Below, in pieces: positions 1 to 64,000 of a DNA stretch of 64,000 bases (positions are counted from its first letter, which is position 1; each line of letters opens with the position of its first letter). The stretch is from a virus. The notes under the pieces are model-generated. The model did not search any database. It worked only from the letters and a program-made list of their open reading frames with translations, and was not told where the DNA came from. Position numbers and translations under genes: made by a program. The stretch is from IMG/VR virus record IMGVR_UViG_3300035676_000002, positions 48,443 to 112,442 of that record; one strand, written 5' to 3'.

Positions 1-3000
1 AAATTGGAATAGAATTACTTCTCAAGGCGCGAATAGATTCCCAATTTAAACTCTGTCGAACGTACTCTGTTGAACCGAATTCTGGGAAAACAAGCACGCC
101 TTGCCCAGCTAACCCGTTTCCAGTATATACACCATGACGCAAGAAATACCCAGCATCACCATCCCATTTTGAGAATCCTACCCAATGATAGATTTTATCT
201 TTCTGATTAACTCTCCATGCTTCTTTATTGCTTGTATTAACCGGAGCTAGACGTAGGAGGTTTCCATAAGCTCCAGTTATCATTCCTGTTCCCCAATATC
301 CTTCCGTTAGCGATTTACCACCAGCAAATTGACTTTCATTTGCCCATACAACGGACGGATAGTTTTCCTCTGATTTAACAATAATATAAGATGGTTCAAA
401 CCCAAGATTGACTTCTTGTAGTTCTCCAGTTCCACGATAACACCCATATCCCATAACCCCCGGCACAACGGTAATCGGAGGATTTGTGCCCTCAACTGTC
501 GCTGTTGGGGTAGAAGTCGGCGTCCCGCTTGTTGGTGTCGGGGTAGGAGTTTCGGTTGGCGGCGTTCCCGTTACAGTCGGTGTATAGGTAACGCAGACAT
601 ACGGAACATCAATATACTCACCCATTGAGGAAATTTCAAACCATGTGGATTTAGGGGGTGCAGTCCAAATCTCTCCAATAGTTGCATCTCCATAGTCGGC
701 TTGGTCAATTGCATTCTTTTGTGTGGACCCCACATATGAAGTTGCGGAAGCATTTTTAGAAATAAACCCATATTCAATATTGAGGGTGTCTCCGTCCTGT
801 ATCGCAAGTGGAGTAATAGGGATTGGCGCAGATGGTCCGAGGTATTTTAGTCCTTCACCGCTTGTTCTCCATTCGTTTGTTGGATCGGTTTCATACCAAT
901 TATCAACAAGAGTCCCACGGACGGCTGTTGTTTCCCCTACTGTTACGTAGGCGTGTACTTTAAAGAAGAAATCCGCATTGGTATTACTCTCTTGTCCACC
1001 CATAGCAAAGTTCAATGTCCCGCTAATTGTCTGCGCTGGGAGCCTAAATGAATGTGCCTTCCTTAATAGGCTAGAATAGTTCATGGCTGGGTTAGCTTCT
1101 GCCATAGACATAGACGACTCAGTGGCAGAGATAGCCCCAAATTGTAAATCTCCATATAGGGCTGTTGCGTTAATCGCATTCCACGAACCTTGCTGCGATG
1201 GGTAACTTGTAACATCCCATAAATTTTCGGTAGTATTATACAGCTTCGTTTGACCATTAGTAAAAATCTTATTTCCGCAATTCATATACAGATTTTTCAT
1301 TTCTGTAAATGATAATTCTTTATTAAAAATCATAATGTCGTCATAGTATCCGTCCCACGCATTTCCAGCGAAACTGGCGGGTCCAAAATTAAGTGGTTGG
1401 TTAACGGGGGTGCCCCTGCATTGCGTTGAGGTTCCCACTTGTGCTGATTCCTCAAATCCATCCACATAAAGTCGATGCTGGCTCACCCCTGATGGATTTG
1501 CCCAAGATGGGGCAGTAGAAACAGCAAAGAAGTGCCAGTTATTATCATCTACGTGCCGTCCACCAATAAGCGTGCTCGATACACTCGCGCAATCGTTTAC
1601 GTTATTTCCTGCGTAGAGCGTAAGCGTGCCGTGACTATTCATTACAAGAGTAAGATAGTTAGCCGCGCCGGTATAGTTACTGAAGATTGTTTCTGGAACC
1701 GTAGCTGTATCATGCTTAAACCATCCAGTAATTGTTACCGGATAACGAGTGACAACCTCTGCTGGAATAGCAAATCCGGCATTGCCCTCTACGTGAATAC
1801 CCATACCGCGAACGGCTGGCATGACATTATAAGTTGGGGCAAAACCTCCTTCTGAATAAACCCCATTTGTGCCGGGATTAATTTGGTTAACCGTTGGATC
1901 ACCTAAGTTATCATCAAGCCTATAGATGCCAACCGCACTCGTATCGGAGGCGTATGTCTCGCACTGGTCATAAAAGACAGGCTCCCATGTAGGTGTTTCT
2001 GTTGCCGTGCCAGTTGGCGTCGGCGTTGGCGTGTTAGAGGGAGTTACGTAGGGGGTGTAGGTAGCACAATTCCCATCTCCCATACACGCCTGATTGACGA
2101 ATTGCCCACCACCCTCACAAGAGCCATATCCACAATACCCAATAAATTGACAACACCATCCGGTCGGTATGGGGCTTGGCGTTGGGGTAGGGGTAGCCGT
2201 AATGGGGGCAGGAGCCGTATCGGCAAATTCAATACCATATGAAATATTTGTTCCCCCTGCATCATCTGCATCCGTAATAGCTACAGTAAAATAATCGCCC
2301 TGTTGTAACGTAATTTGATTAACTAAATCAGTGCAAGATGTACTTCCCGCCGTAATAGTGCAAGACGGTCTAGTTCCACTACAGCTTGTCGGTGATGAAT
2401 TCGCGCTACAAAATGTTACTGTTACTGGATTTGAAATGGAGCTAGCAAGCTTAACATAAAGATTACGAACTAGAGCAGCTTGATCGACACGATACTCAGT
2501 AATAAGTTTATTTGCGGTAGGCGCAATATGTTCATTCACATATCGGATTTGCCCCCATTGCCCTAATGGGAATCTGCTAGCAAGGACGTGACCAGTTCCA
2601 CTGAGGGTGATATTAAATATATTAAACTGTGTAAAAGGAGCATTAGCACTGCTTAAGTTTTGACCCCTCATTATTAATTCATCTCCAGCATCAAATGAAC
2701 AATTGCTAGACGTACATGAATTTGCCTTATACTGAGCAAGTCCACCAGTAGCAAAATCATTTGCTCCAAATTCAGTAGAATGTCCACCAGTGTTTGCGAT
2801 ACGCATATCTGTTGGGCTAAAAGTTCCATCTTCCATATGCCCAACGCGATATTCCATAGGATAGGTATGTTGCATAACCCGAAGCTGGTGAGCACGGGTA
2901 ATACGCGCACTATGCGGTAAGATAAGTCCCGGTCCACCACTATAAGCAGCTAGGTCTAGATCGTATGGACTTTTAACGGAATACTTAACCGAATAAGCTA

Positions 3001-6000
3001 ATTCTTTTAGACTCGCAGTTCCCCACCATAGGATATCATCCATTGCACTATCATCTTGTTTCGTAACCGTAAACATTGCATTGCAGCGCCATGTTGCTGT
3101 TGAATCCCAATTCCCACTACCGGATTTTGCTACCTTGATAATAGCAGTCTCTTCCCCATTATAATCAGCGGTATGTACGGTATCTGAGCACGTCGTTGCA
3201 CTTGTTCCGCTCATCGTACACGTAAGAGATGTATCAACCCAACCATCTGCAACTGTGTGTTTTTGTAAAGTAAACACAGCATCATTCGCAAGGACAATAG
3301 GGGCGCTACAGGTAATAAACATATTTTTAAGCCTAATTGGTTCTGGAGCTTGAAACATGGTTTGGTCAAAAAGGCTCGTAACGGTTGTTTTCCCATTACC
3401 CATATACCATGTCGTAGTATTCGCAGCGACATTTGATCCAGAAAAGCTCAAACTCGCCCTTTCGGGCCATTCTGGGGTTGCTACAACTTTAGGCCAAGGA
3501 CCGCTTCCTGCCGGTATAACCTCCCACCCGCCTCCTTTTATTGTTCCACCGATATCTCGATTATCTCCAAAAATATCAAAAGACTCCCCACTCTCAAGGC
3601 AACCACCTTGATCTACCGCCGAACAGTAGTTTTCCCCCTGCGTACCATTAATTGCACACGTACTAACTCTATCATTATAATATTCTGGAACTGCTTCAGT
3701 ATTTGTGTTTGCCCGATTAAATCCAACAACAGAATTTCCAACATTCGATCCAGTAATAAAAAAGAATCCATTATGTATACATAGGGCATGAGGCGCTATG
3801 TACCCGACATAGTTCGTAAAATCAAATATTGAATTAAAGCCTAGATTATCACGGTCGCTCGTAGCGCCGCCAGCAACTCCGGCTAGTTGCTCCCATTGCA
3901 AACCCCATCCACCACCAACATCTGTCGGCCCATATTCAAGAAAAAGCCGAACGTACCAATTCCCGTTATATGATCCACGATAAGATCGAACAGTAACCTT
4001 ATCACCTCTATCAAAAGTACAATTTTGCGTACACGTATTATCATATCCAGTTGGACTAGCATTATTGATCGTAATAGTAAGATCGGATGCTTTGTCTTGA
4101 GTAATATTATAAATTTGCATCGTGAGGGAATCGTTCGCGTTACCGGCCATTGGTGTAGGCGTAGTTGATCCACCATAAGAAGCAGCAGAAATACCAGTCC
4201 ATCTACCTGAGAGTGGCATTATCCAATAGTATTTATTTTTATCTGTTCCACCAAATTGATAATCTCGCGCAAGCGTTCCATAGCTATAATTACCTGCACT
4301 CGTCCCATCTACGGAATCAAAACTTCCGCCACCAGCATTGAACAAATGGTAGTGTGCCCCGCTGCCACCATTTTGAACTTGCTCAAATGTTGCCGTATAT
4401 TGAAAAGAATTTGACGCTGCTGTAATTTTAATAGAAAATAAATCCCCAGCAGCAAAATCAACCGAATTGGACGAGTCCGAACATTTAGTTAGGCCAGCCG
4501 ATATGCTGCACGTTACCGCTGTATCGGCTTGATTTTTTCTTAAGGTAAATGTTGCTCCATTAGCAATAGCAGAGGGGGATAGAATCCTCATATTCTGCAA
4601 TCGTTTTGCATTAGGCATTACGCCACTATGCATTAATTCATTATTATTACATGGATTATTGCCGTCATTATTAATACAATAATTGGGATTTCCAGCCGTT
4701 GTATTAAAATAGCCAGTAATCATCAAAAGTGGAATATCTGCTGGCGTAAATACTGGTTTTAGCGTTGGGGTAATTGTAGGCGTAGAGGTTTGTGCCGGTG
4801 TTGACGTAACGGTACTTGTTGGAGCAACCCCAGAAAAGCAAGCTGGGGTGCTATTTCTATACGGATGTGCGGTTGGGAGTACGGTAGCGATACCCCACTT
4901 GTGGGCAAGATATCCCTGCACTGTCTCTCTGTTTGCTTGGGAGAGGCTTGATCCGTAAACGATAATTTCTGCAACTTTAGCTTTCGCATCGGGAGTTCCA
5001 GCAGATGCACCAAGCTGGATATCTGTATATCCGGTTCGTGTTGTGCCGGGATTGACTGTGCTGACATTTGCTCCATTGAATGATAGCTTGCTTGATGACC
5101 CATTCCATTCGATAAAATTCTGGAACCACCCAGAAACAGCAGTTGTTCCAATAACAGAGCCATTATAAACAAAACATGATCCAGAGGATGCATTATCGCA
5201 CTTAATTAGGGCATATCCATCACTACGACCTAGAAGGCTATTGTAGTTCTGCACCGTATCGAGTTTTGCAACAATAAAAACGTCTGCCGGGAAAGCAATA
5301 TTTGAAAAAACATCACTTTGCAATATGTCACTTCCGTCGAAAGTAATTGCCCCAAGTCCGTTTTGGACATTGCCATTCCATATTGGCTTGCTAGTATTAC
5401 TTCCGGCGCTATTGAGGGCGTCATAATGAAGCGTTCCATAATCATGCCAATTGCTAATATATTGTCCCTCGCTAAATGGAACCGCATCAGCTTGATACCA
5501 TAATTTCGGTGCAGCAACGTTGTACGCACATCCTGTTGGAGTTGACGTTGCTGTGCCGGTTGATGTTGCCGTACTTGTTGGAGTTGCCGTTCTTGTCGGT
5601 GTTCGCGTTAGGGTCGCAGTTGGAGTATTGGTAGACGCTGGAGTTGGTGTTTGAGTCGATGAATTAAAACAAGACCAAACCTCAAATTGCATAAAATCTA
5701 CATAATTTGTTCCAGCATTCCAATATGGAGTAGTTTGTATTCCTGTTCCGAATAGTCCGTCATTGACAATCCAGTGATCGGGCGTTGTTCCCCATAGATC
5801 AGTAGCCCCACCGAAGCACGTTTCTGTTCGTGAAGCTGGCATGGCGACAGTTTGATAGGCCGGTCCCTTATCATTCCCATATACTGTATTGCCGGTTCCA
5901 ATGCCATTGTTTTGAAATAGATTAACAGAATCCTGCCATCCAGTTCCACCAGTTCCGGTTCCGTACCATGTTACGCATAGCTTAAATCCCTTAATCGTTG

Positions 6001-7114
6001 CCCCAAATGATACTAATGGGCCATATCGGCAAACTAAGTAGTCGCTTACGGAGTTACTTCCACCCGTCACACTAGCGTAGGTAGAATTATCGCTATGACC
6101 TTCGGCGGGATTTGTCCAGTTCAAGTCTGGTCCAGTATGATTTTCACATATCCACGGAGTTGCCGTAACATGAATTAGTTCCTCACCGGGATTATCGCAT
6201 CCCGGCACAATTGTTGGCGTTGGCGTCGGCGTAGAGGTTGGCGTGCTGGTAAAAGTAGACGTTGAAGTAGGAGTAAACGTATTTGTTTCTGTAGGCGTCG
6301 GCGTATTAGTAGGAGCTTCCGGTGCTGCATAACATACAACAAGTCTATTCCCGCATCCGACTCCTCCATTTGGTTCACTAGGAATTGTGCATTGTGCTAG
6401 CTTTGTTCGATGTTGGATAAAGTAAAGATTCGCTGGGTTATGAGCGGATAGTCCAAGGCGTAATTCAGTGCGACCGCTTGTGTTAATGCCAGCGAGATTA
6501 TTAAATGGAATAATAACGTGAGTTCCCTCTGATGTATCGCCATAGGCATTATAGTTTTCGTATGATTGAAGAAGATACGAATTTAGATTATAACTAAAAG
6601 CAGTTCCGGCAACCTGATTGTTTGCTGGAGCATCTGCGCTTGTGCAGGTCGATCCCCAAGTGTAATAGTCTGCTGTGTAAGCCGCATCGGCATCGAAATT
6701 AGGTGGTCCACATGGAGTTGACGTGCTCCACCGATATCCGCACTCATTCCCACTCCACATAGAATCATACCACCGATAAACACCAGAATCTTGCAACCAT
6801 AATGAGGCTGAAATAATTGATTGCCCCGGTGGAATATTACCAGATAATGCAGATGTATCGAATGACAATAAGTACCCACGATACATTCCGCTATCTGTTA
6901 AATCTTCATTCCATTCAATTTCCATAAAACCGGGATTATGGAATCCACACGTTACCGATGATGGATTTCCAATTGTTCCATAGTTCATCTGTGCTTGGTC
7001 AGCATCCGTTTCTCCCAAATAGAAAGTATCGCACGCTCCGTAAGCGGGACGAACAGCAGTAACCGCACTAATAATAAAGAATAAACCAGTAATAATATTT
7101 CGTAATTTAGGCAT
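1..7114 (-). CDS. Giant secreted modular protein, >2370 aa, 3'-truncated by the window edge: signal peptide, DNRLRE-like module, LamG/ConA-like domains, Cys-rich modules, Thr/Pro linkers
   Basis: Not in the ORF track. ATG at 7114 overlaps the TAA of the upstream gene (TAATG). Hand translation gives [27 protein letters not shown]... The same frame reads TPT linkers at about 2020 and 530 (spot checks, not every codon). LamG-like motifs: WHFFAVS...RLYVDG...WDGYYDDIMIFNKELS (~1300-1560) and LWYQAD...KVAEIIVY...VQGYLAHKWG (~4900-5500). Confidence 0.85.
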   Translation of the reverse strand, partial: MPKLRNIITGLFFIISAVTAVRPAYGACDTFYLGETDADQAQMNYGTIGNPSSVTCGFHNPGFMEIEWNEDLTDSGMYRGYLLSFDTSALSGNIPPGQSIISASLWLQDSGVYRWYDSMWSGNECGYRWSTSTPCGPPNFDADAAYTADYYTWGSTCTSADAPANNQVAGTAFSYNLNSYLLQSYENYNAYGDTSEGTHVIIPFNNLAGINTSGRTELRLGLSAHNPANLYFIQHRTKLAQCTIPSEPNGGVGCGNRLVVCYAAPEAPTNTPTPTETNTFTPTSTSTFTSTPTSTPTPTPTIVPGCDNPGEELIHVTATPWICENHTGPDLNWTNPAEGHSDNSTYASVTGGSNSVSDYLVCRYGPLVSFGATIKGFKLCVTWYGTGTGGTGWQDSVNLFQNNGIGTGNTVYGNDKGPAYQTVAMPASRTETCFGGATDLWGTTPDHWIVNDGLFGTGIQTTPYWNAGTNYVDFMQFEVWSCFNSSTQTPTPASTNTPTATLTRTPTRTATPTSTATSTGTATSTPTGCAYNVAAPKLWYQADAVPFSEGQYISNWHDYGTLHYDALNSAGSNTSKPIWNGNVQNGLGAITFDGSDILQSDVFSNIAFPADVFIVAKLDTVQNYNSLLGRSDGYALIKCDNASSGSCFVYNGSVIGTTAVSGWFQNFIEWNGSSSKLSFNGANVSTVNPGTTRTGYTDIQLGASAGTPDAKAKVAEIIVYGSSLSQANRETVQGYLAHKWGIATVLPTAHPYRNSTPACFSGVAPTSTVTSTPAQTSTPTITPTLKPVFTPADIPLLMITGYFNTTAGNPNYCINNDGNNPCNNNELMHSGVMPNAKRLQNMRILSPSAIANGATFTLRKNQADTAVTCSISAGLTKCSDSSNSVDFAAGDLFSIKITAASNSFQYTATFEQVQNGGSGAHYHLFNAGGGSFDSVDGTSAGNYSYGTLARDYQFGGTDKNKYYWIMPLSGRWTGISAASYGGSTTPTPMAGNANDSLTMQIYNITQDKASDLTITINNASPTGYDNTCTQNCTFDRGDKVTVRSYRGSYNGNWYVRLFLEYGPTDVGGGWGLQWEQLAGVAGGATSDRDNLGFNSIFDFTNYVGYIAPHALCIHNGFFFITGSNVGNSVVGFNRANTNTEAVPEYYNDRVSTCAINGTQGENYCSAVDQGGCLESGESFDIFGDNRDIGGTIKGGGWEVIPAGSGPWPKVVATPEWPERASLSFSGSNVAANTTTWYMGNGKTTVTSLFDQTMFQAPEPIRLKNMFITCSAPIVLANDAVFTLQKHTVADGWVDTSLTCTMSGTSATTCSDTVHTADYNGEETAIIKVAKSGSGNWDSTATWRCNAMFTVTKQDDSAMDDILWWGTASLKELAYSVKYSVKSPYDLDLAAYSGGPGLILPHSARITRAHQLRVMQHTYPMEYRVGHMEDGTFSPTDMRIANTGGHSTEFGANDFATGGLAQYKANSCTSSNCSFDAGDELIMRGQNLSSANAPFTQFNIFNITLSGTGHVLASRFPLGQWGQIRYVNEHIAPTANKLITEYRVDQAALVRNLYVKLASSISNPVTVTFCSANSSPTSCSGTRPSCTITAGSTSCTDLVNQITLQQGDYFTVAITDADDAGGTNISYGIEFADTAPAPITATPTPTPSPIPTGWCCQFIGYCGYGSCEGGGQFVNQACMGDGNCATYTPYVTPSNTPTPTPTGTATETPTWEPVFYDQCETYASDTSAVGIYRLDDNLGDPTVNQINPGTNGVYSEGGFAPTYNVMPAVRGMGIHVEGNAGFAIPAEVVTRYPVTITGWFKHDTATVPETIFSNYTGAANYLTLVMNSHGTLTLYAGNNVNDCASVSSTLIGGRHVDDNNWHFFAVSTAPSWANPSGVSQHRLYVDGFEESAQVGTSTQCRGTPVNQPLNFGPASFAGNAWDGYYDDIMIFNKELSFTEMKNLYMNCGNKIFTNGQTKLYNTTENLWDVTSYPSQQGSWNAINATALYGDLQFGAISATESSMSMAEANPAMNYSSLLRKAHSFRLPAQTISGTLNFAMGGQESNTNADFFFKVHAYVTVGETTAVRGTLVDNWYETDPTNEWRTSGEGLKYLGPSAPIPITPLAIQDGDTLNIEYGFISKNASATSYVGSTQKNAIDQADYGDATIGEIWTAPPKSTWFEISSMGEYIDVPYVCVTYTPTVTGTPPTETPTPTPTSGTPTSTPTATVEGTNPPITVVPGVMGYGCYRGTGELQEVNLGFEPSYIIVKSEENYPSVVWANESQFAGGKSLTEGYWGTGMITGAYGNLLRLAPVNTSNKEAWRVNQKDKIYHWVGFSKWDGDAGYFLRHGVYTGNGLAGQGVLVFPEFGSTEYVRQSLNWESIRALRSNSIPI

Positions 7115-7671
7115 TAGTTCAGCCTCGGCACACAAGCAGCATTAGGCATAAAAGCGCATGGAGTAGGGCACGAATCAGGACCATTCGGAGGAACGCAACT
7201 TGCCCCATCTGGGCACGTACAACAGCCGGGGATTGGCGAAGGAGTAGGCGTAGGAGAAAGGTATGGGGTAAAAGTCCGTGTTGGCGTATACGTGAACTGT
7301 GGCGTTAACGTTGGTGTCGGCGTGCTCGTATAGAGCGGAGTAAAGGTTGCGGTAAAAGTAACGGTTGGCGTATGGGTATTTGTCGGCGTTAACGTTGGTG
7401 TCGCTGTTGGCGTGCTTGTAGAAGTGTAGGTCAATACCGGAGTTAACGTAACTGTTGGCGTATTTGTAAACGTCGGAGTTGGAGTAAATGACGGTGTTGG
7501 CGTTAGGGTGATCGTTGGCGTATTGCTTGGGGTAACTCCAGCCGCATCCCACAATTCTCCCGGTTGATCCCATACTTGCCCACCCACGTCCCATTGAACA
7601 TAAAGAGCATAGGCTACGCTAGAAAGAACAATAAGGATTCCTAAAACATAGATCCATCTTCTAGCGAACAT
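7114..7671 (-). CDS. Small secreted Thr/Pro-rich (mucin-like) protein with C-terminal Cys-rich module
   Basis: Signal peptide ending VAYA; about 100 aa of TPT repeats; C-terminus [11 protein letters not shown]...CP..C...AAC. Confidence 0.85.
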
Positions 7672-7680
7672 TAATTATCC

Positions 7681-9564
7681 TTATGATGTAGGTCCGGTAG
7701 CGTATAGTCTATGCAGGGCTACTCTAAAAGTGCCACTGCTACAATTCCCCCCGTTAGCGGTAATTTTTACGCTTGTTGCAGCAGCATAGAATGTTTCCGA
7801 CATAGCGGTGATATTCCAATTTGCCGATGAAGTCGTTGTTCCCGTAGCTACGGCGCTTCCCCATAGCGTTGCATTAGCTACAGTACCTACGCTGTATGAT
7901 GTAGGACCAGAAATGCTGGTAGGCTTTACGGTTACTCCCAAAACCCATGATCCGGCAGGAATCATATTAGAAATAGTATACGTCGCAGAACCATCGCACG
8001 TAACAACCTGAGATTCTACAGCATTAACCGTAGCTGCCCCGGTTTGGTTTGCATCAGAAGTAGCGCTTTGACCAAAACCTAGATACGCAAAACTATTTAA
8101 ATCACTAGCCTTATCAGTATCTACAGCGGAAAGAAGCGCATACTCATGTCCGGTCCATGATCCGGTCGTAACAAATTCCCCAGCAATCTTAATTGTCTCC
8201 GCATCAGTTCCGCTCGCGCTATTCGTAGCAAGCAGTGAGGGAGCAGCGCCGGAAAATGGGTTATTCCCCCAAGAGCGAACATCGCAAATACCTACTTGTG
8301 CATTTGCATTTCCGGCGCATCCACTATGTAAGCTTGAAGAACCAGCAACAGAAAAAGCGGGTGAATCACCGAACATAATCCTAGGTTCGTGATAAGATAC
8401 CCCTACGGAACCCTTTACCCAAATTGGCTTTACTTGAGCATCTTGCGTGATCCCATCTTGACCAGCAAAGGCATAGCCTACTACCTTATCGCCACTAAGA
8501 GTTTTAATTGGATTCAAAATAGCATTATCATCACCACCAAAGTAATTTCCCCAAAAGAGGGCACTACCGCTTGATCGAGAAGCCGGATTGTTCGCTACCC
8601 CTGTCATGGTAGCGTAGTTCAAAAAGACCCCCGGCTGGCTATTTGTACCGCTTGAAAAAGCTCGGCTAGTTCCAGAAAAAGAAATTTCTGACTTATTTGC
8701 AGCAATTAATGTCGTTGACCCATCAAGACCTTGAATGTGTGTTCCAAGTTCTACGTGATTATCAATCCCACGAACGCTTGATTTAGAGGCAGTCTTATTT
8801 GCACCAGTTCCCATAACACGAAAATAATTACGAATTCCGGTAACATTTGCATATACTCCACTACCCCCGGTATTAGTCATATCAAAATAAAAATCCTGCA
8901 ATCCCAATACTGACCATGTTGTTGCATAGCTATTAGGGCTAATTGTCCCTCCCAAGGTCATTGTGTCCGTGCCGGGATAACATCCGTTTGTTGGAGAAGG
9001 ATTCGTGCCAAGGCAGAATGTTTCTCCCGGTTCCTGCCTTCGCATATTGCCATTCCAGAATTCAAAGTTCTTAGAACCGCCAATCTTTAGATCACGATTT
9101 GCGCCACCAGCCGCACTAGAAATAGAGACAGCGGGGCTATTATAAGCATAAAAAGTCGCCTGACCATCCTTATTTAGACCCATCCCATATCCGAAATTAT
9201 TCTGAAAATCGGCAATATCGACTGTTCCAGTATGATAAATACGCATACCGGGGGATGACCCACTCGTAGCGCAATTGTATGATCCGTAGGTTGGATCAAT
9301 GGTGCATTTCCCGTCACGTAATGTTCCGTTTCCATCGCTAAAAGTCGGAACACTGTTGATAGTTGAGGTTAGGGGGATTAGTCCACGGAGTAAGCTTAAC
9401 TCAGATTTCGCCATAGAAAAATTAGATCGAACCGGAGCACTAGATAACGATTGACTTGTTCCCGGTACGTTGGCATCCACCTGACTCGTTGCTCCAGTAA
9501 AGGCATAAGCAGCAAGTGGACTAAGTAGAAATGCTAGCAAAATCAAGAACTTTTTCTTGGTCAT
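7681..9564 (-). CDS. Secreted tail-fibre/adhesin-like beta-rich protein
   Basis: Track ORF 7681..9585; better start MTKKK at 9564 behind GGAG; signal peptide ending AAYA; Gly/Ser/Thr-rich. Confidence 0.75.
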   Translation of the reverse strand: MTKKKFLILLAFLLSPLAAYAFTGATSQVDANVPGTSQSLSSAPVRSNFSMAKSELSLLRGLIPLTSTINSVPTFSDGNGTLRDGKCTIDPTYGSYNCATSGSSPGMRIYHTGTVDIADFQNNFGYGMGLNKDGQATFYAYNSPAVSISSAAGGANRDLKIGGSKNFEFWNGNMRRQEPGETFCLGTNPSPTNGCYPGTDTMTLGGTISPNSYATTWSVLGLQDFYFDMTNTGGSGVYANVTGIRNYFRVMGTGANKTASKSSVRGIDNHVELGTHIQGLDGSTTLIAANKSEISFSGTSRAFSSGTNSQPGVFLNYATMTGVANNPASRSSGSALFWGNYFGGDDNAILNPIKTLSGDKVVGYAFAGQDGITQDAQVKPIWVKGSVGVSYHEPRIMFGDSPAFSVAGSSSLHSGCAGNANAQVGICDVRSWGNNPFSGAAPSLLATNSASGTDAETIKIAGEFVTTGSWTGHEYALLSAVDTDKASDLNSFAYLGFGQSATSDANQTGAATVNAVESQVVTCDGSATYTISNMIPAGSWVLGVTVKPTSISGPTSYSVGTVANATLWGSAVATGTTTSSANWNITAMSETFYAAATSVKITANGGNCSSGTFRVALHRLYATGPTS

Positions 9565-9586
9565 ATGGCTACTCCATTCGCGCAAT

Positions 9587-9615
9587 CTTACAAAGATTTT
9601 AATATGCGGTCAATA
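9587..9615 (-). promoter_or_regulatory. Sigma70-like promoter TTGACC-N17-TAAGAT
   Basis: Minus strand reads ttattgaccgcatattaaaatctttgtaagat upstream of the 9564 start. Confidence 0.5.
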
Positions 9616-9625
9616 ACTTTTGGGA

Positions 9626-11086
9626 TTATTCATGTAATATACGCATCTTCATTGAACTCTGCCGAATATCAGTAATAATAAGCCTTCCGCGCTTTATCTT
9701 ATCAAACTCAACTGAGGCAGTTTTCCCATCAAGATAAATTACAAAACTGCTTATAGATTGCACTATATCTGGACCTTTAACTTGGTATGATCCGATAAGC
9801 GGGATAGCAATAGTTGGAGTAATGGTTGGCGTAGCAGTGATTATAGGCGTTACCGTAGGAGTAGGGGTTTCCGTAAAAGTAGGCGTAATGGTCGGGGTAT
9901 ACGATGGGGTAAAGGTTGGCGTAATTGTAGGCGTATACGTTAAGGTACTTGTCGGGGTAATAGTTGGTGTATTTGTTTCTGTCGGTGTACTGGTCGGGGT
10001 ATCGGTTGCGGTACTTGTCGGCGTATTTGTCGGAGTGCTTGTTTCTGTTGGAGTATTAGTTGGCGTATAGGTCGGGGGTAAAGGTGTCTCTGTCGGTGTA
10101 AGGGTTGGCGTAAACGTATGTGTGAAAGTGGGGGTTTCGGTCGGAGTCTCCGTAGGGGTTTCTGTTGCTGTAAACGTCAGGGTTGGCGTTGGGGTATTAG
10201 TCGGCGTAGCAGTAGGCGTAAAAGTTAAGCAAGTACCGGGAGCCTGACAAATGGCATTATGGATAATATTCTCTGGTAAATCGCAAGTAAAAGCATTACA
10301 TGAACCAATTTGTTGACAACAATCTCCAGCAGTTAATGGTATTCTTGTTGGTGTATGGGTAGCCGTGGGAGTCTCGGTCGGCGTATCCGTAGGAGTCTCC
10401 GTAGGGGTATCTGTGGGAGTCTCGGTCGGCGTATCCGTAGGGGTTTCAGTCGGGGTATCCGTGGGAGTCTCAGTCGGCGTATCCGTAGGAGTCTCCGTAG
10501 GGGTTTCGGTGGGGGTTTCGGTCGGAGTCTCGGTAACTGTTGGAGTCTCAGTAAAGGTAGGCGTCATGGTTGGGAAAACCCCTCCGCACCCTTCTTCGCA
10601 CGTTCCTCCCGGTAGCCAATTACGAATCGTGCAAGGTAGTCCCTGTGCATTGCAATAATCAAGACATGATGCCGTATTATATGTATCGTCAGAGCACACT
10701 GGATTTGCCGTACATCCCTGACCCGAGCATACACAACATCCGAGTGCCGATGTAGCCGTAGGCGTTGCTGTAGGTGTGGAGGTATATGTATTAGTCGGTG
10801 GAGGAGTTGGAGTTTCAGTTGGCGTATCCGTAGCTGTATGAGTTGCAGTCGGCGTATCCGTCGCCGTAGGAGTATGCGTTTCCGTTGGGGTATGAGTAGC
10901 GGTTGGGGTTGGTGTAACCGTTAAGGTTCCAATGAACAAGCATACTCCATTCATAGTTGGCGGGGGAACAAGAGATTGATATGTCGTGCATCCATTGCAG
11001 GTAACACCATTCCACTGCGTAGCCATTGTCCGCACTCCAATGAGGAGTATTATTGCTATACAGAAGGCTACGAGGAAACGCTTCAC
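9626..11086 (-). CDS. Secreted mucin-like protein with (TPTE/TPTD)n repeats and two Cys-rich modules
   Basis: Signal peptide MKRFLVAFCIAIILLIG; roughly half the protein is T/P repeats; GCCVC and GDCCQ modules. Confidence 0.85.
   Translation of the reverse strand: MKRFLVAFCIAIILLIGVRTMATQWNGVTCNGCTTYQSLVPPPTMNGVCLFIGTLTVTPTPTATHTPTETHTPTATDTPTATHTATDTPTETPTPPPTNTYTSTPTATPTATSALGCCVCSGQGCTANPVCSDDTYNTASCLDYCNAQGLPCTIRNWLPGGTCEEGCGGVFPTMTPTFTETPTVTETPTETPTETPTETPTDTPTETPTDTPTETPTDTPTETPTDTPTETPTDTPTETPTATHTPTRIPLTAGDCCQQIGSCNAFTCDLPENIIHNAICQAPGTCLTFTPTATPTNTPTPTLTFTATETPTETPTETPTFTHTFTPTLTPTETPLPPTYTPTNTPTETSTPTNTPTSTATDTPTSTPTETNTPTITPTSTLTYTPTITPTFTPSYTPTITPTFTETPTPTVTPIITATPTITPTIAIPLIGSYQVKGPDIVQSISSFVIYLDGKTASVEFDKIKRGRLIITDIRQSSMKMRILHE
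10361..10535 (-). repeat. Coding tandem repeat (TPTETPTD)n, degenerate 12/24-bp units
   Basis: Repeated gtgggagtctcggtcggcgtatcc-type units. Confidence 0.85.
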
Positions 11087-11098
11087 CTACAGCCCCTA

Positions 11099-12322
11099 TT
11101 ATCGAATCTCTGCCCAATTTAACGTAGTTCTACAATTCCCATTAGGACCACTTGCTGTTGCTAGTACGCTTAGAGTCCCTAACGGTCGTACTGCACCAGC
11201 AGCATCGAGCGTGATTGGATAACGAGCGACCAAGTGACGAGTATCCGATCCAGAACCGCTCGATTGTCCAATATAACCAGAAGCAAGAACAATTGCCGGT
11301 GAACCAGAAATTGCACCAGCAGAATTATATTCAAATGCGCTATATGTGGGGTTACAATCGCTAAAGGTAGTTGTTCCTGTGATTGCTTGACCCAGAACTA
11401 ATTCCCACAGAATAAGCGCACTGCTTGTATTTCCAATCTGTAAACTTTGCAACTCAAATTTTACACGATTCGTAATACCATTGAAGGTTGTTTTAGGGCG
11501 AATAGAAAGGAGATGGACCCGTGTTTGATTTCCTGCTTGTCCAATAGACTCCACGCCAAAAGTTCTTCCATTTGTATTTTCCATTCCACCTTCTGAAATA
11601 ACAGAAGAACAGATAAACTTCATAGTTGTAGAAACAGTTCCGGTACACGTCATGCCGCATCGAACGGGAAGATTTGCGGTTTGTATGTATGGTGAGTCAT
11701 CCAAATTAGCATGATTGAATTCATGGACATAATGAACATTTCCACCAATATCAAATCCGACTCGCACCCGTCCAACATAGAGCGCTTGTAGATCAATAAC
11801 AAGAATTTGCATTTTTGTTAAATTTAGGGTTAGTCCACTCGGACCTAACCCATTCATTTTATCTATATTCCAATCCGCCTGTGCGACTGTTTCATTTCCT
11901 TTGCTAGTGGCAGATAGAATCTTCATCTGCACCGTAGATCCATCTTGTTGAAATTCTATGCCATTAACTCCATCGCTATATCCAGCAAACTTTAATACAT
12001 TAGCTTGCGCTTCGATGAAATTGAATGTAACGAAAATCAATTGACTTTTCCCCGGTTGATATCGAAAATATTCATAACTCTGCATATAGGCTTTTCCGCC
12101 CGTAGGGGTACTGGAGAACTCCATTGCGGCTTGTCTGTTTGTTGAGTCATGCGTAATCGTCGCCCCCGACCCATTAGTGATTTGCTCAAACAGGAGATTA
12201 TTCAAATTGTATGTAAATTGAGCATCAAATATCCCCACGGGACTTGATACGCGCAAGCGAGAGAACGCATCAATTGATGGTGAATCTGCTGCCTTAATTG
12301 CGACTTCTGGAAAGTATGACAT
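11099..12322 (-). CDS. Conserved phage virion-associated beta-sandwich protein, no signal peptide
   Basis: DAFSRLRVS..IFD and YFRYQPGKSQ motifs resemble a recurrent phage structural family; GGAGG RBS. Confidence 0.65.
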   Translation of the reverse strand: MSYFPEVAIKAADSPSIDAFSRLRVSSPVGIFDAQFTYNLNNLLFEQITNGSGATITHDSTNRQAAMEFSSTPTGGKAYMQSYEYFRYQPGKSQLIFVTFNFIEAQANVLKFAGYSDGVNGIEFQQDGSTVQMKILSATSKGNETVAQADWNIDKMNGLGPSGLTLNLTKMQILVIDLQALYVGRVRVGFDIGGNVHYVHEFNHANLDDSPYIQTANLPVRCGMTCTGTVSTTMKFICSSVISEGGMENTNGRTFGVESIGQAGNQTRVHLLSIRPKTTFNGITNRVKFELQSLQIGNTSSALILWELVLGQAITGTTTFSDCNPTYSAFEYNSAGAISGSPAIVLASGYIGQSSGSGSDTRHLVARYPITLDAAGAVRPLGTLSVLATASGPNGNCRTTLNWAEIR

Positions 12323-12331
12323 AGTAGCCTC

Positions 12332-12934
12332 CTAGTAGATAAACCAATTACTGCCGTCAGTAAAAAGCGAAATGCTGGTATATTGAACGTCGATTACTTG
12401 CGTTGCCTTACCATCAATTTTTTCTGTTCCATTTGGGGTAACAGTACACGTATGAGCCGTCGAGTCCTTTTTCTTAATAACGTATCGTCGGCCCGATCCT
12501 GCGGTTCCTGCGGCGGGAAGATTTAAAATATTGTTTTGGCTCGTTGCATCGCAGAGTACAAATTCATCGGCAGTCGCCCCCAGCGTATATGGAGTTGTTG
12601 TCTTGGTTGTTATTGTCACCCGTGGAAGTTCTGACGCTTGCGGGGGGATATGCATGATGGTTGTTCCATTTGTTATAACACAGTCATCAGTTGCCCCTGC
12701 GTTCATATCGAACATTTTGCATGAATTCGCTTGTGGGGTTGGCATAACATCAATAGTTGCATTATTCCCCGTTACCGCCTGTACGTTAGGCTGTGGAGTT
12801 GGCAATGCATTATTGTCTGTAACAATAATTGCTCCTCCGCACGTCCAGTATCCGGTAGGCGACTGTATGCACGCTGATTGTGCGTAAGTAACAGACGCAA
12901 ACAATAATAAAATGGGGATTAATTTCTTGTTCAT
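12332..12934 (-). CDS. Secreted protein with C-terminal tail-fibre-type module
   Basis: Signal peptide ending VTYA; C-terminal CDAT..LNLPAA..GRRYVIKKKDS..TVTPNGTEKIDG..TDGSNWFI, a module typical of phage fibre proteins. Confidence 0.7.
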   Translation of the reverse strand: MNKKLIPILLLFASVTYAQSACIQSPTGYWTCGGAIIVTDNNALPTPQPNVQAVTGNNATIDVMPTPQANSCKMFDMNAGATDDCVITNGTTIMHIPPQASELPRVTITTKTTTPYTLGATADEFVLCDATSQNNILNLPAAGTAGSGRRYVIKKKDSTAHTCTVTPNGTEKIDGKATQVIDVQYTSISLFTDGSNWFIY

Positions 12935-12948
12935 ATTTCACCTTCCTG

Positions 12949-15900
12949 CTATGGCGTCGGAGTTACGCAAATATAATCTGATGGGCAATCTGAATCTGAA
13001 TGACACGTCGGCAATGGTGTTAGTGTCGGCGTTGGCGTTGGCGTTGGCGTTGGTGTATCCGTAGGAGTATTCGTAGGAGTATTCGTAGGCGTATCTGTGG
13101 GCGTATGCGTAGAGGTTGCCGTTGGGGTTGGCGTTGCGGTTGGGGCTTCTGAGCCGCAGAGGTAAAGCTCGGCAACGGAGAGATAGCCGTTGCCGTTGTC
13201 TGCCGTCACGTACAACCGATAGTATCGGTAGGCAACATCTCCAGTGATTGTGTAGTTGCGCCGCTCGTATTCCGCCCATCCGGTTTGGTTGGTCTGCGTA
13301 TCAAGAGTCGTCCAATCCGTCCCGTTTCCGCTGCCACGGAATGTCCAGTTTTTCGGAGAGGCATCCGTGCTAACCGAACCGACGACCCCATACTCAGTGA
13401 TGAACCTGTCCGTGCCGAGGTCAATACTGAGATAATTCGCCCCGTTCGTCGCAACCATCCACCGCGCAAAAGCCCCGGATTCGTCACCGTCGAATGCCTT
13501 CCATTTTGCGTAACCAGAACTGTACTGCCCATCTGCTGTCACGACGTATGGGGCAGGGGAATCGTCAGCCGACATATTGTGCGGCGCTTGCTCTGCACAG
13601 GCGGGCGTTGGCGTTGGGGTGAATGTGCTGGTTACTGTCGGTGTAGGCGTTGGAGTTTCAGTCGGAGTGGCGGTAAAGGTAGGCGTTGGCGTAGCCGGTG
13701 GTTCGCACCATGTTAACGTAGATGACATTGAATCAATATACACATAACTTCCATTTCCAAACCCATTTTTTGTTTCAATGCCGGGACCGAATTCGGCATC
13801 ATTTTTTACTCGACTTGGCGTTAATTCCCCAGCCACGCATCCCCAATTATCATATCCAGCACCAAAGACACGTTCTGTTTCTGTATCAGGAATATTCTCG
13901 TAATTGAGATTAAAGTCAGTGCAATTTAAATATGCCCAATTTCCATCATTCTTCACAAGAACTGCCCACATATATACGCCCGTAAGATACTTGTAGGCGC
14001 GGACCTTCATAGTCAAACCAGTAATTATAGCATCGTCTGGAGGGGTAAACGGGAAGTGACAAACAAGTGCGTAGGATGGATCACCTAATCCGCCACCGGC
14101 AGAAGCATATGAATTATCATCCGAAACTGCGTTACTCGCATTTGACCAAGAGGTGCTATAGTCACCAGCAGTTTTCTTAATATTTGTACTCCAACAATTG
14201 TCCGCAACGGTCTTTTCTTGATCTACCCGAATCCAATCAGCGTGACCCGCAACGGCACAAACATCGGTCGTTGGAGTTGCGGTTGGCGTATGCGTATTTG
14301 TTGGGGTCGGCGTAAAAGTAGCCGTGTTTGTTGCAGTAGCCGTGAACGTAGACGTTGGAGCAGTCGTTGGTGTAGCTGGCGGTGTAGCTTGAACATAGTA
14401 TGGATTGACCGTAGCATTAAACCAATAAAACATATCCCCAACATACCCAAGCCCATCCCCCGCCCATGCAAGCGCACGATGCCATATGCCCTGATCGCTA
14501 TTCGGCGCTCCCAAGCGTGACAATGGCGGCGGCGTTAGGGTCGGCGTGAGCGTAGGACCAACAGCACCGCATATTTCCATTTCTATTACTTTGACATAAA
14601 CTACAGATCCCTCGTCGGCTGTTACATCAAGACGATAGTATCTATATGCCCCCGCGCCATTTACAGTATAGGTTCTCCATTCTGGAACAGTCGCCCATCC
14701 TGTTTGATTCGTTTGGGTATCAAGTGTTGTCCAGTTTGTATTGTCATTACTTCCCTTGAATGTCCAATTTTTAGGAGCATGACCACCAGCATTACTGAGA
14801 ATTTTATAATTCTCCACAACATAACCCCTTGGTGTATCTCCTAGATCAATCTGCATCCAATCTGCTGAATTTAAAGAATACCAGTAAGTAACCCCGGTTT
14901 GTAAACCATCAAAAGCTTTATATGGATAATATGAACTATTATAATCACCTGACGAAGAAGCGACATACGGGATTGGTGCGGTATTGCTAGACATATTGTG
15001 CGGAACAAGACTATTAGAGCAATACGTCGGAGTAATAGTAGGTGTCCTTGTTGGGGTTTTTGTTGCGGTCCCAGCAGGGGTATTTGTTGGAGTATTAGGG
15101 GTGGTTGTCGCAGTCGGCGTATTTTCCGTAGCTGGCTCATAAACAGCTTGCATAGTAACGTTCCCAGAACCAAAATCTTCAACCATTTCCCTACTTATCG
15201 TCAATGTCTGTCCTGCGCTTGCAGCTTGAAACCAAAAATTAAAATCATTATAAACGCTCTGGCTATTCCCTGCGACAACATCAAAGGTAATAGGAGGGGC
15301 TGACGCATCACTCAATGTTGCAGTAATTCTCATCAAACAATTATATGCTCCACCTATGATATGAACATTCCGCAATGTCGTATCTGCCGCTACGGTTATT
15401 TTTATACTGTTCGATGTATCAGATAAGATGCATCCTGTTCCAGAATTAGAAACAGAACCATTCGGAGTTCCATCTGTCCATGTATATTGTTCCCAAAAAC
15501 TTGCATATCTTGTTAGGGTTATTGCAGCACCAGTATTAGTAAATTTGTCAGAAATAGCTCCTACGACTGGAGATTTATGATTAAAAGTTCCTCCGTTTGT
15601 ATAGCAGTAATGTGCCCAATCCACTGCGCCAAGTGTTGTAAGATTATAACTTGATGTTGTTGGACCTGATGCATAAAATAATTGACCAATTGCGGTCGGG
15701 GCTTTTGTTGGATATGGCGTTGGGGTTGCTTGGCCGGTGAAAGTAGCCGTTGGCGTTGGAGTTGCAGTTTTAGTTGGCGTTTCAGTTACGGTTGATGTTG
15801 GCGTAGGCGTATTTGATGCCGTTGGGGTTGGAGTCATTGTTACATATCCAACAGCAATAGGATACGCAACTGGAGTTACGTTAGTAGAGGCTCTACTAAT

Positions 15901-17019
15901 TCGGATGAAATAATTAATATCAGGCGTTGGGACAAATCGCAGTCTATCTGGTCCAGTACCACTGCACGCCGCTCCAGTATATCCATCTGCACAATACATG
16001 GAAGTCAATGTTCCAGAGCACGTACCATCACTTGATTCAAGAACATCTATAATGGTATCTCCACCGGAACCACAATCCTCTATCTGAAGCGCGCTATTCG
16101 CTACGGGAGTAGACGGGGCAAGCCAAGACCACCATAAGCTTTGCGGAGCGGGATAAATAGTGCTACCGCATAAACGTACCGGTGGTTCACCGCTATAAAT
16201 ATCTGGTCCGGTCGATGCCGCATTATTTGTCGAAAGGCTATATGGTAAGGATGAAATAGTAATAGCCGATGAGCAAAAATCATTCACTGGCGTTGGCGTG
16301 CGTGTGCCAGTTGGCGTTGCCGTTGGGGTCATTGTCAAAGTTGGCGTAGGCGTATTTTCTTCCGAAGAAACAATATATGCTCCACCAAACGAAACCTGCC
16401 CACTACCATAATCTGCATAAAGCTCTGCCGTTACGGTCAAAACTTGACTTGCTGATCCAGCTTGATATATGATTGTCCATTCCTTTATTCCACTTGATGA
16501 ACTAGGATAATCAACAACCCAATTCCACACAGCGGGTGCTGACCCATCGCTTAACTGAAACGTATACCGTATACGTGCATTATATCCACCCATAAATAAA
16601 TGCAATGTTCTAACTGTAGTATCTGCATTAATATTTAATGCTACAGGAAGAGAATAGCCAACATTCCAATAGTTTCCGGTTGCGGTTGTTGTTGCTGAAG
16701 CGTTAGGAGTACCATCTGTCCATGTATAGTTATTAGCGGAAGTAGCAAATCGAACTCCCAAAGAGCCGCTTGTGGAAGCTGGCGATCCTATGCTATTAGG
16801 TCCACCGGATTTATAATCCCTTGCAGTGCTGGTATGACCCCAATGTGCCCAATCGTATGTGCCAAGCGTTGTTAAGTTAACTGTTCCCGTAGAAGAAACC
16901 GGCGCGAAAACCTTTAGCGTTCCAACCGCATGGCTTTCCTTTACGGATAAAAAACTAATTCCTAATATAAATATTACTATTAAGAAAAGTCTATTCAGAG
17001 AATAGCCAATCGTCAACAT
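12949..17019 (-). CDS. Secreted modular adhesin-like protein: two copies of a 'LTTLG..DWAH' module, two F5/8 type C (discoidin)-like domains, Thr/Pro linkers
   Basis: Signal peptide ending ESHA; KAFDG...W..IDLG...PKNWTF.GS.D..NWTTLDTQT..YRYYRL occurs twice; PT tracts separate the modules. Confidence 0.85.
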   Translation of the reverse strand: MLTIGYSLNRLFLIVIFILGISFLSVKESHAVGTLKVFAPVSSTGTVNLTTLGTYDWAHWGHTSTARDYKSGGPNSIGSPASTSGSLGVRFATSANNYTWTDGTPNASATTTATGNYWNVGYSLPVALNINADTTVRTLHLFMGGYNARIRYTFQLSDGSAPAVWNWVVDYPSSSSGIKEWTIIYQAGSASQVLTVTAELYADYGSGQVSFGGAYIVSSEENTPTPTLTMTPTATPTGTRTPTPVNDFCSSAITISSLPYSLSTNNAASTGPDIYSGEPPVRLCGSTIYPAPQSLWWSWLAPSTPVANSALQIEDCGSGGDTIIDVLESSDGTCSGTLTSMYCADGYTGAACSGTGPDRLRFVPTPDINYFIRISRASTNVTPVAYPIAVGYVTMTPTPTASNTPTPTSTVTETPTKTATPTPTATFTGQATPTPYPTKAPTAIGQLFYASGPTTSSYNLTTLGAVDWAHYCYTNGGTFNHKSPVVGAISDKFTNTGAAITLTRYASFWEQYTWTDGTPNGSVSNSGTGCILSDTSNSIKITVAADTTLRNVHIIGGAYNCLMRITATLSDASAPPITFDVVAGNSQSVYNDFNFWFQAASAGQTLTISREMVEDFGSGNVTMQAVYEPATENTPTATTTPNTPTNTPAGTATKTPTRTPTITPTYCSNSLVPHNMSSNTAPIPYVASSSGDYNSSYYPYKAFDGLQTGVTYWYSLNSADWMQIDLGDTPRGYVVENYKILSNAGGHAPKNWTFKGSNDNTNWTTLDTQTNQTGWATVPEWRTYTVNGAGAYRYYRLDVTADEGSVVYVKVIEMEICGAVGPTLTPTLTPPPLSRLGAPNSDQGIWHRALAWAGDGLGYVGDMFYWFNATVNPYYVQATPPATPTTAPTSTFTATATNTATFTPTPTNTHTPTATPTTDVCAVAGHADWIRVDQEKTVADNCWSTNIKKTAGDYSTSWSNASNAVSDDNSYASAGGGLGDPSYALVCHFPFTPPDDAIITGLTMKVRAYKYLTGVYMWAVLVKNDGNWAYLNCTDFNLNYENIPDTETERVFGAGYDNWGCVAGELTPSRVKNDAEFGPGIETKNGFGNGSYVYIDSMSSTLTWCEPPATPTPTFTATPTETPTPTPTVTSTFTPTPTPACAEQAPHNMSADDSPAPYVVTADGQYSSGYAKWKAFDGDESGAFARWMVATNGANYLSIDLGTDRFITEYGVVGSVSTDASPKNWTFRGSGNGTDWTTLDTQTNQTGWAEYERRNYTITGDVAYRYYRLYVTADNGNGYLSVAELYLCGSEAPTATPTPTATSTHTPTDTPTNTPTNTPTDTPTPTPTPTPTLTPLPTCHSDSDCPSDYICVTPTP

Positions 17020-19969
17020 TCACCGTACCTACTGTGCCAAGCGTATCTATCACAAAGCACATAACTCCATCTGAGCTTGCCACTGCCGTTGATCCAGTAT
17101 ATTGCAACCATTTCGATACCGAACATGGGGTGTTCGTACACGAAGAGGCAATAACAGCATCCGAACTAATGCCGATAGCAGGATTAGCCTTTAGAATAAG
17201 TCGCGGGGCTGACCCTCCATTCCATGATGCGCTTTCATAAACGGTTGACCATGCAGTAATGCTATGGCCACTTCGGACGGTTGTGCAATGTTGACTCGAT
17301 TCCATTCTGTATGTAGCGTCTTTAGGGGTCAGTTTTTCAGAGGGGCTTGCTCCGTTGAATGTTACAGTATCCCTCTCGATAGTTCCAAGCGTTACCCATG
17401 ATTTAAATGCTCCTACAACTTGGTCGTGATCCGTAGAGTGTAGCCAGTTATTGCTACGCCAATCAGTATTAGGCCAATTTCCTGTGGTGCCGGGGTATAT
17501 TTCCACTGGCGAGGCGAGAAGGGTATTCCACATATCGCCTTGGAAAAGATATCCTTTAGGAATATACAAATCGCCATAAGTATGCATTCCATTCGACCCC
17601 GAACATAGTGGATGCAGATTCCCACACGATCCTATTTTTGTATTGATAATACGGACATCCCTGTATCCGTCGCCATTAAAATGTATCCCATAATATCCAT
17701 ATTGGTGCAAAGGAGTAGAAGCGAGAGTAGAGTCTACAAGAGCAATTCCATTACCGAGGGAAATAAGTTGAGCATAATTATTGCTAGCCCCATTACCAAT
17801 AGCTATTAAATTTGATAATGTTAAATCTCTTGTATTCCCTGTAGTGATGCCAGCTTGCCCATTGAGTAGCGATACTAGCCCATCAATCGTGCTCCTTGAT
17901 CCATGATGGAAATAGTTAAGATCGAATCCATAAGTAGCATTAGATACAGAAGTGTTATTATTGTAATTCCCAGAAGGAACAATTGCCCCATCGGAATATA
18001 ATCCACCAGTGCTATCTGAAATATAAATTCCTACTCCATAATTATTTGCAACATAGTTCCCGGTAGCGACTATTGGAAATCTATTTAAATTCATTCCCGC
18101 ACATCCATTGACCCTGCATCCAACGGAAAGATTATTAGTGAAAACACCACAATAGCCAGATTCGTATATACCATAATTGCTATTATCTATTACGTTATTA
18201 TCAAAATTAACCATAGCGTTCGTACACGTAGATTGGGCATGATAAAATGGATAAGTATTACTTACGGTAAAATCATGTATAGAACAATTTTGTAAATTCG
18301 TTAGCGATGATCCAGTGCTAGAGGCTGAATTGATCCCATAAGAGTAAGATGCTGCCTTACCAAGCCAATAGAATTCTGTATTTGTTGCACTAAAAGTTGA
18401 ATCATCCTGCACAAATACCGCAGAAAATAATGGAGCGCTTGATGTTCCACGAATTTTTATATTACGTGTTAGATTACCCATTGCAGCTTGAAATGGAGAA
18501 GTTCCTAAATGTGAATAAAGAGGAAAGGTTGTTGTTGTGATCTGCGTAGCACTATCTACGCTTGCGATAACTAATGTTTCTCTTTCGGAATACGATGCCG
18601 GATTTGTTCCAGTAACAACTACTGTATCACCGACCTTCCATCCCGTTGTGCTTGCTACAGTAAATACATTACCGTTTGTTGCTGGAATACAATCTACCCT
18701 ATTTTGCGTCCCGGCACTTCCATTTAAAACTAAATGTGTAGAATCAATGACATAACTAATAGAATAATTCACTCCATTAATCTTAATTGTTCCAGTTAAT
18801 CCGGTAAACGATTGTCCACCAAGTAACGTAACGGCTGTCCCAACTGTACTACAATATCCACCCTTATCGGCAGTTAGTTTTGTCCATGATGTTTTTGCGG
18901 CACCATAGGTCGTGACTCCACCCTGTCCAGTTCCTCCGGCATACCAAATATAATAAAGAGAGTCACCAGTAGTTCCCGGTACTATCTCATGTATTGCCGT
19001 AGAAGTATCTGGAACAGGAGTAGTAGCGGTTCCCATCGTAACCGTTCCACCATCGAATACGGCGAAATGCCCTCGATGCTTGAGGATATAGTTTGTAGAT
19101 GCCGCAGTACCCCACGCAAGCGTTCCTCGACCAGTTCCCCTTCCGCCCCCCAAAGATATTGAATGTGGGTTAACGGCGCTTGCGGCGGTTTGTCCAAAAG
19201 TAACCGAAGAATTTACATTATCCATCGTGACAGTAATATCATTTCCTGTCGCCTGTCCGGTATGTTCTCCATAAATATAGAGATTATCACCCTCGCCGGG
19301 AATAGCTTGCGTTGTTGTGCGAAGCATACGACACCAATCATAGCTTGCAGTCGCAGTTCTAAAAGCCCTCATGGTGTTGCTACTGGTAGTTTTTAATCCT
19401 ATTTTATATGCCTTGCCAGCGGTAAGCGTTATTGGGCTACCGAATTTAAATTGCATCAAGCCCATAGAAGTCGTTAATGCTCGCTGTGGAACCTGATCGA
19501 GTCTAACAGTAACATTTGTAACTTCCGTTGCATCAGTATTATTATATAATTGAACGTAAAGTAAATCATTGCCAACCGATGCGCTTCTTCCATATGGACG
19601 AATAAGGATAGCATCAATAGTAATTGCCCCCGGCGTGAATGTTTGCGTATAATCATACGACGTTCTAACCATGTCGTTATTTGCTTCCGTATCGGCATGA
19701 GAGGTAGTATCGACTAGCCTCCATGTCGCAGCACTGGTAAAATTACCAGTAGCAGCAGATACGAGCCTTCCCCATGTGGCGCGTGTTGTTGGCGTTGCGG
19801 TAGGAGTATTTGTTGGTGTCGGCGTATCAGTAGGCGTAGCGGTAAAAGTAGGAGTATCCGTGGGAGTTTCTGTAGGAGTATCTGTCTCCGCTTGCGCGAA
19901 ACACGTCCCAGCTAAAAGAAAGGTAAGAAAAACAAATCCTATAACTCTGTTTGAAATGTAATGGAACAT
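16991..19969 (-). CDS. Secreted G8-like / parallel beta-helix protein (tailspike or depolymerase-like) with N-terminal Thr/Pro tract
   Basis: Signal peptide ending TCFA; PT tract; GNLTRNIKIRG motif followed by Asn/Gly-rich beta-helix-like repeats (NN.SVG, NNYGVGIYI, SNATYGFDL, NGQAGI). Confidence 0.7.
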   Translation of the reverse strand: MFHYISNRVIGFVFLTFLLAGTCFAQAETDTPTETPTDTPTFTATPTDTPTPTNTPTATPTTRATWGRLVSAATGNFTSAATWRLVDTTSHADTEANNDMVRTSYDYTQTFTPGAITIDAILIRPYGRSASVGNDLLYVQLYNNTDATEVTNVTVRLDQVPQRALTTSMGLMQFKFGSPITLTAGKAYKIGLKTTSSNTMRAFRTATASYDWCRMLRTTTQAIPGEGDNLYIYGEHTGQATGNDITVTMDNVNSSVTFGQTAASAVNPHSISLGGGRGTGRGTLAWGTAASTNYILKHRGHFAVFDGGTVTMGTATTPVPDTSTAIHEIVPGTTGDSLYYIWYAGGTGQGGVTTYGAAKTSWTKLTADKGGYCSTVGTAVTLLGGQSFTGLTGTIKINGVNYSISYVIDSTHLVLNGSAGTQNRVDCIPATNGNVFTVASTTGWKVGDTVVVTGTNPASYSERETLVIASVDSATQITTTTFPLYSHLGTSPFQAAMGNLTRNIKIRGTSSAPLFSAVFVQDDSTFSATNTEFYWLGKAASYSYGINSASSTGSSLTNLQNCSIHDFTVSNTYPFYHAQSTCTNAMVNFDNNVIDNSNYGIYESGYCGVFTNNLSVGCRVNGCAGMNLNRFPIVATGNYVANNYGVGIYISDSTGGLYSDGAIVPSGNYNNNTSVSNATYGFDLNYFHHGSRSTIDGLVSLLNGQAGITTGNTRDLTLSNLIAIGNGASNNYAQLISLGNGIALVDSTLASTPLHQYGYYGIHFNGDGYRDVRIINTKIGSCGNLHPLCSGSNGMHTYGDLYIPKGYLFQGDMWNTLLASPVEIYPGTTGNWPNTDWRSNNWLHSTDHDQVVGAFKSWVTLGTIERDTVTFNGASPSEKLTPKDATYRMESSQHCTTVRSGHSITAWSTVYESASWNGGSAPRLILKANPAIGISSDAVIASSCTNTPCSVSKWLQYTGSTAVASSDGVMCFVIDTLGTVGTVNVDDWLFSE

Positions 19970-21555
19970 AGCGTTGGCGCTACCTTTCTCCCAATCACTC
20001 GTACCTTCTGGTCTACCATGCCCCTATCTTCATCCGTAAGATACAGGATGGAGTTCTCAATCAGGGAATATGCCAACCAACCTTCGCATAAATATGACAT
20101 TTTCTTATGCTGCTTACAAGCAAGACGAAGATAATTCTCTGCGAAATATGGAATAATTGGTGGAGGACCGCTTTGTGAGTTGACGACAATATCGGCAAAT
20201 TCCATCTGGACATAGCGCCGACCATAAGCGGCTTCGCTCTGCTTTAGGACACCCTGTAATCCACTGTTTGCCCTATCGGAGTCGAGAATATAAGAAAGCC
20301 GTGATGCCTCAAATTCTTTCTGTGTGTAGATATTACGAAAATATCGTATCTCAATTGCATTATATACTTGATCTATAGGAGTATCCTCTTCGTCATCTAT
20401 GCGACCAATCAATCCATTTCCTACCCCTACCTTATAGCCTGTGTCCTCACCTTCCATACGAAAGATTACTACTTCCCCATTGCGAAAACCCATAATATAT
20501 GGCGTCTGTGGGAAAAGCCTATCACGTACAAGTTCCAACACATTCCCTTGCGCGTTCTGGAAAAAGGACATATCGAACGGAAGATTTTGCAGGATTTGCC
20601 TTGCCCCAATAGATACTGGATACTGTGCATAGTCTAATAAGGTGAGAATGATCTGCTTATCTTTAGAGAGTCCGTTGAATCCAGAGCACGTTACAAATGG
20701 CAACTCTAAATTAGGAATTTGTTTATGGAATTGAATTGTACTCATTATATCCCTATTTTCAAGGGAAGTAAGGATGGGTGACGGGACTATTTCCTCAACA
20801 ATATCCCATGCATACTCGCTATCGTTTTGCGACTTATCTTCTCCGTTGACCTGTACGGAAAACGGGAACGGATGCGCTGGCGGATTAGGAGAAATCTTTC
20901 CATCTAGAATATAGAATCGAGTACCATTATCAATTTGTGGACAGAGAATGGGATAATTAATCTCGCCAAGTGCGACCTGTCGGTTGAATCTCCCATCTGA
21001 GGTTACTGGAATATCTGGAAATTCTGCCCGTGTAATTGGCTCAGTATTAGCAAATCGCACTTCCCTAAAAGGCTCTCCATCTTTTGCCTGTAATTTTAAT
21101 TCATTCGTAGCCCGATCATACGAAGCGGAGGTGACTTGCCCCCAGAATAGGGGGATAGCACTGCTAAGTGGCGTGCCAATAATATGCGAATCGACCCTTA
21201 AACTTAAACTTAAAGTACCTAAATTATCAAGAATTCTAAATGGGAATCCAGAGTCACGACCAATGACTATCTCAACCTCTTGCGTTTCTGAGCTTTTTCC
21301 CTGTGGAGAAAAGGAATATTGCACTTCTGGATTGCTGAGAAGGCATGGCTTAAAAAAATACTCCTTGCCACCATCTCCCTCAACAGCTACCCCATCTCCA
21401 CTTGCAATTAATATTGAGGAAGAGAGCGTAGCGGGATGCTGACCAGAAGAGACTGTTGCGGAAAGATTATAACCAAAAGTAATTGTATAGAGAAAATTAA
21501 CCCTTGTATCGTTGAGTTTTAGGATATTGAGGTATTCCCTGCTGATTGCTTTCAT
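19939..21555 (-). CDS. Putative tail tip / baseplate hub protein
   Basis: Position after tape measure and distal tail gene; FWGQVTSASYD...LKLQAKD and SEAAYGRRY motifs typical of hub proteins. Confidence 0.6.
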   Translation of the reverse strand: MKAISREYLNILKLNDTRVNFLYTITFGYNLSATVSSGQHPATLSSSILIASGDGVAVEGDGGKEYFFKPCLLSNPEVQYSFSPQGKSSETQEVEIVIGRDSGFPFRILDNLGTLSLSLRVDSHIIGTPLSSAIPLFWGQVTSASYDRATNELKLQAKDGEPFREVRFANTEPITRAEFPDIPVTSDGRFNRQVALGEINYPILCPQIDNGTRFYILDGKISPNPPAHPFPFSVQVNGEDKSQNDSEYAWDIVEEIVPSPILTSLENRDIMSTIQFHKQIPNLELPFVTCSGFNGLSKDKQIILTLLDYAQYPVSIGARQILQNLPFDMSFFQNAQGNVLELVRDRLFPQTPYIMGFRNGEVVIFRMEGEDTGYKVGVGNGLIGRIDDEEDTPIDQVYNAIEIRYFRNIYTQKEFEASRLSYILDSDRANSGLQGVLKQSEAAYGRRYVQMEFADIVVNSQSGPPPIIPYFAENYLRLACKQHKKMSYLCEGWLAYSLIENSILYLTDEDRGMVDQKVRVIGRKVAPTLCSITFQTEL

Positions 21556-24500
21556 TACTTAATCTCATATAAAACAACCCCATGAGAAAATAGGGTTCCT
21601 GATTCATGCTGTACTTCTATTTCATCACGCAACTGGACCAACTCTGCGGAAATGGAATCAGTTGAATCAAAAAGTATGACAAATGGTTGATTCACGTCAG
21701 GCATGAGAAGATTGTAAAATACATTAATTTCCCAATCCTCTATTTGATTCCATTGTAAACTAAATTTCTGCACTGGACGACCGAGTTTCTTAATTGTAGT
21801 AATGCCAGTTGGAGTTGTTTCCGAATGGTTAAATGGTGTTAATGTCCAGCGATATCCCCTTGTGTACTTGTGACGACGCGAGTATCCCTCTTGGCGCATA
21901 ATAGTAATAGGATTCTGGCGACCAAAGATTGCTGTACCGATCTTCACGCAGTCCTCTATGGAGTTATAAAATACAGGAATCGTAATTCGCAACCATTGTC
22001 CGAATTGATATTCTGTCCCATATAGTCCCGGCTCTGGATTTCCATATGCGCTCGTTCGCGTACCGGCGCTTCCGTCATTAAACATACGATCAGAGAAGAT
22101 CGCATATTCTAGTGGCGTACTTGCATCTATTGCTACCGTCATAGGCGATGCGCCCTCATAGATAATTGTATCCTGCGTATTAGAAATAATTCTTCTAATA
22201 TACGAAGAGTCAGGCGCAGCAATTCCATCTGTAGTTGTAGCAAGAATAATATACCAATCCCTTATGCCAGATGCGAACTGATTGATTTCCCATTTCTTTG
22301 ACGGATCAATAATGATACTTTTATTAGGTGCCGTGTTTCCAGACAATGAAGTTGCCCGAACAAATGTTCCTTGATCCACAACAGCAGTCATGGTGAATTC
22401 GGTGTAATCTGCTTGGTCCGTTGGGAAACTATTCCCCTTATATGTTGGAACCGAAATAGCCCAACGAGCATACGGAAAGTTTGTCCCAAACAGCGCAGCA
22501 GAATCGACATTCCAAACTTCACCATCACCTATCGCCTCAACAACATCAGGATCATCCCTGCGATAGAACAAATGAATAGGAAAATTTCCAGAAACGCTCT
22601 CTATCCTTCTCGCCTTCCAATAAATAAGCGGAGAATCAATGGCAATATGTTCTTTGGGGAATTGATATGATAATTTAATATTAAACTTATCCCCCGTATA
22701 GGGAACACCGAGCCACTTAAGCGAAAGGGTGCCTAATCCGATCCATTGCTTATTAAGAGAAATAGGTGGATCGACTAACCACGACGCTTCCCAAGATGGA
22801 TCGTTCCCGCTCGCTAACGTCCAATCTCGATTTGTCGTTAAGCCAAGTTTAGCATTTACGTCAGTCGAAAAAACCGCTCCATAGATACGTGAACTATTCA
22901 TTACAGAAAAAAACATGAAACTTGGCTTGACCCAACTGCTTGCTACGTCATTAGGCGTCTGTGGAACTTGCATCGGAATAGGGACATTCCCCTCTGTTGT
23001 AAGCTCTAACGAATTAAAATTATCATAAGATACGCGAGCGGCATTATCAGTTAAGAGATATAGTGCTGGTTCATTTGTCTCAACAATACTTGAACGTGGG
23101 ACTCCGGTAGGCACATAGGTTAAATCATTATTCGTAGCATTGAATCCGATCATAATTCCAGCATTTTCATATATATCCGAATAAAGCCTACGCGGTCGAG
23201 TTCTCTTATCTGTAGCAGATGGGAGTAGCCTCGTTAGGGAAATTGTATATGAACCACCCTCCGATTCATCCCCTCCCCAAATTTCAACTTGCCCTGTACT
23301 TAAATTAGAACAAGACATATATAAATTTCCGGTAATCTTGGAAAACTTGAGGAATGGAAATGTCCTGTCTGTCGAGTTAAATATCCAGATTCCTTCTAGA
23401 TTTCCAATAAGGAATGTCTCACCGGCAAGGGAAATCCCACACCCTGTTGATGTGCCACGTCCAGAGCTAGTAAGCATGATATGCTTCTGGAATGATTGCC
23501 CATAGTCTGCGGAGATAAAGGCATTACCAGCAGCATCAAGAACAAGGATATTTGTAATACTCTCTGGCGCTTCGGGTTGCGAACCAATAACAAGCCCTGC
23601 TAAACTAAAATTAGTTAATTTAGACCCTGATCCATCTGCTGTCCGATCATTCCACCGTCGAACAATTGTTGAGATATCCCTTGTTGATGGAGGCTCTGGC
23701 CGAGGCGGCATAGAAACAATATGTGTATCAGTTTGATTTGCTTCCCATTTTACAAGAAACGATCCGCCATTTCCTATACCATATGCGCTAGTATCGCTGA
23801 CACGAACAACTTTTCGTACTCCCTGTATGCTCTTTTCATCAGTAGAAAAATTCCACCCATTCCCGGCATTTTTTGCCTCGATATTGACAACCGGATTAAG
23901 CGCATTCTCTATTCGGAGAAAATTTGAACCACTCCATCCATCCTCAAGCGCATATTTATTAGTAGACCGTTTATTGAAATTACCTGTGGGTGTTTCTTCA
24001 TTCGGGAATGTTCCACAAAGTAATATAGATGGGGCAGCAGGGTCGTTCTTCAAGAGGCACGCGCCCATAATGGATGATCCACCATCATAAAGCTCAAATA
24101 TTTGCGTAAAACTTCCAGTGGAATCCCTCTCCAGTGCAGTAATCTGTTCCCCACGATTCAATAATACCATACCATCATTCGTGATAAACCAAAGATTCCA
24201 AGCGGTTTCTGATCCGGTTGATGTACTACGCTGACTTATGATTTCAACAATATTATAACGTAAATATGGACCCCAGAAGTTCTTAGTAGGCACGCCAATG
24301 CCGGGAACAATAAATGGCGTCGGGATAGACCCATCTGCCCCTGTTTGAAAATCCTCTACGGCAACTTGATATTTTGTTCCAGTTTGCGTTACGGGCGGGG
24401 AAAGAATCGTGCCTGTTTTTTGATCGTAAGAAAAATTAGAATCAAGCGGCGCAGAAACGACATAAAATGTTTTCCCTTCGTCAACACTACGCATAATAAG

Positions 24501-25736
24501 CGACCATTCGCCACCAACATAAATAATAAAACTTCCTTCTCCCTCATTCTTAATAATTTTTACAGCATTGAGAGCCATGCCATTTCGTGCTGCAAAATTA
24601 TTTGTTGGCGTAGACCACGTTCCACCATTATCATAACTAATAAGGATACCGCCGCGTTGGGTTACGGCGCATATAACCTTTCTGCTTTCATCTTCAAGCC
24701 TATCCATTGCAGTAATATATTCTGTTGTATTAACCTTATCCGTTGAGGCAACAATTCCAAAAGCATTCGCATTGCTTCCAATAGGCGACCAATCAACTAA
24801 ATCAACGCTGCTAGCAAGGACAATCGAACGTTCGATTCTATCTGGTGTCAAGATTGAATCTTCTCGACTCCCAGCAGCAATAACGAATCTCTTACCGGTG
24901 TACTCAATTGATATACCACCATCGAATCTTTGCTGATCTGTATTACTACCCAAGGCAATATCGCTTGTTTTAAGCGTGATACGTGGATTTTCTACTCCAT
25001 CTGCAATATCCATAGTGAAGATATAAATTGCCCCATAATGCGGTTCGGCAGCATTATCTCCATATGTCGTAAGAGCAATGACCGGCAAATCATCTGCCAT
25101 ACACGCAGAAAGAAACATCGGCGCATTGAGTTTTTTAATACCAGCACCAGAGATTAACCGTGACGAATATCCAAATGGCGTGAATTGCGTATTACCGTCC
25201 AACGCGCTAAAGCGATAACACAAGATGCGATAATCGCTCGTAGACGTAACATTCCCAAGGGCAAATAAATATTGTCGCTGAAGGCTATCTTCAACAATCC
25301 AGCAATTCCCCGTTTGGAATCTATATGTTTCCGCTGGGGCAAATCCAGTTGAGGCGCTTAGTTCGCCTTTCGATTGCCATGCCGTATTAATTTTACTAGG
25401 ATAATCGTCACCAGCATAGGTGATATTAAAGCGGTTTGTCTGTTTAAATTTATCAGATTGTGTTTGATTTCTTAGCTTTCCAAAAGATTTAACAGTAATA
25501 AGTAGTTCACTATCTCCATCACTAATCTTTTGCCGTTCATTGATATATACATCTCCGCTTGTAACAAGTTGTACGCCTTGAGAAAGATTCGCGTCTGCTG
25601 CCTCTGGAAGTCCGATGAATACACCAGACTCCTTTTCTATATATGACTCTAATCCGGTTGGAATAGTTACATCAGTTGGGCCAACTGGAACGGTTTTAAA
25701 AAGATAGATTTCTTTTTCAGCAGAAGGTTTTAACAT
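21555..25736 (-). CDS. Distal tail protein with beta-propeller (BNR/Asp-box) region
   Basis: Directly after the tape measure gene; Asp-box motifs SYDNGGTW, SVDEGKTF, SADYGQSF. Confidence 0.6.
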   Translation of the reverse strand: MLKPSAEKEIYLFKTVPVGPTDVTIPTGLESYIEKESGVFIGLPEAADANLSQGVQLVTSGDVYINERQKISDGDSELLITVKSFGKLRNQTQSDKFKQTNRFNITYAGDDYPSKINTAWQSKGELSASTGFAPAETYRFQTGNCWIVEDSLQRQYLFALGNVTSTSDYRILCYRFSALDGNTQFTPFGYSSRLISGAGIKKLNAPMFLSACMADDLPVIALTTYGDNAAEPHYGAIYIFTMDIADGVENPRITLKTSDIALGSNTDQQRFDGGISIEYTGKRFVIAAGSREDSILTPDRIERSIVLASSVDLVDWSPIGSNANAFGIVASTDKVNTTEYITAMDRLEDESRKVICAVTQRGGILISYDNGGTWSTPTNNFAARNGMALNAVKIIKNEGEGSFIIYVGGEWSLIMRSVDEGKTFYVVSAPLDSNFSYDQKTGTILSPPVTQTGTKYQVAVEDFQTGADGSIPTPFIVPGIGVPTKNFWGPYLRYNIVEIISQRSTSTGSETAWNLWFITNDGMVLLNRGEQITALERDSTGSFTQIFELYDGGSSIMGACLLKNDPAAPSILLCGTFPNEETPTGNFNKRSTNKYALEDGWSGSNFLRIENALNPVVNIEAKNAGNGWNFSTDEKSIQGVRKVVRVSDTSAYGIGNGGSFLVKWEANQTDTHIVSMPPRPEPPSTRDISTIVRRWNDRTADGSGSKLTNFSLAGLVIGSQPEAPESITNILVLDAAGNAFISADYGQSFQKHIMLTSSGRGTSTGCGISLAGETFLIGNLEGIWIFNSTDRTFPFLKFSKITGNLYMSCSNLSTGQVEIWGGDESEGGSYTISLTRLLPSATDKRTRPRRLYSDIYENAGIMIGFNATNNDLTYVPTGVPRSSIVETNEPALYLLTDNAARVSYDNFNSLELTTEGNVPIPMQVPQTPNDVASSWVKPSFMFFSVMNSSRIYGAVFSTDVNAKLGLTTNRDWTLASGNDPSWEASWLVDPPISLNKQWIGLGTLSLKWLGVPYTGDKFNIKLSYQFPKEHIAIDSPLIYWKARRIESVSGNFPIHLFYRRDDPDVVEAIGDGEVWNVDSAALFGTNFPYARWAISVPTYKGNSFPTDQADYTEFTMTAVVDQGTFVRATSLSGNTAPNKSIIIDPSKKWEINQFASGIRDWYIILATTTDGIAAPDSSYIRRIISNTQDTIIYEGASPMTVAIDASTPLEYAIFSDRMFNDGSAGTRTSAYGNPEPGLYGTEYQFGQWLRITIPVFYNSIEDCVKIGTAIFGRQNPITIMRQEGYSRRHKYTRGYRWTLTPFNHSETTPTGITTIKKLGRPVQKFSLQWNQIEDWEINVFYNLLMPDVNQPFVILFDSTDSISAELVQLRDEIEVQHESGTLFSHGVVLYEIK

Positions 25737-28700
25737 TATTTCATTCCAATATTCGGTTTCGGCAATAGTGTCGATCTACTTGTTTCCATACGAACCATTT
25801 CAGCAGCTAGTTCCTTCTCGCCAATCTTCACGATGATCTTAACTGGACCACCTTGATAGTTCAATGGCTTACCAGATGAATCTGACATAATATCAATCAA
25901 TTCGTTCATTTTCTTTTCGAGCTTATCTTCCTGCTGTGCTGACCGAATTGGTTCTCCACCATGTACGATAGCTGGCTGTGCTCGTCCGTTTGGCCCCGGC
26001 ACTCTCGTAAACGAAGGCGTTGCATAACTTCTCACTGCAAACTGATTAGGCGTCTGGTTATATAGTCCTGCGGTAGCTGTTACTCCAAATGCACTCTGGA
26101 ATCCCTGTAGGTTAGCATAGAATGGGGCAATCTTGCTCATTACATTTGATTCAAAATCAATAGCCTTTCTGCGTGCTTCATTCAGTGCCTTATTCCCCAA
26201 ATCAACCTGACCCGCAGCGAAAAACTCAGCAGCTTGTGATATTTGTGTTCCAATAACCGTAATCATTTGACCAATAATCGGTGTTTCAATTAAGCGTTCT
26301 TGGATTCTCTGTATGAGTCCACCAACAAGTGATTCTCCCCAACTTTTACCAGCCGCATTCAAATCTCCAGCCTTCGCAAGCGTACTAATGAATTCCCCAC
26401 CAGCAGATACAACACCTTTTAAATCCTCAATGGCTCTCTGAAGTCGATGCGTATTCATTACACCGGCTTCAGTAAATGCTTGATATGCAAGAGTTATTTG
26501 ATCTATCGACCTTGGCAAATCATCGTTAAAAGCAAGAATTAATGCCCCAACTTCATCTATAATTCCGCCACCGAGCCGAGAAAGCCGCCAGCCTCCCTTC
26601 TTTTCACGGAAACGTACATTAAGAAGTGCCCCAACTAAATCTTTTGCCTTTCCGAATGTTTTTGTAATTTCAAGAATCTGCCCTTGGGCATCCTCCATGC
26701 TTAAGCCAAGTGCCTGTGCATTATTCAAAATAGCATTAGCGACATATTCACTTTGATATGATCCTCTTCCGAATGTCTTATAGGAAGCCCCCAATAAGTT
26801 TCCGGCGATTTTTGCCTGACCCTTAAGGCTCATTAAGTCAGCACGAAGTTCAAATTTTCTTGCATTTACATTTAGTTGAGGAACGTCGATATTCTTAAAG
26901 ACCTTCTTCATAAACTGGTTAATAATATCTCTTGTTTTAGGAACCTTTGGCGCTAGCAGCAAGCCGAGCGTTACCCCAAGGATAACCCCAATTGCCGCTC
27001 CTATTGGACCTGCGACCGCCCCTGCTGACGCGCCAGCCGCCGCCCCTGCCCCTGCCCCCGCTGCCGCCCCTCCAGCCGCTCCTAGCCCCGCTCCGGCACT
27101 TGCTCCGGCTATTCCTCCAGCAACCGCGCCACCTGCTGCGCCTCCAACTATAAATCCACCTACACCACCAACAATTCCACCACCAACCCCAGCGGCGACC
27201 CTTGCTCCACCCACTCGACCAACTCCGCGTACAAGTGCTCCCGTTGCTGGACCAAGAAGAGGAATACCAATATTTCCATATTGGGCATTTACTAAATCCT
27301 GTTGCGTTACGCCGGGATTATATTTAATACTCTTAACTTTATTTGATCCAGACTGCATTCCTTGGTAAAGACTAATAAGGGCTGCGATTCCAGCTATGCC
27401 GCCACCAATGCCCTGTGCCATTCCGCTCCCGCCCTGCGCCACGCTTGTTCCTGCTGCCCCAGCACCAGTACCACCAGCAGAAGCCCCAGCGGCGGGTGCT
27501 GAACTTACCTCTGGTCCAACAAATCCAGCCTGATACGATCCTACTGCTTGACCGGCTTGCTGAATTCCTGCTGGAAAACTGTACCCATTTGCGTATGGTC
27601 CCGGCTGTGTAGGCTGAATTGGCGTGCTCGCCGCTGGGTTAGAAGCCTTTGAGAGATAATTCTGCAATATGTCAGTTACATTACCACCAGTTTTAAAAGC
27701 ATTTTCTATTTGACCAATTAGATTTGCCCCGGTATCCTTTCCTCCCTCTTTTCCCAAGCCGGGAATATACTCAAGGAGATTTTTCTTCATAAATAGATCA
27801 AATCCAGCCTTACGCTTTACTGTCTCCTTGATTGCTTCTGTTAGTGACGAAGATACAGCCTCATTAAAACTCTTTGCAATCATCTCGGAGAATTTACCAC
27901 CATCAGTGACGAATTTCCCAAGCGCTTCACCGAGGCTCGATGTTATTGCCTGTCCAATGTTAATGAATTCTTTACGAATCTTCAGAAGTTCTAGGTAAAG
28001 TTCAAATGCCTTAAGTTTCGCTTCCTCTAGTTTATTAACAATAGCATCCCGTGCCGCAGTTTCGTCACTTCTCGTCTTAATTAGATTTGCCTGTGCTGCA
28101 TTAATTTCTGTTTCTGCCGCTTGGATTTGCTGGAGAACTTCCTTTTCCGTCATGCGACTTTCGTTGATCTTTAACCCAAGCTTAAGCCTTACTTCCTCTA
28201 ATGCATTTGATGATTTTAATGTTTCTAACTGTGCTTGCTTATAGGCTGTTTCCTGCGCGAGCAATGCACGATCCGGTTCTACGAGTTTCGCATCAATGAG
28301 TTTTTGACGCTGTATTGGATTACTAATATTAGAATATTCGATCTGCGCTGCTTGGTACAGTTTATCGACAGCCTCCTTAGATTGCTCGACGGCTTTCTTA
28401 TTTAGTGCTTCAATATCTCTTCGGTATCTTAGTTCTTCTGTCCCGGCTTCAATACTCTTCTTTGCCATTTGCTGCTCTTGTGCATTAATTTGCTTAACAA
28501 GGCCAAGGCGTTCCCGCGTTTTATCGGTAACTTCCTGCGCTGATTTAAATTTATCTTCTGCGCTCGTTGTTTCGATAGCAGCAATATTGGCACGTTGCCT
28601 AACAATATCTACTTCTTTATTGATAATTCCTAATTCATACGATTGTGCAATTCGCAACATCTGCAATTGCGTTTCGATAGAATTAGAAATCGGCAATATT

Positions 28701-30841
28701 CCTTCATCCTGCACTGCCCCAAGTACAGAGCGTGCCCCGCCAGCTTGAATTCCGTATGCTTCCTTTTGCGACTCTTGCCTTTGGATATTACTATCAATAT
28801 AGGCTTTTGTGATAGAACGGATTGAATCTCGCTGCTTTTGTAAACTATCTATTTGTTGTTTTGTAAGATCATTTTCCTTTAATTGTTGTTCTAGTTTTTG
28901 CTTTCGCAGTTCAACCATTACCATTTCATGTTGACGAATAACCTTATATACCTCTGCCGTCTTTGCCAGATTTCTTGTCTGAAGTGCAGTATCGACCTTA
29001 ATTTCAGCAAGGGTCGCCATAGTTCGCTCAAGTGTATTCGGCAGGAAAGTAAAAAGATTATCAGCTAGATCACGGAAAGCATCCTCGACTTCCTGTGCGG
29101 CTCTTATATTCTCGCCCTTACCAGTTGCCCGTGCTTTTACTTGTATTTTTTCTATTGAATCAACAAGATGTTGCTGATCTTTCGCAAAAGCCCGAACAGC
29201 CATTTCGGCTTCTTCTTGTGTTCCAGTATATGCAGCTTTTTTTAGTTGTTCGATTGTAAAAAGAAGATTCTTTCTTTCTTCAATAAATTGCTGTTCCAGA
29301 TTTCTTCGGTCAGCCGCTTGTCCCGGCGTAGCGCCTTGAACATACGCAGTTCCGGCTAGCCCCATCACTCCTCCAGCCATAGCTCCGATAGCAGCACCGG
29401 GGAGTCCACCACCCATTGCCCCAGCAGCAGCGCCAAGTCCTACACCAGCTAAAATTCCCGCCAAATATGGGTGTGCAGCGATTAGTTCTACGATCTTTTT
29501 AAGAACTTTGAATAATCCAATCATTACATCTACAAAGTTCTGCAACTTCATAGCGAGTTGCGCTATTCTATCTGGATTATTTAGAATTGCTTGCAATTCC
29601 TGATGGATAGTTCTTAAGAAATCTTTAATACTTTCAAGTGCTGGTCCACCAATCTCAATTAATAAAGCAGTAAGCGAAGATTGAATAGCGACAAATAACC
29701 CACGCGCCGTAGTTGTGTTTAATGTAAGAGTTTCAAGTACACCCTTTAATCTTTGTTCTAATAAATCAGCAAGCGTACCTTGACGAATTGCTTCACGAAC
29801 AATACCTTGATTCAATTGAAGAATATTACCAAGAATGGTGCGCTGGACATTCAAACCAGTAAAAATATCACGAATATCACGGGCAACAACGTTCGGTGGT
29901 AATTGCAAACGTTCTGCAAGTACCGCTAATCCCTCTACAATAGGAATAGAATCTTTTGTACTAATACCAGCAGCACGCGCCGCCCCTGCCGTAACAGTAA
30001 ATGATTCAGCAAGTTTTTCTGCTGGAAGCCCCAACTGCGATGCGTCTTTAACAAGTTTCTTTAATGCGGTCCCTGCTTCTCCAATAGAGACAGCAACCTG
30101 TTCCATAGGGGCAAGCGCTTCTGGTATGTAGTTTGTAACTGTTCCCGCAATAGACAATACCTCTGCAACCCCGAGCTTCAATTGCTCAAGCTGGGACATT
30201 CTATCATAGGCTTCTCTTGCGACATTCCTGACCGCAGTAAAGGCTCTATGCAGCACCCACAAACTTGCGACATACTGAGCGGCGCGACGTATCCCAAATA
30301 AAAATCCCGGCTCATCACCACCACCCCCGCCTCCACCACCACCACCAACTCGCGTCCTGCGTAATCCACGTTGCGCTTGATTCTGTGCTTGATTAATGGT
30401 ATTAATTGTTTGATTAAGCGTTGAACGTTGCTGTGACATATTTGCCATAGCATCGGCAAGAGCCTTCTGTGCCCGAATAATAGAACGTGTGGTTCGTAAT
30501 ACCTTGTCAAATTCCTTTGTGAATCCAGCCTTACCTAACTTATCTAGACGAGTAAAGAAGGCATCAAACGCTGCATTAGACGAACGGATACCAACAGCAA
30601 GCGACTTGAAGTTTGTCGCCATTCTGCCAATAAATTGAGTTGGTTTATTAATAGATTTAGTAAGTTTATCAACCCGAGCTAGGGCAGCAACGAATGCGCC
30701 AGAATTGATCTCCTTGCCCTTGCTTTCAAAGGTACTAGCAACGGCGGTAATTTTTGATTCTATTCGGTCGAGAGTAGTGAGAGCGAGTTGAGCATTGATA
30801 TTAAAAATGCTCTCAACTCCCTTACCTTGGATACTAGCCAT
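25736..30841 (-). CDS. Tape measure protein
   Basis: 1701 aa; helical/coiled-coil Ala/Gln/Lys-rich with Gly/Ala hydrophobic tracts; C-terminal PAIVHGGE motif; follows the tail chaperone. Confidence 0.9.
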   Translation of the reverse strand: MASIQGKGVESIFNINAQLALTTLDRIESKITAVASTFESKGKEINSGAFVAALARVDKLTKSINKPTQFIGRMATNFKSLAVGIRSSNAAFDAFFTRLDKLGKAGFTKEFDKVLRTTRSIIRAQKALADAMANMSQQRSTLNQTINTINQAQNQAQRGLRRTRVGGGGGGGGGGDEPGFLFGIRRAAQYVASLWVLHRAFTAVRNVAREAYDRMSQLEQLKLGVAEVLSIAGTVTNYIPEALAPMEQVAVSIGEAGTALKKLVKDASQLGLPAEKLAESFTVTAGAARAAGISTKDSIPIVEGLAVLAERLQLPPNVVARDIRDIFTGLNVQRTILGNILQLNQGIVREAIRQGTLADLLEQRLKGVLETLTLNTTTARGLFVAIQSSLTALLIEIGGPALESIKDFLRTIHQELQAILNNPDRIAQLAMKLQNFVDVMIGLFKVLKKIVELIAAHPYLAGILAGVGLGAAAGAMGGGLPGAAIGAMAGGVMGLAGTAYVQGATPGQAADRRNLEQQFIEERKNLLFTIEQLKKAAYTGTQEEAEMAVRAFAKDQQHLVDSIEKIQVKARATGKGENIRAAQEVEDAFRDLADNLFTFLPNTLERTMATLAEIKVDTALQTRNLAKTAEVYKVIRQHEMVMVELRKQKLEQQLKENDLTKQQIDSLQKQRDSIRSITKAYIDSNIQRQESQKEAYGIQAGGARSVLGAVQDEGILPISNSIETQLQMLRIAQSYELGIINKEVDIVRQRANIAAIETTSAEDKFKSAQEVTDKTRERLGLVKQINAQEQQMAKKSIEAGTEELRYRRDIEALNKKAVEQSKEAVDKLYQAAQIEYSNISNPIQRQKLIDAKLVEPDRALLAQETAYKQAQLETLKSSNALEEVRLKLGLKINESRMTEKEVLQQIQAAETEINAAQANLIKTRSDETAARDAIVNKLEEAKLKAFELYLELLKIRKEFINIGQAITSSLGEALGKFVTDGGKFSEMIAKSFNEAVSSSLTEAIKETVKRKAGFDLFMKKNLLEYIPGLGKEGGKDTGANLIGQIENAFKTGGNVTDILQNYLSKASNPAASTPIQPTQPGPYANGYSFPAGIQQAGQAVGSYQAGFVGPEVSSAPAAGASAGGTGAGAAGTSVAQGGSGMAQGIGGGIAGIAALISLYQGMQSGSNKVKSIKYNPGVTQQDLVNAQYGNIGIPLLGPATGALVRGVGRVGGARVAAGVGGGIVGGVGGFIVGGAAGGAVAGGIAGASAGAGLGAAGGAAAGAGAGAAAGASAGAVAGPIGAAIGVILGVTLGLLLAPKVPKTRDIINQFMKKVFKNIDVPQLNVNARKFELRADLMSLKGQAKIAGNLLGASYKTFGRGSYQSEYVANAILNNAQALGLSMEDAQGQILEITKTFGKAKDLVGALLNVRFREKKGGWRLSRLGGGIIDEVGALILAFNDDLPRSIDQITLAYQAFTEAGVMNTHRLQRAIEDLKGVVSAGGEFISTLAKAGDLNAAGKSWGESLVGGLIQRIQERLIETPIIGQMITVIGTQISQAAEFFAAGQVDLGNKALNEARRKAIDFESNVMSKIAPFYANLQGFQSAFGVTATAGLYNQTPNQFAVRSYATPSFTRVPGPNGRAQPAIVHGGEPIRSAQQEDKLEKKMNELIDIMSDSSGKPLNYQGGPVKIIVKIGEKELAAEMVRMETSRSTLLPKPNIGMK

Positions 30842-31771
30842 TCTCTTCTTCTACTCCCAAGGATTGAATGTAGAGAATATCCGATTCTTGGATAAGCGAG
30901 TTTTCCTTGTTCTGTTCCCACTCTCCAAGCATAAATTGAAGCAAGGCAAAAATCTCTGCCTCATCATCTGCGTCAATTCCAGCTTGTGCTCGCCAATATT
31001 GAAATTCTTCAATACCGATCTTAAAGACAGCCGAAAACCCTGCGGCAACGGGAACCATAACGTATCCAAGCAGTTCCCATAAACCCCATATGTAATCAGG
31101 AATGCACTCCAAGATGCATTGAGGCATACACCACTGACCGGACCAACCCTCAAGAACTTGCGAATGCTTACAACATTTACATTCAAGCGTTTCGTTATTC
31201 CGAGGGTCGATCCGTGCATTTCCGTCCTTATCTATCCCGTCCTTTATGGGGCACTGGCAGTATCGGGGGGTGAACTTGGCGCTTGCGAAACGGACGAAGC
31301 TAATGATTTTTTTTTAGTTTTTTCTACTTCTTCGCGTGCGAAAGCATCAATATCTAATGCAGCATTGAGCACTTCGCCAAATTGCACTCCGCTCATGTGC
31401 TCTGCGATAAAGGAAAGATCATCCATATCGAAAGGCCATTGATTAGGAGTTGCCTCTGCGATTAACTCTGGGTTTTCTAATAGAATAAGGCAGAGTCGGC
31501 GCGAATTACCGCTTGTCATGCCTCTCCATCCTTTTACGCAATCAACCAGAACGGACTTCCGAAATTCAGCCGCTTCTGATTGTGTCATATTGACTACTCC
31601 ACCCTTCTTTTCGTATGGCTTAGAAAGGGCAAGCAGCTTCTTATCAGACAGGATGCCTACGAGGAATTCTAGGCGTGGTTCCCCCATCAACTCGTCAGCC
31701 TCCAACACCGTGACCCATCGCTCTAGCCGCTTCTTTTCAAGAATCTGCGGCACCCGTGAAATTAGACTCAT
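30834..31771 (-). CDS. Tail assembly chaperone pair (G: 31244..31771; GT by -1 frameshift to 30834)
   Basis: Start MSLISR at 31771 behind a purine-rich RBS; A9 slippery run near the 3' end; the -1 frame is open into track ORF 30834..31127. Confidence 0.8.
31307..31315 (-). other. Programmed -1 ribosomal frameshift site (A AAA AAA within A9)
   Basis: Minus strand ACT AAA AAA AAA TCA; the -1 frame reads IISFVRFASAKFTPRYCQC...WCMPQCILE without a stop. Confidence 0.8.
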
Positions 31772-31801
31772 ATAACCTCTCCTCCTTATTAAATTTCCTA
31801 A

Positions 31802-31846
31802 CTTATACGTTAGACTCTTGCAAGTTGTCAATAGATATGCTAAGAT
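31802..31846. promoter_or_regulatory. Overlapping divergent sigma70-like promoters
   Basis: Plus strand TTGCAA-N17-TAAGAT with a TG extension; minus strand TTGACA-N18-TATAAG. Confidence 0.55.
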
Positions 31847-31877
31847 GACTTACATATTTGATAAGGAGAGTAGGGTT

Positions 31878-32492
31878 ATGATTATACGCATGAGGACTAT
31901 TTCGTTGCTTCAAACGCTGATTGATTATGCCAATACGGGAAAGATTAATATTAAGCATGGGTCAATTGTAACCCCAGACGAAAAACCCCTAGCGCAACTT
32001 CCATTTACGGGACAATCAACGGAGCCGGGGTTGAGAGCCTTCGATGATATTATCTATTGTCTTGATATGCTTCAAGAGCATGGGGATGATGCAATTCCAT
32101 ATCTTGCAAAAATGGTAAATTCAGCAGATTTGAAACTTGCTATCGTTAGCACAATGGACTCCTGCTATGCCATGCCCATTCCTAATAAAATAGAAGATGT
32201 TCCTATCTCGATTCTCGCTGCCCTTATGGTCGAAGATCAGCAGGGTGCGCTTATGCGTATTGGTCATTGCGAGAAATGCAATAAATACTTCGTGCGTAAA
32301 ACACAAAAGAAATCGCAGTTTTGCTCTAAGAAGTGTCGGTGGGATTATGGAAATCTCAAAAAGAAGGGCGATACTACGGTTCGATTATCAGAATGGAAAA
32401 AGAACAGCCTACGTGCTGCCGTAAGCGGGGCCGACAGACACGTAGGCGGGGCAGTAGTGGGGAAAGGAGGAAAACCCGCTACTGCAAATTAA
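31878..32492 (+). CDS. CGNR-like zinc-finger protein (moron in antisense orientation inside the tail operon)
   Basis: AAGGAG RBS before ATG 31878; C-terminal RIGHCEKCNKYF.....SQFCSKKCR. Confidence 0.7.
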   Translation: MIIRMRTISLLQTLIDYANTGKINIKHGSIVTPDEKPLAQLPFTGQSTEPGLRAFDDIIYCLDMLQEHGDDAIPYLAKMVNSADLKLAIVSTMDSCYAMPIPNKIEDVPISILAALMVEDQQGALMRIGHCEKCNKYFVRKTQKKSQFCSKKCRWDYGNLKKKGDTTVRLSEWKKNSLRAAVSGADRHVGGAVVGKGGKPATAN

Positions 32493-33910
32493 TATTGCTT
32501 GAAGTAAATAAACTTACCCGTTGTTTGGGCTGAGTCAACTTCTGACGGCTCAAACTCTAGGTTAAACACGCGAATACCGTTGCTATCATCAAACTGCGGA
32601 GCGGTAATTAGCTGTGCGCCATATGCAGTTCCGCCATTAGGATCGTCACCGACCTTAATGCTGAATCGTGTTCCAGCCGTACTTCCGACACCCGATGGAG
32701 AAACGAGGTAATCAATAAGGAACTTATCACCATCCTTAAAGTGCCCGATCCAATCCTTCGCTCCGTCTACTTCGATCTGGCAAGTGAATCGTGGAGCAAA
32801 CTCCTCAAAGATACCGTATTCAATAACGCCGGAATCAGCATTAGCATCTAGGCGTGCTGTAACATTCGCGCCAAGATTCAATCCAATATTCTTAACAACT
32901 GGAGTATAAGCTGCACCACCAACCTTCGTAATGGTCATTCCGATATCCAAAAGTCGTGGGGGGAAGCCGGGAGTTGATAGTGGAGTATCGTTAGCTACTT
33001 CTGTAGAGTCATTATATACGCCCTGCAAGTTAAAGTCACCCTTAAATGGCTGTGCGGCATCTCCGGCAAAGGTCATTGTTCCACGCACACCAGAGGCAGG
33101 ATACTTTCGGCTATCGAGGAATGAAAGGATGCTTAATGAATCATGGTTCTGGTTCGCCGGAACCCATTCGATGTATTCTTTTGCTACATCTTCCGTTGGT
33201 TCTAATTCAGCAAGGTTATCATCAATCCATGTGTCTACATATTGATATGGGGCTACGTCACCGTCTACTTCTGTTAGGTAATAGAATGTGCTTCCGCCTA
33301 CCTTTGTTCGATAGATACGGACAACGACGCCAGCCGCTTTTAATGCAGCACACGCGGACCAATCAAGCGTTACCGAACCGATAACTCCGGTTGCTACAAT
33401 ACCACCATCAGCAGCGGCACCAGTACCGGGAGTTTGCGACATAGCAGCAAGCTTTGTCTCGCCATTAGAAGCAGTCGCGGGAACAATTGAAAACTTATAC
33501 TTATAAGTTCCCGCTGCCATGTTCCCGCCAGTAACCGTTCCAACTGCGGTAACATCATTCAATCCGACAGTAGGGGCGGTATCCATGACATATCGAGTTT
33601 CTTTCCAGCCACACGCACGAAGAACTTTTGCCCACGCTGGAGAAACATTGGGAATACCAGAACCGAACATATAAATTGATCCAGATAGACGGTATGTCCC
33701 AAGACCGATTGCGGTCCCTTCTGGAGCTAGCCCATTTCTTGCACGGTTAAGCTTAATTGTATCAAACTCAGCTTGTAATGGATTAAAGTTTTCGTATAGA
33801 AGGATTTGTTCAAAACCCTTGGTACGCAAACATCCCGGCGTTTGCTCTACGGCGAGTTCGACAACTGTTCTACGAGTACGTGATGGATTAGTATAGGTTG
33901 GGCAAGACAT
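32489..33910 (-). CDS. Major tail tube protein with inserted Ig/FN3-like domain
   Basis: Position before chaperone and tape measure; E.TPG start motif, W.KVLRACG motif; insert GTYKYKFS...RIYRTKVGGSTFYYL..YVDT. Confidence 0.8.
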   Translation of the reverse strand: MSCPTYTNPSRTRRTVVELAVEQTPGCLRTKGFEQILLYENFNPLQAEFDTIKLNRARNGLAPEGTAIGLGTYRLSGSIYMFGSGIPNVSPAWAKVLRACGWKETRYVMDTAPTVGLNDVTAVGTVTGGNMAAGTYKYKFSIVPATASNGETKLAAMSQTPGTGAAADGGIVATGVIGSVTLDWSACAALKAAGVVVRIYRTKVGGSTFYYLTEVDGDVAPYQYVDTWIDDNLAELEPTEDVAKEYIEWVPANQNHDSLSILSFLDSRKYPASGVRGTMTFAGDAAQPFKGDFNLQGVYNDSTEVANDTPLSTPGFPPRLLDIGMTITKVGGAAYTPVVKNIGLNLGANVTARLDANADSGVIEYGIFEEFAPRFTCQIEVDGAKDWIGHFKDGDKFLIDYLVSPSGVGSTAGTRFSIKVGDDPNGGTAYGAQLITAPQFDDSNGIRVFNLEFEPSEVDSAQTTGKFIYFKQY

Positions 33911-34018
33911 AATTAGTTACCTCCAGAAGAATGCAATTACGACCGTCTACTGTATGTGTAAACAAATTTAACTCATATTTCAATAGCTTTTCCAAAATAA
34001 GTACATTTTTCTTTATAG

Positions 34019-34966
34019 TTATCTATGCTCGATTTCCAGCATATTTTTGCCCCCAAGGGCAAAGGAAAGCCTATGCGCCAGCACATTTCCTTGATTTCCG
34101 CCCGATGGTGGAGCAAATAGATAGGCAGAAGTTGTAGGGGTCTTAAACACCCATGATTGACCGTTATTTTGACCAACGCGAATATGTAAAGAACATCGGA
34201 CCTTCTCTCTAAATATCTCAATCCAATCAATATCGTAATTTTGCTCTATCGTTACTTCCCATGTCGCCTCAAGTGGATAAGTAATATAAAATTCGCTTGG
34301 ATCATGTGTGGGATACGCTTCAAATCTCTGTTCTCTTTTATTCTCAACTCCAAGTCGAAAATCCTGTAAAATCGGCACAATGTTATCGCCATTTTCAAGC
34401 ACGATTGAAAAGTCTGCGTTAATAAGGCGTGGAGGAATAGTAGGAATTGGAAAGCTTAAGTCATCAGTTGGCTTTCTGGTCCTTTTTGTAAATAACCCAT
34501 CTAATTGAAAATCTAAAGCTACGGGTTGCCCAGCGTAGGCACTGACATTAAAGGAACCGTAACATCCCCTTGCCTCATGTTGCCACTCTCCGATATAATG
34601 CCGACTCGTTAATGAAGTAGGTTTAGAGAAACGATAGACACTATATCCTAAATCATGCAAACTTTCATCTTTTGGAAAACCGCAGGCGTGAAATAAGCGT
34701 GCCCATGATGGGGGATTTGAAGGATTACCATATCCATCAAGCCAGATACTTCCGCTAATTCCCCATGTTGAGGAAAGGGGGATTGCAGTATCTACAATAT
34801 CTGACTCTTCTGCCACAGACGCAACATCAGCATTGTAATTTGTTACAGGATCACGAACAAGGATTACTGCTTCCTCTGGTGCTGATTTGCCATATTCCGC
34901 CTCAAGCCCCAATGTAAGAACTTGGCGACGTGAATAGATAGGTGGTTTATACTCTGGGCATCCCAT
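34019..34966 (-). CDS. Second tail-tube-like protein (paralogue of 32489..33910)
   Basis: Shared motifs: RRQVL/RRTVV, WARLFHACG/WAKVLRACG, AGQP..DFQLDGLF/AAQP..DFNLQGVY, PPRL. Confidence 0.7.
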   Translation of the reverse strand: MGCPEYKPPIYSRRQVLTLGLEAEYGKSAPEEAVILVRDPVTNYNADVASVAEESDIVDTAIPLSSTWGISGSIWLDGYGNPSNPPSWARLFHACGFPKDESLHDLGYSVYRFSKPTSLTSRHYIGEWQHEARGCYGSFNVSAYAGQPVALDFQLDGLFTKRTRKPTDDLSFPIPTIPPRLINADFSIVLENGDNIVPILQDFRLGVENKREQRFEAYPTHDPSEFYITYPLEATWEVTIEQNYDIDWIEIFREKVRCSLHIRVGQNNGQSWVFKTPTTSAYLFAPPSGGNQGNVLAHRLSFALGGKNMLEIEHR

Positions 34967-35484
34967 TATTCTTCTATCTCGACAAGATTATCGTATACGT
35001 CATCCCATAAGCGATAATCATTAACCGAACTCCAGAACTCTACTTCATACTCGATCATCCCGGCAACGGTCTGATCTCCCGGCATATCATACATCGGGAC
35101 TGTGCGAAGTTCCTTGAGAAATATTCCTGTCATGTGCGGCTGGGGATGCGTGGTATCCTCTAAACTGCATAATGATAATGCCCTTCGTATATCCCCGCCA
35201 AACGTCGTATATTCCATATCCTGCCCTTCAAGACGCTGCTTAAAGAACCATACTTCTAGTGTAAGGGTTTGATATTCCCGAGAGTTGCAATTAGGATTAG
35301 GAACAGTCCCAACCGGAAACATATAGACAATATCATCGGCATCTGGTCGTTGTGGCAATTCTCGCGTAATCATCACTTGTGATACATTCGTACCATATCC
35401 ATTAGACACATTAATAGATTCTAACTCGGTCTTAATCCGATTCATCACACGCTGTTCTACGGTAAGATATCTAATTGTAGACAT
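34966..35484 (-). CDS. Putative tail terminator / tail completion protein
   Basis: Position in neck cluster; LESINVSNGY.T motif typical of this family. Confidence 0.6.
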   Translation of the reverse strand: MSTIRYLTVEQRVMNRIKTELESINVSNGYGTNVSQVMITRELPQRPDADDIVYMFPVGTVPNPNCNSREYQTLTLEVWFFKQRLEGQDMEYTTFGGDIRRALSLCSLEDTTHPQPHMTGIFLKELRTVPMYDMPGDQTVAGMIEYEVEFWSSVNDYRLWDDVYDNLVEIEE

Positions 35485-36167
35485 TATTCTGATTTTGGCA
35501 CATATGGTCGATCTTGTGTTGCCTTCAACGGTTGATCTAAGTCTATGCCTACCTCCCGTGATAATCTATCCATAACGCGACTTTGGTACAGGAAAATTTC
35601 TGAATTGATCTGAATATAATCAGGAACAACTACCGAAGCAGCACGACGAAATAAGAAAACAAGCTTCTTGCTACTTTTATCTGATAATTTCCTTCCATAA
35701 ATTGCATTATCATAATAACGAAGATAATAGAGATGCGATATTTCACGCACCATCTTTCTCACTCTTCCACTAGGAGAGATAATATCGCTGGGAGATTTAC
35801 CACGGACAGCCCATGCTAATTTCTTCGCATGGACGGGCACGATGGGCATTGGAACTCTACCAGTTAATACACGCGCCGCTGCCCGTGTATCATCATCCTC
35901 TGGGAAAAGATATCCAAATCGGACAGTTACACTATATGGCGTATCAGACCATGTATATCCAGCCGACCGACGTAACGCTCCAGTAATCCGTTGTGGCTTT
36001 TTAGAGTATTTCCCTGTTGCCCAATTTTCTAAGCGAACTTTTGTTATTTTCGCTTCGCTTAATAGAATATTAGTAATCTTCTTTTTTAAAGCAATATGAT
36101 TTTGCCCAATCTTTTTTGCGAAGCGCCGGATATCTCCGCTTGATATATCCACAAATGGGGCTGGCAT
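35484..36167 (-). CDS. Putative neck protein (HK97 gp10-like)
   Basis: Basic protein with the TGALRRS motif and P.HAKKLAW; position in neck cluster. Confidence 0.6.
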   Translation of the reverse strand: MPAPFVDISSGDIRRFAKKIGQNHIALKKKITNILLSEAKITKVRLENWATGKYSKKPQRITGALRRSAGYTWSDTPYSVTVRFGYLFPEDDDTRAAARVLTGRVPMPIVPVHAKKLAWAVRGKSPSDIISPSGRVRKMVREISHLYYLRYYDNAIYGRKLSDKSSKKLVFLFRRAASVVVPDYIQINSEIFLYQSRVMDRLSREVGIDLDQPLKATQDRPYVPKSE

Positions 36168-36170
36168 CGC

Positions 36171-36806
36171 TTATGTCATTAAGAAATGTCTATATGAATC
36201 AATAATGTCCTTCACGGCAGGAAGCCACCGTGTAGGCGTCGTATAAAAGACAGCCGTTCCAGCCGTATTTGTTGTGAGACTTTGTAATCCTACATTATCT
36301 CGTATCTTATAAAGATATGAAGCTTGCAGGGCGCACGCATGACGCAAATCGGGTGGAACATCAATATCATTTGATGGATCAGTAACTTGCCTTACTAACC
36401 CACCATAATATTGAACCTTGATATTTTTATATCCTGCCTTGAATTGACTATTATTTGTTAATTTGATGATACCACTATGCCCAGCATTAGGAACGAAATA
36501 ATCAACATTGGGCGTTAGTTTTGTTGTCTCAGTATATGCCATTGTTGGATCATCATACACGGCAAGGTTTACATCATCAACGATAGGTGGCGCTTGCACT
36601 ATAACTATGCGCTTACATCCATCTTCTCCATTGAAGAATTCTGTGTAGACTTTCTTCTCTAACAAGCGCGATGTTTCAGCTTCGATAGCTTGACTTATCC
36701 CGTTGATGATTTGAATAAGTAAATTATCGGCGTTTCCGCTTAATTTCGCGTCGATAAGAAGCTTAACGTCCGATGGTTGACATAGCGCAATCGGAATTAA
36801 ATCCAT
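36171..36806 (-). CDS. Head-tail connector (adaptor) protein
   Basis: I..ISQAIEAETSR...NIKVQYYGG...VPPDLRHAC...LP.VK.IIDSYR pattern. Confidence 0.8.
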   Translation of the reverse strand: MDLIPIALCQPSDVKLLIDAKLSGNADNLLIQIINGISQAIEAETSRLLEKKVYTEFFNGEDGCKRIVIVQAPPIVDDVNLAVYDDPTMAYTETTKLTPNVDYFVPNAGHSGIIKLTNNSQFKAGYKNIKVQYYGGLVRQVTDPSNDIDVPPDLRHACALQASYLYKIRDNVGLQSLTTNTAGTAVFYTTPTRWLPAVKDIIDSYRHFLMT

Positions 36807-37153
36807 TAGGCATCTCGCTTAACGCCTTGATCTGTGCCAACCATGCGATTATCAGTTACCGGGGCATCTGGAATAATAGTCGCTACATCTGCTAATTGCT
36901 TGGCGCGGTCTAATGTAGCAAGGAATACGGTTCCTTCTCGCATGATCGCTCCACCTTCCGAAATTACTTTCCCTTCCTTCACCTGTAGCCGCACGATATT
37001 GCTCCCCTTTAATGCTGGGGCTGGCTTGGGCGGTGCTGGGGCTGGGGCTGGGGCTGGCTTGGGCGGCGCGGCGGCGGCTGGCGCGGCTGGCTTGGGCGAT
37101 GCCGGTGCTTCTGGGGCTGCGGGAGTGGGTGCGTTGGTCGAATCTTGTGCCAT
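36806..37153 (-). CDS. Small Pro/Ala-rich protein following the capsid gene
   Basis: GGAGG RBS; PAPAPAP N-terminus; typical post-capsid small gene. Confidence 0.65.
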   Translation of the reverse strand: MAQDSTNAPTPAAPEAPASPKPAAPAAAAPPKPAPAPAPAPPKPAPALKGSNIVRLQVKEGKVISEGGAIMREGTVFLATLDRAKQLADVATIIPDAPVTDNRMVGTDQGVKRDA

Positions 37154-37224
37154 GAGTTTCCTCCAAAGAGTTATTCAATTCACTTTTACTGAATTGTTTC
37201 TATTTGTCAAGTGCGTTTATAAAC

Positions 37225-37255
37225 AAAAAGGGGAGAGGCTTTCACCCCTCCCCTT
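37225..37255 (-). terminator. Rho-independent terminator after the major capsid gene
   Basis: Stem AAGGGGAG..CTCCCCTT followed by a U-run on the minus strand. Confidence 0.75.
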
Positions 37256-37278
37256 ATGTTTCCGAACAATCAAGCCGT

Positions 37279-38556
37279 TTAGCTTGAAGTCTTTAGTCGT
37301 GCAAACGGAGTCTTGAGAGTAGTGCAGTACCCAAGACGTTCCATCACACGTAACACGATCCCTGCTTCCTTGAAAGCAGCGTGTGGTGACACATCAACGG
37401 TGAGTGACATACGATCACCGAGGATATGATAGCTAGGATCACCGTAAAGCAGGAAGGCGGTTGAGGCTTGTGACCCACCATCCTTCACCTTCGGCATAAC
37501 CCGACTGCGAACATATGGACGACCAAACAATGAATTCGGAGGACCAGCCGCCATCTGACCATAGAGGGGCTGTTCGTTCAAATCCTTCACTTGGCGAATC
37601 CCGTTGAGAACGCTGTTGCTTCCGATCCAAACTGCGGTTTCGGAAACCGCTTCGTCCACGGCATCCATCGTTTCGATCAACTTGTTGTACCCGCCAGTTG
37701 CGCCGGTCGCCTGTAGGGTGCCAGCATAGGTGTTGGCAGCGCCGGTTACTTCGGTGATACCAGATAGCGCCATTAGGCCGGTAAAAGGCTCGGTGCCAGT
37801 ACCCGGTGAAGTGAGCATCTGATAATCCTCTTCCTTCGCAATTGCAATACCGAACACGTCGATAACGAAGTCACGAATCGAAGGAATTGAATCCTCGTCA
37901 ACCTCGATTGACAGAGTATCAATTGCAATCAACTTGTGAGCGGTCATCGTCGGCTTGGCAAACGTCACCTTGCTCTCGCTTGGCGCGTTGAGTTCCACAC
38001 CGACCAACTCGGTATCCCAATAAACTGCCGGTAGGTCCGAATTGGTTGGGATTGTCCAATCCTTGTGGTTCATAGGGATAACTCGGCAGAGGCGTCGAGC
38101 AATACCGTACTGTTCTACAATGCGGATAATCTCAGCACGATATTCGGTAGGCATAACATACCCACCATCTGCGGCGGTTCCCTCTACCTGTGCGCGGAAG
38201 AAATCAGAGAAGCGGGGCTTACTATGATTGATAATCGCGGCGGTATCAAGAATCATTCGTGCGATATCATCACGAACCTTCTTGGATTTCTCTGTCTTAT
38301 CAGGCACGATTGACTGATAAATCTTGTCGCCAACCGGGAGGGCGGCATCAAGATTGCGTAGACGTTCCTCAACGAGAGCAATGGTTTCCCCCTGCTTCTT
38401 AAGAGCGACTTGCGCTTCCTTGAATTCATCAACTGACGGAGCCGCGCCGATACCAGACTCTAGGTCGGCAATGCGCTTCTCGATCTTTGCTGAGTTGTTC
38501 TTGTTCTCGTCCATGTTCTTTTCAACGAGTTCAATCAGCTTGTGTAATTGTTCCAT
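37279..38556 (-). CDS. Major capsid protein, HK97 fold, with N-terminal delta domain
   Basis: Coiled-coil N-terminus; DGGYVMPTEY; IAKEEDYQML; SLFGRPY; LLYGDPS. Confidence 0.92.
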   Translation of the reverse strand: MEQLHKLIELVEKNMDENKNNSAKIEKRIADLESGIGAAPSVDEFKEAQVALKKQGETIALVEERLRNLDAALPVGDKIYQSIVPDKTEKSKKVRDDIARMILDTAAIINHSKPRFSDFFRAQVEGTAADGGYVMPTEYRAEIIRIVEQYGIARRLCRVIPMNHKDWTIPTNSDLPAVYWDTELVGVELNAPSESKVTFAKPTMTAHKLIAIDTLSIEVDEDSIPSIRDFVIDVFGIAIAKEEDYQMLTSPGTGTEPFTGLMALSGITEVTGAANTYAGTLQATGATGGYNKLIETMDAVDEAVSETAVWIGSNSVLNGIRQVKDLNEQPLYGQMAAGPPNSLFGRPYVRSRVMPKVKDGGSQASTAFLLYGDPSYHILGDRMSLTVDVSPHAAFKEAGIVLRVMERLGYCTTLKTPFARLKTSS

Positions 38557-38623
38557 TTTCTTTTCCTCTCTACCATCCCGTTGCGGCTAATGGTATGTGT
38601 TTTATTTTACTGCTAATCCCTCT

Positions 38624-40129
38624 TTATTTTCCCGCAACGGGAGCGTCAGAAAGGATTGTTGAAAAAATACTACGTAATTCTGATTCGGTGGTCAAGGGGG
38701 TTTCTGTGTTTTTTGTAAATAATTTTTCAATACGCTCGACCGCATCTCTTACTTCTTGCGTATCAGTGCTTACTGTAACTTCTGGTTTCTCTTCTGTAGC
38801 TGGTGGAGTTGGGGCAGGAGCAACGCTAGCTGCCTCAATTTCACGTTCTAGCGTTAGAAGTGAATCAAGTTTAGCACAGACTTCTTCATAAGATTCAGTC
38901 CCGACTTTTTGTCGGATAGAATTGAGAACAGCAACAGCTTCAATTTCATCCTCGAAATCTTTTTGGATGATTTCAGCCATTTTCCTTACCGTACTTTCCC
39001 GACTCATAACATCTGGAATCTGAGCTAAGAGTTGACCATCTAGCGCAGCGGCAATTCGCTGCATCTTTTCACCGTCAACGCAGTTTTGGTATGGATTCTG
39101 CCACGGCTCGGGCAATCTTTCCTCTCCATAAATCTGTACGGCAATACTTTCCGCGCTCTCGCGCAATGTGCTACGCTCTGCTTCGTCTGTATACTTTTCA
39201 TCCTTCAGTAGCCCATGAATACTTTCATAAACTAAACCTGACGCAGTATCCCAAGGAGCTTTTTGCTCCTTGGTGGTATAGTGACTTGCAAGATATTCCT
39301 TCATTGGAGGAATTTCTTCACTTGTAATATTGAGAACGCCCTGTTGCAAGCGTTGGGCTATCGCCTCCAATCGCTCGCTCTTGGCCCATTCGTCAACCTT
39401 ACCTCGCACATCAACAACTTCGGTATCTGGCTTATTTTCACCAAGATCAACAATAATCTTTCGTTCAAGCGCAGCTTCATCTTCTGCCGCCACATCAAGA
39501 TACAACGGTGATTCATCTGATTTATCAAATGCATCACGCATGAGATTATTGATAAAGTCAGGAGTCCACACGCCGCTTCGCTGAAGTGCCTGTGGGTCTG
39601 CTGGAATCGGAACGGCTGAGTATTCCATTAGGTCTTGCTCTAGGAAACGGATTCCTGTGACAAAATCCTCTTCGTCGCGCACGAAGTCATATTTCAATGC
39701 TCGCCAACCAGCACTGACTGCATTAAGGAGGCGCTTCTTATAGAGGGACAAGACTTGATCTGCGAATTGATTATCTTCCGCCGAAAGGAAATCAGCTTGT
39801 GAGCGAAGAACTCTGCCAGAGGCAGTTTCAACCAACTTCTCCCATGAGGAGGTTGCAATAGGCAATGTATCACGGCTATGCGCCCACATAACAACCGGAT
39901 TGGTTCGATAGTTTTCTAACCGCCACCCATCTTGCACGATTTCATGCCCATCTCGCTTCACTCCCGGCGAACTCACCGTGAAGATAATACTTCGATCACC
40001 TACCGAATCAGATTTGACAGCAGGGTTTGTCTCAAAAGAACGAATAACGAAATCGTCCTTTCCGACCTTATCCATCTTCTCACGAAAACGAATATAGAGT
40101 GGTAGGTGTTCTTTCTTAGTGGTTTTCAT
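38624..40129 (-). CDS. Prohead protease (HK97 family) with long C-terminal extension
   Basis: RDGHEI...NPVVMWAH...LNAVSAGW...LMEYSAVPIPADPQAL. Confidence 0.88.
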   Translation of the reverse strand: MKTTKKEHLPLYIRFREKMDKVGKDDFVIRSFETNPAVKSDSVGDRSIIFTVSSPGVKRDGHEIVQDGWRLENYRTNPVVMWAHSRDTLPIATSSWEKLVETASGRVLRSQADFLSAEDNQFADQVLSLYKKRLLNAVSAGWRALKYDFVRDEEDFVTGIRFLEQDLMEYSAVPIPADPQALQRSGVWTPDFINNLMRDAFDKSDESPLYLDVAAEDEAALERKIIVDLGENKPDTEVVDVRGKVDEWAKSERLEAIAQRLQQGVLNITSEEIPPMKEYLASHYTTKEQKAPWDTASGLVYESIHGLLKDEKYTDEAERSTLRESAESIAVQIYGEERLPEPWQNPYQNCVDGEKMQRIAAALDGQLLAQIPDVMSRESTVRKMAEIIQKDFEDEIEAVAVLNSIRQKVGTESYEEVCAKLDSLLTLEREIEAASVAPAPTPPATEEKPEVTVSTDTQEVRDAVERIEKLFTKNTETPLTTESELRSIFSTILSDAPVAGK

Positions 40130-42193
40130 TTACTTTTCCTCCGGTACGATTATGCAATGACAGCCATGAACATCGGCAAATTTTAGTGCTCCGTCACCGG
40201 GATAAGAAAAGTGATTCTTAACGCGGCAATGAGAGGTTGTAGAAACAGCCATGTAGCTTGTGTTCCCATTCATAGAGTTACGCGCCCCAAGATTCATCGC
40301 CCAAATAATCTCTTCCGTTCCCAATGTATAGGCAACGTCATATAGCTTATTAAACGACAACCGAATCTGTTGTTCCCGATTCTCCAAGGGTGCCTGTTCT
40401 ATTTCTTTTCGCAAAATACTCAATACCTCTATAAACCGACCTTCGTGAGACTCTAATTGGGACAATAATTGAATATTTTGTGTCCCACGTATCTCTTTTT
40501 GCAGAAAAGACAGCACTGAGTCAATATCCTTTGTGATTTTTGTCCATGTTTCTCTATGGTTATACTTATCGCTCCCCAATTGCATTGCGGCAACTAGAAT
40601 TGGACGAATACTGCGCCGCCACTTTTCTGATGTTGCGACAAGATCAAATACTTCGTCAGTTTCAGAATTGCGGAAACATTCGTTTCGAGTGTCGAAAAGT
40701 ATTCTCTTAATCTTGCGCGTTGCTCGTTCAACCAGTGGTTTAACGTCTTTAATGAGGCTAGTCCAACGCTTTGCATCAGAGAAAAGAATAATGCTACGTC
40801 CCTCGCCATCCTTTGCATCTTCCTCGTCAGCCGATTCTTTTGCATCTTTTGATCCTTCCTTTTCTGGCGTTAAGTCGGTCTTTGCGGCAAGACCAGAGCC
40901 AGAACTAGGAGAAGTAATCTGAGGAAGCTCGCCTGTTTCTGCCGCATCCTCCATGAGTTCAATTGGAATATAATTATTAAGAATTAATCCAACATCTCCA
41001 CCATCAACAGGATCAATGCCAAGGTCGAGTTTTGCAATTGCTTGATTAAGTGGGATACCGCTTGATACCATACTCTTAAGAATATTCATTTTGGTATCCA
41101 TATAATCCATCATTACTGGTAATCCATCATAATCAAAATAAATAGAAATCTTCTTTGTTCCTTTAAGGAATTTATTGATATATCCCTCATTTAATCCTTC
41201 TGCTAGCATAGATGCCCACGGGAATACTGCATTTTCATACTTCAGCATTCTCGCAACGGACAATTGATCCTTACTTAAACCGCTATGCTCATTGTCGTTG
41301 AGCAACTGCACCGGATACTGATAGATAGATGCAGCTTCTTGACGAGTAAATTTACGCGACTCCAAATATTGCGCGGCAGAATGGGTAACTCCGAGCACTT
41401 TTAAATCGAAGTCTCCACCAATTACTGCAAGACCGCCTCCGCGCTGCGGACCCGCGTAAGCTTCATGCCATGCTTCATAAATAGTGTCCCTTGCCGCTTT
41501 ATTGAGCGGTCCCGGTTTATAGGTTAATACGGCATCTGGCGTAGCATTATTACGGAAAAAGAACTTATCGAAAATAACACGCGCCGCATCTGCGTCAAGT
41601 TGGGCATCCATAGAAAGCCACGGTGGACACCCCATCCATTGATCGTAGTCATTAGGAATCATCCAATGAATCATTTGATCCAATGGGACAATAACTGTTG
41701 CTCCACCGGGAATCTGCACTTGCCACGATTCGGGAGGAGAATTATATGTACGCCGAATTGGCATAACCGAATCTGCCCCAAATAAAAGAAGTGATCGTGG
41801 GAATCCGGTTGAATCAATCTGATCTTTGTATACCCAAACATTTCCGCCCATGAGTAGGAACGTACCCCATTGTTCGATAAATCTTCGCTTTGATTGAATG
41901 GGATTGGGATTATCTATCTTGTATGAAAGAACGGGATGCTCTACTGGCACCCATGTCTTTGTAGAAAATTGCGTATCCTTATTACGCTTTGGCGTCCACA
42001 GCCCCATCGGAATATCGGCAAGGCTCGATACGATAGATCGGACTGTTGAATAAATCCACACATTTCTAAATGCACGTTTTCCGTATGCTTGTGTCGAATT
42101 CTGCTTCTGGAAAATTCGCGCAATCTCGGTTAAATCCGTACTGCGTTCATATTCGGATTCAGCAGGACGACCAAACTGATCTACAATCGACAT
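40130..42193 (-). CDS. Portal protein (HK97-like) with MuF-like C-terminal extension
   Basis: NPNP.QS, GGNVW, FFRNNATPDAVL, AQYLESRKF; C-terminus YPGDG....VHGCHC. Confidence 0.88.
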   Translation of the reverse strand: MSIVDQFGRPAESEYERSTDLTEIARIFQKQNSTQAYGKRAFRNVWIYSTVRSIVSSLADIPMGLWTPKRNKDTQFSTKTWVPVEHPVLSYKIDNPNPIQSKRRFIEQWGTFLLMGGNVWVYKDQIDSTGFPRSLLLFGADSVMPIRRTYNSPPESWQVQIPGGATVIVPLDQMIHWMIPNDYDQWMGCPPWLSMDAQLDADAARVIFDKFFFRNNATPDAVLTYKPGPLNKAARDTIYEAWHEAYAGPQRGGGLAVIGGDFDLKVLGVTHSAAQYLESRKFTRQEAASIYQYPVQLLNDNEHSGLSKDQLSVARMLKYENAVFPWASMLAEGLNEGYINKFLKGTKKISIYFDYDGLPVMMDYMDTKMNILKSMVSSGIPLNQAIAKLDLGIDPVDGGDVGLILNNYIPIELMEDAAETGELPQITSPSSGSGLAAKTDLTPEKEGSKDAKESADEEDAKDGEGRSIILFSDAKRWTSLIKDVKPLVERATRKIKRILFDTRNECFRNSETDEVFDLVATSEKWRRSIRPILVAAMQLGSDKYNHRETWTKITKDIDSVLSFLQKEIRGTQNIQLLSQLESHEGRFIEVLSILRKEIEQAPLENREQQIRLSFNKLYDVAYTLGTEEIIWAMNLGARNSMNGNTSYMAVSTTSHCRVKNHFSYPGDGALKFADVHGCHCIIVPEEK

Positions 42194-42202
42194 ATATTGT
42201 CC

Positions 42203-42847
42203 TTACTGAATGAGTTGAGCGTTATAGGCACATCCTGCACAATTTGTTACTTTAATCCATGTTGAATCGCAGTATTCAGTGAATGTGCAACTCCCATCTG
42301 CTGTGAAGCTACATACTTCCTTATCGGGGAATGACCCGACCTGACACCGAACTGAAAATGTTCCGGTTCCAGCAGTTAGGTCGAATACGACTTTATGCGT
42401 TCCTCTGCTATCTGCTGGATAGGAATTAGAATTACATGATGGTGTCTGCGTTGGGCAAACCGGAGTATTGGGATACCACGAATATGCCATATTCGGACGC
42501 ACTGTTACTGTAGCTGTTGGAGTAAGAGTAGCAGTGTTCACGGGAGTAGCCGTTCCCGTTGGGGTGGAGGTTCTGGTCGCCCCAGCGGTATATGTCGGCT
42601 TCGCTGTGCGCGTTGGTCGTTTCGTATGCGTCATTACTGGAGTAAATGTAGGCGTCCGAGTGGGCGTATATGTTCTCGTAGCCGTAGGGGTATTTGTCTT
42701 AGTTTGCGTTGCGGTAAACGATGGAGTTGCAGTTAGCGCGTGCGCCGATTTGCAACAAAATACGCAGCAGAACGTACACGCAGCAATTACCAATAGCATC
42801 ATACTAAAATAAAGCGCAAATTGTGATTCTCGTTTTTCTGTTTTCAT
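42203..42847 (-). CDS. Small secreted Thr/Pro-rich protein with Cys-rich C-terminal domain
   Basis: Hydrophobic N-terminus ending SAHA; about 80 aa T/P tract. Confidence 0.8.
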
Positions 42848-42871
42848 ATCATTCCCCTATTGGTTGCGTGT

Positions 42872-44635
42872 TTAGTTCTGTAAAACTTCTACCCAACATG
42901 AACCTATGCCGGTCGTTACATCTGCGGTCTGTACCTCAAAGGCAAGTGTTCCGGTATTCACTACAGCTACTTGCGTTTCATCAATCAAAGCAGATGACAT
43001 GACTTTTTGATCCTCAAATTCATGCCCATTTCCAGATACAATACCTAATCCAAACTTTGCACTTGCATCTGTAGTAGTAAAGTTACATTGCCAGTTGAGG
43101 ACTTCTCCGCTAACAACACCGATGCCCATACTGTAAATCCCCTGTGCCATTCCCGGTCGAATAGCAATACTGTAGAACTTTGGAGTCTTAGCTACGCCAG
43201 CGGCAGGGGTAATTGTTGGAGTATTACTTGGCGTGCGTGTGATCGTTGGAGTACGTGTCACGGTAGGAGTATTTAGATCAGTGACTCCAACTTTTACTTG
43301 GATAGAGTCAACTGAAGCCTTCCATCCATCAAAACTTGAATCAGTACCCGTCCATTGAACTGATACACCAGCCTTTAATGCCGTGCGGACATTAGCGGTC
43401 GTCCATGTTCCACCCCATAGCTGTGTTCCGTATGTGATGGTTTCATAGTCAGCATACGACCATGCTGATACACTTGCAAGGTCGCTTCCGGTTGCTACGT
43501 CATTCTTAAACAAGCGAACATGATAGTCTGCAAAATTGTCATCTTCGGCTTTGTGCTTAATGCGTACTTGAATACTTCGCACCGTAGCATTTGAAGCAAT
43601 CGAAGAAAGATCAAACGCGCACTTAAGATAGACGCTCTTTGTTCCGGCCCCTTTCTGAAAAGAGGCAATAGCTGGAACACCATCGGTTAATTTTGCGGCA
43701 CTCACATTCCCCCACAAAACAGTACCAACGCTCTGATCGTTTACGCACCCACTTGCGTCTACCCATCCCGTATCAACATTAGGCGTTGCTGTATTCGTAG
43801 CCGTGAACGTTGGAGTATTCGTCGGCGTATGGGTATTCGTCGGCGTATGAGTATTTGTAGGTGTATGCGTTGGGGTTTCGGTCGGCGTTTCGGTCGGCGT
43901 TTCGGTCGGCGTTTCGGTCGGCGTTGCCGTTGCTGTGCTCGTTGGCGTATTTGTTGGCGTATTTGTTGGGGCTGGAGTTGGGGTATCTAGCGTTGCTCCA
44001 ACCCAAGCGGCCCCGATCACTGAAAATCCGCTACCATGATCTGTTCCAACTGTCCATGATACATTAAGTGTCTGTGATCCAGAATTTGCGGCAAAAGTAA
44101 TTGCTACATCCCGAGATGCAAACCCGTTAAGTCCACCCGCAGAGCAGTCACCACCCGTTGCATCAATATTAGTATAAACAACCTGATCTGCACTATTATC
44201 ACTAAGCGAAAGGGTTAATTGCCCAGACGCAGAACACGTCCCAATACTGAGATGCACTGTGCGTGGTGATGCAGAAGCAGCTACCGTTAATGTAAAGGTG
44301 CGACCAGCAGCATTTTTTACAGAAGAAGAACTATTGACTACTGAAGTATGCGGAGCATTACCATCCGACCACGAATACATTGTCGCAAAAGCGCCAATTC
44401 CAGTTCCAGCATCTCCACCCAAATCGCTAATAATAGCAGCGTCGGGGTCTTTGCGATTCATCCCATCCCATACCCAATGACGCCAATCTGTCGTGCCAAC
44501 TGCCGTAAGGTCTATAGTAGCTGGGGCAGCAGTATCAGATGATACAGCGATATATCCTGCCGAAGCAGGAGAAACACTTCCCGCAAGGATAGTTGCAAGA
44601 AAGATGAACGGGACTAGAAGAAGGGACTTTTTCAT
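42872..44635 (-). CDS. Secreted modular Thr/Pro-linker protein sharing two module types with 12949..17019
   Basis: Start MKKSLL at 44635 behind AGGAG; signal peptide ending PASA; IDLTAVGTTDWRHW module; PT linkers. Confidence 0.82.
   Translation of the reverse strand: MKKSLLLVPFIFLATILAGSVSPASAGYIAVSSDTAAPATIDLTAVGTTDWRHWVWDGMNRKDPDAAIISDLGGDAGTGIGAFATMYSWSDGNAPHTSVVNSSSSVKNAAGRTFTLTVAASASPRTVHLSIGTCSASGQLTLSLSDNSADQVVYTNIDATGGDCSAGGLNGFASRDVAITFAANSGSQTLNVSWTVGTDHGSGFSVIGAAWVGATLDTPTPAPTNTPTNTPTSTATATPTETPTETPTETPTETPTHTPTNTHTPTNTHTPTNTPTFTATNTATPNVDTGWVDASGCVNDQSVGTVLWGNVSAAKLTDGVPAIASFQKGAGTKSVYLKCAFDLSSIASNATVRSIQVRIKHKAEDDNFADYHVRLFKNDVATGSDLASVSAWSYADYETITYGTQLWGGTWTTANVRTALKAGVSVQWTGTDSSFDGWKASVDSIQVKVGVTDLNTPTVTRTPTITRTPSNTPTITPAAGVAKTPKFYSIAIRPGMAQGIYSMGIGVVSGEVLNWQCNFTTTDASAKFGLGIVSGNGHEFEDQKVMSSALIDETQVAVVNTGTLAFEVQTADVTTGIGSCWVEVLQN
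43876..43923 (-). repeat. Perfect 12-bp tandem repeat x4 encoding TPTE
   Basis: (gtttcggtcggc)4 on the plus strand. Confidence 0.85.
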
Positions 44636-44715
44636 ATGGAAACTCCTATGCGGGACAAACATACATTGTATACTTACAAAAAAATACGGTTACTGCAAGT
44701 AGTTTTAGTTTTTTA

Positions 44716-46200
44716 CTAATCGGAATCTCGATTTAGGCGAAGGACTATCATCTGGTCGCCTAACGAATCGAAGTCTGGACAACTGATCGTACAGCCAAGT
44801 GCGGCCATAGAGAGCGCAATAATTGAGTCGATCTTTTTTGTTTTAATATCCTTGATGAATCGTCTACCTCGCCCCGGTATTTCTTTTACTGATACCATCA
44901 TTGCCTCAGAACGTAAATCATCATCTGGGCATATAACAATACCGATTTCTCTTAGTTTATCTAATAGATGCTCAGTCATCTTAATCGTGTTGGGCTGTGA
45001 CTGTGGGTACGGAACCATGTTCACACCCTTTTCTCGTAATCGCTGTGCGCTCGATTCAAATTGCCACGGATCGTAGTAGCATACCGAGATAAAAAATCTC
45101 TCCTGCAACTCTAGAATGTATGCTTCGACTGTTGTTTCAAAATTCAGCGGTTCTTCCTTGCTTGGTTGCCACCATCTACGGGGTCCGGTCCAAATTCGTC
45201 CCTGCTTCTTGAAACAACTCGCCACAGATGTTCTATCTTTGACAAGCGATACGTCTACTCCGAGAGCCAGCGGTCGTTGCTTATCTTCTGCAAGTGGAGT
45301 AAGATAGGAAGCTTCCTTCGCTGCCTCAACGCACTTGTCCCACTCGTTCATATCGAGTCCTTCTTCTGACTCAACCCATTCGTTTCGATGAATTCTCCGA
45401 AAAGCCGACCATCGGAATCCCGGTTCGTTCATTTGAAACTCATAGTATTCCTTATTTTGCCACGGCATACGCGGCTCATGGTCCCAATAAATAAATGTCT
45501 GACCATCGGTATAACACGGAAGCTCTGTTTCTACCCCGAGTTCGTAGTTCATGTACGTCCCGAAATCTAATTTGTTTTCTGGACGAACAATCTTCTTATA
45601 AATATCTTCCAATAAAACGGATTCACCTACCCATCCCGCATAGGTCGTAATAACACGCATGGCATTTTTTCGAGTTGGAGGAACAGCCATTTCCTCGAAA
45701 AGCCGTCGTCCCTTTTCTGAATTGAATGCCCATAATTCATCGAATAGAGAGAAGTTGGGATTCGATCCTGCCGCTCCCGCGAAGTCGTTGGCAAGCGGCA
45801 TGATGATGGTTCCATTGCACAATTCAATAACTCTATCTGTCGATTTCTTTGTTTCAGCAAGTAAAAGATCGTTTTGCTCAATAGAACGCTTGAATTCTTT
45901 ATAACTTCGTGCGGTACTTTGCTCCAAGTCATTTGCCAGTGAATATAATTCTCCATTTCGCGGGATAATGCCAGAAAACCCGAACCAACTCATGCACATA
46001 GCGCCGATTGCCGATTTCCCTGACTTCTTTGGAGCGGAATAGACAAATTGTTTATATTTCAGTTCTCCATCCTCATTGGGGGAGAATACGTGCGAAAGGA
46101 TTTTCTTCTGGTGCGGAGCCAGCCTGACCAAATCACCCGAAGGCAAGATAAACAACTTCTCCAAATATGGAACGATGGGAATGATCTTTTGTTGAGCCAT
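44716..46200 (-). CDS. terL: Terminase large subunit
   Basis: Walker A APKKSGKS, Walker B SLFDELW, nuclease motifs LGVDVS..DRT, YDPWQ, KIDSIIALSMA. Confidence 0.92.
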   Translation of the reverse strand: MAQQKIIPIVPYLEKLFILPSGDLVRLAPHQKKILSHVFSPNEDGELKYKQFVYSAPKKSGKSAIGAMCMSWFGFSGIIPRNGELYSLANDLEQSTARSYKEFKRSIEQNDLLLAETKKSTDRVIELCNGTIIMPLANDFAGAAGSNPNFSLFDELWAFNSEKGRRLFEEMAVPPTRKNAMRVITTYAGWVGESVLLEDIYKKIVRPENKLDFGTYMNYELGVETELPCYTDGQTFIYWDHEPRMPWQNKEYYEFQMNEPGFRWSAFRRIHRNEWVESEEGLDMNEWDKCVEAAKEASYLTPLAEDKQRPLALGVDVSLVKDRTSVASCFKKQGRIWTGPRRWWQPSKEEPLNFETTVEAYILELQERFFISVCYYDPWQFESSAQRLREKGVNMVPYPQSQPNTIKMTEHLLDKLREIGIVICPDDDLRSEAMMVSVKEIPGRGRRFIKDIKTKKIDSIIALSMAALGCTISCPDFDSLGDQMIVLRLNRDSD

Positions 46201-46354
46201 ACCTAGCCCCTAACACGGTATGATTTGGTAGGTCAATAGCATCTTGTAAATAGATCATCCCTTGTTTGCATCTCGGATATAATATCTTATCTGATCTTTA
46301 GTAAAACTCTCTCCTTGACTTCTGACGAAAAAGCTCTCCTTGACTTAATGCCTA

Positions 46355-46383
46355 TTGACAGGGGGGATTCATCATGCTATAGT
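46355..46383 (+). promoter_or_regulatory. Strong sigma70-like promoter TTGACA-N17-TATAGT (extended -10)
   Basis: Direct read; heads the plus-strand gene block. Confidence 0.75.
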
Positions 46384-46404
46384 AAGCTCACTGGAGACAA
46401 AAGA

Positions 46405-46587
46405 ATGAATATTTATGAATTTTTATCCATCTTGTTCATCACGGGAGGTAATGCGGCGATGATTCTTTACCGTCGCATCGAAGGATGGGAAATGGCAATC
46501 TTCACGGTAGCGCAGGTAATCATTTGCATGACCATAGTAGGAAACTCCATTACCAGAGAAAAAAATCTCTTGGAGAAGAAGCCATGA
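46405..46587 (+). CDS. Small membrane protein
   Basis: GGAG RBS; two hydrophobic segments. Confidence 0.55.
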   Translation: MNIYEFLSILFITGGNAAMILYRRIEGWEMAIFTVAQVIICMTIVGNSITREKNLLEKKP

Positions 46588-46778
46588 AGCACGAATTCTA
46601 CGTTCAGTGCCTTGAATGCAACGAAGATGAATTGTCCTTTATCGGAGAACAGGCGCATGAGCATGGCCCGATCCTTGTTTTTAACTGTAATGTGTGCCAT
46701 AAGAATACTTACATCGCAATGGTAATCGCGTGCGACGATGAACGACGGTCAGCAGAAAAATATTACTACGCGAATTAA
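46584..46778 (+). CDS. Small zinc-ribbon protein
   Basis: MKHEFYVQCLEC...FNCNVC; GGAG RBS; ATGA overlap with the previous gene. Confidence 0.65.
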   Translation: MKHEFYVQCLECNEDELSFIGEQAHEHGPILVFNCNVCHKNTYIAMVIACDDERRSAEKYYYAN

Positions 46779-46781
46779 AGG

Positions 46782-47606
46782 ATGGTAATGATTAACGAAA
46801 ATCAGCACTTGTATGCGATTAACGACGCTGCGAACTCTTTCTTTTCGCAGAAAATGAGAACCTACGCCGCAAATAATGCCAATCGGTATCTCTACAATCG
46901 CGGAATTAATAAGTGGAGCATCCAGCAGTTTTCAATTGGCTATTGTCCCTCGACGCAGGAATTCATAGACCATATGGATCGTTCTGGATATTCCATAGAT
47001 GCGTGCAAGAACCTAGGATTGGTAATTGCATCGACTCGCCCCGGCTCGAAACCGGGGGATGTTTTTTGTCCATTTGAGGAACGTATTGTATTCCCCGTGC
47101 ATAATTATTGGGGAAATGTCTGCGGATTCAGCGGTCGCATACTTGACGAATCGGAGAAAAAGCATAAGTATATTAATTCTAGTAAGAGTCCGATTTACCA
47201 TAAGGAAGAAATTCTCTATGGGTTCTTCCAAGCAAAGGCATCAATCACTTATAACAAGCGTGCAATTGTCGTGGAAGGCTATATGGATGTTATTCCAATG
47301 CATCAAATTGGATTTACTGAAACGGTCGCTTGCTGCGGTGTCGGGATTTCTGAGTATCATATCCATTTGTTTAAAATGATGGGAGTAAAAGTGATTGCTA
47401 TGCTCGACGGCGATAAGGCCGGAGAGGCAGGAGCTACGCGATTTAAGGCGCTTGCTGAATCTGCGCGACTCGATTATCAGATTGCATTTATCGGAAAGGG
47501 CGTCGATCCCGGCGAGATTGCTATTCAGCATGGGAAAAATCCTATTAATCAAGCAATTAGACAAAGCGGGTTAGGCCATAATGTAATTCCTATGCAAAAT
47601 CAATAA
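46782..47606 (+). CDS. DnaG-type primase catalytic core (TOPRIM), lacking the zinc-binding and helicase-binding domains
   Basis: YL.NRGI..., RIVFPV..GF.GR, KYINS..SPIYHK..LYG, VVEGYMDV, LDGDKAG, DPGE. Confidence 0.88.
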   Translation: MVMINENQHLYAINDAANSFFSQKMRTYAANNANRYLYNRGINKWSIQQFSIGYCPSTQEFIDHMDRSGYSIDACKNLGLVIASTRPGSKPGDVFCPFEERIVFPVHNYWGNVCGFSGRILDESEKKHKYINSSKSPIYHKEEILYGFFQAKASITYNKRAIVVEGYMDVIPMHQIGFTETVACCGVGISEYHIHLFKMMGVKVIAMLDGDKAGEAGATRFKALAESARLDYQIAFIGKGVDPGEIAIQHGKNPINQAIRQSGLGHNVIPMQNQ

Positions 47607-47797
47607 CTTAGCTCTACCCATCGACAGACGCCCCCCAATTGCCTATATTTTAGGCATAGTCTGGAGGGCGAGCGTATGTTCGACTGTGAGGTTGAGCTTT
47701 GGAATTCCCCTGTGGATGTGGAGTTTGATGCGGTGGATAGCGTAAGTGAGTATGAAGATTACAGAATAAGGAAAAAGAAAGCAAAAAGGAGAGTGCT

Positions 47798-48469
47798 ATG
47801 CCAACAGGAGCCTATCTTAATAAAAAGGGAATCAAAGTCCCTAGCGTAACCACAATCTTGAGTAAGAATCTCGGATGGAATCGTGATGTACTCATGGGGT
47901 GGGCTTATAAGCAGGGGAAAGAAGGCAAGGACTTCCGCGCTACAACGAAAGCCGCCGCCGATGCTGGAACGATTGCCCATGCTCTTATTGATGCTGACCT
48001 AACAGGAATAGAGATTGATCTAAAGGAGCAATTTCCAGAAGCAACAAGTGCTATTGTGGCGAAGGCTACGCGAGCATATCAAAATTTCCTCAAATGGAAA
48101 CAGTCCATGACGCTTCATGTGTATAAAACAGAAACTAAGTACGTATCGGAGGAGCATCAATTCGGTGGATGCCCTGATGGATTGGGCACGACGATCTACG
48201 GAAAGTCGCTACTCGATTGGAAGAGTAGCAAGGCTGTCTATCCAGAATATAAGATTCAACTCATGGGAGGATATGGAATCCTCGTAGACGAAAATGAGCC
48301 TGACTATCATCTGGAGTCATACGATCTTATTCGATTCGATAAGATTCAAGGCGCTTTCCATCATTATCATTTCGATGCCGATGATCCGCTTGTCTTGAGT
48401 TGCAAACGTGCTTTTATTCATTTGCGGGAATTAGATAAGTTACGCGGGGTCATTACAGGCGAAGAATAA
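47798..48469 (+). CDS. PD-(D/E)XK (Cas4/RecB-like) phage exonuclease
   Basis: PSVTTIL, GTIAHAL, E...GGCPD...LLDWKSS...QL..Y. Confidence 0.8.
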   Translation: MPTGAYLNKKGIKVPSVTTILSKNLGWNRDVLMGWAYKQGKEGKDFRATTKAAADAGTIAHALIDADLTGIEIDLKEQFPEATSAIVAKATRAYQNFLKWKQSMTLHVYKTETKYVSEEHQFGGCPDGLGTTIYGKSLLDWKSSKAVYPEYKIQLMGGYGILVDENEPDYHLESYDLIRFDKIQGAFHHYHFDADDPLVLSCKRAFIHLRELDKLRGVITGEE

Positions 48470-48501
48470 TCAACTCTTCATATAGAATTAGTATTTTTCA
48501 T

Positions 48502-48530
48502 TTGACACAATGCGTTAGTATTGCTATAAC
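48502..48530 (+). promoter_or_regulatory. Sigma70-like promoter TTGACA-N17-TATAAC
   Basis: Direct read; TG extension. Confidence 0.65.
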
Positions 48531-48559
48531 TTATACTATAGAAGGGTAGGTGATAGCTA

Positions 48560-48811
48560 ATGTTTACTCCATTTACGTTCGGTTTGGGAACAGCTTTAAT
48601 CCCAACAATAGGTTTATCAATTCCATTCAGTCCACTACAGTTTACAGTAGCGATTGTCGCTATTTTAATGGAGGTATGTATCTTATCGGTGCTTCTTGAC
48701 GTGAAGTTCCCTCCGCTACGGCGGAAATGGAGTACATACCATAGTGTACGAGAATGGGCGAGCGATTTAGTAGATCGCTTTAAACGTAATAAATGCGAAT
48801 GTGGGACTTGA
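48560..48811 (+). CDS. Small membrane protein
   Basis: Hydrophobic N-terminal half; own promoter and RBS. Confidence 0.55.
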   Translation: MFTPFTFGLGTALIPTIGLSIPFSPLQFTVAIVAILMEVCILSVLLDVKFPPLRRKWSTYHSVREWASDLVDRFKRNKCECGT

Positions 48812-48835
48812 CATTTCGTAAAGAGGTGTTATGAT
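48808..48835 (+). promoter_or_regulatory. Sigma70-like promoter TTGACA-N16-TATGAT
   Basis: Direct read. Confidence 0.6.
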
Positions 48836-48864
48836 GAATGGCACTAATATTTCGGAGGTTAGAT

Positions 48865-49299
48865 ATGAGTGACCCATTCCTGCGTGATGCGGTGAATCTT
48901 CTCGTTAATATGCCCAAAATTCCCCTAGGATGGGGATGGAGGGAAAGCCGTGTTTCGTATGATGGAACTTCCCATGATGGAGGCGATCTTGATTTCCTAT
49001 TTGAACAGACAAAAGATTTTCTTATTTTAAAAGTCGATGTTGGTTCATGTAGGGATTTGCAAGTAATTCCATCACGGGACGAATACGGAAGGCAATCCAT
49101 TATGATTCATTGCATTAAGAACCTTCGCAATGAAAATTGCTACTTAACCGTTGATGTTCCTAAAAATGTTGACCTAGCAACTCTAGCTACAGGGGAAGCG
49201 TGCGTTGAAAATGGTATCCTTACTCTTAAACTACCATACGCAGTAAGTCATGCTCCTGTAAAAATTACATATAAATCACCGCAGATCACACATAAATAA
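48865..49299 (+). CDS. Small heat-shock (Hsp20/alpha-crystallin)-like protein
   Basis: GGAGG RBS before ATG 48865; VPKNVDL....A.VENGILTLKLP motif. Confidence 0.65.
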   Translation: MSDPFLRDAVNLLVNMPKIPLGWGWRESRVSYDGTSHDGGDLDFLFEQTKDFLILKVDVGSCRDLQVIPSRDEYGRQSIMIHCIKNLRNENCYLTVDVPKNVDLATLATGEACVENGILTLKLPYAVSHAPVKITYKSPQITHK

Positions 49300-49316
49300 A
49301 CTTCTCGCGCACCATT

Positions 49317-49362
49317 AAAATAGGGATTTGTCATTTCCACTCTTGACAAGTCCCTATTTTTT
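49317..49362 (+). terminator. Long hairpin/terminator overlapping a promoter -35 box
   Basis: AAAATAGGGATTTGTCA-N10-TGACAAGTCCCTATTTT followed by a T-run. Confidence 0.7.
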
Positions 49363-49371
49363 TGCTACACT
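49343..49371 (+). promoter_or_regulatory. Sigma70-like promoter TTGACA-N17-TACACT
   Basis: Direct read; TG extension. Confidence 0.65.
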
Positions 49372-49394
49372 GTTCTAAAGTGAGGAATAAAGAA

Positions 49395-49589
49395 ATGCCC
49401 TATACGTGCGCGGCGTGCAAGAAGGAGATCAATGGTATCCCATTACGATACCCTACTGATGACACACTTGAGACAATTCTAGAATTTTGTAGCGTTTTTT
49501 GCTTATCGGATTTTTGGGCAACAACGCATTATGGTCCAGTAACAATGCTCGCACAAGAGGATAAACCAAATGATGAAGTGGCTCATTAG
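49395..49589 (+). CDS. Small TRASH/MYM-like zinc-binding protein
   Basis: CAACKKEI...FCSVFCL. Confidence 0.6.
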   Translation: MPYTCAACKKEINGIPLRYPTDDTLETILEFCSVFCLSDFWATTHYGPVTMLAQEDKPNDEVAH

Positions 49590-50157
49590 TTTTTTAATTG
49601 CTGTCCCGTGCCTTGCTCAAACACCGGAAGTTCCTACCCCACCTGTCTCCGGTCATATCGCAAGTGCCTATATGAATTATGAGCCAATTGTCAGCGAGGC
49701 ATTTGATTCTGGCCCATGCCATGAAATCTATGATCCTATTGGCGTTACTATTCCAAGAGGACGAAGCGTGAAAGTAGGAAGAGAGGATGGATTCCCCGTA
49801 TTAATTGGTGGGGAAAATGCCTCGCTCTGCACGATGGAACTGGTGCTTTCCTATGATCCGACAAAAATCCGATGGGAACGATATACCGCTTCCAGCATCT
49901 TTAATAATTGTTATGTTGGTGCATCGAAGCCAACAGGAACAAATCTCATGCACTTCGCTATTATGTGCCCTACGGCAAGGGCATTTAAAGATGCAGCGGC
50001 GTTCCTAATGTTTACGCCAATAGCGGCTGGCCCAAGCTTAATTAAGATAGATAAGTGTGAATTTATAACACCATGTAGCACGGATGGTAATTGGCTACTT
50101 AAGAAGATTAATTGTAATCTTAAAAATGATTCCTTAAAGCTTTCCAATATCCGGTAA
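49570..50157 (+). CDS. Secreted cohesin-like beta-sandwich protein
   Basis: Signal peptide; MELVLSYDPTKI motif and ..F.PIAAGPS.I typical of cohesin-like folds. Confidence 0.55.
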   Translation: MMKWLISFLIAVPCLAQTPEVPTPPVSGHIASAYMNYEPIVSEAFDSGPCHEIYDPIGVTIPRGRSVKVGREDGFPVLIGGENASLCTMELVLSYDPTKIRWERYTASSIFNNCYVGASKPTGTNLMHFAIMCPTARAFKDAAAFLMFTPIAAGPSLIKIDKCEFITPCSTDGNWLLKKINCNLKNDSLKLSNIR

Positions 50158-50594
50158 TGGCACTGGATACAATACACACCGACGACGAGCGTGCAATCGA
50201 AGAAGTGCTCTATCGCTTCGATTGCGAAATTGTCGAAAAAACCGCTCAGATGCTTGAGTGGTATTGGACAGATAATGGAGATACGTTTCTACCAGATCAG
50301 CGTACTATTCTTCGTAGGGCGCGGTCGCTCTGCGAACAGGTTTGTGCGCTCTATCGAAGAAAGCTTGAGGAGGACGGAGAAGCTGGGGCGATATGCCTAG
50401 TGGAATATGGAATTCGCGCTATTCGTGATGATACGCTACTAACACTGGAATTTATTGTTACCGAAGCTGATGCCATAGCTGGAGAAGCAGCGGGACGATG
50501 CGACTTATGTAAGCGCGATGTAGCATTTGACTCATTGTGCCCAACGTGCAAAAAGTGGATTTGCGATTGGTGCGAGCATACACACAATGATTAA
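50157..50594 (+). CDS. Hypothetical protein, Cys-rich C-terminus
   Basis: Coupled ORF; CDLC..CPTC..CDWC. Confidence 0.55.
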   Translation: MALDTIHTDDERAIEEVLYRFDCEIVEKTAQMLEWYWTDNGDTFLPDQRTILRRARSLCEQVCALYRRKLEEDGEAGAICLVEYGIRAIRDDTLLTLEFIVTEADAIAGEAAGRCDLCKRDVAFDSLCPTCKKWICDWCEHTHND

Positions 50595-50886
50595 ATACAA
50601 GGAGTTGGTACGAGAAATGAAAAAGATCGACAAGCAGGGACAGCCAGAATTGCCGATTATTGAAATTACTGGTATGCGGGACGAAGTATATACCGTCTTA
50701 ACAATGAACCTTGATGATAATACTTTTCGATTATTTGTAGAAGAGGGGAGGCGCATTGCGGACGATCAGAAATATTTTGAAATTGGCTTTCTTCATGCAT
50801 TAGAGGAAACGCTTAAAAAGGAAATCCCAATCAAGAAAGTAAAGAAACATGGCACTACGCGAACAAGAAAAAGTAACAATCGTTAA
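50587..50886 (+). CDS. Hypothetical protein
   Basis: Coupled ORF starting MIKYKELV. Confidence 0.5.
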   Translation: MIKYKELVREMKKIDKQGQPELPIIEITGMRDEVYTVLTMNLDDNTFRLFVEEGRRIADDQKYFEIGFLHALEETLKKEIPIKKVKKHGTTRTRKSNNR

Positions 50887-51082
50887 GTCTACTATGCACA
50901 TTATGCGTCAGTTGATTCTGGCGCAGAAGCTTGATTCCGACCAAGACTTATGGGATGATCGGTACAAGCTGCGTAAGCTTACCTACGATGGGCTTGGCAA
51001 CGCAATTCGTACTATCGCACCGGGGGTCAATATCAACCCCTATCCAGAAAAGGAAACATTCCCTCATTATAGGAAGTCGTAA
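50849..51082 (+). CDS. Hypothetical protein
   Basis: ORF coupled to the next gene (TAATG). Confidence 0.5.
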   Translation: MALREQEKVTIVKSTMHIMRQLILAQKLDSDQDLWDDRYKLRKLTYDGLGNAIRTIAPGVNINPYPEKETFPHYRKS

Positions 51083-51279
51083 TGCCCATTTATCAGTACC
51101 TCTGTCCGAAATGTGGTGTTTTTGAAGAATGGATGAGCATACACGCACCAGACTTGACACGCTGCCCGAAGTGTGGTAAAAGTGTTGAGAAGCAATTAGG
51201 CACGGCAAGTCTCCAATTTAAGGGCAAGGGATTTTATATCAACGATTACGGAAAGGGGAAAGGAAGTGGAGCTTCCTAG
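51082..51279 (+). CDS. FmdB-family zinc ribbon protein
   Basis: MPIYQYLCPKCG..FE...CPKCG...FKGKGFYINDY. Confidence 0.88.
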   Translation: MPIYQYLCPKCGVFEEWMSIHAPDLTRCPKCGKSVEKQLGTASLQFKGKGFYINDYGKGKGSGAS

Positions 51280-52168
51280 TTATTCATCAATCTATAATCT
51301 CGGACATAAGGCCATTGCTGATCTTTTTACCAAAGAAGTAATCGTTGAGGAAAAGGTCGATGGAAGTCAATTTGCTTTTGGCGTGCTTAACGGAGAAATC
51401 AAGATTCGCTCCAAGCGTCAAAACATGATTGTAGATTATCCAGAGAAGATGTTTCAGCTTGGCGCACTGACGGCTAAGACGCTTGCGCCATTTCTCAAGC
51501 CAAATTGGATTTACTATGGAGAATTCCTCAGTAAGCCCAAGCACAATTCATTAAAGTACAGTCGTGTGCCGAATGCGAATATCATTATTTTCGATATTGT
51601 GCGAGGAGGAGGCACCGAAGATTATCTACAGTATGATGAAAAGCTCCGTGAATCGCACGATATTGGCCTTGAATGTGTTCCGCTGCTTGATTGTGGACAT
51701 ATTACTGGTCCAGATTCTATTCGTCATTTGCTCGAAAAGGAATCTGTTCTTGGTGGGTCAAAGATCGAAGGAGTTGTCGTTAAGCCAAGCCACTACGATT
51801 GTTTTGGCGTCGATAAGCGCGTGCTCATGGGGAAATATGTATCAGAGGCTTTCAAGGAAACCCATAAGGTCGAATGGAAGCAGAATGATGATATTTTCGT
51901 TTCGCTTATTAAGGCGCTTAAGACTGATGCGCGTTGGGAAAAGGCGATTCAGCATCTACGGGATGCCGGGACATTAGAGGATTCCCCACGGGATATTGGT
52001 CCGCTAATGAAGGAAATTGCAGAGGATATCGAGCGTGAAGAATCCGATATGATTCGGGATACGCTGTTCAAGTGGGCGTTTCCGCGTATTAAGCGTGCAG
52101 TTGTTAGCCAGTTTCCAGAATGGTACAAGCAGCGATTACTGGATAAGCAATTCGATGAAACTCGATAG
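51266..52168 (+). CDS. RNA ligase (Rnl2-like nucleotidyltransferase)
   Basis: Motif I EEKVDGS, YGEF, IIFDI, VPLL, EGVVVK, GKYVS..FKE. Confidence 0.82.
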   Translation: MELPSYSSIYNLGHKAIADLFTKEVIVEEKVDGSQFAFGVLNGEIKIRSKRQNMIVDYPEKMFQLGALTAKTLAPFLKPNWIYYGEFLSKPKHNSLKYSRVPNANIIIFDIVRGGGTEDYLQYDEKLRESHDIGLECVPLLDCGHITGPDSIRHLLEKESVLGGSKIEGVVVKPSHYDCFGVDKRVLMGKYVSEAFKETHKVEWKQNDDIFVSLIKALKTDARWEKAIQHLRDAGTLEDSPRDIGPLMKEIAEDIEREESDMIRDTLFKWAFPRIKRAVVSQFPEWYKQRLLDKQFDETR

Positions 52169-52269
52169 TAATGATTATGAGGCATTAGAATGGATTTTAA
52201 CAATTATAGAAATTTTCTACGCGCCTCTTCTTATTGCCTATGTCCTTAAAAGAAGGAAAAGAAGGAAAG

Positions 52270-52689
52270 ATGGTACGACTCACACCGGATGAATTGCGCC
52301 TTATGTATCCTGCCCTTCTGGAACACGCAGATATTGAGTGCCAAGAAGGGTGGGCAGATTTGATTCGCATTGCGTGCGATGCTTTGTCCAATGAGCGATT
52401 TAAGGGAGTTCAGATTTTCCAGATTAAGGAGAAGTTTGGGCAATTGCGGATTAACCTTGCTCCCGGCGTTGGGTTATCTCTTACTGATAAGTACATAGAT
52501 GAACTCTGGAGCGTTCTCGAAAGCGTCGAGCGATTATCAAGGTATTTTTGCGAATTTTGCGGGGATGTACGTGGTGTAACCACAGCTTCTATTCCCACGG
52601 GTGCGCCGTATGGATGGATTAAAACGCTATGCACAAAATGCAGGGGGAAAGTCGATGAAGAACGCGCTTCTCGCGTTGGTACTCATTAG
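52270..52689 (+). CDS. Conserved phage hypothetical protein (QIKEKFG.LR family)
   Basis: GWADLI...QIKEKFGQLR...CEFCG...GWIKTLC..C. Confidence 0.7.
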   Translation: MVRLTPDELRLMYPALLEHADIECQEGWADLIRIACDALSNERFKGVQIFQIKEKFGQLRINLAPGVGLSLTDKYIDELWSVLESVERLSRYFCEFCGDVRGVTTASIPTGAPYGWIKTLCTKCRGKVDEERASRVGTH

Positions 52690-52819
52690 TTTTCCTTCGC
52701 TTGCCTATGCGGGGGATAAAGATGATCTTGTTTTTTCCCAATTTCCGGTCTATATGGGGTATTATTTCCTTGTTATGGTTGCGTTATTTCTTTTAATACA
52801 AAGGGGTAAAAAACAATGA
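52655..52819 (+). CDS. Tiny protein: signal peptide, transmembrane helix, basic tail
   Basis: MKNALLALVLISFPSLAYA...YYFLVMVALFLLIQRGKKQ. Confidence 0.5.
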   Translation: MKNALLALVLISFPSLAYAGDKDDLVFSQFPVYMGYYFLVMVALFLLIQRGKKQ

Positions 52820-53004
52820 ATGAAGTTCTCAAGGCAGATATTAAAAAGGCGGCATTGGATATGTTGTATCTTGTGCTCACAGCCGCAGGGTTTGTTGCCT
52901 TCGTGATATGTTGGGGCATGGCGTGCTTCTATTTCTATGATTCCGAAAATCCAATTATCCAATTCTTCATTAACTTCTTTGGCGTATGTGGCATCGGCGG
53001 ATAG
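52816..53004 (+). CDS. Small membrane protein
   Basis: ATGA-coupled; one long hydrophobic helix. Confidence 0.5.
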   Translation: MNEVLKADIKKAALDMLYLVLTAAGFVAFVICWGMACFYFYDSENPIIQFFINFFGVCGIGG

Positions 53005-55250
53005 ACTTATGGCTGAAGTTCTTCTTCTTCTGCCTTGTCCTTGCGATAGCCGTCCATTTTCGCACGCACTGGCTAACTATCGCGCCGGAAGGGATATGGT
53101 TTGATGAAGCACAGAACGTCCTCGTTGCCCAGCGCATCCTTAATGACCCCTCCTATCGCCCCGTTTTTATAGGCGAGTTAACACAACTTCCCGCTATCTT
53201 CTTTTATTGGTTCGCTCTTTTTGTAAAAGTGCTTGGACCAACCGTGCTGGCGGTTCGGATTCCCATGACAATTGTTGGGATCGGTGCTGTCATTGGCATA
53301 TTCTTTCTTGGGAAAGAGCTTTTCAATTGGCGCATCGGACTTATTGCCATGTTTATTCTCGGCGTAATGCGTTGGCACGTTAATTTCAGTCGATTCGGGC
53401 TTCATAGCGGATTTTCACCATTCTTTTTGGTGATGATGTTCTTCTGTATTCGCAATGCCCTTCGCACGGGGAATTTTTCGGCATTTATCGGTGCAGGATT
53501 ATGCATGGGACTAGGGTTGCAGGGGTATTATTCATTCTTATTCGCCCCCATTCTCCTTATTGTATATCTTATTCACTATCTCGCGCATACTGGTACGGGA
53601 CATTTCCGAAGATTTGCCGCTGGAATGGCACTTTATACGCTCTCAGCAGTTGCCGTCTATGCGCCGGTTGCCGTCTTTGCCGTACAGCATGGCGTAACAT
53701 TCTCGCAGCGATTATCAACGGTGCTTGGCGTCCATACAACCGATCTCTCTGTTGTCTATCCCGCAATTAAAAAGACAACCATAGAACATTTGAAAATGTT
53801 TACCGTGCAGGGAGATAATAACGGGCGTCATAATATTCCCGGTATGCCCATGTTGGACAAGTGGACCGGATATCTTTTTCTTTCCGGCATTGTTATTGCC
53901 ATACTTAATTTTTATAAACCACAATACTTCTTACTTCTAGCGTGGATTATGCTTTTCCTTCAAGGAGGCATCTGGTCTGTTGCCTTTGAATCACCACAAG
54001 CGCACCGTGTTTTTGCCGTGACACCGGCCATTGCGCTTCTTGCCGCCCTTCCGTTTGGGACAGTTTGGACATGGCTCGCCACACGTAGACGCAAGCGACC
54101 AACAGTACAATTTCTATTAGTTGCTCTCCTCTGTGTGCTTTGTTATCGTATTGCGCTCACGAATTGGAATGATTATTTTTCTGTTCAATTGCAACGATCT
54201 GACGTGCAGCAAGCCTACTCACTGGAAGAAACATGGGCAGGGGAAATTATCCAATCATTTCCAGAGAATCATCGCATCCTGCTATCAACATATTTGCTTG
54301 GTACGCCTACGGTTACACTCTTATCGCAAGGGAGACATAACGTGAGTCGCTTTCGGCCCATGACCGATTTGCCATTACGGAATCCAGAGCCAACGGTTAT
54401 TATTCTTTCGTGGCAAGAGTCTTTTACATATGATTTACTGCGCCTGTATTATCCAAAAGCAGAATTCCGCGCCCTTTCCACAGGAGACTCTACCCCGATT
54501 CTCTATCAGGCTGTTATTCAGCCACAGGACATAAAGGATACCAAGGGACTTCTTCGCCATATTGATACAGATAAGGATACGATCTGGCAGGGCTTTTTGA
54601 ATGTGCCCGAATTCCAATCGCTTTCTATTTCGGCGGCAACGAATATTCCGACATATATCCAATTCAATGAAGGCATTGTTACGCAATTCAAGGGAACCGA
54701 TCCGCATATCATTGATGGACCGTCTGGACTCATTGCTGTGACGATTGCGGTACGGGGCATTGCGGACACCGATATGCCGCCGCTCCTCTGGTCAATTAAC
54801 GGGCGCGCACCAGTACCAATTGGCTATGACGATTATTTTCGTTCTCCGGTTCGGCAGGTTGGATTACAAGCTGATTATTACCGTCCTGAGATAGAAGGCA
54901 AGCTCGCTTCGCGTATTGATCCTTCCCCCGGTGGACATATCCACATTCCTCCATTGTCAGTTCCCTATCGTATTGTGTGGCGTGGCTTTTTATCTATTAA
55001 GGAATCAGGAAATTATTCTTTTATGCTTCATGCTATTGATGCCGCAGAACTATATATTGACGATGTACCGATTATTCACTCTGATCGTAATACCATTGTT
55101 TCATCGCCCATTCCTCTCGCAAAAGGGAAAAGAAAAATTAGAATTGTGTTTAATGAGCGTGGCGGTTCACCGCATTTATGTGATTTGATGATGAAGGATG
55201 AAAAAAGCGGCTTCAAGCGCATTTCTCCTCTTGACTTTTCCGTATATTGA
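52986..55250 (+). CDS. GT-C fold membrane glycosyltransferase (PMT_2/GT39/ArnT-like) with C-terminal PA14-like domain
   Basis: First loop GIWFDEA (DE motif); G.T.LAVR; WHVNFSR; many TM helices; C-terminal YRIVWRGFLSIKESGNYSF...DAAELYIDD..I..L.KG.RKIRI.F.E.GG. Confidence 0.85.
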   Translation: MWHRRIDLWLKFFFFCLVLAIAVHFRTHWLTIAPEGIWFDEAQNVLVAQRILNDPSYRPVFIGELTQLPAIFFYWFALFVKVLGPTVLAVRIPMTIVGIGAVIGIFFLGKELFNWRIGLIAMFILGVMRWHVNFSRFGLHSGFSPFFLVMMFFCIRNALRTGNFSAFIGAGLCMGLGLQGYYSFLFAPILLIVYLIHYLAHTGTGHFRRFAAGMALYTLSAVAVYAPVAVFAVQHGVTFSQRLSTVLGVHTTDLSVVYPAIKKTTIEHLKMFTVQGDNNGRHNIPGMPMLDKWTGYLFLSGIVIAILNFYKPQYFLLLAWIMLFLQGGIWSVAFESPQAHRVFAVTPAIALLAALPFGTVWTWLATRRRKRPTVQFLLVALLCVLCYRIALTNWNDYFSVQLQRSDVQQAYSLEETWAGEIIQSFPENHRILLSTYLLGTPTVTLLSQGRHNVSRFRPMTDLPLRNPEPTVIILSWQESFTYDLLRLYYPKAEFRALSTGDSTPILYQAVIQPQDIKDTKGLLRHIDTDKDTIWQGFLNVPEFQSLSISAATNIPTYIQFNEGIVTQFKGTDPHIIDGPSGLIAVTIAVRGIADTDMPPLLWSINGRAPVPIGYDDYFRSPVRQVGLQADYYRPEIEGKLASRIDPSPGGHIHIPPLSVPYRIVWRGFLSIKESGNYSFMLHAIDAAELYIDDVPIIHSDRNTIVSSPIPLAKGKRKIRIVFNERGGSPHLCDLMMKDEKSGFKRISPLDFSVY

Positions 55251-55278
55251 TGCTACTATAGATTCATAAGGAGAACAC

Positions 55279-55680
55279 ATGACGAACTTCGTAGAGGGGA
55301 TAGCGCGGGTGTGCTATGAAGTGAATCGCGCTTATTGTCAGGCAATTGATGATTGGGATTTTCCTCCGTGGACTGAGGCTCCGCAATGGGCAAAGGATAC
55401 GTGCATGGATGGGGTCCGCTTCCATCTGGACAATCCCAAGGCAACGGTCAGCCAGAGCCACGAAAATTGGCTCAAGAAAAAGGAAGAAGAAGGTTGGACG
55501 TATGGGGAAGTGAAGGATACGGAACTCAAGAAGCATCCCTGCATTGTGCCGTTCGATGAATTGCCAGAGAAGCAGCGTGCAAAGGATTATATCTTTCGAC
55601 AAATTGTTCATTCGTGCGTCGGCTTACTCAATCAAGAAATGCTCATTGAATTCTATCTGAAGCCAAAGGGGAAGAAATGA
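55279..55680 (+). CDS. RyR-domain protein
   Basis: SHENWL.KK..EGWTYGEVKD...KKHPCIVPFDELPE.QRAKD. Confidence 0.88.
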   Translation: MTNFVEGIARVCYEVNRAYCQAIDDWDFPPWTEAPQWAKDTCMDGVRFHLDNPKATVSQSHENWLKKKEEEGWTYGEVKDTELKKHPCIVPFDELPEKQRAKDYIFRQIVHSCVGLLNQEMLIEFYLKPKGKK

Positions 55681-55952
55681 GGCAAATTTGGAAATGGGAA
55701 CTTGGTCCACGGGAGACACAGAAGCTTACGGTTCCGGTCGGGACTGTTTTCCTCAGTGCCGGGGAGCAGTTTGAAGCAATCATGGTATGGGGAATTGTAG
55801 ATATCAGTACCTCTGCACAGGAAATACGGACCATAGAGATTCATGGAACCGGACACCCCATTGAAAGTTCTATTCCTCTTGTTGGAAAGTTTCTTGGTCG
55901 CGCAAGCTTGAGTGGTGGGAAATACATCTTTCACATTTTTTCGGATTATTAA
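55677..55952 (+). CDS. Conserved phage hypothetical protein
   Basis: M.QIWKWEL...VW.IVD...GTGHP....FLG....HIF pattern. Confidence 0.65.
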   Translation: MRQIWKWELGPRETQKLTVPVGTVFLSAGEQFEAIMVWGIVDISTSAQEIRTIEIHGTGHPIESSIPLVGKFLGRASLSGGKYIFHIFSDY

Positions 55953-55966
55953 TATAGGAAATTGTT

Positions 55967-56389
55967 GTGGTTATCGCGCATAAAAATCTGCACAACCCTC
56001 ATTTATCCAGCGTAGCCATTCCCTGTCCAAATTGCGGAGCGCATATCTATGTCCCATATGACACTCTCCTCGATGCTGGGTCTACATTTCGTTGCCCGTG
56101 GTGTCTTTTGGATACTATTATCGGTGTATTTTATCCTGCTCAATATGCTACAATTACTTTGCTGCTTGAGCAAAAGGCGAAATTGGAACAGGAACGTAAT
56201 GAATTGGTCAAATTGTATGGCGAAGCTGATCTCAAATGCCAACAAATGCAAGAAAGGCTTACAGTGATCGAGGAGGAAAATATTAAACTCATTGATATCG
56301 TGAACGATCATTTAGAACACAATGAATGGTTGAATGGGGTAATGATGGATTATATGGAGGAACGAAAATGTCGGTTACGCGGATCATAA
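55967..56389 (+). CDS. Zinc-finger plus coiled-coil protein
   Basis: CPNC...CPWC followed by heptad repeats. Confidence 0.55.
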   Translation: MVIAHKNLHNPHLSSVAIPCPNCGAHIYVPYDTLLDAGSTFRCPWCLLDTIIGVFYPAQYATITLLLEQKAKLEQERNELVKLYGEADLKCQQMQERLTVIEEENIKLIDIVNDHLEHNEWLNGVMMDYMEERKCRLRGS

Positions 56390-56571
56390 CTTTGGGTGCG
56401 GCACTCCTCCTCACGGCAACCCCTTTTGTTCTTCCTACACCGGGGGGTCCATGCGGCACCAATCCGATTTTTGAAATCAAGAAAAGCCCAACGGACGGAT
56501 TATACCATATTTATTGTCAGCCACGGGAATGTGTGGCCGGTTGTAATCCTACCCCTGTTCCAACGCGATAA
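56368..56571 (+). CDS. Small secreted Cys/Pro-containing peptide
   Basis: GGAGG RBS; hydrophobic N-terminus; ends CNPTPVPTR. Confidence 0.5.
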   Translation: MSVTRIITLGAALLLTATPFVLPTPGGPCGTNPIFEIKKSPTDGLYHIYCQPRECVAGCNPTPVPTR

Positions 56572-56580
56572 GGAGGCACC

Positions 56581-56874
56581 ATGAAATTCACCTATGCAGG
56601 ACACGAATATCGAATCCGGTGGCAGCACGTCGATCTTGATGACGAAACCACCACCACATTTTGCAATATCGAACGAAAGGAGCGGAATGTTTACAACGCT
56701 TTTGCAACGGGGGCTTCAACGTGCGCTCCGACCGATCAATTCTGCAAGAACTTCGGTCGAAAGCTCTCCCTCTCCAGAGCCATGTCCCACGATTCGGGAT
56801 TCCGCCATATCTTCAACAAGGGATTTCGGCGCTACGTGTGGGAAGAGTACCGCCGCCAACTTGGACACTATTAA
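56581..56874 (+). CDS. Conserved phage hypothetical protein
   Basis: AGGAGG RBS; G.S.C.P.DQF.K..GRKLSL.RA motif. Confidence 0.65.
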   Translation: MKFTYAGHEYRIRWQHVDLDDETTTTFCNIERKERNVYNAFATGASTCAPTDQFCKNFGRKLSLSRAMSHDSGFRHIFNKGFRRYVWEEYRRQLGHY

Positions 56875-56888
56875 GAAAGGCAATCAAT

Positions 56889-57244
56889 ATGAGACTACGC
56901 TTTTTTGCGGATACTGTAATCTCCCTTCCACTACTGCATTGCATCCTGACTTACTTTCTCTTTCAACGGCTCCGCTCGCTGTGGATTTACAAGACTATGA
57001 TGTTTCGCAGCGTGATTATACGTTCCTCACGATTGAATTGACGTGTCCGCACTGTGCCAAGACACTTCATCGGAAAAGCTCCATTCCAGAACCATCAACG
57101 TTCGTGCCGGATACGCCATATGGAGGATACCGTCGTTACCGGGACTACTATCGTGGGAAAAGCCGTAGCCCGTCCCGTCAACTTGCACTCGACTATCGCC
57201 CACGGGTAGAATACTATCAAGGACAATGGATTACCTATGAGTGA
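56889..57244 (+). pseudogene. Zinc-ribbon protein apparently frameshifted at a T6 run
   Basis: ATG 56889 with RBS is out of frame with downstream CGYC...CPHC; T6 at 56901-56906. Confidence 0.4.
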
Positions 57245-57467
57245 AAAAAAAGTTACATGGGGATTATTCTTCCTTATTTTTCTCGGCGCGTGTGTTCTCT
57301 CCGCGTTTGCCTTTCTCCTTTCTGCCTATGCGGTATTCTGGCTGTGGCCTTATGCATTTGGGGCTTTTGATATTCCGTGCTTGACTTTCCAACAGGCGTG
57401 TGCTATCGTCGGTATCGTATGGGTACTGTCATTCCCGTTCAAATATAACTATACGGAGAACACATGA
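57237..57467 (+). CDS. Small membrane protein
   Basis: Two hydrophobic segments. Confidence 0.55.
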   Translation: MSEKKVTWGLFFLIFLGACVLSAFAFLLSAYAVFWLWPYAFGAFDIPCLTFQQACAIVGIVWVLSFPFKYNYTENT

Positions 57468-57658
57468 GTCGGCGTATTCAAATCGGTGATTATGTCTACG
57501 TGACGTTCCCTGACGGAAATTTTCTCTACGGAACGGTACTCGCTACCCCGCAGGACGTTGGGGATCAATGGGTATTGGAAGAAACAGGGGGTATTTTGCA
57601 CCATATTATTTTGTTTTGTCAGATGACGCAAATCAAAAAGAAGGAAACTCTCGCATGA
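57464..57658 (+). CDS. Small SH3-like hypothetical protein
   Basis: GGAG RBS; IQIGDYVYV...GTV. Confidence 0.5.
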   Translation: MSRRIQIGDYVYVTFPDGNFLYGTVLATPQDVGDQWVLEETGGILHHIILFCQMTQIKKKETLA

Positions 57659-57852
57659 TTCTCGAAACCAAGCCCTGTCCGTTCTGCGGTGGCAAAGATA
57701 TCGAACTCGATGAATTCGACGTAGAAGATCGAGAAGGCTTTCCCGTTCGGATGCTCTGTGCGCTCTGCGGAGCCATAGGACCGTGGGAATATGCACCGGA
57801 AACACTCAAGCTAGAAGTCGCCATGCAAATGTGGAATACGAGGTATACCTAA
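57655..57852 (+). CDS. Lar-family restriction-alleviation-like zinc finger protein
   Basis: KPCPFCGG...CALCGA.GP...A...WN.R. Confidence 0.8.
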   Translation: MILETKPCPFCGGKDIELDEFDVEDREGFPVRMLCALCGAIGPWEYAPETLKLEVAMQMWNTRYT

Positions 57853-58151
57853 TGGACCATATCAAAGAACTGCCCGATGACGATGCCGTGATACAGGAAC
57901 TCGTCAATCGTGCTACTACTTCCCGCACGACTCGCGCCTGTCCTCCGCAACAATGGGGGCGGGAACTCTGGCTCTGCTGCTGGATGACGGGCGCACTCCA
58001 TGACTATATGACCGTCTGCCGGGAAGCCTTCGATATCGCCACGTATGTCAAAGCCGGTGGATGGGGGCGGGAATTCTTTCTGTGTTGCTGGATGACGGGG
58101 TGCTGGTTCAACCAATTCATTCGCGGATATCAAGAGGCGGGGTATCGTTAA
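57852..58151 (+). CDS. Hypothetical protein with duplicated WGRE..LCCWMTG motif
   Basis: GAGG RBS; internal repeat. Confidence 0.55.
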   Translation: MDHIKELPDDDAVIQELVNRATTSRTTRACPPQQWGRELWLCCWMTGALHDYMTVCREAFDIATYVKAGGWGREFFLCCWMTGCWFNQFIRGYQEAGYR

Positions 58152-58169
58152 CTGCGCGAGGAGAGAGAT

Positions 58170-58370
58170 ATGGACTTTATTGATCCTGATTGCATCACAG
58201 CCGGGGCGCACCAATGCTGTTCCTGCGTCGAACGGGAATTAGAGCACAACAAGAAGCTCGTTGATATTCTAATGAGCAAACTCAAGCGAATGCAGATTTT
58301 ACACGCCTTACATTGCCGGTTGGATCATTGCCATGAGCGCACGATGCACGAACACGGGAAGGATACTTAA
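58170..58370 (+). CDS. Hypothetical Cys/His-rich protein
   Basis: GAGGAG RBS; coupled to the next ORF. Confidence 0.5.
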   Translation: MDFIDPDCITAGAHQCCSCVERELEHNKKLVDILMSKLKRMQILHALHCRLDHCHERTMHEHGKDT

Positions 58371-58558
58371 TGGATACGCACTTACTTTCTGAACTTGAAC
58401 ATTGTATTGAAGAATTCATCGAAAAGAATTGCGAGGAAGGGTACTGGACCGAAATGATTCATCCTCAACTCATACGGCAAATGGCGCGTGCGGCTGCGAT
58501 TGTATTCGATTCGGGACAGGATGGGCAAACCTATGCTCGTCAGGAAGGCGTAGTGTAA
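58370..58558 (+). CDS. Hypothetical protein
   Basis: TAATG coupling. Confidence 0.5.
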   Translation: MDTHLLSELEHCIEEFIEKNCEEGYWTEMIHPQLIRQMARAAAIVFDSGQDGQTYARQEGVV

Positions 58559-58561
58559 GGC

Positions 58562-58825
58562 ATGGCACTTGAAAGAAAATATGAATGGCAATGCCCGATG
58601 AGCGACCACGGGGGTATCTGTACCTTTTGTCCTCAATGTGGGCCAAACATTCATGTCGATGAAGATGGGTGTTGCCGGTGCTGTGGGGCGCTCGCAATGG
58701 GGGATGGTGTACGGTCGCTCGATGCCTATACGCGCATTCTCGAAAATGAGATTCGTAGATTGCAGCAGTTGCATGACGATCATTGCGCCATGTCCTGCGA
58801 CGAAAACAAACGACACCGGACATGA
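58562..58825 (+). CDS. Cys-rich hypothetical protein
   Basis: CPQCGP.I.VDEDGCC.CCG. Confidence 0.55.
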   Translation: MALERKYEWQCPMSDHGGICTFCPQCGPNIHVDEDGCCRCCGALAMGDGVRSLDAYTRILENEIRRLQQLHDDHCAMSCDENKRHRT

Positions 58826-58874
58826 CCGAGGCAAACTCTATGGGATTCGCTATTCTTTTAAGGAGAGATAATTT

Positions 58875-59288
58875 ATGATTCTCATAGCGTGTGGTGATCG
58901 AAACTGGACGAATGCCGCTCTTATTATCACGGTATTTGGTGATCTTCCTAAAGATACGAGAATCATTGAAGGTGAAGCACGGGGGGCGGATAGCTTGGCG
59001 CGAGATATAGCTATTTCACTCGGATTTACCGTCCTCCCCTTTCCTGCTGATTGGAATAAGTACGGGAAACGCGCCGGTCCCATCCGTAACCACGCGATGC
59101 TCGATGCCCTGATAGACGACGGTGATCCGCAAAAATTTGTCTATGCCTTTCATAATGACATTAATGCTTCCAAGGGCACAAAGCATATGGTGACTATTGC
59201 CTCGAAAAAAGGCATTCCCTGCTTTGTGTATACCACGCATTCCCCCGTTCCTTTTCGGTATATGCTCTCAGGGCGCTGCCAGCAATGA
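58875..59288 (+). CDS. SLOG-family (YspA / DUF2493-like) protein
   Basis: ACGDRNW...IIEGEARGADSLA...ADWNKYGKRAGPIRNHAML...SKGTKHM. Confidence 0.88.
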   Translation: MILIACGDRNWTNAALIITVFGDLPKDTRIIEGEARGADSLARDIAISLGFTVLPFPADWNKYGKRAGPIRNHAMLDALIDDGDPQKFVYAFHNDINASKGTKHMVTIASKKGIPCFVYTTHSPVPFRYMLSGRCQQ

Positions 59289-59539
59289 CCATTACTATTT
59301 GCCGCCTATGGGATTTAACTGAACGGGAACAACGGACACTTCCCAAGGGTGGCTCTACTCGCGTCTTTTACCTTAAAATTCTATGGGACTCCGGCCTCAC
59401 AGAAATCGTATCCTGCGGTTCGTCCATAGCCCTCGCCAGCCTTGTTGACCGAGCCTATGAACACGGGCGAGAGGATGGATACGCCGCCGCTCGCGCCGAT
59501 CTGACCGTCGAAAGCGAAACTGCCGGATGCTGGAAATGA
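59285..59539 (+). CDS. Hypothetical protein
   Basis: ATGA-coupled ORF; AYEHGREDGY motif. Confidence 0.5.
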   Translation: MTITICRLWDLTEREQRTLPKGGSTRVFYLKILWDSGLTEIVSCGSSIALASLVDRAYEHGREDGYAAARADLTVESETAGCWK

Positions 59540-59969
59540 ACCGCGCCTTCGTTCGCCCCCTTCTTTTTCTCGGGTTCTTCGTTGCGGGACTCTGGTATCT
59601 CTCCTCCTTCTATACCACTCTCTTTGGGCGGTTCTTTGAATGAAGCGTTTTCTCCTTTTCTTGTGGGATACCCTTCTTTGCGTCTTTGGCTTTATCAGCT
59701 TCCTCTTCCTCCTCGCTCTTACTATTAGCTTCTTCCTTCATGGTCCACCCCCTTAGCTTGTTTTTTTTGTTATTTCCTTTGTTATTTACTCTACTTTAAC
59801 TAAGCGCAAGTATTGAATTTATCTTCGCTTTCTTTCTTTTGCTCCTTGACCTTATCGTTGTTTTCTTTGCTAAGTTTTTCGCTCCTTGACATTTTAATTT
59901 GCTTTTGTTTTTTACTTTCGGGGCACCGAGGTATTACGGCGACCCCACCCGGCAAAGCCGGGGGTCCGG

Positions 59970-60510
59970 TGCGGCGTCCGGCGTCGGCGTCGGATTAACC
60001 GGCGTCTAATCCGGTGCGGAACCGTCCCGGCGTCGGCGTCCCGTCCCGGCGTCCGGCGTCGGCGTCCCGGTCGGCGTCCGGCGTCCCGTCCCGGTCGGCG
60101 TCCCGTCCAGCGTCCCGGCGTCCCGTCCCGGCGTCCGGCGTCGGCGTCCGGCTTCGGCCTAGGACGTGTCCGGCGTCGGCGTTCGTGCGTCCCGTCGTCC
60201 GGCGTCCCGTGCGTGCGTCCTAGGCCCGTTCCCGTGCGTCCTAGGCCCGTTCCCGGTCGGCGTCCCGGCGTCCCGTGCGTGCGTCCCGTCCCGGCGTCCC
60301 GGCGTCCCGTCCCGGCTTTGCCCTAGGACGTGTCCGGCGTCCCGTGCGTGCGTCCCGTCGTTCCCGTGTGCGTTCGTGCGTCCTAGGCCCGTTCCCGTGC
60401 GTCCTAGGCCCGTTCCCGTGTGCGGCGTCGGACGCTGAACGCAACGAAGCCGGAACGCTTGCGGCGTCCCGGCTTCGGCTTCGTGTCCGGCTTCGGATTA
60501 ACCGGCGTCT
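59970..60510. repeat. A-poor low-complexity array of GGCGTC/CGTCCC(GG)/GTGCGTCC words
   Basis: 21-bp unit gtgcgtcctaggcccgttccc at 60213, 60234, 60376, 60397; 18-bp direct repeat at 59990 and 60493. Confidence 0.85.
60446..60476 (-). terminator. GC-rich hairpin downstream of the phosphatase gene
   Basis: GAAGCCGG.ACGC / GCGT.CCGGCTTC stem; weak U-tract. Confidence 0.4.
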
Positions 60511-61322
60511 TACTTCGGACGGTTCAGCGAATCGCTGTAGGCTTCAATGTACTTTTCCTGTTCCCGTGTCTCGATAGCTTCGGAACAGTGGACGGTTCGC
60601 ACCGTGTCAATAGCGTCCCGTGCGTTCAATCCCTGCCACACAAGACACAACGCAAGGAACGTCCCGGTTCGACCATGCGAACCGATACAGCACACAACGA
60701 CACGTCCCGACGGCAAGCGTTCAAATAACGCCGACCAAAAGCCGAATTGAACGGACGGGCAAGCGTTGTCAGTCCAATTCAACGAAAGCACCGGAACCGG
60801 CACGAAGTTAAAAGCGTCGAACGTGTCGGCGTCGAAGCCGGGAAGCTTCGGCAACGACGACACGAACCGGGACGGCTTCGCTTTGTACGTGCCGCTACAG
60901 TCAACGACTAACGCCGCACCGGACTCGTTTAGCGTCAACGCTTTCGCGCCGCAAAGCCGGACGGTTCCGTTGCCGTTCGTGTACGTCGTAAAAGCGTCCG
61001 TTCCGTTGTGCTGGCACGACTTCCGGGCGTTGTACCCATAACCGTTCGCAAAACCGTCCCGTCCCGTGTTCCATGCGTTCGTGCGTCCGGCGTCCGGCTT
61101 CGGCGTCGGCGTCACGATTGCCGGACGCTGAAACAATCGGCACGGGCAATTTTCGCACGTCGTATCGTTCGTGTGGAATAATCGCTTGTGACCGCACACG
61201 CACACGGCTTCTAGCGTTGCGTCGTAAAACCCGGCGTCGGCTTGTGCGGCAATCAATGCGGCGTCCGGCTTCCGGCTTTGCTTCGTTGTGGCTTTCTTCG
61301 TTTTGCGTTCCCGCGTTTTCAT
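60510..61322 (-). CDS. Cys-based (PTP / dual-specificity-like) phosphatase with N-terminal Cys/His motif
   Basis: VVVCCIGSHGRTG (CX5R); AI..VR...EAIETREQEKYI; start MKTRER behind AAAGGAA. Confidence 0.85.
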   Translation of the reverse strand: MKTRERKTKKATTKQSRKPDAALIAAQADAGFYDATLEAVCVCGHKRLFHTNDTTCENCPCRLFQRPAIVTPTPKPDAGRTNAWNTGRDGFANGYGYNARKSCQHNGTDAFTTYTNGNGTVRLCGAKALTLNESGAALVVDCSGTYKAKPSRFVSSLPKLPGFDADTFDAFNFVPVPVLSLNWTDNACPSVQFGFWSALFERLPSGRVVVCCIGSHGRTGTFLALCLVWQGLNARDAIDTVRTVHCSEAIETREQEKYIEAYSDSLNRPK

Positions 61323-61350
61323 GGTCGTTCCTTTCATGGTCGTTCCGGTG

Positions 61351-63072
61351 TTACAGCAAAGCGTCAACGGCTTCGGCAAGGAACGGCTTCACGTCGGCAA
61401 GCGTCCCGGCGTTCGTGTGCGTCCCGGCAACCGTCCAGCGTGTTCCCGTGCAATCAACCGGAAGGTAAAACGCACCGGAATTTGCGAACGACTTGGACGT
61501 GGCGTGTGCGTTTGCTTCGGCAACTTTGAACGCTTCCCAAATTTCAACGGCAACGCAAATTTGCTTTTCGGCGTAAGTCGAAGGTCCGTTAACCGGCTTA
61601 AACCGGATTTGCACACGAACGGAACCGGAAGCGTCTAGCGTCCGAATTTGGACGGCAATCAATTTGCCCTTCGGCGTCGTGTACGGCTTTAATGCACGTT
61701 CCCGTTCCCACACGTCGTCCGCGTCGGCGTCCACAATTTCACGCAACGCCGGAAGCGTCCGAAGAATGAATGAAGCGTCGTTGATTGCCGCACCGTTGAA
61801 AAGATCCATTGAACCGAATTTCGTTAGGAACGTGCCGCCATTGTGGCTTGCGTGTACTACGTCGTTCAACTTGATCACGGCTTGCCCTAGCGTCTTGCTA
61901 TTCGGCGTTCGCACGTAAGCCGTCAACGCATTGATAAGGGCAATTGTTTTGTTCGTGCAATCGTTCCATGCCTTGCCGCCGAAGCCGGACGACCATTTTT
62001 TCGTTGCGAAATTTTTGGACGCCGCACAAAGTCGCAAGCTTGAATCGGGCCACATTGCGAACGCTTCGGCGTAAACTTCGGAACGTGACAAACCCTTGTG
62101 CTGGTTATGCCGCAATTCACCTAGGCACGCAGCCGTTCCCAAACGACACGCAAAGTTTAACGCCGCACCTAAAACGAACGCACCGGAAGGCGAAGCCGTC
62201 AACGCAATGGAATTGTGCAATCCGAAGAGAACAACACGCAACGCTTTTTTCGTGTCGTCGGCTGACAAGGGCAAGCCAAGTCCGCGCAACACGTCGGCGT
62301 GGAACGTGCGTTCGCACGAAACTTTCAACTTCATTCCGACGCTTGGTTTGTACGTCGTCACGAACGGGACGCCGGACATTTTTGCGTGGATTGCCGCATG
62401 GCTTGTCATACACGCACCGGACGCATAAACGACGGTTCCCGGCTTGAAATTTTTCACGGCGTGTTCCCATTGCGTGTCCGAATAGTTCAGCGGGTTTTCA
62501 ATGTGCTTAACCGTCACGGCTTGCGGCACGAAGTCCAGCGTGCGTGCGATTCTCTCTCCGGCGCGCAATTGAACGACGTAGACTTTTGAAGCGTCGGCAA
62601 CGACTTCAACGAACGCCGCAACTTTGTCGTCGTCGGCAAGTCCGGCTTGTGTGCGCGGAAGGTTCGCAAGACGTGCGGCAAGGAACAGCTTCCGGCTTCG
62701 ACGCGAACCAGTCGCACCGTCGTTGCCGTCGGCAATCGCAATTTGGTCGTCCGACACGATTGCAGACCATGCGGCGTCAACGGGTGGCATTAGGACGACT
62801 TCGGCTTTTGCATCTTCGGCAATCGACGCTTCCCACAACGCCGACGCTTCGGCTTCGGAACGCACGACACGGGAACCAACGAAGCCGTGACGTGGCGTCA
62901 ACGGGCACGGGCGGCAAAAAGCGTCGAAGCCGAAGTCCGTTTTGAATTGCCGCCAATAGAACAGGAACGCCGCAAGCGTTCCCGCGATTCGGTGCTTTGG
63001 TACGGCAAAACCGGCTTGCGCTAACGCGAAAATTCCGCGTGCTTTTTGCGTCCGAATTTCGTGCAATTCCAT
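61351..63072 (-). CDS. PEP-synthase/PPDK-like phosphotransferase: degenerate ATP-grasp N-domain, phospho-His swivel domain, unknown C-domain
   Basis: KARGIFALAQAGFAVP, VEVV....VYVVQLR, GACMTSHAAIHAKMSGVP; start MELHE at 63072 behind AAAGGAA. Confidence 0.75.
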   Translation of the reverse strand: MELHEIRTQKARGIFALAQAGFAVPKHRIAGTLAAFLFYWRQFKTDFGFDAFCRPCPLTPRHGFVGSRVVRSEAEASALWEASIAEDAKAEVVLMPPVDAAWSAIVSDDQIAIADGNDGATGSRRSRKLFLAARLANLPRTQAGLADDDKVAAFVEVVADASKVYVVQLRAGERIARTLDFVPQAVTVKHIENPLNYSDTQWEHAVKNFKPGTVVYASGACMTSHAAIHAKMSGVPFVTTYKPSVGMKLKVSCERTFHADVLRGLGLPLSADDTKKALRVVLFGLHNSIALTASPSGAFVLGAALNFACRLGTAACLGELRHNQHKGLSRSEVYAEAFAMWPDSSLRLCAASKNFATKKWSSGFGGKAWNDCTNKTIALINALTAYVRTPNSKTLGQAVIKLNDVVHASHNGGTFLTKFGSMDLFNGAAINDASFILRTLPALREIVDADADDVWERERALKPYTTPKGKLIAVQIRTLDASGSVRVQIRFKPVNGPSTYAEKQICVAVEIWEAFKVAEANAHATSKSFANSGAFYLPVDCTGTRWTVAGTHTNAGTLADVKPFLAEAVDALL

Positions 63073-63519
63073 GTTCGTTCCTTTCTTGCCGGGAAGCGTC
63101 CCGGCGTTCGTGACGTGTCCGGCGTCGGAACCGGGAACCGTCCCGGTCGGCGTCGGCGGCGTCGTTGTGTGAGTCGTTGTCATAGCGTCGTTGTACGGGA
63201 CGCCGACGCTGTAGGAAAGCGAAAAATTCCGGCGTCCGACGCCGAAATTGCCTAAGTCGTTGATTTCGCTTCGGAAACTTGCACGCAACTTTATTTTCAC
63301 GGCTTGACTTCGGACACGTCCCGAAGTCGTAAAACGATTGATCGAACGCTAAAACGCACCTAAACCAACGCCGCGGTGCCGCTTTTCCCGTGCAATTCCG
63401 GCAACTTGCGGCGTTGTCCGTTTTATAACGAAAATTGAAAGCGTCTTAATTTTTGCCTGTTCCCGGCGTTCCCGTGTCCCGAATTGAACGCCGGTTTATT
63501 CAAGCGTCATTTTCGCGTT

Positions 63520-63675
63520 CCGTTCGTGTCCGTTCCCGGCGTCCGACGCTTCATTAGAAGCCGAAAATTCCGGCGTCCCGGTCGGCGTCCCGGTGCGTCC
63601 CGGTCGGCGTCCCGGTTCAGCGTCCCGGCGTCGGCGTCCGGCGTCCCGTCCCGGCGTCGGCGTTCCCACACGTCG
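63520..63675. repeat. Second GGCGTC/CGTCCCGG low-complexity array
   Basis: Same words as the 59970-60510 array. Confidence 0.75.
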
Positions 63676-63691
63676 GAATGCATTCTTAAGA

Positions 63692-63720
63692 TTGACAAAA
63701 CCGGCTTGCCGTGCTATTCT
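63692..63720 (+). promoter_or_regulatory. Sigma70-like promoter TTGACA-N17-TATTCT pointing at the DnaA boxes
   Basis: Direct read; TG extension. Confidence 0.6.
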
Positions 63721-63897
63721 CATTTTTGCGAAAACGGGCCTAAAACCGGCTTTTTTCGGATTATCAGACCTTGCCGTTAAAACGCCGGAAACGGGCCTAG
63801 AATCGACGCACGGTTTAGGACGTGTCCTAAGTCGTCCCGGTCGGCGTTCGTGCGTCCTAGGGCAATTGTGGCGTTTTGCCCATATTTTAGGCAAAAG

Positions 63898-63963
63898 TTA
63901 TCCACAGGCTTTTCGGTGGGTTATCCACAGGTTTTCCACAGGGGAACCGGGAAGTTATCCACA
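63898..63963 (+). promoter_or_regulatory. DnaA-box cluster
   Basis: TTATCCACA at 63898, 63921 and 63955; TTTTCCACA at 63932; each preceded by G and followed by GG. Confidence 0.85.
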
Positions 63964-64000
63964 GGCGGTGACGGAATTTGTTAAAGCCCAAAAGGTGACA

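Follow-up and report, generated by a model that had tools for sequence, protein, structure and literature searches.

What is the last part of this phage DNA, and why does its composition change so abruptly? The window (the whole stretch analyzed here, 64,000 nucleotides) switches to another sequence dialect at position 59930, and the final 4 kb is one version of a putatively early cassette with two genes, which an uncultured wetland phage has in two interchangeable forms. In each form the genes as well as the spacers draw on a private, actively maintained set of short words, for which restriction avoidance alone is an insufficient explanation.

Compositional switch at position 59930

The exact edge of the switch lies just past a T-rich spacer (AT skew of -0.49 over 59500-59999). 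GC content rises from ~0.47 before the edge to 0.59-0.75 after it (0.59 for the segment), and in comparison with the remaining 59.9 kb GAG/CTC is down to 0.09×, CAG/CTG to 0.30× and GAT/ATC to 0.27×, with ACG/CGT plus CCG/CGG up 3.5×. Dinucleotide odds are raised for CG (1.67) and AA/TT (1.78) and lowered for AG/CT (0.48) and TA (0.51). The 4071-bp segment holds 8 GAG+CTC, 31 CAG+CTG and 42 GAT+ATC; among 56 windows of the same size the first ranges from 66 to 125, and the minima of the others are 74 and 118. The 4-mer entropy is 6.3 to 6.4, compared with ~6.88 elsewhere, save in the first 4 kb of the contig. An abrupt switch here, rarity of the three trinucleotide pairs and a codon bias in the gene that starts at 63072 had all been claimed in the initial annotation, and all hold: the counts fall below the minimum of the comparison windows, and the first 100 codons of that gene use GAA for 7/7 Glu, CAA for 3/3 Gln, GAC for 3/4 Asp and mainly TTG for Leu. 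Pooled over both genes of the segment, the fractions are 0.91 for GAA, 0.75 for CAA and 0.84 for GAC. The depletion of some words is matched in strength by the enrichment of private ones, e.g., CGGCGTC, with 47 copies on the + strand and 4 on the - strand. A gradient in AA/TT, TA and GC decays across the next 16 kb on one side only, and the edge itself is sharp at a 13-mer.

Two alleles of one cassette

The contig opens with 4 kb ("arm 1") of which the segment ("arm 2") is a second allele. Both arms follow the 13-mer GGTATTACGGCGA and terminate at the same DnaA-box cluster, and they share the same two genes, order, orientation and conserved islands, with proteins that are 55% (573 aa) and 49% (270 aa) identical. 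That the segment is a unique genome end is ruled out by the homologous arm 1, which heads the same contig in a different dialect. The last 127 nt of the contig equal contig positions 3965-4091, which fits k=127, presumably the top k-mer of JGI metaSPAdes assemblies (JGI/IMG). The contig is thus a k=127 wrap-around; it wraps round once and therefore contains both alleles. The phage map, of ~108 kb, assembles as a circle or concatemer.

Independent assemblies carry the same arrangement. The metagenome contig L002 has the order core right end, arm-2-type cassette, right flank (R), zone 2; its backbone is ~80% identical, and the arm-2 dialect there is confined to the same cassette. The junction and arm 2 were found in six wetland runs from two studies, which contain 86 to 99% of the sampled words of the stretch across the 59930 join. 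A Logan contig from run X4 equals arm 1 over 3994 nt, extends 19 nt past the 13-mer and ends 30 nt (k-1) into R, which indicates that R is a branch node and that both alleles co-occur in X4. An assembly chimera or low-complexity artifact at 59930 is accordingly extremely improbable: the contig is not a simple linear genome, since it has two versions of one locus and its end repeats an internal 127-mer, but L002 reads through the join unbroken, the runs hold most of the spanning words, both open reading frames are intact with the third-position divergence typical of real genes, and the separate Logan assembly yielded an identical arm 1.

Features of the segment and its borders are as follows.

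59870..59929, + strand: conserved element of the left flank, where the T-rich spacer ends, with TTGACA at 59886-59891 followed by ...TTTTTTACTTTCGGGGCACCGA
59930..59942, + strand: boundary 13-mer, also contig bases 1-13, ahead of the other allele
59943..60509, + strand: array A, noncoding spacer of concatenated private words (GGCGTC, CCGTCC, GTGCGTGCGTCC, CCTAGGCCCGTTCC)
60510..61322, - strand: phosphatase-domain gene, 270 aa
61351..63072, - strand: ATP-grasp-fold gene, 573 aa, 89% identical to its L002 counterpart
63073..63537, - strand: operon upstream region, with islands identical in all three cassettes set in dialect filler
63249-63225: terminator-like hairpin, from a scan of the operon upstream region
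63329-63355: conserved island GTAAAACGATTGATCGAACGCTAAAAC, from the alignment of the three cassettes
63449-63422: putative leftward promoter-like TTAAGA-16-TATAAA, proposed from conservation and not called by the consensus scan
63538..63663, + strand: array B, made like array A of these private words (GGCGTCCCGG and the like) and oriented the same way
63692..63720, + strand: predicted rightward sigma-70-type promoter, TTGACA-17-TATTCT with an upstream TG
63874..64000, + strand: right flank R, the 127-nt repeat, end of the de Bruijn path
63898, 63921, 63955 and 63932: DnaA boxes in R, TTATCCACA at the first three and TTTTCCACA at the last

The left-flank element, ~60 nt that are near-identical in L002, whose flanks elsewhere are ~80% identical, could have a promoter-like role or be a packaging or junction site; a canonical -10 was not called there in the promoter scan. 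The boundary 13-mer has only two exact copies in 112 kb, its L002 counterpart is GGTATTACGGCCA, and the contig start coincides with it exactly. Array A has nearly all of its words on the + strand, a higher-order repeat of 163 nt and a conserved hairpin (GGATTA-loop-TAATCC, 59991-60013), and the length of this spacer is conserved (567 bp in arm 2 and 629 bp in arm 1). The rightward promoter is also present in L002, and arm 1 has a similar TTGACA site.

The 270-aa protein has a basic N terminus, a Cys/His zinc-finger-like motif conserved between both alleles and a Cx5R dual-specificity (PTP-fold) phosphatase domain; the start codon of its gene is spanned by a 15-nt tandem duplication (61317-61346). 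The 573-aa protein combines an ATP-grasp fold in its N-terminal half with a helical C-terminal half and contains a TSHAAIH motif; it matched no family in Pfam, PHROG or PADLOC. Hardly any indels separate the arm-1 and arm-2 orthologues. The same gene pair is present in 97 of 125 other phage loci, none of which has the dialect.

A maintained vocabulary of short words

The dialect is real, is made of words 4 to 6 nt long and is actively maintained. Each arm uses ~46% of all 6-mers (0.45-0.48), compared with ~77% for the core (0.74-0.79 per window), and only a Markov model of order 3 to 4 reproduces this, coding parts included. Word enrichment persists beyond each arm's own codon usage and is no weaker than depletion. 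Arm 2 and L002 are separated by 216 synonymous differences, which give rise to 295 out-of-vocabulary 6-mers, whereas random placement gives 434 ± 17; the reciprocal comparison gives 327 versus 457 ± 21. Synonymous changes therefore steer clear of out-of-vocabulary words, and the 4-mer signatures of arm 2 and the L002 arm correlate (r = 0.76) despite turnover of 30% of conserved codons. The 4-5-mer signatures of arms 1 and 2 are unlike that of the core and unlike each other, do not amplify the core's avoidance profile (r = 0.1-0.17), and have a composition seen in none of the ~165 loci examined. The dialect follows the cassette allele rather than the backbone, in that one backbone bears either dialect and the ~80%-identical L002 bears dialect 2, which is awkward for purely host-driven selection.

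Restriction-site avoidance

Avoidance of restriction-site palindromes in phage genomes was reportedly described by Sharp in 1986 and by Rocha and coworkers in 2001. It is evident here too: 53 canonical 6-mers are missing from 104 kb, among them 33 of the 64 hexamer palindromes, CCWGG and three Type IIS sites, and the arms comply, with 3 and 7 forbidden 6-mers versus ~82 expected. Arm 2 has 82 CCGG, none within a palindromic hexamer, and ACGCGT, CGCG and GCGC occur at 0, 0.3 and 0.24 of the sub-word expectation, so selection against restriction-type words operates inside the arms. For 4-bp palindromes taken together, avoidance in arm 2 (0.69) falls inside the core range. Because this purge extends over the 104 kb, it is not special to the segment, and it removes only ~2% of 6-mers, whereas the arms lack ~54% and have their private words strongly enriched; the arm vocabulary is a further layer above the known avoidance.

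The initial annotation had proposed a segment purged of many adenine-methylation motifs at once. In that form the proposal lacks support: arm 1, the allele that occupies this locus on the same backbone, has abundant GAG/CTC (72/66) and normal CAG/CTG, so the depleted trinucleotides are allele-specific and not a common list of host motifs. Depletion by itself also does not suffice, given the enrichment described above and the modest gain that it brings: the probability that a random 6-mer is present is 0.45 in the arm vocabulary versus 0.77, but that of a random Type I bipartite site falls only from 0.36 to 0.27-0.30. A purely avoidance-based account further leaves the upkeep of ~570 bp of word arrays unexplained.

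Alternative explanations

Tautz, Trick and Dover are said to have described in 1986 the cryptic simplicity of slippage-prone DNA, and the cassette likewise has scrambled runs of few short motifs common to separate stretches of one locus. Slippage, unequal exchange or short templated repair in a terminal region prone to recombination would then homogenize the words without adaptive value, with selection on the proteins only. The tandem structure of the arrays at several scales (units of 6-8, 21 and 163 nt), the 15-nt duplication at the start codon and a signature intrinsic to the cassette would fit, but the bias runs through conserved coding DNA that is nearly free of indels and lacks long repeats, and coding repeats of 12 to 16 nt do not exceed the order-4 Markov prediction, which argues against copied patches. 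Obedience to the forbidden list indicates that word selection does act in the arms, and we know of no basis for a mutational bias limited to 4 kb and dependent on the allele; we regard this account as improbable. Import of each arm from a donor with that composition genome-wide, amelioration pending, appears very unlikely. It would explain why the signatures have no relation to the core or to one another, and why protein divergence of 45 to 51% stands next to 100%-identical flanks; however, L002 limits the same dialect to the same cassette, the arms follow the backbone's forbidden 6-mer list, allele-identical islands are interleaved with filler, none of the ~165 loci has such a composition, and genome-wide odds ratios such as 0.47 for AG/CT are not known to us.

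The words could instead be positive signals, recognition motifs that saturate the cassette for a virion-delivered or host DNA-binding protein or modification enzyme; a factor with an allele-dependent motif would use arrays A and B as nucleation sites and coat or mark the segment, pause it or set its timing. We consider this rather unlikely, although the density of the words (CGGCGTCC has 27 copies in 3.9 kb, AGCGCT 29 in arm 1 and ACGCGT 21 in the L002 arm), the arrays on both sides of the operon, the same words scattered through the genes beyond codon usage, the conservation of array length and not of array sequence, and a signature that follows the allele all speak for it. Against it, no allele-specific DNA-binding protein is evident among the two cassette proteins, the zinc finger being conserved between alleles; the orientation of the arrays to the boundary differs, the top strand being G-rich in arm 1 but C-rich in arm 2; the words lie on both strands in coding DNA; and the primary enrichment (AGCG, ACGC) is in large part the mirror image of palindrome avoidance (AGCT, CGCG, ACGT, GCGC). 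Lambdoid allelic specificity modules, such as the immunity regions and cosB/Nu1 of lambda versus phage 21, are likewise deeply diverged, swappable cassettes with conserved flanks in similar genomes and their own short DNA sites; they have a few operator or binding sites matched to a cassette-encoded binder, whereas here the whole 4 kb is affected and a matching binder is not evident. Self-immunity, in which the early enzymes or their complex would act on DNA with short sequence preferences, as proposed for T5 A1, and attack words that their own allele lacks, the rest of the genome being spared through later entry or shut-off, also seems a poor prospect. The two proteins are the sole allele-specific trans factors with which the dialect co-varies, the depletion is strand-symmetric and so acts on DNA rather than RNA, and the same logic was proposed by Davison for T5 first-step-transfer DNA (10.1101/866236); but no likeness to a nuclease or DNA-modifying enzyme is seen in either protein, one having the ATP-grasp fold and the other the Cx5R phosphatase domain, and the many other loci with this gene pair lack the dialect.

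A candidate first-expressed cassette

Exposure to restriction falls on the DNA that enters first (10.1101/866236, PMC10644984, PMC12455610): EcoRI and CRISPR in T5 reach first-step-transfer DNA only (10.1101/866236; PMC10644984), and sensitivity to Type I restriction is set by the early-injected region (PMC12455610). The first-step-transfer (pre-early) region of T5 (NC_005859; Davison 2020) is a similar few-kb boundary block with genes reading endward. Its left terminal repeat has dmp (phosphatase) and A1 (556 aa) on the - strand, reading toward the end, so that in both phages the outermost gene is a phosphatase with a gene of ~560 to 570 codons behind it. After both blocks comes an untranslated region that has many repeats as well as paired DnaA boxes; in T5 this holds the injection stop signal, at the inner border of the left terminal repeat (10.1101/866236; PMC10644984). 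The coding part is poorly conserved among relatives and the stop region is conserved. The likeness is one of layout, terminal repeats and two-step entry being T5 features: the cassette proteins have no homology to dmp, A1 or A2, the terminase large subunit (TerL) is unrelated, and no relative of known packaging type was found for it. T5 first-step-transfer DNA also has normal k-mer diversity without vocabulary restriction, whereas here one backbone hosts two deeply diverged alleles in private vocabularies. Autographiviridae leading regions resemble the cassette in that the motifs of the early region decide rather than those of the genome at large, and in being highly variable among close relatives; they differ in that single-motif presence or absence is described, with no restricted vocabulary, word arrays or allele-specific signatures (PMC12455610).

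The leading-region idea of the initial annotation thus survives in part, with a sharply bounded early-type cassette, a T5-like layout and a contig start at the 13-mer, and without the adenine-motif purge. Our preferred reading, which we hold tentatively and at somewhat less than an even chance, is that the segment is a first-expressed cassette that has to withstand sequence-specific DNA attack while it lacks protection; its early timing and entry order, and the selective agent, are inferred. Weighing against this reading are the 19 nt by which the X4 contig passes the 13-mer, a dialect that goes with the allele, signatures that do not amplify the core's avoidance, 4-bp palindrome avoidance within the core range, the modest gain against random motifs, the upkeep of the arrays and the normal k-mer diversity of T5 first-step-transfer DNA. 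Set between the conserved junction element (the 13-mer) and the DnaA-box/repeat cluster, the cassette has one leftward operon, an ATP-grasp-type enzyme and then the zinc-finger/dual-specificity phosphatase, with word arrays on both sides. Host machinery would have to read the cassette ahead of any phage protection, as with T5 first-step-transfer DNA or the T7 leading region, and its DNA would be selected as words of 4 to 6 nt to withstand attack by host restriction-type nucleases, by the cassette's own early function, or by both. Each allele would represent a single self-consistent vocabulary, the noncoding stretches having drifted into slippage-expanded runs of permitted words, and host or defense heterogeneity may keep the two alleles together in one phage population.

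Two alleles at the ends of one contig

The DNA changes character abruptly at window position 59930, much as the initial annotation had described, with a jump in GC content after a T-rich spacer. Strand-symmetric dinucleotide odds in the segment from 59930 to 64000 (arm 2) are 1.67 for CG, 1.78 for AA/TT, 0.48 for AG/CT, and 0.51 for TA, compared to values between 0.84 and 1.15 for the same dinucleotides in the other 59.9 kb of the window. The trinucleotides noticed as rare there, GAG/CTC, CAG/CTG, and GAT/ATC, occur 8, 31, and 42 times, respectively, against minima of 66, 74, and 118 among 56 other 4071-bp windows, and the unusual codon choice reported for the start of the 63072 gene (GAA for Glu, CAA for Gln, mostly GAC for Asp, and mostly TTG/CTT/TTA for Leu) holds as well.

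The window corresponds to bases 48443-112442 of a single contig of 112,442 bp, of JGI/IMG origin. Contig bases 1 to 13 are GGTATTACGGCGA, the same 13-mer as at window 59930, and the 4 kb that follow it at the contig start (arm 1) are also word-restricted, with other words (GGGAGCG, AGCGCT, and GCTTCC). The two arms are homologous, each with a gene of ~570 codons and one of ~270 codons on the minus strand, whose proteins are 55% and 49% identical, respectively; in the comparison of the arms, identical non-coding islands alternate with unrelated filler. The final 127 nt of the contig repeat, without a mismatch, positions 3965-4091, which form the DnaA-box region (here R) on the right side of arm 1. 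The largest k-mer in JGI metaSPAdes assemblies is 127, and so the contig is a rho-shaped graph path that runs through arm 1, R and a backbone of ~104 kb, arm 2, and R again.

An independent metagenome contig of 12.7 kb, L002, carries in order the right end of the backbone, an arm-2-type cassette (82.5% nucleotide and 89% amino acid identity to arm 2), R, and the stretch found after arm 1 in our contig. In six wetland runs from two studies, 86-99% of the words sampled from the junction and arm 2 are present. In run X4, a Logan contig matches arm 1 across 3994 nt with 0 differences and stops 30 nt (k-1) into R, which means that R is entered from two paths in that sample. Cover along the locus was taken from Logan contigs in ~30% (about a third) of each run; zone 2 (the region after R) lacks cover in them, as does arm 1 in runs X1-X3, and such holes prove nothing. 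Seven further contigs carry the arm-1 allele and encode an identical arm-1 protein, and contigs of 17.3 kb and 2.9 kb carry the arm-2 allele. Neither the R nor the L element has an exact match in IMG/VR, and a phage nucleotide search returned none either.

A chimeric join near 59930, which the initial annotation had raised as a concern, was checked, and the join is natural. The chance of an assembly artefact is close to nil, given that the join is found outside the contig, in L002, and that the words of the spanning stretch recur in the six runs. We conclude that arm 1 and arm 2 are most probably alleles of one locus on a map of ~108 kb, coexisting in the same wetlands. One molecule may carry both arms as diverged terminal repeats, although that reading conflicts with how terminal repeats are generated.

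Organization and genes of the cassette

Features of arm 2 and its borders (window coordinates)
59870-59929: conserved left element
59930-59942: 13-mer
59943-60509: array A, holding a conserved hairpin at 59991-60013
61322-60510, minus strand: phosphatase gene, Cx5R/DSP type, with a Cys/His N-terminal motif
63072-61351, minus strand: 573-codon gene, AlphaFold pLDDT 82, ATP-grasp fold in the N-terminal half
Operon upstream region: conserved islands and a promoter-like site
63538-63663: array B
63692-63720: rightward promoter TTGACA-17-TATTCT
From 63874: R, with four DnaA boxes

Both cassette genes lie on the minus strand and point at the 13-mer, and a putative promoter, TTAAGA-16-TATAAA, is kept in all three cassettes (arm 1, arm 2, and L002). 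The 573-codon protein belongs to no Pfam, PHROG, or PADLOC family, and the thymidylate-synthase label that PHROG gives the phosphatase is spurious; Rfam returned no match, and PADLOC no defense family. Among 125 fetched homologous loci on diverse phage contigs, 97 have the phosphatase gene directly downstream of the large gene; the two proteins, ATP-grasp-type and Cx5R phosphatase, make up a widespread, conserved two-gene phage module. The start of the phosphatase gene is covered by a perfect 15-nt tandem duplication (window 61317-61346, TTTCATGGTCGTTCC twice) that spans the ribosome-binding site and start codon and yields two in-frame ATGs at a distance of five codons. Within the operon's long leader is a terminator-like hairpin (63225-63249, minus strand) with 11 pairs and a T run, built from GGCGTC/GACGCC words; it may be an attenuator, and its arm-1 counterpart is without the T run.

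The hairpin in array A, GGATTA-loop-TAATCC, is present in all three cassettes (window 59991-60013, contig 73-95 in arm 1, and ~5118-5140 on the reverse complement of L002), with its loops written in the words of each cassette. Its stem in arm 1 includes a G-U pair that is needed only when the plus strand is read as RNA. This hints at a plus-strand non-coding RNA starting near the 13-mer.

The three perfect boxes and one near-perfect box of R lie within 66 nt, and in the copy of R after arm 1 a C/G tract and GGCGGAATCT repeats come next. Outside the R cluster, perfect DnaA boxes occur at one other place in the genome only, as a pair (TTATCCACA) spaced by 24 nt on the plus strand at contig 39351-39383, ~9 kb before the window, which may be a replication origin. 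On the backbone side of the 13-mer, the T-rich spacer contains a lone 43-codon ORF (59610-59741, minus strand) with a strong GGGGGTGGA ribosome-binding site, encoding a small, very acidic and basic protein and placed between the rightward backbone genes and the 13-mer. The rightward gene block that ends at the cassette boundary includes an RNA ligase gene (51266-52168, plus strand; phrog_548, E 4e-29).

A vocabulary of short words

Each arm contains only 45-48% of all 6-mers and 19-21% of all 7-mers, compared to 74-79% and 33-36% for core windows of equal size. Composition does not account for this, since Markov models of order 0-2 fail to reproduce the vocabulary; a model of order 3-4 does reproduce it, coding parts included, and the units are thus words of ~4-6 nt. 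Given the proteins and core codon usage, AGCG/CGCT would be expected 26 times in arm 1 and is found 122 times, and CG is found 345 times in arm 2 (148 expected). The enrichment extends over codon junctions beyond what each arm's own codon usage provides, with CGCT found 58 times (18 expected), and AGCGCT (17 versus 3.4) and GACGCT (13 versus 2.8) also exceed that usage. Word depletion is strand-symmetric, and in coding DNA the words are found on both strands; the strand bias of arm 2 (CGGCGTC 47:4, plus strand) stems from the arrays, which have tandem structure at 6-8, 21, and 163 nt. Copies of ACGGCGA elsewhere in the genome share no common context.

Several other accounts of the vocabulary were rejected. 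Folding z-scores against dinucleotide shuffles (-0.12 in arm 2, -1.4 in arm 1, and ~-0.35 in the core) gave no case for excess RNA structure, and AA/TT lacks the 10-11-bp periodicity of A-tract curvature. A Chi-like protective array is discounted by its polarity, which differs between the arms (47:4 on the plus strand in arm 2 and 10:15 overall in arm 1); the end-proximal array of arm 1 has a G/C polarity opposite to that of arm 2. Patch gene conversion from the arrays is discounted by the lack of any excess of repeats of at least 12 nt in coding DNA.

The vocabulary is maintained through synonymous turnover. Of the codons for conserved residues, 30% are different in arm 2 and L002, compared to 30-57% in flanking genes. 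The 216 synonymous changes between these two cassettes create 295 out-of-vocabulary 6-mers, versus 434 ± 17 when the changes are placed at random, and the reciprocal placement test gave 327 versus 457 ± 21. The 4-mer observed/expected signatures of core windows and of zone 2 correlate with that of the core at r ~0.6, compared to r = 0.12-0.17 for the arms; the two arms correlate with each other at r = 0.18, and arm 2 and the L002 arm at r = 0.76. The signature goes with the cassette, not with the backbone, and the absence of correlation dismisses the idea that the arms amplify an avoidance profile of the core. No similar dialect (an arm's private word set) was found in 124 loci with distant homologues, which rules it out as a property of the gene family, or in 40 loci around relatives of the neighboring 137-aa gene.

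Restriction-site avoidance is genome-wide

In phages, the known form of selection on DNA words is the loss of a few restriction sites. In the backbone (contig 4100-108371, 104 kb, with window 1-59929 included), 33 of the 64 hexamer palindromes are absent, each expected 14-30 times; CCWGG occurs 0 times (143 expected), and GGTCTC, CGTCTC, and GAAGAC, among others, are absent too. Other palindromes, such as GAATTC, AAGCTT, CAATTG, and GATATC, occur at or above expectation. A total of 53 canonical 6-mers are missing from the backbone, and this forbidden list has 7 and 3 matches in the two arms, where ~82 are expected, and 5 in the L002 flanks, where 149 are expected. Arm 2 contains CCGG 82 times and the NCCGGN palindrome 0 times. 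Selection on restriction-type words clearly acts inside the arms, and the purge is genome-wide: the observed/expected ratio of 4-bp palindromes in the arm-2 window (0.69) is within the core range of 0.62-0.89, and arm 1 (0.52) is the only outlier. ACGCGT occurs 21 times in the L002 cassette and 0 times in arm 2, and CGCG 47 versus 12 times, at ~82% identity (positions 5142-8278 on the reverse complement of L002 compared with window 59943-63873); this looks as if one 6-bp site had been purged in one lineage atop a shared dialect.

The initial annotation had read the segment as purged of many adenine-methylation motifs at once, and this part of its account is not supported. The core, zone 2, and the arms lack the forbidden 6-mers to the same degree, contrary to the expectation that recognition-type sites would be scarcer in the segment than elsewhere in the genome. 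Nor are the depleted motifs common to alleles facing the same hosts: the trinucleotides listed as rare are abundant in arm 1 (GAG/CTC, 6/2 in arm 2 and 72/66 in arm 1), and GAC/GTC is scarce in arm 1 and enriched in arm 2. Since the purge is genome-wide and those trinucleotides abound in arm 1, a common purge of adenine-methylation motifs is not the defining trait of the segment.

Comparison with first-injected DNA

The cassette resembles the first-step-transfer region of phage T5, where host-type promoters drive pre-early genes toward the end, in that its genes are read toward the boundary and a promoter-like site is kept. Its layout matches that of T5, whose left terminal repeat has dmp (a phosphatase) and A1 (556 aa) pointing at the end. 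The inner border of the cassette, with its DnaA boxes and dense repeats, is likewise reminiscent of the T5 injection stop signal (10.1101/866236). Unlike T5, the cassette has no homologues of A1, A2, or dmp (no Pfam or PHROG link), and, unlike the cassette, T5 first-step-transfer DNA has ordinary k-mer diversity. Only the first-step-transfer DNA of T5-like phages is accessible to restriction and CRISPR (10.1101/866236; PMC10644984), and in the Autographiviridae Type I sensitivity hinges on the early-injected region (PMC12455610).

In favor of first entry, the contig starts exactly with the 13-mer, whereas a simple k=127 branch would have begun it 114 nt upstream, and the compositional edge there is abrupt on one side alone, with AA/TT, TA, and GC decaying across the next 16 kb. 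Against it, the X4 arm-1 Logan contig extends 19 nt past the 13-mer, as seen in contigs and with a rho-shaped graph; this overhang may be the same left flank (a k=31 branch predicts 17 nt) or another sequence. Also in its favor, genes on both sides are oriented toward the 13-mer, where predicted transcription converges. On the other side, no T5-type terminase was found: the best TerL matches are at most 25% identical, come from unrelated phages, and include none of known packaging type.

Possible causes of the vocabulary

We tentatively regard the cassette, at somewhat short of an even chance, as the first-expressed segment, with selection acting on its individual words so that it survives sequence-specific DNA attack while unprotected. 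Each allele would then be one self-consistent vocabulary, and the arrays would be permitted words expanded by slippage. The main weakness of this reading is that the dialect tracks the cassette allele, not the backbone, which calls either for a link between allele and host-defense environment or for a cause inside the cassette. That the words are positive binding or marking signals we consider unlikely. A foreign island we hold to be highly improbable. Non-adaptive cryptic simplicity is very unlikely. The excess of copied repeats that slippage predicts is found in the arrays, not in coding DNA, where 12-16-nt repeats show no excess over an order-4 Markov model.

Immunity to the cassette's own enzymes we rate as low as cryptic simplicity. 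It is distinctly unlikely, if conceivable, that the words make up a private code belonging to the cassette itself, in which each allele's two early enzymes or a recruited partner would tell DNA apart by short words, the cassette being invisible to its own weapon or recognized as self, and host and competing phage DNA not. Such a code would be a k-mer-based discrimination of self from non-self without modification, with the alleles behaving like incompatibility types.

Implications

The closest known systems are the T5 first-step-transfer region with its injection stop signal, the variable leading regions of T7-like phages, genome-wide palindrome avoidance, cryptic simplicity, and the allelic specificity modules of lambdoid phages. 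None of them joins a restricted vocabulary over coding and non-coding DNA to allele-specific, actively maintained signatures. One de Bruijn contig can silently hold two alleles of a locus at its two ends, which bears on calls of genome length and completeness. Here a functional 4-kb unit uses less than half of 6-mer space across its coding and non-coding DNA, and at least two mutually unrelated vocabularies are kept on one backbone despite extensive synonymous turnover. If defense pressure on first-entering DNA is the cause, this would be the most extreme case so far, and it would offer a sequence-only marker for leading regions and for entry polarity in uncultured phages. A cause in the cassette proteins or in a further binder would point to a new kind of sequence-based self-recognition.
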